NCBI GenBank assembly: GCA_019421385.1
Contig: JAHZFK010000022.1
Coordinates: 1 to 32,000, forward strand
Direction: 5' to 3'
DNA length: 32,000 nt
Origin: Clostridiales bacterium
Lineage (GTDB): Bacteria; Bacillota; Clostridia; Oscillospirales; Butyricicoccaceae
The position numbers and the translations under genes were made by a program. A model generated the notes under the pieces. It did no database searches and was not told where the DNA came from. It worked only from the letters and a program-made list of their open reading frames with translations. Shown in pieces: positions 1 to 32,000 of the stretch; the first letter of the stretch is position 1, and each line of letters opens with the position of its first letter.

Positions 1-56
1 ACTCTGATGCTTTGCAAGTCTTTTTTCTGCACAAAAACCAATATTTTCACTTTCGC

Positions 57-84
57 TTGTATTTTCTTCAAATCATAGTATACT
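57..84 (+). promoter_or_regulatory. Candidate sigma-A promoter for the GH13 gene (TTGTAT-16 nt-TATACT)
   Basis: -35-like TTGTAT at 57-62 and -10 TATACT at 79-84, about 35 nt upstream of the ATG at 118. Hexamer match by eye only. Confidence 0.35.
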
Positions 85-117
85 GGTAGTGACTCTATTT
101 GTAAAGGAGCAATTACC

Positions 118-1428
118 ATGTGGGCTTATGAAAGCGTTTTCTACCAAATCTATCCGATCGGGTTCTGCGATGCGCCGCGCGTCAACGACGGCATTACCGT
201 CCCGCGCATCCGCAAGGTGGCAGATTGGGCCGAGCACATCGCAAAGCTCGGCTGCAATGCCGTTTATTTCTCCCCGATCTTTGAATCCGACAGCCACGGC
301 TACGATACCCGCGACTTCCGCAAAATCGACTGCCGCCTTGGCACCAATAAAGACTTTTCCGCTGTCTGCGAAACACTGCATGAGAACGGCATCAAAGTTG
401 TGCTCGACGGTGTATTCAACCACGTCGGCCGCGGCTTCTGGGCATTCCGCGATGTGCAGGAAAAGAAATGGGATTCCCCTTATAAGGATTGGTTTCATAT
501 CTCTTTTGACGGCAACTCCAATTATAATGATGGCTTCTGGTATGAGGGCTGGGAAGGCCATTATGAGCTGGTCAAGCTGAATCTGAAAAACCCCGCGGTT
601 GTGCAGCACATTTTTGACTGCATCCGCCTGTGGGTAGAGGAATTCGACATCAACGGTCTGCGTCTGGACGTTGCCTACTGTCTGGATAAAGACTTCCTCC
701 GTCAGCTGCGTGCGTTCTGCGACAGCTTCGGACGCGACTTTTTCCTCGTGGGCGAGCTGCTGCACGGTGATTACAACCAATTCGTTGGCGACCAGATGCT
801 GCACTCCTGCACCAACTATGAATGCTACAAGGGTCTGTACTCCTCCATGAACAGCTTAAACCTGTTCGAGATCACCCATTCCCTGCTGCGTCAATTCGGC
901 CCGGAAAACTGGACGCTGTACCGCGGCAAGCATCTGCTGGATTTCGTGGACAACCATGATGTCACCCGCATCGCTTCCATCTTGCAGAACCCCAAGCATC
1001 TGCCGCTCGTCTATGCGCTGCAATTCGGTATGCCCGGCATCCCTTGCGTGTACTACGGCAGCGAGTGGGGCGCGATGGGCGAAAAGCATCAGGGAGACGA
1101 CGCGCTACGTCCTTCTTTTGAGCAGCCGCTGTGGAACGACCTGACCGACTGGATCGCTGCGCTTGCCAAGGCGCACCGCGAAAGCAAGGCATTGTGCTAC
1201 GGCGATTTTAAGCAGGTTGTGCTGACCAACAAACAGTGCATCTGGGAGCGCATTGCTGAGGGCGAGCGTGTGTTAGTCGCTGTCAACATTGACGACCAGC
1301 CTTATGTTGCGCATTTCGATGCAAAGTGCGGGCAGGCGATCGACCTGATTACCGGCAAACCGCACGACTTCGGCGGCGGCAGTGAGCTGCCCCCCTATTC
1401 AGCTTTCTTCTGGAAGTGCGAACGGTAA
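118..1428 (+). CDS. Cytoplasmic GH13 (alpha-amylase family) glycosidase
   Basis: 436-aa ORF with ATG at 118 preceded by AAAGGAG (103-109). The four GH13 conserved regions are visible: DGVFNHVG, GLRLDVAY, FLVGELLH (catalytic Glu) and FVDNHD. No signal peptide. Confidence 0.85.
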   Translation: MWAYESVFYQIYPIGFCDAPRVNDGITVPRIRKVADWAEHIAKLGCNAVYFSPIFESDSHGYDTRDFRKIDCRLGTNKDFSAVCETLHENGIKVVLDGVFNHVGRGFWAFRDVQEKKWDSPYKDWFHISFDGNSNYNDGFWYEGWEGHYELVKLNLKNPAVVQHIFDCIRLWVEEFDINGLRLDVAYCLDKDFLRQLRAFCDSFGRDFFLVGELLHGDYNQFVGDQMLHSCTNYECYKGLYSSMNSLNLFEITHSLLRQFGPENWTLYRGKHLLDFVDNHDVTRIASILQNPKHLPLVYALQFGMPGIPCVYYGSEWGAMGEKHQGDDALRPSFEQPLWNDLTDWIAALAKAHRESKALCYGDFKQVVLTNKQCIWERIAEGERVLVAVNIDDQPYVAHFDAKCGQAIDLITGKPHDFGGGSELPPYSAFFWKCER

Positions 1429-1438
1429 AACGAAACGC

Positions 1439-1474
1439 AAAAAAAGACGACGCCAGCAAGCGTCGTCTTTTTTA
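1439..1474. terminator. Bidirectional rho-independent terminator between the convergent GH13 and SLH genes
   Basis: Stem GACGACGC (1446-1453) / GCGTCGTC (1460-1467) with a 6-nt loop. It is flanked by an A-run (1439-1445) and a T-run (1468-1473). Confidence 0.8.
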
Positions 1475-1484
1475 TGCTGTTGGG

Positions 1485-3566
1485 TCAAATGTAGTCAATC
1501 ACCAGTGTGTAAACCGAATCATCGCTCATCGTCACGGCGAATTCCACCAAACCGCCTGTCTGGCGGAACTTCTCCAGTCCTGCCTTGGTCAAGGTCAGCG
1601 AATGATCCGATGTTGTGTAATCCGTACCGGACTCCAATTCGGTTGTCTCGCCCTTCTGGGTCGCCGTCACACTGTTTATGGTCAGGCTGCTCAGCGGCAA
1701 AGCAAAGCTGGGCTCAGTCGGTGCATATGTATTATACTCTGCCACATATGTATGCATTCCAGCCGGTGTCGAATCCATCACCGTCAGGTTGAATGTACTG
1801 CTGCCGCCATTCTTGAGGTCTGCCGAAACCGTATAGGTGCCTGTCCGCAGCTGCGCCAGCACACCACGACGCAGCACAAGCGTACGGTTTACATTGTTAA
1901 ACTCGTAATCAATTTCAGAGAATCCCAAAACCACACGCAGGATATCACTTTCCGATGCCACACCATCCAGCTTCACGCGTACATTCTGGAAACCACCCGA
2001 GCGGTAATACCGGTCAAATGTGACCGCCTGCATCTGTGCATCCTCTTGCGAATTGACAACGGAAAGCGCAATGCTTTCCCGCTGTCCATCTGAGAGCGAG
2101 AGCGACAACGTATAGTTCCCTTTGGCAAGCGAAGTCAAATAAGAGGCTGAAATCGTAATACCGGAAGCCGTTTTGTTGTAATCCGAAGATTCTTTCAGAC
2201 TTTTTCCGCTATTGAAAACCGAGGATACGGTCAAGCCGTTCGGCACATTGACTGTTACCTCGTTTCCCAGCGCAGACGGGTTCGCCAAATCCACCGTAAT
2301 GCTTTTCGGCACCACTCCCGCCGTGCTGATACCGCTCACGGACTGCCCGCTAATCGTCGCGGAAACACCGTTTGCCATTGCGTAGCCAGATACGTCCACA
2401 CTGCTGGCAAAGCTCACGCCATCCGTTCGGATATCCGCCTGATAGACCGAGCCATAGCCGGTCACCGAGGCTGCTTTTTCGACCGTCATCTGATAGACCT
2501 GTGTGTTCGCCGTTGTGCTGACCGTGGACTCTCCGACCAGGGTAAGCTGCTCCACGTTAGCATCAAGTGTCAGGGAAACCCGTTCCTCACCATTCACCAC
2601 AACCTCGGAAAATCCGCTGTCGCCCGCCGCAAGAGATCGCTCGTGCAGCGCTGCCGCAGACTGCACCTCGGTCTTCCCGATGCGAGCAGCGCCCGTTGCA
2701 GTAACCTGCAGCAGGCGCGCCATGGGTGACGAAACGATCATATGATCGCTCGACGTATTCATCATTGTAACCGTACCGCCGGACACGATGACAGAGCCCT
2801 TGACCGTTACATTATTCAGCGTAACGGCATCAGAGCCAAGCCCTTCCGTAATGTACAGGTCGCCTTCAATCGTTGCATCGGACAGCGAGCAGCTTTCCGA
2901 AATCGTGACGTTGGTAGTATCCGTTTTCAGATCGGCCCCCGTATATGCCTTGCCCGCAGTGGACAGGGAGGTTCCTAAATAATAATACAGGATTTTTGCA
3001 ACCTCACCGCGCGTGACCACGCGATCGGGTTGGAAGGAACCGTCCGAATATCCTGCCAGAAAGCCTTTGTCGGCCGCGGCCTTAATGTAACCCGCGCTCC
3101 AGCTGGAGATCTCATCGCGGTCGGTAAACGGCAGATCAGCGGAAGCCACATTGCCGGGATCCGCCTTGAACAAACGGCCGACAATGACCGCAGCCTGTTC
3201 GCGCGTGACCTTTCCCTCGGGGTCCATTTTATTGTCGCCCACACCGTTGATGTAACCATATTTTTGGGCAATTCGCACGGTATCATAATACCAGGCGTTT
3301 CTCGGCACGTCGGTATACGAAATCGCTGCCATTTCCGTAAAATGAAACGCGCGATTGATGTACCGCATGAATTCCGCACGGGTCATATCACGGTTCGGTT
3401 CATATTTTCCCGTTGTTGCACTCGGATTGATAACGCCTTCCCGATCGAGATATTCAATGTACGTTTTTGCCCAGTGTCCATCCAAATCTGATGCAGCGGA
3501 TGCAAATGGAAGCATTGCCGTCAGCATAAACATGCACAGGAAAGCGGATAACAACCGTTTTTTCAT
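1485..3566 (-). CDS. SLH-domain cell-surface protein (signal peptide, SLH repeats, beta-helix-like middle, three Ig/X2-like C-terminal modules)
   Basis: 693 aa with signal peptide MKKRLLSAFLCMFMLTAMLPFASA. SLH-type repeats occupy roughly aa 25-200 (DGHWAKTYIEYL..., FTDVPRNAWYYDTV..., FTDRDEISSWSAGYIKAA...GYSDGSFQPDRVVTRGEVAKIL). The C-terminus holds three related ~85-aa modules of the pattern ...SG.TIS..YL..L..G.YTL....DG....L.V. Confidence 0.8.
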   Translation of the reverse strand: MKKRLLSAFLCMFMLTAMLPFASAASDLDGHWAKTYIEYLDREGVINPSATTGKYEPNRDMTRAEFMRYINRAFHFTEMAAISYTDVPRNAWYYDTVRIAQKYGYINGVGDNKMDPEGKVTREQAAVIVGRLFKADPGNVASADLPFTDRDEISSWSAGYIKAAADKGFLAGYSDGSFQPDRVVTRGEVAKILYYYLGTSLSTAGKAYTGADLKTDTTNVTISESCSLSDATIEGDLYITEGLGSDAVTLNNVTVKGSVIVSGGTVTMMNTSSDHMIVSSPMARLLQVTATGAARIGKTEVQSAAALHERSLAAGDSGFSEVVVNGEERVSLTLDANVEQLTLVGESTVSTTANTQVYQMTVEKAASVTGYGSVYQADIRTDGVSFASSVDVSGYAMANGVSATISGQSVSGISTAGVVPKSITVDLANPSALGNEVTVNVPNGLTVSSVFNSGKSLKESSDYNKTASGITISASYLTSLAKGNYTLSLSLSDGQRESIALSVVNSQEDAQMQAVTFDRYYRSGGFQNVRVKLDGVASESDILRVVLGFSEIDYEFNNVNRTLVLRRGVLAQLRTGTYTVSADLKNGGSSTFNLTVMDSTPAGMHTYVAEYNTYAPTEPSFALPLSSLTINSVTATQKGETTELESGTDYTTSDHSLTLTKAGLEKFRQTGGLVEFAVTMSDDSVYTLVIDYI

Positions 3567-3598
3567 TTTCTATACAACCCCTTATTGATGCTGTCAAT

Positions 3599-3627
3599 AG
3601 TATACCATACCCAATTGAACTTGACAA
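3599..3627 (-). promoter_or_regulatory. Sigma-A promoter with extended -10 for the SLH-protein gene
   Basis: Minus strand reads TTGTCA-17 nt-(TGg)TATACT. The -35 is the complement of 3622-3627 and the -10 the complement of 3599-3604, about 30 nt upstream of the ATG at 3566. Confidence 0.55.
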
Positions 3628-3639
3628 CCACCATTCTTT

Positions 3640-4437
3640 TCATACGTTTTTAACAAATTCCACAAACAGCCGCCCTTTTCTGCTGGTTCCCCCAAACGCA
3701 ACAATCCGCGCGCGGCCTATTCCGCGCACCGTCAGCTTGTCCCCCTCGCCAATCAGCCGTTCCGGTTTCAGACACGGTGCATGATTGACAAAAACCAATC
3801 CTTTCTCAATGCGCTCCTGCGCGCTTTTACGCGACATGCCGAACACCAGCGCCGCCATACTGTCCAGCCGCGGAGAAGCAACCGAACCGTTGCCCTCTAT
3901 TTCTTGCGCGGGTTTACAGCGAAGCGCTTCCAAAGGCTCCCGCGTCAGAGAAATCTGTTTACGCCCCGCCTTGGCAAAGTGCAGCAGGATGAACTCCGCC
4001 ATATCCTCCAAAACCAGAATATCCGCGCCTTCCTCATGCACCAGAATATCGCCTATCACACTGCGGTCAATTTGCAGACCCATGAGCGCGCCCAGATAAT
4101 CGCGGTGCGCCAAGGTATCCTCTTTGCGCTTATGCGCGCGGAGCAATGCAAGCGGAGCGGCCTGTTTTGCGCTCTCTTCATCCAGATAGTCCGGGTAGAA
4201 CACATATATGCCGCGTTCCGCATCCTCATATCCGCCCCAGAACAGCGCATGTCCTGTTGCGCCGCAAAGACGCACCGCCTCCGTGCACAGCGCACGTTCA
4301 CTCATGCTGAGGAACTTGGTGTGCGTCAGATAGCCGCGCGTTGCACAGGTCTGCTCCTTGTCCAGCAGTCCGGCCAGCAGCAGCCGCTCTTCTCCTGTTC
4401 CGCCCAGCGCATTCAAAATCTCATTCTTGCTTTTCAA
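3640..4437 (-). CDS. ylmH: YlmH-like RNA-binding protein with C-terminal S4 domain
   Basis: 265 aa with a TTG start at 4437 preceded by GGAGG and an 8-nt spacer. The C-terminal S4-like segment is RLDSMAALVFGMSRKSAQERIEKGLVFVNH. The overall layout matches the YlmH / 'photosystem II S4 domain' family. Confidence 0.7.
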   Translation of the reverse strand: MKSKNEILNALGGTGEERLLLAGLLDKEQTCATRGYLTHTKFLSMSERALCTEAVRLCGATGHALFWGGYEDAERGIYVFYPDYLDEESAKQAAPLALLRAHKRKEDTLAHRDYLGALMGLQIDRSVIGDILVHEEGADILVLEDMAEFILLHFAKAGRKQISLTREPLEALRCKPAQEIEGNGSVASPRLDSMAALVFGMSRKSAQERIEKGLVFVNHAPCLKPERLIGEGDKLTVRGIGRARIVAFGGTSRKGRLFVEFVKNV

Positions 4438-4479
4438 CCCTTTTTCCTCCGCTCACCGTCGTCGTTTTCTGCAAAGCTA

Positions 4480-4508
4480 TTGTACTATTTCTCACTTTCG
4501 TTTACAAT
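4480..4508 (+). promoter_or_regulatory. birA promoter whose -35/-10 hexamers form an inverted repeat (possible BirA operator)
   Basis: TTGTAC (4480-4485)-17 nt-TACAAT (4503-4508). ATTGTA(4479-4484)...TACAAT(4503-4508) is an inverted repeat. GTTTACAA (4500-4507) equals the E. coli bioO half-site. Confidence 0.45.
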
Positions 4509-4541
4509 AGAATTATTGTTCACCAAGGAGGCAGAAAGCAC

Positions 4542-5516
4542 ATGTCGGTCAAAGATGCGGTATTACAGGCACTCGAACAGGCGCGAGGGGAACGGTTGTC
4601 CGGCGGACAGCTTGCCCAGCAGCTTGGCGTATCACGCGCCGCCGTACACAAGGCGATCGCTGTGCTGCGCAGCAGCGGCATGACCATCGACGGCGTACCG
4701 GGTGAAGGCTACCGCCTTGCCCCCGAGGATGACAGCCTGACCGCCGCCGGTGTGCAGGCATTGCTGCGCACCCGCTTTGTAGGACGGGACATGGTTGTAT
4801 TGCCTAGTCTCAGCTCCACCAATACCGTCATCAAGGAGCGCTATCTCGACCGTCCACATGGTTTTGTCCTGCTGGCAGAGGAGCAGACCGGTGGCCGCGG
4901 CCGTCTGGGACGCACCTTTGTCTCTCCCGCCGAAACCGGCGTCTACCAGACGATTCTGCTGCACCCCACCCTGCCCATCAGCCATATCCAGTTCGCCACG
5001 ATTGCAGCGGCTGTTGCCGTGGCGGAAGCAATCACGCAAACCGCTGGCTTCTCTCCGGAGATCAAATGGGTCAACGACGTGCTGCACGAAGGGCGTAAGC
5101 TGAGCGGCATCCTGACCGAAGCGACCATCGAGGGCGAAAGCGGTGCGGTCAGTTCGCTTCTGGTCGGCATCGGCGTCAATCTGCGCCCCAATCCCGCGTG
5201 GCCGGAGGACGTGCGCGCCGTTGCGGGCGCACTCAGCGAGTTTGGCCGCACACCGCGCCGCGCAGAATTGGCAGCTGCCGTATTGACCCACTTTGAACAA
5301 GCCTATTCCCTGCTCGAGCAGGATCGTGCAGACGAACTGCTTGCGCAGTACCGCAGCCGCCTGTGCTGTCTGGATAAGGCGATCAAGGTCATCAGCCCCG
5401 CAGGAACCTATCAGGCCGACTGCATCGGCTTGGATGACAACGGCTTTTTGCTGGTGCGTGACGCGGACGGACAGACCCGCACGCTCTCCAGCGGCGAAAT
5501 CAGTATCCGTTTCTGA
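4542..5516 (+). CDS. birA: Bifunctional biotin-[acetyl-CoA-carboxylase] ligase / biotin operon repressor BirA
   Basis: ATG at 4542 follows AAGGAGG (4525-4531); the ORF-track start at 4341 is a spurious extension. There is an N-terminal winged-HTH (LSGGQLAQQLGVSRAAVHKAIAVLRSSGM). The ligase core carries GRGRLGR and KWVNDV. Confidence 0.85.
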   Translation: MSVKDAVLQALEQARGERLSGGQLAQQLGVSRAAVHKAIAVLRSSGMTIDGVPGEGYRLAPEDDSLTAAGVQALLRTRFVGRDMVVLPSLSSTNTVIKERYLDRPHGFVLLAEEQTGGRGRLGRTFVSPAETGVYQTILLHPTLPISHIQFATIAAAVAVAEAITQTAGFSPEIKWVNDVLHEGRKLSGILTEATIEGESGAVSSLLVGIGVNLRPNPAWPEDVRAVAGALSEFGRTPRRAELAAAVLTHFEQAYSLLEQDRADELLAQYRSRLCCLDKAIKVISPAGTYQADCIGLDDNGFLLVRDADGQTRTLSSGEISIRF

Positions 5517-5559
5517 CCATGTACGACACTATATTATATAATGTAAGGAGTATCCCTCT

Positions 5560-6096
5560 ATGTTTCAAACCGCCGCAGGCATCACCGTCCCCTTTCCGGA
5601 CAAGCTGTGCGAACAATATCAGCTGGACGGAGACACCATTATCTGCAACCTCAGCTTCGAAAAACTATCCGACTTCGTCCATGCCTTTTATGCTTCGCTG
5701 ACGGAACCACTGTTTCTTGCCATCCACCCAGACGCGGAAGACGAAGAAGTCTGGTATCTGGACGGCATGACCAAAAAGCAGCTGACCATGATCCTCGACG
5801 GATACGGCGAACTGCTGCTGCAGGATGGTCTCTCTGCGTTCGCCATCGGCTCCCTTGCCACCAATGAAGAGCTGTTCGTGCAGAAATACAAGGTACTGTC
5901 CATCTACAGCCCGCAGATCTCTCGCATGGAAAAACTGCTCGCTCGCTTTGAAGTGCCGCGCACCGATGCGATCGTCACCGCATGGGACACCTTTTCCGAA
6001 GAACATCCCGGCATGGCACAGCGGTTGGAGATTGCCGGCATGACCGTACCGGATATGATTGACGACCTGCAAAAAATCGGCATGTATAAAGGCTGA
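5560..6096 (+). CDS. Hypothetical acidic cytoplasmic protein (no family recognised)
   Basis: 178-aa ORF with AAGGAG 9 nt upstream of the ATG. Its composition is coding-like and it ends in a strong terminator. I recognise no motif. Confidence 0.55.
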   Translation: MFQTAAGITVPFPDKLCEQYQLDGDTIICNLSFEKLSDFVHAFYASLTEPLFLAIHPDAEDEEVWYLDGMTKKQLTMILDGYGELLLQDGLSAFAIGSLATNEELFVQKYKVLSIYSPQISRMEKLLARFEVPRTDAIVTAWDTFSEEHPGMAQRLEIAGMTVPDMIDDLQKIGMYKG

Positions 6097-6122
6097 CGCA
6101 ATCGCGTCAGCCTTTTGCTTTT
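6088..6122. terminator. Bidirectional terminator between convergent genes
   Basis: Stem GGCTGACGC (6091-6099) / GCGTCAGCC (6104-6112) with loop AATC, followed by TTTTGCTTTT. Confidence 0.75.
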
Positions 6123-6123
6123 C

Positions 6124-6945
6124 TCACAGGAACAGGCTGACCGCCGCACGGCGGCGATACCCCTCCTCCAGCTCGGTTTTATGATATAAGTAGCCGGGGT
6201 CGTCATAGTATTTCGCGTTCTTGGGACACTTCTTCACACACGCACCACACTTGATGCAGATACCGGTAAACTCCCGCACATTCTCCGGATCAATCGAGCC
6301 CATCGGACAAACCTGCGCGCAAAGACCGCAATCGTCACATGCTTCGCTGGTCTTTGGCTTGACCTTGCGAATGTCCACCGGATTACCCGCACGGTCGCGC
6401 GGCTGATAATACGTCCTGTCCTCCCGTGCCCGTCCGGGCACCGCAATCGGTGGCGTATCCGCATCCACTGTCCGAACGCGCACCGCCACCTGCGCGGCAA
6501 ACTCGGTCGCCAGCGCCAAATCATCCGCATCCGGCCGACCAGCGGCCAGCGTAGTAGAAAACGAGTGCTCGCCCACAAATGCCGCGGCTGCAAACGGCAC
6601 AAAACCGTTATCCGCGAGGATATCCCGCAGCTCAATGAGCGAATCGTCAAAGGCGCGGTTGCCGAATGTGACCACGGGCACCGCTGCTGCACCATTCCCC
6701 TGCACGGTCGCCAAATATTTCAGCAGCACGTTTGGCACACGCCCAGCATAGGTCGGCGTGCCGAAGATCACCAAATCCTCCGCCGTAAAAGATAGGGCAT
6801 CCTGCCGCGCTGCCGGCAGAGTGAAATCATATTCTGTAAGCAGCCTATCCAACGCCTGCGCCGTCTGCGTTGCAATTTCCTTTACCACACGCTTGGTCGT
6901 CCCTGTCGCGCTCCAATACACTGCCCACACGCGATTTACCTGCAT
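6124..6945 (-). CDS. Flavodoxin-like domain fused to a 2x[4Fe-4S] ferredoxin domain (EFR1-type)
   Basis: ATG at 6945 is preceded by AGGGAGG. The N-terminus has a flavodoxin signature (VWAVYWSATGTTKRV). The C-terminus has two Cys clusters, CDDCGLCAQVCP and CIKCGACVKKCP. Confidence 0.75.
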   Translation of the reverse strand: MQVNRVWAVYWSATGTTKRVVKEIATQTAQALDRLLTEYDFTLPAARQDALSFTAEDLVIFGTPTYAGRVPNVLLKYLATVQGNGAAAVPVVTFGNRAFDDSLIELRDILADNGFVPFAAAAFVGEHSFSTTLAAGRPDADDLALATEFAAQVAVRVRTVDADTPPIAVPGRAREDRTYYQPRDRAGNPVDIRKVKPKTSEACDDCGLCAQVCPMGSIDPENVREFTGICIKCGACVKKCPKNAKYYDDPGYLYHKTELEEGYRRRAAVSLFL

Positions 6946-6975
6946 ATGCCGCGCCTCCCTTGTCGATATAAAATC

Positions 6976-7004
6976 AGTATAGCAGACGCACCTGTCACCG
7001 TCAA
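6976..7004 (-). promoter_or_regulatory. Sigma-A promoter for the flavodoxin/ferredoxin gene
   Basis: Minus strand reads TTGACG-17 nt-TATACT. The -35 is the complement of 6999-7004 and the -10 the complement of 6976-6981. Confidence 0.55.
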
Positions 7005-7023
7005 AGCCGGACTGTGTGAAATA

Positions 7024-7056
7024 CAAAAAAACAGCCGCACCAGCGGCTGTTTTTCT
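7024..7056 (-). terminator. Rho-independent terminator of rnj
   Basis: Minus strand reads ACAGCCGC-TGGT-GCGGCTGT followed by TTTTTTTG, directly after the rnj stop codon (7060-7062). Confidence 0.75.
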
Positions 7057-7059
7057 TTC

Positions 7060-8718
7060 TTAAATTTCCATGATGATCGGCAGCACCATCGGGCTGCGCT
7101 TGGTCTTTTTGAACAGATAATCGCTCACGTCGCCCTTGATTGCCGACTTGAGGCTGTTCCAATCGCGCAGATTCTCCATCGCGCAACGGTCGAGCGCCAT
7201 CTGCGAAATGTTACGCAGCTCTTCCATCAGCGCTTCGGCCTCCTTGACATAGACAAAGCCGCGCGAAACGATATCCGGGCCGGCGATGACCACACCCGTG
7301 GTCGCGTCCACCGTGACCACGACAACCAGCAGACCGTCCTCAGACAGATGCTTGCGGTCACGCAGCACCGCAGTGCCTACATCGCCAATGCCCAAACCAT
7401 CGACCAGCAAGCGGCCCGCCGGCACGGGATTGCCCAGACGAGCAGAGTTTTCGCTGATTTCAACCGGTCGGCCAATTTCGGTAATCAGCACGTTTTTCGG
7501 GTTCACGCCCATCTCACGCGCCAGCCCCGCATGTTGCATCAGCATACGATACTCACCGTGCACCGGGATAAAATATTTCGGCTTGCACAGACCCAGCATC
7601 AACTTCAAATCTTCCTGGCAAGCATGGCCGGATACATGGATCGCAGCAGAGCGGTCGTAAATGACTTCCGCGCCCTGCTTATACAGCTCGTTGACCATAT
7701 TGTTGATCGACTTCTCATTGCCGGGGATCGCAGAAGCCGCAATCAAAATACGGTCGCCCGCATTGACCTCAACCTGTTTGTGGCTGCCATAAGCCATGCG
7801 GTACAGCGCCGACATCGTCTCGCCCTGCGAACCGGTGGATACAATAATCAGCTGACTGCGTGCATAGCGCTTGATCTCGGAAATATCGATCATCACCTTG
7901 CCGGTATCGCGCAGATAACCCAGCTCACCCGCAACCTTAGAGATCTTCTCCATGCTGCGGCCGCATACGGCAACCTTGCGTCCGGCCTTGGCTGCAATGT
8001 CCAGAATCTGCTGCAAACGCGATACGTTGGATGCAAAGGTGGCGATGATGATGCGCTGATCGCTCTCCATGATGAACTTCTCCAGCGACTTGCCCACGAT
8101 TTTTTCGCTCGGCGTGTAGCCCGGACGCTCCACATTCGTCGAATCGCTCATCAGGGCAAGGATACCCTTTTTGCCCAGCTCACCAATGCGCACCAGGTCA
8201 ATCATCTCGCCCGAAACCGGCGTCAGATCAATCTTGAAGTCGCCCGTGTGCAGGATGGTACCAAGCGGCGTCGTGATCGCCAGCGCAACCGAATCCGCAA
8301 TCGAGTGGTTCGTGTGGATGAATTCCACCTTGAAGCAGCCCAGCTTGATCGTATCTCCCGCGCGTACGCGGTTGAGTTTGACCTTTTGCGGCATCTTGTG
8401 CTCACTGAGTTTGGTCTCAATAATGCCGCATGTCAGGCGGGTCGCATAAATCGGCGCATTGCACTCACGCAAAACATACGGGATCGCGCCGATGTGGTCC
8501 TCATGGCCGTGCGTGATGACATAACCACGTAGCTTATTGAGATTGCGCTTAAGGTAGGTGGTATCCGGGATCACCAGATCCACGCCCAGCATATCGTCAT
8601 CCGGAAACGCAACGCCGCAGTCGATTACCAGAATATCATTGCCGTATTCAATGACAGTCATATTCTTTCCGATCTCATTGAGACCACCGAGCGGAATAAT
8701 CTTCAGTTTTTCTTTCAT
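7060..8718 (-). CDS. rnj: Ribonuclease J
   Basis: 552 aa. The N-terminus is MKEKLKIIPLGGLNEIGKNMTVIEY. The metallo-beta-lactamase motif HGHEDHIGA is present, followed by beta-CASP and C-terminal domains typical of RNase J. Confidence 0.9.
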   Translation of the reverse strand: MKEKLKIIPLGGLNEIGKNMTVIEYGNDILVIDCGVAFPDDDMLGVDLVIPDTTYLKRNLNKLRGYVITHGHEDHIGAIPYVLRECNAPIYATRLTCGIIETKLSEHKMPQKVKLNRVRAGDTIKLGCFKVEFIHTNHSIADSVALAITTPLGTILHTGDFKIDLTPVSGEMIDLVRIGELGKKGILALMSDSTNVERPGYTPSEKIVGKSLEKFIMESDQRIIIATFASNVSRLQQILDIAAKAGRKVAVCGRSMEKISKVAGELGYLRDTGKVMIDISEIKRYARSQLIIVSTGSQGETMSALYRMAYGSHKQVEVNAGDRILIAASAIPGNEKSINNMVNELYKQGAEVIYDRSAAIHVSGHACQEDLKLMLGLCKPKYFIPVHGEYRMLMQHAGLAREMGVNPKNVLITEIGRPVEISENSARLGNPVPAGRLLVDGLGIGDVGTAVLRDRKHLSEDGLLVVVVTVDATTGVVIAGPDIVSRGFVYVKEAEALMEELRNISQMALDRCAMENLRDWNSLKSAIKGDVSDYLFKKTKRSPMVLPIIMEI

Positions 8719-8915
8719 AACAGTTTTATCACTTTCCTTTATTCATCAGTTAAAATACCTGTAAACAACAACCCGGGGATTTTCCCCGCGTTTTTACAAA
8801 GACAGACCTGCATCCCGTTCGTCCGCCTTTATGCACTATTTTATCTCTGCGCTGCAGTCCGGTCTTACCGTTTGTCGGCAAGCATCCCCGCGCAAACTGC
8901 AAACACTTATTTTTT

Positions 8916-8944
8916 ATGATACCACATTCCGCTTGCAGTGTAAA
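8916..8944 (-). promoter_or_regulatory. Sigma-A promoter with extended -10 for rnj, implying a ~190-nt leader
   Basis: Minus strand reads TTTACA-17 nt-(TGg)TATCAT, preceded by an A-run. The -35 is the complement of 8939-8944 and the -10 the complement of 8916-8921. Confidence 0.55.
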
Positions 8945-9267
8945 GTTTTTTTACAGACAGTGGAAAGCCACAGCACAGAAACCCATCGTTTGCAAACCGC
9001 CTATATATACTTTATATATAATAGTATTCTCACACAAGGATGCACTTATCCCTCAGTGGAAACTGTTCCCCACTCTACCTATTTGCACTCACCTTTGCTT
9101 TTGTCATTTCCCCACCCACAATCGAAAAATGTCATTTTGTAACCGTTCTTTGTGCACTAACAGATTCCGAGTGAAAAAAATCGACCGTTTTTTTCATGTG
9201 TCCATACAGATATTCCGTTTATGCAGAGCAGAAATTATGTAGTTTGCACAAAAATGCAAAAAAGTGT

Positions 9268-9296
9268 TTGACAAATACGCGATTGTAAAGTATCAT
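9268..9296 (+). promoter_or_regulatory. Sigma-A promoter for the 3D-domain protein gene
   Basis: Consensus TTGACA (9268-9273)-17 nt-TATCAT (9291-9296), implying a ~100-nt CA-rich leader. Confidence 0.6.
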
Positions 9297-9408
9297 AGGT
9301 TACAGATCAGAAACAGATCGACAACAAATCAGTAACAACCAGAAAACCAATCGGTTATTCCGATGTCGCGTTACCGCGGGTTTTCACCACAATGTAGGAG
9401 TGTAACAC

Positions 9409-10065
9409 ATGTTCTTTTCTTTGCGAAAGCATGCATCCAAACTGATTGCTGCAACGCTGGCAGTCAGCACGATGGCCTCCATCAGTGCTGCGGCGCTCGA
9501 TCAGCCGGTTGCAATGCTCTCATCCAACCTGAACGCATCGGTCGGTACGGTTCTCAACTCCGATCAGATCAACACAGCGGAACAGGCACTTACCAAGGCA
9601 GAGGCGGAGGCTAAGAAAAAGGCTGAAGCAGAGTCTGCACAGCAGACCGCTTCCAACAAGCCCTCTTCCAATCAGCAGTCCTCCGGCAGCGATTTGCTGA
9701 CCGCGCCGGTATCTGCGAAGACGGTTGCTTACTCTTCTTCTCTTCTGGCAACCGATGCGATCAAAAACAATTCGACCGCGCTGGGCAACTACAAGCTGAC
9801 TTTCTATTGCCCCTGTGAGAAGTGCAACGGCGTTGCCGATGCAAAGACCGCTTCTGGCACGACCCCCACTGAGGGCCGCACGATTGCCGTAGATTCCTCG
9901 ATCATCCCGCTGGGCAGCCGCGTCTATATCGAAGGCTACGGCGTGTTCATCGCAGAGGATACCGGCGGAGCGATCAAGAACAGCAAGATCGACGTGTTTG
10001 TTTCTTCGCATGACCGCGCATATGAACTTGGCGTTCAGTACGCAAACATCTATCTGCTGGGCTAA
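9409..10065 (+). CDS. Secreted 3D-domain (MltA/RlpA-like barrel) cell-wall-associated protein
   Basis: 218 aa with a signal peptide (KLIAATLAVSTMASISAAA) and a low-complexity AEAK/Q/S linker. The C-terminal 3D domain reads YKLTFYCPCEKCNG...GRTIAVD...IPLGSRVYIEGYGVFIAEDTGGAIKNSKIDVF. Confidence 0.8.
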   Translation: MFFSLRKHASKLIAATLAVSTMASISAAALDQPVAMLSSNLNASVGTVLNSDQINTAEQALTKAEAEAKKKAEAESAQQTASNKPSSNQQSSGSDLLTAPVSAKTVAYSSSLLATDAIKNNSTALGNYKLTFYCPCEKCNGVADAKTASGTTPTEGRTIAVDSSIIPLGSRVYIEGYGVFIAEDTGGAIKNSKIDVFVSSHDRAYELGVQYANIYLLG

Positions 10066-10079
10066 GACAAATTGATTTT

Positions 10080-10111
10080 AGGGACTATGCTTGCATAGTC
10101 CTTTTTCTTTT
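10080..10111 (+). terminator. Rho-independent terminator of the 3D-domain gene
   Basis: Stem GGACTAT (10082-10088) / ATAGTCC (10095-10101) with a 6-nt loop, followed by TTTTTCTTTT. Confidence 0.7.
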
Positions 10112-10119
10112 GCTATGAT
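10091..10119 (+). promoter_or_regulatory. Candidate niaR promoter overlapping the upstream terminator
   Basis: TTGCAT (10091-10096)-17 nt-TATGAT (10114-10119), with the ATG at 10145 after AAGGAG. Confidence 0.5.
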
Positions 10120-10144
10120 AGGAATACTAAGGAGTGACTGTATC

Positions 10145-10672
10145 ATGAATGCTGCTGAACGGCGCACCAAAATCACCCAGCTTCTCATGCAAACGCAAAA
10201 GCCGCTTTCCGCCACCGCATTGGCTGCACAATGCGGCGTCAGCCGGCAGATCATCGTAGGCGATGTCGCGCTCCTGCGCGCTGGTGGGCTTTCCGTGCTG
10301 GCCACCCCCCGCGGTTACATTTTGGAGAGCGCTGCTTCTTCCTCCGTCCATCCAGAACGGCGTGTAGTGTGCCGCCATGGTGACGACCGTCTGCTCGAAG
10401 AACTGTACACAGTCGTCGATTTGGGCGGCGCCTTGCTGGATGTAACCGTCGAGCATTCGGTTTACGGCCAGATCTGTGCACCGCTCCATATTTTTTCCCG
10501 CTATGACGCCGATATGTTCTGCGAAAAACTCAAAAGCCCTGCTGCCCGTCCCCTGTGCGAGCTGACAGGCGGCATCCATCTGCATACGCTGCGCGCACAG
10601 GACGAGGAGACGCTCAACCGTGTGATACAGGGCCTAAAAGAGAAGGGCTTCCTGCTCACGGATGAAAAATAA
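10145..10672 (+). CDS. niaR: NAD-biosynthesis transcriptional repressor NiaR (YrxA family: HTH + 3H domain)
   Basis: ATG at 10145 after AAGGAG; the ORF-track start at 10091 is an extension. The N-terminal HTH is LSATALAAQCGVSRQIIVGDVALLRAGG. The C-terminal His-containing 3H domain includes CRHGDD...VEHSVYG...IHLHTL. Confidence 0.8.
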   Translation: MNAAERRTKITQLLMQTQKPLSATALAAQCGVSRQIIVGDVALLRAGGLSVLATPRGYILESAASSSVHPERRVVCRHGDDRLLEELYTVVDLGGALLDVTVEHSVYGQICAPLHIFSRYDADMFCEKLKSPAARPLCELTGGIHLHTLRAQDEETLNRVIQGLKEKGFLLTDEK

Positions 10673-10685
10673 TATACGACAACAG

Positions 10686-10720
10686 AAAAGCCGCAGATGA
10701 AAGCATCTGCGGCTTTTTTA
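10686..10720. terminator. Bidirectional terminator between convergent niaR and glnS
   Basis: Stem GCCGCAGATG (10690-10699) / CATCTGCGGC (10704-10713) with a 4-nt loop. An A-run lies upstream and TTTTTT downstream. Confidence 0.8.
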
Positions 10721-10723
10721 TTC

Positions 10724-12385
10724 TCACTTTTGCAGCGTCTTGGCAAAGCTGTCCTTGAGCGTAACAATACGATTGAAGCGGCCCTCTTCCCTGTCCTTCA
10801 CATAGTAACCCATGCGGACAAACTGGAAGCGTTCGCCCTCCTTCGCGTCCTTGAGCGACGGCTCCAGCTTGCAGCCCGTCAGCTTTTTCAACGAGTCCGG
10901 ATTGAGATAATCCAGATAATCCGTACCCTCCGGAACGTCGTTGACGTTTTCCAGCGTGAACAGATTGTCGTACAGGTACAGGTCGGCATCCAGCGCGTGC
11001 GCAGCAGATACCCAATGGATCGTACCCTTGACCTTACGGCCATCTGCGGGCATACCGTTGCCTGTCTCGAGATCGGCCGTGCAGCGAATCTCGACGATAT
11101 CACCGTTCTCATCCTTGACAATCTCGTTGCAGCGGACGATATATGCGCCCATCAGGCGCACCTCACCGTCCGGCTTGAGGCGCTGGAACTTCGGAGGCGG
11201 CACCTCGGCAAAATCGCTCTTTTCGATATACAGCTCGCGCGTAAACGGTACCTTGCGTGTGCCTGCATCCTCGTTACGCGGATTGTTCGGCACCTCAAAC
11301 TCCTCGCACTTGTCTTCCGGATAGTTGGTGATGACAAGCTTGATCGGCTCCGTGACCGCCATACGGCGCAGCGCGGTCTCGTTCAGCTCCTCACGGATGC
11401 AGTGCTCCAGCAGCTTGATATCGACTAGAGAATCCGCCTTGGCAACGCCTGCGCGCTGCACGAAGTCCAGAATTGCGCTCGGTGTATAGCCGCGACGGCG
11501 CAGCGCACACAGCGTAGGCATACGCGGGTCATCCCAACCCTCGACGTGCTTTTCAAACACCAGCTGACGCAGGTACCGCTTGGACATAACCGTGTGCGTC
11601 ACATTCAGGCGTGCAAACTCGCGCTGCTTGGGATGGTGCGGCAGCGGGCAGTTGTCCACGACCCACTCGTACAGCGGACGATGGTTCTCGAACTCGATTG
11701 AGCACAGCGAATGCGTGATGCCCTCGATCGCATCCTGAATCGGGTGTGCAAAATCATACAGCGGATAGATGCACCACTTGTCACCCTGACGATGGTGATG
11801 CGCGCGCACGATGCGGTAAATCGCAGGATCACGCAGATTCATGTTCGGGCTTGCCATGTCGATCTTGGCGCGCAGCGTCTTGGAACCGTCCTCGAACTTG
11901 CCTGCACGCATGTCCGCAAACAGCTGCAAATTCTCCTCGACCGAACGGTTACGGTACGGGCTTTCCTTGCCCGGCTCAGTCAAGGAGCCACGGTAAGCGC
12001 GCATTTCCTCCTGCGTCAGATCGTCCACATAGGCCTTGCCATCCTTGATGAGCGCAACCGCGCACTCGTAGCAGGTCTCAAAATAGTCCGAACCGTAGTA
12101 CACGCCGCCCGACGGCTCCTCACCGGTCAGCCACTTGATGTCCTCCCAAATCGAGTCGACATACTCGGTGTCCTCCTTGACCGGGTTGGTATCATCGTAG
12201 CGCAGGTTGAACAGGCCGTCATACTTCTTGCCGATCGACCAGTTAATGAAGATTGCCTTAGCCGAACCGATGTGCAGATAGCCGTTCGGCTCGGGCGGGA
12301 AACGGGTATGAATGCGCTCGTTCAGTCCCGCCGCAATGTCCTCGTCAATGATTTCGGTCAGAAAGTTATTTACATTTTCCATCAT
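10724..12385 (-). CDS. glnS: Glutaminyl-tRNA synthetase
   Basis: 553 aa. It has a HIGH-type motif ([14 protein letters not shown]), a KMSKS-type motif (VMSKR) and the GlnRS C-terminal anticodon-binding barrels. Confidence 0.9.
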
Positions 12386-12412
12386 AGTGTTATTCTTCCC
12401 CCAAAAACCGAA

Positions 12413-14065
12413 TTAAAGCGCGTTCGCGCAGCGTTCCAGACGCTCCAACACCTTGTCGTGTCCCAGAATGCCCATGACCGTCTGCAAATCGGGCGCGTTC
12501 TGCCGTCCGGCAACCGCCACACGGATGACCATGGAAACATCGCCCACCGCACCCTTGTATGCGGACGGATCAGCCTTGTACGCCTTGGTATCCGCAGCAT
12601 AACCGTGTGCCGATGCGATCTGCTTCATCTTTTCAAAAAAGCCATCCGGCGTGTCGTTTTCGTCAAACATCTGCGCAAAGTCCGCAAGGATCGCCTTGGC
12701 ATCCTCCGCAGACACGCGCTCCGGCATGGTGTAGTCCGGCTGGAACAGTTCGTCAAACATGAAGTCCATATAGCCCTTTGCATCCGACCAGAGCGCCAAA
12801 TCCTTACGCGGTTTCTTGCCGCCGCGTCCGATGGCGAGGTACGCCTTGGAGAAGGCCGGGTCGCGGGTAAGCAGGTCATGGAACGGCTTATCGTTCTGCG
12901 CGCTCCACGACGCAAGATAATCATATACCGTGTCGGCGGACATGCGCGAAATGACGTTCTTGGAAACGTCGTGCAGCTTTTCAATGTCAAACAGCGCGCC
13001 CGAACCACTCATCTTCTTGGTCGAGAACGGGAAATCGTTCATCGGCAGGTCGGGATTGGCGCGCCGCCATTCCTCGAAATTGGAGTTGAGCAGCGTCATT
13101 AGGTACTCGAGCACCGCCGGCACCGGATAACCCTCCTGCTCATAGAAGGTCAGCGCGAGTTCAGGATCCTTGCGCTTGGACAGCTTGCGCTTGCCGCCGG
13201 TCTCGGGGTCGATCTTCATCAGCTGCGCAGTGTGCGCATACTTGGGCGCCTTCCAGCCCATCGCGCGGAACAGCTGCAAATGTACCGGCAGAGTCGCCAG
13301 CCATTCCTCGCCGCGCACGACCACGGTCGTACCCATCAGATGATCGTCCACGACATGCGCGAAGTGATAGGTCGGGATGCCGTCCGACTTGAGGATGACG
13401 ATATCCTGATCGTTCTCGGTGACCTCCATCTTACCCTTGACGAGATCCTCATGGCGGATCTTATTTTCGATGCTGCCCTCCGAACGGAAGCGCACGACAT
13501 AGGGCGTGCCTTTGTTGAGTTCAGCCTGGATATCCTCCATCGGGCGGTCACGCCACACAGCATATTTGCCGTAATAGCCGAAATTCTCCTTGTTGGCCTC
13601 CTGCTGGGCATGTGCCGCCGCAAGTTCCTCCTCCGTGCAGAAGCACGGATAGGCCATACCGCGCTGCACCAGACTCTTGACAAAGGTCTGGTAAATCTGT
13701 GCGCGCTGACTCTGGCGGTACGGGCCATATGCGCCGTTATCGCCGTCGAGCGTTGCGCCCTCGTCAAAGTTCAGGCCGAACGCACGGAACACCTCGATGA
13801 TGGTGCGCACGCCCCCCTCGACCTCGCGCTTTTTGTCGGTATCCTCAATGCGCAGATAGAACACACCGCCCGACTGGTGCGCCAAGCGCTCGTCCACCAG
13901 CGCGCCATACAAATTGCCCAGATGCATGAAGCCCGTCGGACTCGGGCCCATACGGGTCACCTTTGCGCCCTCCGGCAGCGTGCGTTTGGGATAGCGCGCC
14001 TCAATGTCCTCCGGCGTGGTGTTGATATGCGGGAACAGCAGTTCCGCCAAACGGTTATAATCCAT
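12413..14065 (-). CDS. gltX: Glutamyl-tRNA synthetase
   Basis: ATG at 14065 after GGAG; the ORF-track start at 14248 is an extension. It has a HIGH-type motif (PSPTGFMHLGNLYGA) and a KMSKS-type motif (KLSKR). Only 27 nt separate it from glnS. Confidence 0.9.
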   Translation of the reverse strand: MDYNRLAELLFPHINTTPEDIEARYPKRTLPEGAKVTRMGPSPTGFMHLGNLYGALVDERLAHQSGGVFYLRIEDTDKKREVEGGVRTIIEVFRAFGLNFDEGATLDGDNGAYGPYRQSQRAQIYQTFVKSLVQRGMAYPCFCTEEELAAAHAQQEANKENFGYYGKYAVWRDRPMEDIQAELNKGTPYVVRFRSEGSIENKIRHEDLVKGKMEVTENDQDIVILKSDGIPTYHFAHVVDDHLMGTTVVVRGEEWLATLPVHLQLFRAMGWKAPKYAHTAQLMKIDPETGGKRKLSKRKDPELALTFYEQEGYPVPAVLEYLMTLLNSNFEEWRRANPDLPMNDFPFSTKKMSGSGALFDIEKLHDVSKNVISRMSADTVYDYLASWSAQNDKPFHDLLTRDPAFSKAYLAIGRGGKKPRKDLALWSDAKGYMDFMFDELFQPDYTMPERVSAEDAKAILADFAQMFDENDTPDGFFEKMKQIASAHGYAADTKAYKADPSAYKGAVGDVSMVIRVAVAGRQNAPDLQTVMGILGHDKVLERLERCANAL

Positions 14066-14114
14066 TTTGTTCACTCCAACTTCCTTGATGGGTATTTTCG
14101 CCCATGATAGGAAT

Positions 14115-14143
14115 ATTTTATCACAGCGCAACGCGCGGTGCAA
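14115..14143 (-). promoter_or_regulatory. Sigma-A promoter with extended -10 for the gltX-glnS operon
   Basis: Minus strand reads TTGCAC-17 nt-(TGa)TAAAAT. The -35 is the complement of 14138-14143 and the -10 the complement of 14115-14120. The leader is only about 40 nt. Confidence 0.55.
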
Positions 14144-14201
14144 GGCACAAAGCGCATCAATCGACGGCTTCCGCGGCCCCGGTTTTTGACATAGCTGCGC
14201 G

Positions 14202-14243
14202 GGAAAAGGCAAAGCGGCATGGCGCATCTGCCATGCCGCTTTT
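14202..14243 (-). terminator. Terminator ending the apbE operon
   Basis: Stem GCGGCATGGC (14214-14223) / GCCATGCCGC (14230-14239). On the minus strand it is followed by TTTGCCTTTT. Confidence 0.75.
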
Positions 14244-14259
14244 CGCAAGCCCCGCTCCC

Positions 14260-14601
14260 TTACGGATTGACCGTTTTGGGGTTTGTGTCCGCGCCGGTAT
14301 CCGCCGTACCGGTTGTCGTGCCCTTATCGTTGCCCGTTACCGCATCGCCGACTTTGTCCATGCCGTTATCAATTGCATTTCCGGCACTATCCATACCGTT
14401 CTCCACGGCATCACCCGCATTGTCCATACCGTTCTGGATGTCATCACCGACGGTGTTACCATTGTCCACCACGCCGTCATTGTTCGTGTCCTCTGTCACG
14501 TTATTGTTCGTGTCATTCGGATTGGTTTCATCCGTCGTGTTGGAGCAGCCGCAGGCAAACACCATCGTCAGTGCGGCCAGCAAAGCGATCAGCCTTTTCA
14601 T
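14260..14601 (-). CDS. Small acidic Asp/Asn/Gly/Thr-rich lipoprotein with three 11-aa tandem repeats
   Basis: 113 aa with AAGGAGG upstream. The lipoprotein signal is MKRLIALLAALTMVFAC-G. The mature part contains IQNGMDNAGDA / VENGMDSAGNA / IDNGMDKVGDA. Confidence 0.6.
   Translation of the reverse strand: MKRLIALLAALTMVFACGCSNTTDETNPNDTNNNVTEDTNNDGVVDNGNTVGDDIQNGMDNAGDAVENGMDSAGNAIDNGMDKVGDAVTGNDKGTTTGTADTGADTNPKTVNP
14356..14454. repeat. 3 x 33-bp imperfect tandem repeat inside the lipoprotein gene
   Basis: The units are 14356-14388, 14389-14421 and 14422-14454. All share (G/A)TCCAT(G/A)CCGTT at the unit start and stay in frame (11 codons each). Confidence 0.7.
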
Positions 14602-14652
14602 TGCATTTCCTCCTTATATATTTGCCGTTAGTATAGGAGGCGCTTCGCTTTT

Positions 14653-15165
14653 TTATACGTTAAAATCAATTTTTTGCATATGCGATAATACCACCGAGCA
14701 GGTCAGCCCGGTCACAAGGCCGAGCGGCACGCTCATCACCAGCAGGAACGGCAGATACGCCACCACTGCGCCGGTCTGCATCCAGATGACAGCCGCGATG
14801 ATCTGCCCGATGTTGTGCGCCGCCGCGCCCGCAACGCTCACCCCCAGCAGCGAACAGAACCATTCCTCTGCGCGCAGCAGCAACCACATGACCGCAAGCG
14901 ACAGCAAGCCGCCGAACAACGAAAACAAAAACGCCGTCACGCTGCCCATCAGCAGGCTGGATAGCGCTACGCGGCACAGCAGCACCACCAGCGCGTCCCG
15001 CGCAGACAGGCGTGTCAAGGCAAAGAGCGTCACCACATTGGCCAGACCGAGCTTCACCCCCGGCACCGGCACGACCGCATCCAGCGGGAACAGCCGCTCC
15101 ACGAGCGACAAAACGACTGCCAATGCGGTCAACATGCCGCAAAGCGTCAACTTTTTTGCTTGCAC
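14653..15165 (-). CDS. Gx transporter family membrane protein (formerly 'heptaprenyl diphosphate synthase component I'-like)
   Basis: 170 aa with a GTG start at 15165 after GAAGGG. It has about 5 TM segments. The N-terminus (KKLTLCGMLTALAVVLSLVERLFP...PGVKLGLANVVTLFAL) is typical of this family. Confidence 0.7.
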   Translation of the reverse strand: MQAKKLTLCGMLTALAVVLSLVERLFPLDAVVPVPGVKLGLANVVTLFALTRLSARDALVVLLCRVALSSLLMGSVTAFLFSLFGGLLSLAVMWLLLRAEEWFCSLLGVSVAGAAAHNIGQIIAAVIWMQTGAVVAYLPFLLVMSVPLGLVTGLTCSVVLSHMQKIDFNV

Positions 15166-15180
15166 GGTCTCACCCTTCCG

Positions 15181-15552
15181 TTACGATACAATCGCGTCGA
15201 TCTCTCCGGTCTCCCCCACGATTTTCAGCACCACGCGGTTGGGCAGGCAAACCGCGACCTGTCCCGCACGCGTCAGCGTTCCTGTGCGCACACACACCTG
15301 ATCGTGGCAATCCGCCGATGCCATACGCGCGGTTTTTCCGGACAGCACAATCACATTATGTCCATCCAAATCAATGGTGCGGTCGGTTTCATCGGTCAGT
15401 GCGACGCGCTCGATGAGCGCATTGTCCTGCCAGACCTCCGCATACAGCAGGTCACCCTTTGTACCTGCGGCAAACCACACAGCGAGCGCTGCCGCGAGCA
15501 TCAGCACGACACCGATGATGACAAAGTCACCCCATTTGAGCCTACTGCGCAT
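15181..15552 (-). CDS. Membrane-anchored NusG-domain-II-containing protein
   Basis: ATG at 15552 overlaps the apbE stop by 11 nt; the ORF-track start at 15702 is an extension. One N-terminal TM segment is present (FVIIGVVLMLAAALAVWF). It is followed by a beta-rich domain with CHDQVCV...G..AVCLPN. Confidence 0.7.
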   Translation of the reverse strand: MRSRLKWGDFVIIGVVLMLAAALAVWFAAGTKGDLLYAEVWQDNALIERVALTDETDRTIDLDGHNVIVLSGKTARMASADCHDQVCVRTGTLTRAGQVAVCLPNRVVLKIVGETGEIDAIVS

Positions 15553-16576
15553 CGGTATACCCTTTCTCCGCGCCGAGGAAGGTATAGGTGCAGGCCGAAG
15601 CGACTGCGTCCGTCGTGTAAATCTGCTGATCCGATGTGATAAATACCGCTGCAATATCGTTTTCCTCACAAAACGCCAGACCATCGTCCAAACCCATAAC
15701 AAACAGCGCGGTCGTCATCGCATCCGCACGGGTCGAATTTGAGTCGATCACCGTCACGCTGCGCAGACCGGTATCCGCCGGATAGCCGGTTTTCGGGTCG
15801 AAAATATGATGATATCGCTTGCCGTTCTGCTCAAAATAGCGCTCATAATCGCCCGATGTGACAACCGAAGCATCCCGCACCTCGACCGTTGCCAGAAACT
15901 CCGCATTGTTGTCCGGGTCGGCAATGCCGACCACCCAGTTTCCGCCATCGCGTGACGGGTTTTCTCCGAACGCGCCGATGTTACCACCCAGCTGCACCAG
16001 CGCGCCGGTAGCCGCGCCCTCCGGTTGCTGCGTAAGCAACGCAAACACAGCATCAGTTGCAAAGCCCTTGCCAATACCGCCCAAATCCAGCTGCGCCCCG
16101 TTCAGCAGCTGCACCTGATTGTCTCCGAGCAGCTTGATATTCTCATAGCCCACATGGGTCAGCGCTTCATCGATCTCTGCCTGCGTAGGCACATGCGCAT
16201 TTTCCGTATTGATGCCCCACAAATCGGTCAGCGGCGTCATGGTCGGGTCAAACATGCCTCCGGTCAGCTCGGCATACTGCACTGCCGCCTCAATCGCCGC
16301 ATAGGTATCGTCGCTGACTTCACACACTGCCCCATCTGCATGGTTAAGACGATACAGGTCGCTGTCCTCCCGCGTGCGGGACAAGGCAGGCTCCAGCGCA
16401 TTGACCGCCTGCTCGCAGGCCACAGCAGCTTTCTGCGCGTTATCCTCGCTGTCTCCGTACACGGAAACCGCCATAAAGGTATCCATGGCAAAAAAATCAG
16501 TTGTATAGCTTGCTTGCTTTCCTGCGCAGCCTGTCAATCCAATCAGCAGCAAAAATGCCGCAAGAACTCGCTTCAT
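15542..16576 (-). CDS. apbE: FAD:protein FMN transferase (ApbE family), lipoprotein
   Basis: ATG at 16576 after GAGGAG. The lipobox is MKRVLAAFLLLIGLTGC. ApbE core motifs are visible (FAMDT, FDPT, DLGGIGKGFA, TSGDYERYF, HHIFDP.TG.P). Confidence 0.85.
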   Translation of the reverse strand: MKRVLAAFLLLIGLTGCAGKQASYTTDFFAMDTFMAVSVYGDSEDNAQKAAVACEQAVNALEPALSRTREDSDLYRLNHADGAVCEVSDDTYAAIEAAVQYAELTGGMFDPTMTPLTDLWGINTENAHVPTQAEIDEALTHVGYENIKLLGDNQVQLLNGAQLDLGGIGKGFATDAVFALLTQQPEGAATGALVQLGGNIGAFGENPSRDGGNWVVGIADPDNNAEFLATVEVRDASVVTSGDYERYFEQNGKRYHHIFDPKTGYPADTGLRSVTVIDSNSTRADAMTTALFVMGLDDGLAFCEENDIAAVFITSDQQIYTTDAVASACTYTFLGAEKGYTDAQ

Positions 16577-16608
16577 ACCGTGCTCCTCATTACAAAAAAT
16601 CATGTACC

Positions 16609-16637
16609 ATTATAATACACCGCGAAAAAATGCGCAA
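16609..16637 (-). promoter_or_regulatory. Sigma-A promoter for the apbE operon
   Basis: Minus strand reads TTGCGC-17 nt-TATAAT. The -35 is the complement of 16632-16637 and the -10 the complement of 16609-16614. Confidence 0.55.
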
Positions 16638-16690
16638 GGATGGCTTTTTATGCTTTTCTTTTTCATCATTCGCCACCGCACAAGCAGCAA

Positions 16691-16725
16691 GGCGCTGCGG
16701 CCATTGCAGCCGCAGCGCCTTTTTC
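16691..16725. terminator. Stem-loop terminator after tyrS
   Basis: Perfect 10-bp stem GGCGCTGCGG (16691-16700) / CCGCAGCGCC (16710-16719). The T-run is good on the plus strand (TTTTT) and only moderate on the minus strand (TTGCTGCTTG). Confidence 0.55.
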
Positions 16726-16732
16726 ATCATGC

Positions 16733-17956
16733 TTAGCCCAGCACAACCTTGTGGAAGGTCTTTTTGCCCTTTTTGACCATGCGCTCCTGCTGGAAGAAGT
16801 CCTTGTCCAGCATGGTCTTGAAGTCCGCGATCTTCTCGCCGTCGATCGAAACGCCGCCGCCCTGCACCAGCTTGCGCGCTTCACCGTTGGATGCAGCAAG
16901 GCCGCACTTGACCAGCAGCGTCAGCACACCGATCTGACCATCTGCAAAATCCACATCGGTCAGGGTCGTGGTTGGCATGTTCTCGCTCGAACCGCCGCCC
17001 GCAAAGATGTTCTTGGCAGCTTCCATCGCCTTGTCTGCCTCTTCCTTGCCGTGTACCAGCTCAGTCAGCTCATAAGCGAGGATTTCCTTTGCCTTATTCA
17101 GCTGCGCGCCTTCCCACTTGTCCATCTCCTCGATCTGCTCGAGCGGCAAGAAGGTCAGCATACGGATGCACTTGAGCACGTCCGCGTCGTCTACGTTGCG
17201 CCAGTACTGGAAAAAGTCGTAAGGCGAAGTCTTGTTCGGATCGAGCCATACCGCGCCCGCGGCCGTCTTGCCCATCTTCTTGCCCTCGGAGTTGAGGAGC
17301 AGCGTAATCGTCATCGCGTGCGCGTCCTTGCCCAGTTTGCGGCGGATCAGTTCCGTACCGCCGAGCATGTTGCTCCACTGGTCATCGCCGCCGAACTGCA
17401 TGTTGCAGCCGTAGTGCTGGAACAGGTAGTAGAAGTCATAGGACTGCATGATCATGTAATTGAATTCTAGGAAGCTCAGGCCCTTTTCCATGCGTTGCTT
17501 GTAGCACTCCGCACGCAGCATGTTGTTGACCGAGAAGCAGGCACCGACCTCGCGCAGCAGTTCAATATAATTCAGGCCCATCAGCCAGTCCGCATTGTTG
17601 ACCATCTGCGCCTTGTCCTCACCGAATTCGATGAAACGCTCCATCTGCTTTTTGAAGCAGTCGCAGTTGTGCTGGATGGTCTCGACCGTCATCATCGAGC
17701 GCATATCCGTGCGGCCGGAGGGGTCACCGACCATGCCCGTGCCGCCGCCGATGAGCGCGATCGGCTTGTTGCCCGCCATCTGCAAGCGCTTCATCAGGCA
17801 CAGCGCCATAAAGTGGCCGACATGCAGGCTGTCCGCCGTCGGGTCAAAGCCAATGTAGAAGGTGGCTTTGCCGTTGTTGATCATTTCGCTGATTTCTTCT
17901 TCGTTGGTCACCTGCGCGATCAGCCCGCGCGCTTTGAGTTCTTCGTAAAGTGTCAT
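16733..17956 (-). CDS. tyrS: Tyrosyl-tRNA synthetase
   Basis: 407 aa. It has HIGH (DSLHVGH) and KMSKS-type (KMGKT) motifs and a C-terminal S4-like domain (EARKLVQGGGVSIDGEKI). Confidence 0.92.
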   Translation of the reverse strand: MTLYEELKARGLIAQVTNEEEISEMINNGKATFYIGFDPTADSLHVGHFMALCLMKRLQMAGNKPIALIGGGTGMVGDPSGRTDMRSMMTVETIQHNCDCFKKQMERFIEFGEDKAQMVNNADWLMGLNYIELLREVGACFSVNNMLRAECYKQRMEKGLSFLEFNYMIMQSYDFYYLFQHYGCNMQFGGDDQWSNMLGGTELIRRKLGKDAHAMTITLLLNSEGKKMGKTAAGAVWLDPNKTSPYDFFQYWRNVDDADVLKCIRMLTFLPLEQIEEMDKWEGAQLNKAKEILAYELTELVHGKEEADKAMEAAKNIFAGGGSSENMPTTTLTDVDFADGQIGVLTLLVKCGLAASNGEARKLVQGGGVSIDGEKIADFKTMLDKDFFQQERMVKKGKKTFHKVVLG

Positions 17957-18058
17957 GTGTGTTCTCCCGCATCTATAAATAAAATTATTTTTTCCGTTTT
18001 ATGCGCCGCTCTCTCACGGAGCGCGCTCCTTATACCGCTCGTCGATGATCACCATGCG

Positions 18059-19738
18059 TCAGTCCTCCTGCCCGGCTGCTTCCAACAGCTCCTCAGCGTT
18101 GCGGCGCGCCGCATCCGAGATCTGCTCACCGGACAGCAGCCGCGCGATCTCATCCACGCGCTGCGCCCGATCCATCGGACTGACATCGGTATAGCTGCGT
18201 CCCTCCCGCACGGATTTGGCAATGCGCAGATGGTGGTCGCCCATCGCCGCGATCTGCGGCAGGTGTGTGACGCACAACGTCTGCTTTTTCTTTGCAATCG
18301 CGGACAGCTTGCGCGCGATCTGCTGCGCGGCATGACCGGAAACGCCGGTGTCGATCTCGTCAAAAATCAGCATACCAACATCCTCGCCCTCCGTCAAGAC
18401 GTTTTTGAGCGCCAGCATGATGCGGCTCAGCTCACCGCCGGACGCGACCTTGGAGAGCGGCTTTTCGGGCTCACCGGGGTTGACCGAAATTTCAAACGTC
18501 ACGGTGTCGAAGCCATGCGCCGCCAGTTTGGCGCCCGTATGCACCGCTACGCGCATTTTGACCTTATCCATATCCAGCTCCGACAACTCCCGCACGATCG
18601 CCTTTTCCAGACGCGCCGCCGCCTGCCGCCGTTTCTCTGAAATTTGGGCAGCCAACTGCTTCGCCTCGGCAAGCTCCGCACGGTATCGCTCGCGCAGTTC
18701 TTCGCGCCGGTTATCTGAGTCGGCAAGCGTGTCCAGTTCTGCCGTAATACGCGCATGATAAGCGGCAATTTCCTCGAGCGTGCCGCCATATTTCTGCTTG
18801 AGTCGGTAGATCAGGTCGAGCCGCTGCTCCACCCATTCGCGCTCAGCTGATGAAAAATCCAGATTCTCGCTGCGGCTGACCACATTATCCCGCAGATCCG
18901 CCGCGAGCAGTCGCACCTCTTCCGCCTGTTCAGCCATCGCATCAAATGCCTCGGACACCTCATGCAGCCCAGCCAGAGCCGCCGCTGCCTGATCGAGCAG
19001 TGCGCACACACCACCGACCTCATCATCTCCGTTCAGTGCAAGGCGCACCTGCTCCAGCGCGCCCGCAATCTTGCCCGCGTGGTCGAAATATGCCTTGCGC
19101 TGCGCCAGCGTCTCATCCTCGTCCGGCTGGAGTGCCGCCTGCTCAATCTCCTCCTTGTGGAAAGAGAGCATGTCGATGCGCTGCAAACGCTCCTGCTCGC
19201 CGGTCTCGAGTGCTGTGATCTCACGCCGCAATGCCAGCAACGCCTGATATTTGGGTCGGTACTGCGCCAGCAGCGAGTCCAGTCCCGCATATCCATCCAG
19301 ATAGTCGATATGGTGCTGCTCATCGAGCAGCTTCTGACCATCGTTCTGGCCGTGAATATCAATCAGATACGGCGCCAGCTGCCGCAGCACCGCCGCCGAC
19401 ACCGGCTTCATATTGACCCGACAGGTGCTTTTGCCATCCGCCGTAATCTGCCGCTGCAAATGCAGCATATCCGCTTCCTCCCCGGCCAGCGCCAGCTCAT
19501 CGAGCAAGCCGGTAAGCCCCGCCGAAAGGTCGGTAAACACCGCGCTGACAAAGCCCTTCTGTGCCCCTGCACGCACCAAGTCGCGGCTGACCCGTTTGCC
19601 CAAGATCGCGCCGATCGAATCAATCACAATCGACTTGCCCGCGCCGGTCTCACCGGACAGGACGGTCAAACCGCTTTCCAGTTCGATGTCTGCCCGTTCG
19701 ATGACCGCGATATTTTCAATATGGAGTAATTGCAGCAT
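18059..19738 (-). CDS. recN: DNA repair protein RecN
   Basis: ATG at 19738 after GGAGG. It has a Walker A (GETGAGKS), a long coiled-coil middle, an SMC signature (ASGGELSR) and a Walker B (LIFDEID). Confidence 0.9.
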   Translation of the reverse strand: MLQLLHIENIAVIERADIELESGLTVLSGETGAGKSIVIDSIGAILGKRVSRDLVRAGAQKGFVSAVFTDLSAGLTGLLDELALAGEEADMLHLQRQITADGKSTCRVNMKPVSAAVLRQLAPYLIDIHGQNDGQKLLDEQHHIDYLDGYAGLDSLLAQYRPKYQALLALRREITALETGEQERLQRIDMLSFHKEEIEQAALQPDEDETLAQRKAYFDHAGKIAGALEQVRLALNGDDEVGGVCALLDQAAAALAGLHEVSEAFDAMAEQAEEVRLLAADLRDNVVSRSENLDFSSAEREWVEQRLDLIYRLKQKYGGTLEEIAAYHARITAELDTLADSDNRREELRERYRAELAEAKQLAAQISEKRRQAAARLEKAIVRELSELDMDKVKMRVAVHTGAKLAAHGFDTVTFEISVNPGEPEKPLSKVASGGELSRIMLALKNVLTEGEDVGMLIFDEIDTGVSGHAAQQIARKLSAIAKKKQTLCVTHLPQIAAMGDHHLRIAKSVREGRSYTDVSPMDRAQRVDEIARLLSGEQISDAARRNAEELLEAAGQED

Positions 19739-19758
19739 TGCCGCTTCCTCCCCTGCTT

Positions 19759-20214
19759 TTACTTTAGAATGTCCTGTGCCTGCTGGCAAAAACGCGCCGC
19801 GCTTTCATTATCGCGCATCACCGCAAACACCGTATCGTCTCCGCCGAGTGTACCGACAACATCCGTGGCACGCATTGCGTCAATCGCCATCGCGGCCGCC
19901 TGTCCCAAGCCGGGCAGCGTTTTAATGACGACCATATTCTGCGCAGCAGCAATTTCCGTGACGCATTCGCGGAAGATATTGCGCAGACGGGTGGTGAAGC
20001 TGTCCGCTGCGCCGCCAGCCGCTGCGGTATACTTATATTTTCCGGTTTCAGCAGAAAGCGACTTAATCAGCCGCAGCTCTTTAATGTCACGCGAAACCGT
20101 CGCCTGCGTCGTATTATAGCCAAACGCGCGCAGATGATCGGTCAGCTCTTCCTGTGTCTCGATCTCAAATCGGTCAATCAATTCGAGAATTTTTGCCTGT
20201 CTTTGAAATTTCAT
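19759..20214 (-). CDS. argR: Arginine repressor
   Basis: 151 aa. The N-terminal wHTH is QRQAKILELI...TQEELTDHLRAFGYNTTQATVSRDIKEL. The C-terminal oligomerisation domain carries GTLGGDDT. Confidence 0.88.
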   Translation of the reverse strand: MKFQRQAKILELIDRFEIETQEELTDHLRAFGYNTTQATVSRDIKELRLIKSLSAETGKYKYTAAAGGAADSFTTRLRNIFRECVTEIAAAQNMVVIKTLPGLGQAAAMAIDAMRATDVVGTLGGDDTVFAVMRDNESAARFCQQAQDILK

Positions 20215-20229
20215 ATCTGCGCCCCCTTG

Positions 20230-21078
20230 TCAAAGCTTTTTCTGCAAGATTTTATAAAAGCTGATTCCCTTCAGCCGCACCAAACGGGTGCGAAGCGACG
20301 AACGCGTGATCTCCACCCGGTCGTCCGGCCGGATGGCAAAGCCCTGCCCGCCGTCCGCAGAAAGAAACACCTCGCTGCCGCCTTCACAGGCCGCAGAAAG
20401 CGCGATGCGCCGCTCCGGTGCAAACACAAACGCTTTTGCCGCCAATGCATGTGCGCAAATCGGGATGACCGCCAGATTTTCCGCGCTCGGCTCGATCACC
20501 GGCCCGCCAGCGGACAATCCATAAGCCGTCGATCCGGTCGGCGTGGCAACGATCAGGCCGTCGCCGTTAAACTGTGTCACCTCTTCATCATCCGCTGCAA
20601 TGCACACGCGCACCACACGGAACGCCGTACCCTTGGCCAGCACAATGTCATTGAGCGCATCGTTTTCATAAACCAGCCGTCCCTGCCGATATACTGCCAC
20701 ATGCAGCATCATACGGCTGTCGATCGTATAATCGCCGCTGAAGAGTTTTTCCATCCTGTCCAACTCGCCCGGCTCCAGTTCGGTCATGAAACCGACATGA
20801 CCGACGTTGATGCCCAGCATCGGCAATTTCTGCTGCGCAGCCGCGCGTGCCAGGCGCAGCATCGTGCCATCGCCACCCAGCACGACCGCCAGATCGGCAA
20901 ACTGCACTGCGTCGCCGGTTTCCATATAATCCACGCCGTCCAGCCCCAGCGCCGCCGACCGCATCTGCATGGGCAGCATCAGCCGCACGCCTTCTCGCTG
21001 CAGCTGGTCGCAAACCTGCGGCAGCACGGCATATGCGCCCTCTTTTCGCATGTTGGGATAGATAAAAAAACGCTTCAT
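20230..21078 (-). CDS. nadK: NAD+ kinase
   Basis: ATG at 21078; the ORF-track start at 21336 runs into tlyA. GGDGTML and NxGxxGFMT motifs are present. Confidence 0.88.
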   Translation of the reverse strand: MKRFFIYPNMRKEGAYAVLPQVCDQLQREGVRLMLPMQMRSAALGLDGVDYMETGDAVQFADLAVVLGGDGTMLRLARAAAQQKLPMLGINVGHVGFMTELEPGELDRMEKLFSGDYTIDSRMMLHVAVYRQGRLVYENDALNDIVLAKGTAFRVVRVCIAADDEEVTQFNGDGLIVATPTGSTAYGLSAGGPVIEPSAENLAVIPICAHALAAKAFVFAPERRIALSAACEGGSEVFLSADGGQGFAIRPDDRVEITRSSLRTRLVRLKGISFYKILQKKL

Positions 21079-21085
21079 TGCTGCC

Positions 21086-21883
21086 TCAGCCATCCAATTC
21101 CTCATGTGCCTGCCGCACGATCTCGCGCAGATCCGGCACGCTGTCCTCTCCCTGCTTCCATAAGTAGCCCAAAAACTCGATGTTCCCTTCCGGCCCCTTA
21201 ATGGGCGAGAACGTGATATCCTGCACGGCGAAGCCTGCCGTGTGCGCATTTTCCACAAACTGCTCGAGCACTTCCATGTGGATCTCCGGCTCGCGCACCA
21301 CGCCTTTTTTGCCGACCTTGCCTTTTCCTGCTTCAAACTGCGGCTTAATCAGACATGCCACACGTCCATTTTCGGTCAGCAAACCGGAAACGACCGGCAG
21401 AACCAGCCGCAAAGAGATAAACGACACGTCGATTACGCACAGGCTGGGCGTTTCCTCAAGCATTTCCGGGGTCACATAGCGAATATTCGTGCGTTCCATA
21501 CACTTGACACGCGGGTCTTGGCGCAGACTCCATGCGAGCTGCCCATAGCCGACGTCAATCGAATAGACCTTGACCGCACCACGGCGCAGCAAGCAATCGG
21601 TAAAACCGCCGGTGGATGCACCCACGTCCATCACGACCAGCCCCGCTGGGTCGATCGAAAAATAGTCGAGCGCTTTCTCGATTTTTTTGCCGCCGCGGGA
21701 GACAAAGGCATTTTCGTTGCCGCGCACTTCCAGCTCGGCATTTTCATCCACCATATCGCCCGCTTTGCCTGCTTTCTGCCCGGCAATGTAGACAATACCT
21801 TCCATTATCGCCGTCTTTGCACGCTCCCGCGAGGGGCAAAGACCTTTTTCAAACAGCAATACATCCAAACGTTTTTTAGCCAA
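21086..21883 (-). CDS. tlyA: TlyA-family 16S/23S rRNA (cytidine-2'-O)-methyltransferase
   Basis: Probable TTG start at 21883 after AAGGGAAAGGAAAA, overlapping the dxs stop by 8 nt. It has an N-terminal S4 domain (KKRLDVLLFEKGLCPSRERAKTAI) and the SAM motif VMDVGASTGGFTD. Confidence 0.82.
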   Translation of the reverse strand: MAKKRLDVLLFEKGLCPSRERAKTAIMEGIVYIAGQKAGKAGDMVDENAELEVRGNENAFVSRGGKKIEKALDYFSIDPAGLVVMDVGASTGGFTDCLLRRGAVKVYSIDVGYGQLAWSLRQDPRVKCMERTNIRYVTPEMLEETPSLCVIDVSFISLRLVLPVVSGLLTENGRVACLIKPQFEAGKGKVGKKGVVREPEIHMEVLEQFVENAHTAGFAVQDITFSPIKGPEGNIEFLGYLWKQGEDSVPDLREIVRQAHEELDG

Positions 21884-23747
21884 GGTCGTTTTCCTTTCCC
21901 TTTCGGTTTTTGATGACAAACGAAGCGATGCCTTCGGCATCAATGCCGCAATGACGGTATACGTCACTCACACCACCGTGCGGCAGAAAACGGTCGCCGG
22001 TATTCAGGCAGTCCACCCGACCATCCCGATGAGCAGCCACCCATTCACCCAAGCCGCCGCTTTCTACAACATCCTCGACGACCACACACCAGCCGGAGAG
22101 CACAGCCTGCTGCTCACAGAAAGCATCCGCCAGTGCATCGCTGATCTCGTTGACCTTATAAACCTGCGCGTGCACACCTTTTTTCTCCAGAATATCCGCT
22201 GCAGCAAGCACTTCATTGACAAGAGCGCCGTGCGTCAGCAGCGTCACCTCTCGGCCTGTCGTTTCATGCACACAGGCAAGCGTCTCGCCTGCCGTATCCT
22301 TTCGGAACGCACCCTCACCGCCGCGCGGATAACGGATCGCGACCGGCCCGTTCTCATGATATAACGCACGCGACATCATACTGCGCAGCTCGGCAAAATT
22401 CGACGGACAGAAAATTTTCACGCCCGGAATGGACCGCAAAAACGCCACATCCAGCACACCGTTGTGCGTTGCGCCATCCGCGCCAACAATGCCTGCACGG
22501 TCAACGCAGAACACGACATGCAGCCCTTCAATCGCCACATCATGCACCATTTGGTCATAGGCGCGCTGCAAAAAGGTCGAATACATCGCGACCACCGGCA
22601 CCAGCCCCTGCGCCGCCATACCGGCCGCCATGGCGACCGCGTGCTCCTCCGCGATGCCAACATCGAAAAAGCGGTCGGGAAAACGGGACGCGAACCGCGT
22701 CAGCCCCGTGCCGGACGGCATTGCCGCCGTGATCGCGCAGATACGCGCATCCTTTTCCGCAAAAGCACACAGTTCACGGCCAAAGCAGGCGGAAAAATCC
22801 TCTTTCTTGCCCGCCTGAAACACACCGGTCAGCGGATCGAACGGAGAAACGCCGTGGTATTTCTCCGGCTCGCGCTCACTTGGCGCATAGCCGCGGCCCT
22901 TTTGCGTCATCACATGCAGCAGCACCGGCTTCTTGATCTTTTTGGCCTGAGAAAGCAGCTCGCATACGCTTTTCAGATCATGCCCATCCACCGGACCAAG
23001 GTAGATGAAACCCATCTGCTCAAACAGAGAGGTCGGCAGCACCAGACGCTTGACGCGCGCCTTGACCCGTGAAATCGCACGCGATACCGCGCCGCCGCCC
23101 GGGATGCGAGCCAAACGCTCCTTCACGCGCGCCTTGGCATGAAGATAACGCGGACTGACACGCAGACGCGACAAATGCCGGCTCAGCCCGCCGACATTCT
23201 GCGCAATGGACATGTTGTTGTCGTTGAGCACCACCAGAAGCGGCTCACCCGAAGTGCCCGCATTGCTGAGCGCCTCATAAGCCATGCCGCCGGTCAGCGC
23301 GCCGTCCCCAATGACGGCAACCACATGATATTTCTGGTTTTTCAGGGTGCGGGCATGTGCCATACCCAGCGCCACCGACACCGAACCCGAAGCATGTCCG
23401 GTCACGCAGGGGTCGGAAATGCTCTCCTCCGGTTTCATGAAACCGGAAAGACCGCCGTATTGCCGCAATGTATCAAAGCGGTCACGGCGGCCGGTCAGAA
23501 TCTTATGGACATAGCTCTGGTGTCCTACATCGTAAATGATGCGGTCACGCGAGGAGTCAAACTCCCGCTCCAGCGCGACAGCCAACTCTACAACACCCAG
23601 ATTGGAGGCCAGATGGCCGCCTGTGCGCGAAACCGAATCGACGATAAATTCGCGCAGTGAAGCGCACAGCACACCGAGCGTGTCATAAGACAATCCGCGC
23701 AGATCCGCGGGGCTTGTAATATTGTCCAGAATTCCGTATCTTTTCAT
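21876..23747 (-). CDS. dxs: 1-deoxy-D-xylulose-5-phosphate synthase
   Basis: ATG at 23747; the ORF-track start at 23840 is an extension. The N-terminus is LDNITSPADLRGL. TPP-binding motifs GHLASNLGVVEL and GDGALTGGMAYEALN are present, with transketolase-like C-terminal domains. Confidence 0.92.
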   Translation of the reverse strand: MKRYGILDNITSPADLRGLSYDTLGVLCASLREFIVDSVSRTGGHLASNLGVVELAVALEREFDSSRDRIIYDVGHQSYVHKILTGRRDRFDTLRQYGGLSGFMKPEESISDPCVTGHASGSVSVALGMAHARTLKNQKYHVVAVIGDGALTGGMAYEALSNAGTSGEPLLVVLNDNNMSIAQNVGGLSRHLSRLRVSPRYLHAKARVKERLARIPGGGAVSRAISRVKARVKRLVLPTSLFEQMGFIYLGPVDGHDLKSVCELLSQAKKIKKPVLLHVMTQKGRGYAPSEREPEKYHGVSPFDPLTGVFQAGKKEDFSACFGRELCAFAEKDARICAITAAMPSGTGLTRFASRFPDRFFDVGIAEEHAVAMAAGMAAQGLVPVVAMYSTFLQRAYDQMVHDVAIEGLHVVFCVDRAGIVGADGATHNGVLDVAFLRSIPGVKIFCPSNFAELRSMMSRALYHENGPVAIRYPRGGEGAFRKDTAGETLACVHETTGREVTLLTHGALVNEVLAAADILEKKGVHAQVYKVNEISDALADAFCEQQAVLSGWCVVVEDVVESGGLGEWVAAHRDGRVDCLNTGDRFLPHGGVSDVYRHCGIDAEGIASFVIKNRKGKENDLG

Positions 23748-23775
23748 AACTTCATTCCCACCACGGAAGCATTTT

Positions 23776-24393
23776 CTATCTCTTGCTATCCAGCGAAAAC
23801 GGCAGCACCGACAACACCCGTCCGCAAATGGCCAGCACACGGCTGCTAAACGCCATCGCTACACCTTTACCGGCAGCCTTGCCGCCAATGGTCAGCGCCG
23901 AGATCAGGCCGGTGACCAGAAGCGAAACCAGCACCACCTGCACGCCGTTCATCCCGGCTGTAATGTTGGTGACGATCAGTGCCCCTGTTGCACCGGAAAT
24001 GATGCCGCAGATATCACCGACCACGTCGTTGCAAATGCTCGACACCTTTTCCGCATTGCGGGTCATCCACACCGCTTCCTTTGCGCCGCGCACACGGTGC
24101 GCCGCCATGGAATGGAACTCCTTCTCGGTTGCGGATGCCGCGGCAATGCCGATCATATCGAATAGGATGCCCAGCGCGATAAAGAAAAACAGCACCACAA
24201 AGGACAAAATTGTGCCCGCGCTGTTCAGCGCCTCATTCGATATATAGCTCATCACGACCGACAGCACAAAGCTGATCGGCATGATCGTCGCCACCCATTT
24301 GGTATTGATCAGCCGCGGTTTTTGCGGCGGCTGGTTCTTTTTCCTCGGTTTATCGGATGCTTCCAAAAGAATACTCCTTATTGTTAAAACCAT
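23776..24393 (-). CDS. Four-TM integral membrane protein, OapA-like (OLE-associated protein A) by position and topology
   Basis: 205-aa ORF. An alternative TTG start at 24366 has a much better RBS (AAGGAG + 6 nt). Four hydrophobic segments are visible: WVATIMPISFVLSVVMSYI, ILSFVVLFFFIALGILFDMIGIAA, VVGDICGIISGATGALIVTNI and VVLVSLLVTGLISALTIGG. It lies directly between the structured ncRNA region and dxs. Confidence 0.55.
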   Translation of the reverse strand: MVLTIRSILLEASDKPRKKNQPPQKPRLINTKWVATIMPISFVLSVVMSYISNEALNSAGTILSFVVLFFFIALGILFDMIGIAAASATEKEFHSMAAHRVRGAKEAVWMTRNAEKVSSICNDVVGDICGIISGATGALIVTNITAGMNGVQVVLVSLLVTGLISALTIGGKAAGKGVAMAFSSRVLAICGRVLSVLPFSLDSKR

Positions 24394-24419
24394 TCGGTCG
24401 TTGTATGCATATAGAAGTG

Positions 24420-25057
24420 ACGGCAGGCCGAGTTAATCTTGCGGCTTGAGGTTCGGTTGGCTTTCCCCGCGGACTGCCACGCGTCGCCGTCGTGGGGGTT
24501 TCCCATTAAAGTCCGTGCCGGGATGTTACCATCACCGGGACCGAATTGCCACTGAGTCCGCACTGCAATCCTCTGCCTGCCTCATTGCTGAATAGCCTAG
24601 GTGATTTCCACTGCAGGCAACACGATTCTTAGCCTCTTTTGCAGACATGGTTTCAACCGTCAATTCCCGCGTTTTCCTGGCCGGGAAACCGCAGGCGGAT
24701 ACGATATCCACCATGGCCACGCAAGGCAGGCTACACTGCACACAGCGTTTTGGGCACCGCACGGGCCTCCGGCCGCAATGGCCGGCGTATTCCGTGCAGT
24801 CCCCTCCGCACCGCAATACAGGTTTCATCCTGCACCGTAGGGCATCCGTCAATCGAAGCGATGCTATAGGTGCCCCACGCATACAGGTCTCCACGGCAGG
24901 CGGGTCGGTACTTCATGCCATTGAAGCGCGCCCGCAAGCATCCACCCCAAACTGGGCGTAAGAAGCAAACACCAGAGACTTCATCGATATGCCCTTCTAC
25001 GGATTTTTAGGCCCGTCCTGGGAATCGTATGCGCTGACTAGGATACTACGTCACTTA
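24420..25057 (-). ncRNA. Large structured non-coding RNA, OLE-like (ends approximate)
   Basis: A 722-nt gap (24394-25115) has coding-level GC but only Cys/Arg-rich junk frames. Hairpins readable on the minus strand include a GNRA(GUAA)-capped 8-bp hairpin (24518-24538), TTCCCG/CGGGAA (24664-24687), and a perfect CCGGCC/GGCCGG (24769-24785) nested in GCACGG/CCGTGC. A dedicated promoter lies at 25064-25092. The locus ispA-[RNA]-4TM protein-dxs is the published OLE context. Confidence 0.6.
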
Positions 25058-25063
25058 TTTTAT

Positions 25064-25092
25064 ATTTTATCATATAAATCCATCGGATTCAA
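25064..25092 (-). promoter_or_regulatory. Near-consensus extended -10 sigma-A promoter driving the OLE-like RNA
   Basis: Minus strand reads TTGAAT-17 nt-(TGa)TAAAAT. The -35 is the complement of 25087-25092 and the -10 the complement of 25064-25069. It sits in a local AT-rich island just after the ispA stop. Confidence 0.6.
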
Positions 25093-25115
25093 GAAAACCG
25101 CGCAAAAAACCGCAT

Positions 25116-26000
25116 TCAATTCGTCCGATCGGTCAGGCTGCGCGCCAATTCGACGAGAAATGCGCTCTCCGGCCTGCCGGAAACCGCCTGCACCGCCTCG
25201 TCAGTCAGGCTGGCGACCAGCCTGCGGCACTCCTCCATGCCAAGCAGCGCCGGGAAGGTGGATTTTTCGCTCTTTTCGTCCTTGCCGACCGTTTTGCCGA
25301 GCGTGGCGGTGTCACCCTCAATGTCCAGCATATCATCCCGGATCTGGAACGCAAGGCCAAGCTTGTCCCCATAGGTGCGCGCCATATCGAGCGTCTGCGC
25401 GTCGGTTTTGCCCGCCGCAACGCAGCCCAGCTCGCACGCTGCGCGCAGCAGACAGCCGGTCTTGAGGCTTTGCAACAAGCGCAGCTCATCGAGCGAAATT
25501 TTCCGGTGTTCCGCACCCATGTCGAGCACCTGACCGCCGATCATACCATTCATGCCCGCGGCTTGTCCTAAAATGCGGATGCAAGCCAGCACAGTCTCAG
25601 CGGACACGCCCTCAGCTGCCGCCGCCGTCTCAAACGCCGCGGTCAGCAAGCCGTCGCCCGCAAGCACAGCGGTCGCCTCATCAAACGCTTTGTGACAAGT
25701 CGGACGGCCACGGCGCAAATCGTCATTGTCCATACACGGCAGATCGTCGTGGATGAGCGAATAGGTGTGGATCATCTCAAGCGCGCACGCAAATGGCAGC
25801 GCCTTTTGCGTGTCACCGCCGCACAGGCGGCAGAACGCCAGCACGATCACCGGACGCAGGCGCTTGCCGCCCGCCATTGCCGAATATTTGACGGCTTCAA
25901 AGATGCGGTCGTACCCCTCGCCCATCTCGCGGGACAGATATTTCTCCAGCGCAGGCTCAATAACTGCAATATCCGCTTTCAGCTGCTCTGCAAACGTCAT
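25116..26000 (-). CDS. ispA: Farnesyl/geranyl diphosphate synthase (polyprenyl synthetase family)
   Basis: 294 aa. The first Asp-rich motif is LIHDDLPCMDNDDLRRG and the second is FQIRDDMLD. Its ATG overlaps the xseB stop (ATGA). Confidence 0.88.
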   Translation of the reverse strand: MTFAEQLKADIAVIEPALEKYLSREMGEGYDRIFEAVKYSAMAGGKRLRPVIVLAFCRLCGGDTQKALPFACALEMIHTYSLIHDDLPCMDNDDLRRGRPTCHKAFDEATAVLAGDGLLTAAFETAAAAEGVSAETVLACIRILGQAAGMNGMIGGQVLDMGAEHRKISLDELRLLQSLKTGCLLRAACELGCVAAGKTDAQTLDMARTYGDKLGLAFQIRDDMLDIEGDTATLGKTVGKDEKSEKSTFPALLGMEECRRLVASLTDEAVQAVSGRPESAFLVELARSLTDRTN

Positions 26001-26233
26001 TTCCCTGCCTCCTCCGCGTCAAACGGCTGCTCGGTCAGTTCGCCCTGCATGTTTTCCTGCAGGATCGTGACCTTTTGCTCGGCCTTGTCCAGCATCTTGC
26101 CCAGTGCCGCGGACAGCTTGGTGCCTTCCTCGAACAGCTTGATGCTGTCCCCGAGCGGCGCTTCGCCCTTTTCCAGCAGGCGGACGATCTCCTCGAGCCG
26201 CTCCATCTGGCTTTCAAATGTCTTTTCCGCCAT
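25997..26233 (-). CDS. xseB: Exodeoxyribonuclease VII small subunit
   Basis: 78 aa. FESQMERLEEIVRLLEKGEAPLGDSIKLFEEGTKL is typical of XseB. The RBS is GGAGGAA. Confidence 0.88.
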   Translation of the reverse strand: MAEKTFESQMERLEEIVRLLEKGEAPLGDSIKLFEEGTKLSAALGKMLDKAEQKVTILQENMQGELTEQPFDAEEAGK

Positions 26234-27509
26234 TGTTCTGTTCCTCCTCGATATCGGTCACGCGGCAATTCGCCGCGCCTTTGGCAAATCGGATATGCAG
26301 GGTATCTCCTGCCTTGAGCATCGCTGCATCGGTGATGACCGCGCCGCGCACACCTTTGTTCGCGACCGCGTAGCCGCGTGCAAGCACGCGCAGCGGGCTA
26401 ATTGCGTCGAGCGTGGCAACCGTCCTTGTAAAGCGCAGACGGCGGCGCTGTACGCCGTCCCGCCCGGCCGCCAGCAAACGGCGGCGCAGCAGGTTCAGCT
26501 TCTGCTCTTCCCGCGCGAGATACGCCGGGAATGCCGCCAGCAAACGGTCAGTCGTCCGGTCGAGCAGCACGCGCTTCTCTTCGATATACCGCGTGGGGCT
26601 GCGCGCTTCCAGCCGCTGCTGCAACGCCTCCAATGTGCGCTGCTTGTGCTGAATCTGCTTATGCGCCGCCGCATGAAGCCGCGTATCCAGCGTGCGCAGG
26701 CTCAGCGCATATTCCGCGCGGTCGGGGACGGCAAGCTCTGCCGCGCCTGACGGCGTGGGCGCACGCAGATCGGCAACAAAGTCCGCAATCGTCACATCCG
26801 GCTCATGGCCGACCGCCGAAATGACCGGAATCTCGGACGCAAAGATCGCCCGCGCGACCGCTTCCTCGTTAAATGCCCACAAGTCCTCCATCGACCCGCC
26901 GCCGCGTCCGCACAGGATGACATCTGCCTCGCCCATCGCGTTGGACAGACCGATCGCCCGCGCGATGCTTTCCGCCGCACCCTGTCCTTGCACCTGTGCA
27001 GGATAGAGCGTGACCTCAGCCAGCGGCCAGCGGCGACCCAGAATACGGATCATATCGCGTACCGCTGCGCCGGTCGGTGAGGTGACGAGCGCAATTTTGC
27101 GCGGCATACGCGGAATCGGCTTTTTATACATCGGGTCAAACAAACCCTCAGCCTGTAATTTGGCTTTGAGTTGCTCGAAAGCTAAATTGAGTGCGCCCGC
27201 GCCGTCCGGAATCACCTCGGAAATATAAAGCTGCACCTGTCCCGTGCGCGGAAACGAGCTGACGCGCGCCCGCACAATGACCTTCATGCCGTTTTCCAGT
27301 CGGAATTTCAGGCGCATCGCGTCCGAGCGGAACATCACCGCGTTGATGGACGCGCCCTCGTCCTTGAGGCTCATATAGTGATGCCCGGAGGAATGCGCCT
27401 TGTAGTTGGATATCTCGCCTTGCACCAGCAGATTGCGGTAACCCGGCACGGTGTCCAGCAATTCTTTGATTTCGTTATTCAGTTGTGTGACCGAATAAAT
27501 CGTACTCAC
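26214..27509 (-). CDS. xseA: Exodeoxyribonuclease VII large subunit
   Basis: 431 aa with a GTG start at 27509 (GTGA overlap with the upstream stop). It has an N-terminal OB fold (YSVTQLNNEIKELL...LVQGEISNYK.HSSGHHYMSLKD) and the catalytic core GRGGGSMEDLWAFNEE. Confidence 0.9.
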   Translation of the reverse strand: MSTIYSVTQLNNEIKELLDTVPGYRNLLVQGEISNYKAHSSGHHYMSLKDEGASINAVMFRSDAMRLKFRLENGMKVIVRARVSSFPRTGQVQLYISEVIPDGAGALNLAFEQLKAKLQAEGLFDPMYKKPIPRMPRKIALVTSPTGAAVRDMIRILGRRWPLAEVTLYPAQVQGQGAAESIARAIGLSNAMGEADVILCGRGGGSMEDLWAFNEEAVARAIFASEIPVISAVGHEPDVTIADFVADLRAPTPSGAAELAVPDRAEYALSLRTLDTRLHAAAHKQIQHKQRTLEALQQRLEARSPTRYIEEKRVLLDRTTDRLLAAFPAYLAREEQKLNLLRRRLLAAGRDGVQRRRLRFTRTVATLDAISPLRVLARGYAVANKGVRGAVITDAAMLKAGDTLHIRFAKGAANCRVTDIEEEQNNGGKDI

Positions 27510-28450
27510 GTTTTGTTCCTTTCATAAAGCCGCGCAGCAAGCACCGCCACGCCGACTGCATTATCGCCCGACAGCACCGGCTCAGCAAACGAGACCCGCT
27601 CCCCGAACGCCTGCTGCATACGCGCACGCAGCACGCGGCTTGCCATCACGCCGCCCGCGCACAAAACCGGGCAATCGTATTGTTTTAGCGCCTGCTCGGT
27701 TGCTTTGATGACCGCATTGGCGACCGTTTCGAGCGTGAACCGCGCCATCTGTGCAGGCTCTGCGGTCTTATGTTTGTTTTCCACCTGATTCTGCATACCG
27801 GATAGCGAAAACCGGCAGTCCGTCACCTTGGGACGATAGCCCTTTTCCGGTTCTGCTTCGACGGCCAGCGCGTCAAGCGCCGCACCCGACGGAAACGGCA
27901 GTCCGAGCAGCACGCCCGCGCGGTCGATCAACTGTCCCGCGGCGAGGTCGGTCGTGCCGCCGATACAGGTGCAGTCCGGCAGGCCATCTGTCCCCGGTAT
28001 TACATACAGCAGCTCGCTCGTTCCGCCCGACAGATGCCACGCGAGGAACGGCTCGTCCAGCAGGTGCAACCGTTCTGCGCTCAGCGCGGCCGCCGCGATA
28101 TGCCCCTGTTGATGCGACACAGCAAAAAGGGGCACAGATAGCAAATGCGCCGCGCTGCGCGCGACGCTCTGACCCGCCAGAAAGCAGGGCATATACGAAC
28201 CCTCGACCGCGCGCGGGCGAGTGCTGACGCCGATGGCGCGCACCTCCCCCTGCGGCAGGGCTTCGATTTTCTCATGCAGATGCACGGTATGCTGAAACAG
28301 CGCATCCGACTGGCGCAAGCCGATTGCGCCGTCCGGCACGGTCAGCAAGCTGCCCTCGTTTTGCCATGCGCCGCTTTCGGCGTCATATATCGCTGCCGAC
28401 GTGCGGTAATTCGAGGTGTCGATCCCCAGAAAACGCTCAGGCATCGGCAT
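27506..28450 (-). CDS. TsaD/Kae1-family (peptidase M22 'glycoprotease') paralogue of unknown role
   Basis: Start at ATG 28450 or 28444, overlapping the nusB 3' end; the ORF-track start at 28642 is an extension. It has an ASKHA-fold N-terminus (FLGIDTSNYRTSAAI), an H-x-x-G-H motif (SHQQGHI), LSGGTSEL and a C-terminal AGGVMASRVLR...GDNAVG. Confidence 0.7.
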   Translation of the reverse strand: MPMPERFLGIDTSNYRTSAAIYDAESGAWQNEGSLLTVPDGAIGLRQSDALFQHTVHLHEKIEALPQGEVRAIGVSTRPRAVEGSYMPCFLAGQSVARSAAHLLSVPLFAVSHQQGHIAAAALSAERLHLLDEPFLAWHLSGGTSELLYVIPGTDGLPDCTCIGGTTDLAAGQLIDRAGVLLGLPFPSGAALDALAVEAEPEKGYRPKVTDCRFSLSGMQNQVENKHKTAEPAQMARFTLETVANAVIKATEQALKQYDCPVLCAGGVMASRVLRARMQQAFGERVSFAEPVLSGDNAVGVAVLAARLYERNKT

Positions 28451-28943
28451 TCTCCGCCGGCGCTGCCGCAGCATCGGCTGCCGGGGCTGCATCTGGCTTG
28501 GTCGCGCGCGCGACCGAACCCAACACACCGTTGATGAAAGCGGCGGCTTCGTCTGTATCGTATACCTTAGCCAGCTCGACCGCTTCGTTGATCGCGGCAC
28601 CCACCGGCACATCTTCCACATAGCGCATCTCGTAAATGGCAAGACGCAGCACCGCTACCGTTATGCGCGACATGCGGCTGATCTTCCAGCCCTTGGAATA
28701 GGCCGTGATCGTCTCGTCCAGTTCGTTCTGATGCGCGGCCACGCCCTTGACCACCGCGCGGATGTACTCAGTCTGCACAGGCGACAGCTTGCCCGCATAC
28801 AGCGCAATATCGCCGCTGATCGAAGCCATAATGGACTCGTCCAGCCGCTCTTCCAAATTTTCGTCCTCAAACTGCTGGAACCCCATCTCAAAAATCAGGT
28901 GCAGCGCAATTTCTCTTGCTTTTGTTCTGCTCATCACACTCAC
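28437..28943 (-). CDS. nusB: Transcription antitermination factor NusB
   Basis: 168 aa. SRTKAREIALHLIFEM and AINEAVELAKVY..DEAAAFINGVLG are NusB hallmarks. The start is ambiguous (GTG 28943, GTG 28937 or ATG 28934) after GGGAGG. It has an Ala/Pro/Asp-rich C-terminal tail. Confidence 0.88.
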   Translation of the reverse strand: MSVMSRTKAREIALHLIFEMGFQQFEDENLEERLDESIMASISGDIALYAGKLSPVQTEYIRAVVKGVAAHQNELDETITAYSKGWKISRMSRITVAVLRLAIYEMRYVEDVPVGAAINEAVELAKVYDTDEAAAFINGVLGSVARATKPDAAPAADAAAAPAENADA

Positions 28944-28977
28944 GGCGGCAGTTTCCTCCCATTTTTCGGTTACGCTT

Positions 28978-29006
28978 ATTTTATCCTATTTTCGCCAAAG
29001 TTGCAA
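28978..29006 (-). promoter_or_regulatory. Candidate sigma-A promoter for nusB and downstream genes
   Basis: Minus strand reads TTGCAA-17 nt-TAAAAT. The -35 is at 29001-29006 and the -10 is the complement of 28978-28983. Confidence 0.5.
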
Positions 29007-29029
29007 GGTGCTATTCCCGAAAAGGCACA

Positions 29030-29071
29030 TCCAAACAAAAGAAAACGGCAGGGCGATCATGCCTTGCCGTT
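29030..29071 (-). terminator. Rho-independent terminator after asp23
   Basis: Minus strand reads ACGGCAAGGC-ATGATC-GCCCTGCCGT (9 of 10 bp) followed by TTTTCTTTTGTTT. Confidence 0.65.
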
Positions 29072-29083
29072 TCAATGCTGTTC

Positions 29084-29491
29084 TTATTCCTGCTCCGCAG
29101 GCTGTTCCTCAACCGCCGGTGTAGGCGCAAACGTCACGCCGCCGACATGCACATTGACCTCGGTGACCTTCAGGCCGGTCATGGATTCGACCGAAGACCG
29201 CACGCTCTCCTGCACCTGCTTTGCCACCTCGCAGATGTTGTGGCCGAACAGCGCAAGGAAGCCGATCTCGATCTTGACCGTTCCCTCTTCGCCAATTTCA
29301 ATGCGGACGCCCTTGGAAAGGTTCTTTTTGCTCAAAAAGCTCACGATATCGCTGGTCAGCGTGGAATACAAGCCACTCACGCCTGCGGTTTCCGAAGTAG
29401 CCAGCGCCGCAATGGATGCGACAACATCCTCGGAAATCCGGATGGAACCCTGATCGCTCTCGGTCGACCAATACTCCTTGTGATCCGCCAT
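29084..29491 (-). CDS. Asp23/Gls24-family envelope stress protein (B. subtilis YqhY position)
   Basis: The likely ATG is at 29491, since the GTG at 29500 is too close to the AAGGAG. IRISEDVVASIAALATSETAGVSGL and the overall ~135-aa size are typical of Asp23. Confidence 0.8.
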   Translation of the reverse strand: MADHKEYWSTESDQGSIRISEDVVASIAALATSETAGVSGLYSTLTSDIVSFLSKKNLSKGVRIEIGEEGTVKIEIGFLALFGHNICEVAKQVQESVRSSVESMTGLKVTEVNVHVGGVTFAPTPAVEEQPAEQE

Positions 29492-29514
29492 AGTGCTCAC
29501 TCTCCTTTAAACGG

Positions 29515-29542
29515 ATTATAGCACAGTTTTGGCAAAATGCAA
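29515..29542 (-). promoter_or_regulatory. Sigma-A promoter with extended -10 for asp23
   Basis: Minus strand reads TTGCAT-16 nt-(TGc)TATAAT. The -35 is the complement of 29537-29542 and the -10 the complement of 29515-29520. Confidence 0.55.
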
Positions 29543-29566
29543 AGCAAAAATACGCGCTGCGGCTGC

Positions 29567-30097
29567 TTACTCTGCTTCCACGATCTTGACCTGTCCTGCG
29601 GTCATGCCGGTTTCACTGACCACGATGTCCTTGATAACCGTCACATCGGTTGCCTGCAATCCGCCGTCCGGCGGCGCGACAACCACATTCACGCTGCTGT
29701 CCCCAATCATCACGACCGCATCCGCATAGCCTTTGGCGCGAATCAGGCTTTCGATATTTGCCTCGGCAACCGAATCATCCGCGAGCGCCGAGATCTGAGC
29801 CGCCGCCTCATCTTTGGCCGCCTGATCGGCGTCCTCGCTCTCACTCAGCTCGCGCAGCGTACTGACCGCCTCATCGCGCGCCTGCTCGCGGGTCAGACGC
29901 GAGGTGGCGAAATAATCCTCCCCCTCTGTTCCTGCCGTTTCTCCCGCATCCGACCCGGTCGTATCCGCATCGGTCTGCCCTGCCACCAGCAGCTCATCCG
30001 GCGCATCGACATAACTCCAGTTCAAATAAACCGCCGCGCAAAGCAGCAGCGCGATCACACCGTATACCGCGCCGCGTTTCTTGATTTTTTTCATCAC
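29567..30097 (-). CDS. spoIIIAH: Stage III sporulation protein AH
   Basis: 176 aa with an N-terminal TM segment (VYGVIALLLCAAVYL) and an acidic linker. The C-terminal part is YFATSRLTREQARDEA...ANIESLIRAKGYADAVVMIGDSSVNVVV. It is the last gene of the spoIIIA cluster. Confidence 0.8.
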   Translation of the reverse strand: MMKKIKKRGAVYGVIALLLCAAVYLNWSYVDAPDELLVAGQTDADTTGSDAGETAGTEGEDYFATSRLTREQARDEAVSTLRELSESEDADQAAKDEAAAQISALADDSVAEANIESLIRAKGYADAVVMIGDSSVNVVVAPPDGGLQATDVTVIKDIVVSETGMTAGQVKIVEAE

Positions 30098-30128
30098 TGC
30101 TCGCCCTCCTGTATTTGGTTACTATGTT

Positions 30129-30674
30129 TTATGATGCATCGGACATTTTCAGAACCGTAACTTTGTCCGAACCGATGCCGCACACCGTGCTGACCGCCTG
30201 CGTCACCGCCAAACGCACCTGCGCGTTGTCCGCGCCGTCGCACAGAACGACCGCGCCGCGAAACGTCGGCAGCAGATTTTTGACCGTCACAGGCTTTTCC
30301 CCGTAGCTGCCGTCGCTGAGAATGGTCAAATCACTTTCGTAGCTTTGACTGCTGTCCACCCCGGTGGTCTGACGGGTGTTGACCGCGTAAACCGCTTCGC
30401 CGCTCTCCTCGAGCGACAGCATCAGTTCAACCCGCCCCACGCCATCCACCGCAGCCAGCTTGTCGCACAGCGCTTGCTCAAACGCGGCAAGGTCGAATGC
30501 AGATGGCTCGGCAGACGTATCCGATGCCACAGCCTCCTCCTTTGCACCGCGCCCGCCCGAAGCCAGCAGCAGCACCCCTGCCAGCAGCACAATCAGCACC
30601 GCGCGGTATTTGACCGCGAGCGGTACGATCTTTTGCTGCGCAGCACACAGCCACACCTTCCATTGTTCTTTCAT
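30129..30674 (-). CDS. spoIIIAG: Stage III sporulation protein AG
   Basis: ATG at 30674 (ATGA overlap with spoIIIAF). It has one TM segment and the C-terminal ring-building motif GEKPVTVKNLLPTFRGAVVLCDGADNAQVRLAVTQAVSTV.GI...KV.VLKM. Confidence 0.8.
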   Translation of the reverse strand: MKEQWKVWLCAAQQKIVPLAVKYRAVLIVLLAGVLLLASGGRGAKEEAVASDTSAEPSAFDLAAFEQALCDKLAAVDGVGRVELMLSLEESGEAVYAVNTRQTTGVDSSQSYESDLTILSDGSYGEKPVTVKNLLPTFRGAVVLCDGADNAQVRLAVTQAVSTVCGIGSDKVTVLKMSDAS

Positions 30675-31153
30675 TGCGCCACCCACTCCTGTCTGTCCGC
30701 ATCCACACCGCACCCCTCGGTCACCAGCGTTTTCAGTTCATCCAGCCGCGCCGCATCCGTGCTTTGATAATACACCGTTACCTTTCCCACCTGCAAAATC
30801 CCGTTTTCGTCGTTCTCCATTGTCACATGTACTGAACAGTCGAACCCCTTCGCCTGCGCACTGCTCTCGAGCGCGTCCGCAATACTGGCCGCGATCGTGC
30901 TCATGGTCGTCTGCGCGTTTTGCTCCTGTATCGCATCCACGTCAACGCCCGCAAGTGCGCCGTCACGGATGCCGTCCCAACCCGTCAGGCGCAGCCCCGC
31001 CAACGGCTGGAGCAGCGCCAGCAGCATGAGCAGCCCCGCCGCCAGCTTAACGATCTCGCGCAGCGCGCCACCCTCCACCACACGCAGCGCCACCGCGGAC
31101 GCCACGCCCGCCAGCGTGACACGCAGCAAAATGGTATGAAACAATTCACTCAT
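30671..31153 (-). CDS. spoIIIAF: Stage III sporulation protein AF
   Basis: ATG at 31153 (ATGA overlap with spoIIIAE). It has two N-terminal TM segments followed by a soluble domain. Its position between AE and AG supports the call. Confidence 0.75.
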   Translation of the reverse strand: MSELFHTILLRVTLAGVASAVALRVVEGGALREIVKLAAGLLMLLALLQPLAGLRLTGWDGIRDGALAGVDVDAIQEQNAQTTMSTIAASIADALESSAQAKGFDCSVHVTMENDENGILQVGKVTVYYQSTDAARLDELKTLVTEGCGVDADRQEWVAQ

Positions 31154-32000
31154 ATTGGCTTCACCATCGCAACCACATAAACCAGCTCCAAATACAGAAT
31201 CAGACAGCAGGTGCTCAGCATTCCGAGCAGCAGACCGAAGCCCGTGCTCACCCCTTCCAGCATCTGCCGCAGACTGTTCGAGCAAAGCGGCGAAAGCACC
31301 GCCGCGCCCGCTTTATAGCACAAGTAGCTTGCGCCCACGCGCAGGAATGGAATGAGGCAGATCGCCGTCACGCACAGCATACCGAATACGCCGATCGAGC
31401 TGCGCAGCAGTGCCGCGCCGGAAAGCACGGTTTCGGTCGCGTCCGAAATCACGCCGCCGACCACAGGCACCGCACCTGAAACCGCGAATTTCGCTGTTTT
31501 GAGCGCCATGCGGTCCACGCTACCCGATACCCCGCCCGCAATGGTCAGATATGCCGTGAACACAGTCAGGATCAGCTTGAGCGCCCCCGAAGTCAATCCC
31601 TTGATGCCGTCCGCGATGCCGTGCAGCATACCGTTGCCGGTCGCCGCATCCACCGCAACCACCGCGAGATAGGCGCAAGCCGCAGGCACCAGCAGCACAT
31701 TGATGAGCCGAATCACCAGATCGAACACCACCATCGTCGCCACCTGCAAAGCAGTCGCCGTTGCGGCGTTGCCGCCTGCTGCCAGAACGGTTGCCAATAC
31801 CGGCTGCAGCGTGCCGGAAAACAGGCTGATCTCGGAAAGCGTTTCGCGGCACAGCGCGAGCACGCCGGTGAAATCCTGCAGCAGCACCGCCGCACACCCC
31901 AACGTCCCCGCCATATCGATCCACGCATCCGCCGCACCGCCCGCCGCCGCGGAAAAGCCCCGCCCCGCTGCGGTCAGCACCACCACGATTGCCACCCGTA
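31150..32000 (-). CDS. spoIIIAE: Stage III sporulation protein AE (5' end outside the window)
   Basis: The reading frame is open to the window edge. It is polytopic, with FAVSGAVPVVGGVISDATETVLSGAALLRSSIGVFGM typical of SpoIIIAE. Confidence 0.8.
   Translation of the reverse strand, partial: RVAIVVVLTAAGRGFSAAAGGAADAWIDMAGTLGCAAVLLQDFTGVLALCRETLSEISLFSGTLQPVLATVLAAGGNAATATALQVATMVVFDLVIRLINVLLVPAACAYLAVVAVDAATGNGMLHGIADGIKGLTSGALKLILTVFTAYLTIAGGVSGSVDRMALKTAKFAVSGAVPVVGGVISDATETVLSGAALLRSSIGVFGMLCVTAICLIPFLRVGASYLCYKAGAAVLSPLCSNSLRQMLEGVSTGFGLLLGMLSTCCLILYLELVYVVAMVKPI

Follow-up and report, generated by a model that had tools for sequence, protein, structure and literature searches.

In the DNA analysed here, a stretch of 32,000 nt referred to as the window, the region between ispA and the next gene downstream is almost certainly the ole gene of an Agathobaculum species, encoding a canonical, full-length OLE (ornate, large, extremophilic) RNA of which this copy carries a 13-nt deletion, so that it is most likely a recent defective or strongly weakened allele. 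Published work already covers the OLE family, including the structure of the RNA, the genes around it and its occurrence in gut anaerobes of Bacillota, and a GTDB-wide search recovered 2,822 OLE hits in Bacillota (PMC11332333). One supplementary file of that study (PMC11332333) contains no mention of Agathobaculum, Butyricicoccaceae, Butyricicoccus or Oscillospirales, and our literature search found no paper that combines OLE RNA with any of these taxa.

Results

Identification of an OLE RNA gene

The whole window was scanned against Rfam, and OLE (RF01071, gathering score 50 bits) was the sole family matched at or above its gathering score. The match extends from 25070 to 24401 on the minus strand (670 nt, 417.1 bits, E 2.1e-119) and covers positions 1-616 of the 616 positions of the model without truncation. 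The first-pass annotation of this DNA had proposed an OLE representative at this place and had named a search with the Rfam covariance model on the minus strand as the way to check it; a full-length match at 417.1 bits, against a threshold of 50, bears that proposal out. The same annotation held that the structure makes sense on the minus strand, and the covariance-model match is indeed found on that strand only, where the predicted fold reaches -268.9 kcal/mol (z -2.9), compared with -241 kcal/mol (z -2.3) on the plus strand. OLE RNAs are about 600 nt long and carry near-invariant blocks; the region matched here measures 670 nt, and blocks such as GUAGCCUGCCUUG, CUGCAAAAGAGGCUAAG and CCAACCGAACCU are invariant in 43 relatives. 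Nothing was found that speaks against this identity, and there is no reasonable doubt that the region encodes an OLE RNA. The gene and its core are placed as follows:

24401 to 25070, minus strand: OLE RNA gene of the full-length type, from the RF01071 match and covariation in 43 relatives
25055 (P1) to 24416, minus strand: structured core of OLE

The non-coding gap that had first drawn attention to the region is real, with ispA ending at 25116 and the next plausible gene start being a TTG at 24366. The ATG called by the program for the downstream ORF lies at 24393, and the TTG at 24366 has an AAGGAG at 24380-24375. It was also correct that the gap keeps the GC content of coding DNA, the RNA region having a value of 0.558 and the whole window one of 0.568.

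Promoter and transcript boundaries

A near-consensus extended -10 promoter reading into the region had been pointed out earlier, and it is present directly upstream:

25064 to 25092, minus strand: promoter of the sigma-70 type with extended -10 (TTGAAT, 17 nt, TG-n-TAAAAT), 9 of 12 matches, TG present

Comparison of six Agathobaculum relatives shows both hexamers and the TG retained against a divergent spacer, which is the pattern of a real promoter. Transcription would be expected to start at about 25058-25056, that is, 1-3 nt ahead of P1, and the first ~13 nt of the OLE match overlap the -10 box. No terminator-like site was found between the OLE RNA and oapA, and the ribosome-binding site of oapA lies 36 nt past the end of P1; co-transcription of ole and oapA is therefore likely.

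Gene neighbourhood, OapA and host

The genes around ole all lie on the minus strand, in the order spoIIIAE/AF/AG/AH, an Asp23/YqhY-family gene, nusB, a divergent TsaD-like gene, xseA, xseB, ispA, ole, oapA, dxs, tlyA, nadK, argR and recN, and the published OLE neighbourhood matches this gene order (PMC12265935). The context xseA-xseB-ispA...dxs-tlyA-nadK-argR-recN that had been recognized before thus stands, with the correction that the RNA adjoins ispA and oapA and not dxs directly. The nearest genes are:

25116 to 26000, minus strand: ispA (farnesyl diphosphate synthase), upstream neighbour, NF045485 at 335 bits
23776 to 24366, minus strand: oapA, encoding a 196-aa membrane protein, TTG start 7 nt after AAGGAG, same start in public assemblies
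21876 to 23747, minus strand: dxs, downstream of oapA, start taken from the 623-aa public call, the program-called ORF starting at 23840

Judged from its amino acid sequence, the 196-aa downstream protein has the hallmarks of OapA, for which four transmembrane segments, a basic loop, a single DxxxD motif and a weak similarity to CNNM domains have been described (PMC11332333). Four hydrophobic segments are predicted, from Kyte-Doolittle hydropathy only, at about residues 24-43, 52-78, 115-135 and 141-162 of 196, and the loop between segments 2 and 3 is basic. The DxxxD motif is D114-V-V-G-D118 and is invariant in all 52 homologous loci compared. The similarity to CNNM (PF01595) amounts to 20.7 bits (E 3.6e-4, residues 67-197), below the cut-off of 28.4. 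NCBIfam has no model for OapA, and a search of PDB sequences with the protein gave no match. Within the 32,000-nt window there is no candidate for oapB or oapC. Nor are the two genes known to lie beside ole in Halalkalibacterium halodurans, where this is the usual arrangement.

OapA shares 99% identity with its counterpart in an uncultured Agathobaculum MAG, 81-95% with the proteins of named Agathobaculum species and about 60% with those of Butyricicoccus and Intestinibacillus. The closest flanking sequences likewise come from Agathobaculum MAGs and isolates. The DNA is therefore that of an Agathobaculum species, a strict anaerobe of the gut belonging to Bacillota, as would be expected of an organism carrying OLE; the genus belongs to a class which we take to be Clostridia. 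A metagenome scaffold in ENA (ERZ28596076, scaffold_827) is 100% identical to the window over 6885 nt and is probably the window's own source.

Assemblies L003 to L005 break about 50 nt into OLE, at window positions 25004, 25004 and 24982. OLE is highly conserved between co-resident species, so that assemblies break inside it and the assembly graph is complex there; the conservation of OLE between species thus fragments gut metagenome assemblies at the ole locus.

Helices, loops and covariation

Among the related loci, 19 of 20 carry OLE at the same position upstream of oapA, with scores of 410-476 bits. An alignment of 43 full-length OLE genes from the family-level group was built, onto which the Rfam structure was projected through the cmscan alignment of one relative (L007). 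The resulting consensus has 156 pairs in 17 helices; 88.8% of its cells are paired, against 37-44% when the partner is slid by 1-3 columns, and compensatory double changes occur at 58 pairs, against 14-20 in the slid controls; none of 500 shuffles reaches the observed value. Covariation in related loci, the other check that the first-pass annotation had suggested, therefore supports the structure. P1 and P3 belong to the published model and are missing from the Rfam structure line; together they are paired in 98.3% of cells, with 10 of 16 pairs compensated. The elements of the RNA are located as follows:

25049 to 25055, minus strand: 5' strand of P1, AGUGACG, pairing with 24422-24416 (CGUCACU), 99% of cells paired, 4 of 7 pairs compensated
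25022 to 25030, minus strand: 5' strand of P3, AUACGAUUC, pairing with 24628-24620 (GAAUCGUGU), 97.7% paired, 6 of 9 pairs compensated
24998 to 25017, minus strand: P4 hairpin with A-rich loop CUAAAAAU (25011-25004), loop invariant in 43 relatives
24937 to 24978, minus strand: P4a, long hairpin with loop GCCCA, its basal 5 bp lacking the 3' strand here ('vvvvv' among the NC marks of the cmscan alignment)
24895 to 24935, minus strand: P5/P5.1 hairpin, GCGGG...CUUCA AUGGCA UGAAG...CCCGC, the base of P5 truncated by the deletion
24829 to 24887, minus strand: P6, long hairpin, 9 of 17 pairs with compensatory changes
24736 to 24821, minus strand: P7/P8 hairpin with a 61-nt lineage-specific extension at 24808-24748 (an insert of 61, against 4 in the model)
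24632 to 24727, minus strand: P9, drawn as three nested helices in the Rfam structure line, compensatory changes at 15 of 20 distal pairs
24422 to 24611, minus strand: 3' domain (domain 2, P10-P15), including P13 at 24538-24518

Several of these elements have a role assigned in earlier work. P3 is the helix proposed to span the membrane (PMC12265935), the A-rich loop of P4 is the RNA-RNA dimer contact B1 in cryo-EM structures (PMC12286853, PMC12265935), the palindromic GGCC of L9, on the distal P9 helix named P9.3, is the kissing-loop dimer contact B3 (PMC12286853), and P13 is the OapB-binding site (PMC12265935). The dimerisation loops expected of an OLE RNA are both found, the A-rich L4 as CUAAAAAU and the palindromic GGCC of P9 within CGGCCA at 24683-24678.

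The hairpins that had been picked out by eye could each be assigned to the family structure. The GUAA (GNRA) tetraloop hairpin at 24518-24538 is P13, CCGGUGAUG-GUAA-CAUCCCGG; the 6-bp hairpin at 24687-24664 is the tip of P9, with loop CGGCCA; and CTTCA/TGAAG inside GCGGG/CCCGC, at 24935-24900, is P5/P5.1. The CCGGCC/GGCCGG hairpin (24785-24769) inside GCACGG/CCGTGC (24797-24759) falls within the 61-nt extension of P7/P8, the length and sequence of which vary among relatives; in one of them (L013), GCGCGG/CCGCGC is a compensated variant of GCACGG/CCGUGC.

A long-range pairing of 8 bp between 25034-25027 and 24884-24877 had also been considered possible. The two segments are complementary, but as a conserved helix the pairing was rejected: it is paired in 83.6% of cells compared with 83.1% after shuffling, 99 of 500 shuffles reach 83.6%, so that covariation gives it no support, and its 5' strand belongs to P3 and its 3' strand to P6, both of which covary.

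A 13-nt deletion at the base of P4a and P5

The OLE RNA of the window differs from all other sequences by the loss of 13 nt:

24936 to 24940, minus strand: junction of the 13-nt deletion (GGAGGUUAAGGCU, equivalently GCUGGAGGUUAAG), with GCU as a direct repeat on either side

At this point the window has GGAUGCU followed at once by UGCGGG, whereas all other sequences read GGAUGCU-GGAGGUUAAGGCU-UGCGGG. Lost with the deletion are the GGAGG that forms the 3' side of the five pairs at the bottom of P4a, the UUAA of J4a/5 and the bases with which the 5' strand of P5 begins. The GCU flanks of the deletion are consistent with replication slippage. The first-pass annotation had missed this feature.

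The lost segment coincides with a protein-contact region of the OLE particle. J4a/5 forms a major part of a kink-turn bound by OapC, and in H. halodurans the single mutation C85A there abolishes the binding of OapC as well as the function of OLE (PMC9723947); a kink-turn at the foot of P5, in J4a/5, is confirmed by cryo-EM (PMC12286853), and P4a carries one of the two mapped OapA sites (PMC12265935). In the window the kink-turn strand of J4a/5 (UUAAGG), the OapC site at the P5 base, is deleted. This absence is a lesion of one copy and gives no ground for excluding it from the OLE family.

The deleted bases are kept in 42 of 42 relatives, in columns at least 90% conserved. The intact form is also found in close company: Logan contig L006 has no mismatch to the window over 1705 aligned nt and contains the 13 nt, and two further contigs encoding an identical OapA have an intact ole. 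An exact search of metagenome contigs for the deletion junction returned none, while the same search for the intact allele, used as control, returned 75 contigs, mostly from human gut. Among contigs encoding identical IspA or OapA no other carrier was found, the deletion being present only on the window's own contig. Since it is private to one assembly, the deletion would be very recent.

The effect of the lesion is visible in the model score and in the predicted fold. The window scores 417 bits in Rfam and the intact, 93%-identical OLE of L007 scores 455, the difference of about 38 bits being due to the 13-nt deletion. With the 13 nt put back, the consensus P4a, P5 and P6 hairpins reappear in the RNAfold prediction, at -74.2 kcal/mol. 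The allele of the window is predicted to refold at -63.7 kcal/mol, with the orphaned P4a strand GUCUCU pairing with GGAGAC in J5/6 over 6 bp.

Discussion

Apart from the deletion, the ole gene described here resembles the full-length OLE RNAs represented by RF01071, by ole of H. halodurans and by the Clostridium acetobutylicum and C. botulinum RNAs studied by cryo-EM. It shares with them the end-to-end match to the model, P1, P3-P9 and the 3' domain with P13, the A-rich L4, the GGCC loop of L9, the GNRA-capped P13 and the conserved blocks, as well as an oapA directly downstream, the setting of ispA, dxs, xseAB, nusB, argR and recN, and a host among the anaerobes of Bacillota. It differs from them in the 61-nt extension at the tip of P7/P8, which is common to the genus and variable in sequence, in having its own promoter directly upstream instead of a polycistronic precursor alone and, in the copy of the window only, in the loss of 13 nt over the P4a base, J4a/5 and the P5 base. 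As to the protein partner, the OapA-like protein of the window shows the weak CNNM-domain similarity reported for OapA, a likeness to the metal-ion transporters MpfA, CorB and CNNM; in contrast to these, OapA crosses the membrane with four segments, carries the DxxxD motif, is devoid of CBS and CorC domains, and scores 20.7 against the Pfam threshold of 28.4.

Previous studies in H. halodurans and cryo-EM work on Clostridium suggest how such an RNA would act. OLE RNA would dimerise through the A-rich loop of P4, the loops of P5.1 and P6.1 and the GGCC loop of P9, and dimers of OapA would tether it to the membrane, possibly through it. OapB would be bound at P13 and OapC at the kink-turn of J4a/5, with bS21 as a further partner, and the particle may aid the cell under excess Mg2+, cold, alcohols and poor carbon sources. 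By analogy with these systems, expression of OLE, defined transcript ends and association with the membrane might be expected in the Agathobaculum host as well.

With regard to the deletion, we consider it somewhat probable that it is a genuine and recent event at the level of the strain, one that would cripple the region contacted by OapC and OapA. Since changes of a single base in the kink-turn are enough to inactivate the complex of H. halodurans, the likeliest interpretation is an allele of recent origin that is defective or much weakened, and such an allele may be tolerated because OLE would be dispensable under benign conditions. A close parallel is the C85A mutant of H. halodurans (Lyon et al., 2022), in which the same element is hit, namely the kink-turn that J4a/5 forms at the base of P5 and that OapC binds. 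There a single base was changed by design, and the loss of OapC binding and of function was measured, whereas the lesion of the window is a natural 13-nt deletion described at the level of sequence.

Some observations weigh against a defective allele. The oapA gene is intact, strains whose ole is undamaged have an identical oapA, and there is no independent sign of decay at the locus. The dependence on OapC is established in H. halodurans only. Furthermore, some natural OLE variants lack P7/P8 or the OapB site and are presumed to be functional.

It is unlikely, yet enough of a concern to be weighed seriously, that the organism has an intact OLE and that the deletion is an artefact of assembly or library preparation, or a minority variant taken up by the assembler. 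We reserve this much weight for it because one assembly only shows the deletion; in addition, other assemblies break within OLE, where the assembly graph is complex. On the other hand, a De Bruijn assembler requires reads that span the junction, and a microhomology of 3 nt should not yield such k-mers by chance. The GCU-flanked pattern fits a genuine deletion by replication slippage, and outside the deletion the contig matches independent contigs at 100% identity.

Another explanation accepts the deletion and takes the allele as a functional natural variant, in which the kink-turn and the contact with OapC are dispensable or replaced by the GUCUCU-GGAGAC pairing. The alternative 6-bp helix is predicted by RNAfold, and reduced natural OLE variants are known from gut clades without OapB and OapC (PMC11332333). 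We regard this explanation as quite improbable, given that conservation of the 13 nt is at least 90% among the 42 relatives and that the 75 metagenome contigs have them too, which indicates that they are under selection in this clade, that the deleted allele is private to one contig, and that one point mutation of the kink-turn abolishes function in H. halodurans (PMC9723947). The comparison with the naturally reduced OLE RNAs of uncultured gut Bacillota is also instructive: in these, P7, P8, P9 and the OapB site are shortened or missing, and the reductions are fixed across whole clades, whereas the RNA of the window keeps P7, P8, P9 and the OapB site, is without the kink-turn strand, and shows a loss confined to a single contig.

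The remaining alternatives concern the nature of the region itself. A long structured 5' leader that regulates oapA and dxs in cis, with no stand-alone RNA gene, could be imagined from the lack of a terminator ahead of oapA and from the ribosome-binding site of oapA 36 nt past P1, which make co-transcription likely. It is a very improbable reading, because by the covariance model the region is a full member of the OLE family, and the OLE of H. halodurans is an abundant discrete RNA, bound by OapA, OapB and OapC, that acts in trans as a particle (PMC12265935); moreover, in one related locus (L035) about 800 nt, including another ORF, lie between ole and oapA.

The gap had been described as ORF-free, which is not literally so, since a 120-aa ORF exists at 24894-24532; just 3 of 43 relatives keep it open, and the gap is non-coding as had been claimed. 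We give next to no credence to a protein-coding region, either through this ORF or through one of 40 aa at 24506-24384, and rejected both for their poor retention in relatives: the program does call them, and a 40-aa gene is annotated there in public assemblies, but the second is open in 26 of 43 relatives, substitutions track base-pairing and not codon structure, and the 40-aa product has no protein-family match on record.

The region is best annotated as ole, with removal of the 40-aa gene now called within it. In itself the locus is one more canonical OLE representative, and annotation based on Rfam would label ole here; the RNA is of interest as a dimeric, membrane-associated large bacterial RNA that may span the membrane. 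We hold it to be improbable that the deletion is real and defines a natural ole allele of a human-gut commensal without the OapC kink-turn and the P4a base, whether as a first step of loss or working without the OapC contact; if true, it would provide a natural means of finding out which contacts within the OLE particle are important in organisms other than H. halodurans. Were the deletion confirmed in reads, the strain would be a natural mutant of the OapC/OapA contact region and of use to work on how OLE functions in gut anaerobes, with a wild-type sister that is otherwise identical across the 1.7 kb compared.

Features of the OLE RNA and of its gene

The OLE RNA encoded in the window, whose gene lies between ispA and oapA, carries the following features:

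24748-24808, minus strand: 61-nt apical extension of the P7/P8 hairpin
24973-24978 and 24888-24893, minus strand: GUCUCU of the P4a 5' strand and the complementary GGAGAC of the conserved J5/6
24384-24506, minus strand (4495-4617 in the related locus L001): 40-aa gene called by public assemblies within the OLE 3' domain

The Rfam model has 4 nt at the position of the P7/P8 extension, which ranges from none to approximately 80 nt across Agathobaculum, Butyricicoccus and Intestinibacillus, is strongly variable in both length and sequence, and keeps local stems, such as GCACGG/CCGUGC vs. GCGCGG/CCGCGC. The pairing between GUCUCU and GGAGAC is predicted by RNAfold in the deletion allele, that is, the ole copy of the window, which has lost 13 nt around the base of P4a, J4a/5 and the start of P5.

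The 40-aa call within the 3' domain is without a family match, and its frame is interrupted in 17 of 43 relatives. A false call, due to the lack of annotation of the RNA gene, is the most likely explanation for it.

The locus also coincides with assembly ends. Three independent metagenome contigs (L003, L004 and L005), which share 99.9-100% identity with the window, end at window positions 25004 and 24982, approximately 50-70 nt inside the OLE block that is invariant between species. Apparently, the conserved OLE RNA behaves as a repeat shared between genomes, on which short-read assemblies of the ole locus break.

Gene neighborhood

Adjacency of ole and oapA is not absolute among the relatives, since no OLE was found within 1.1 kb upstream of oapA in 'Clostridiaceae bacterium strain 9' (L034, positions 1-1100), where this region is occupied by other ORFs, and since in another related locus (L035, positions 1695-2500) the two genes are separated by approximately 800 nt containing an 83-aa ORF.

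Other genes of the window that deserve mention are:

10724-12385 and 12413-14248, minus strand: tandem pair of class-I Glu/Gln-type aminoacyl-tRNA synthetase genes
27506-28642, minus strand: gene of a TsaD/Kae1-like protein (312 aa in public calls), between nusB and xseA
29084-29500 and 29567-31995, minus strand: Asp23/YqhY-family gene and spoIIIAE-AH, directly upstream of nusB

The anticodon-binding domains of one synthetase in the tandem pair are of the GlnRS type, and the other synthetase carries a domain of the GluRS type. The TsaD/Kae1-like protein reached 113.9 bits against a TsaD family cut-off of 296 bits and, because this score is far under the cut-off, its sequence looks like that of a divergent paralogue rather than of the housekeeping TsaD. 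As for the genes upstream of nusB, yqhY has been reported among those ranking high in ole association, and sporulation is one of the processes linked to the neighbors of ole (PMC12265935).
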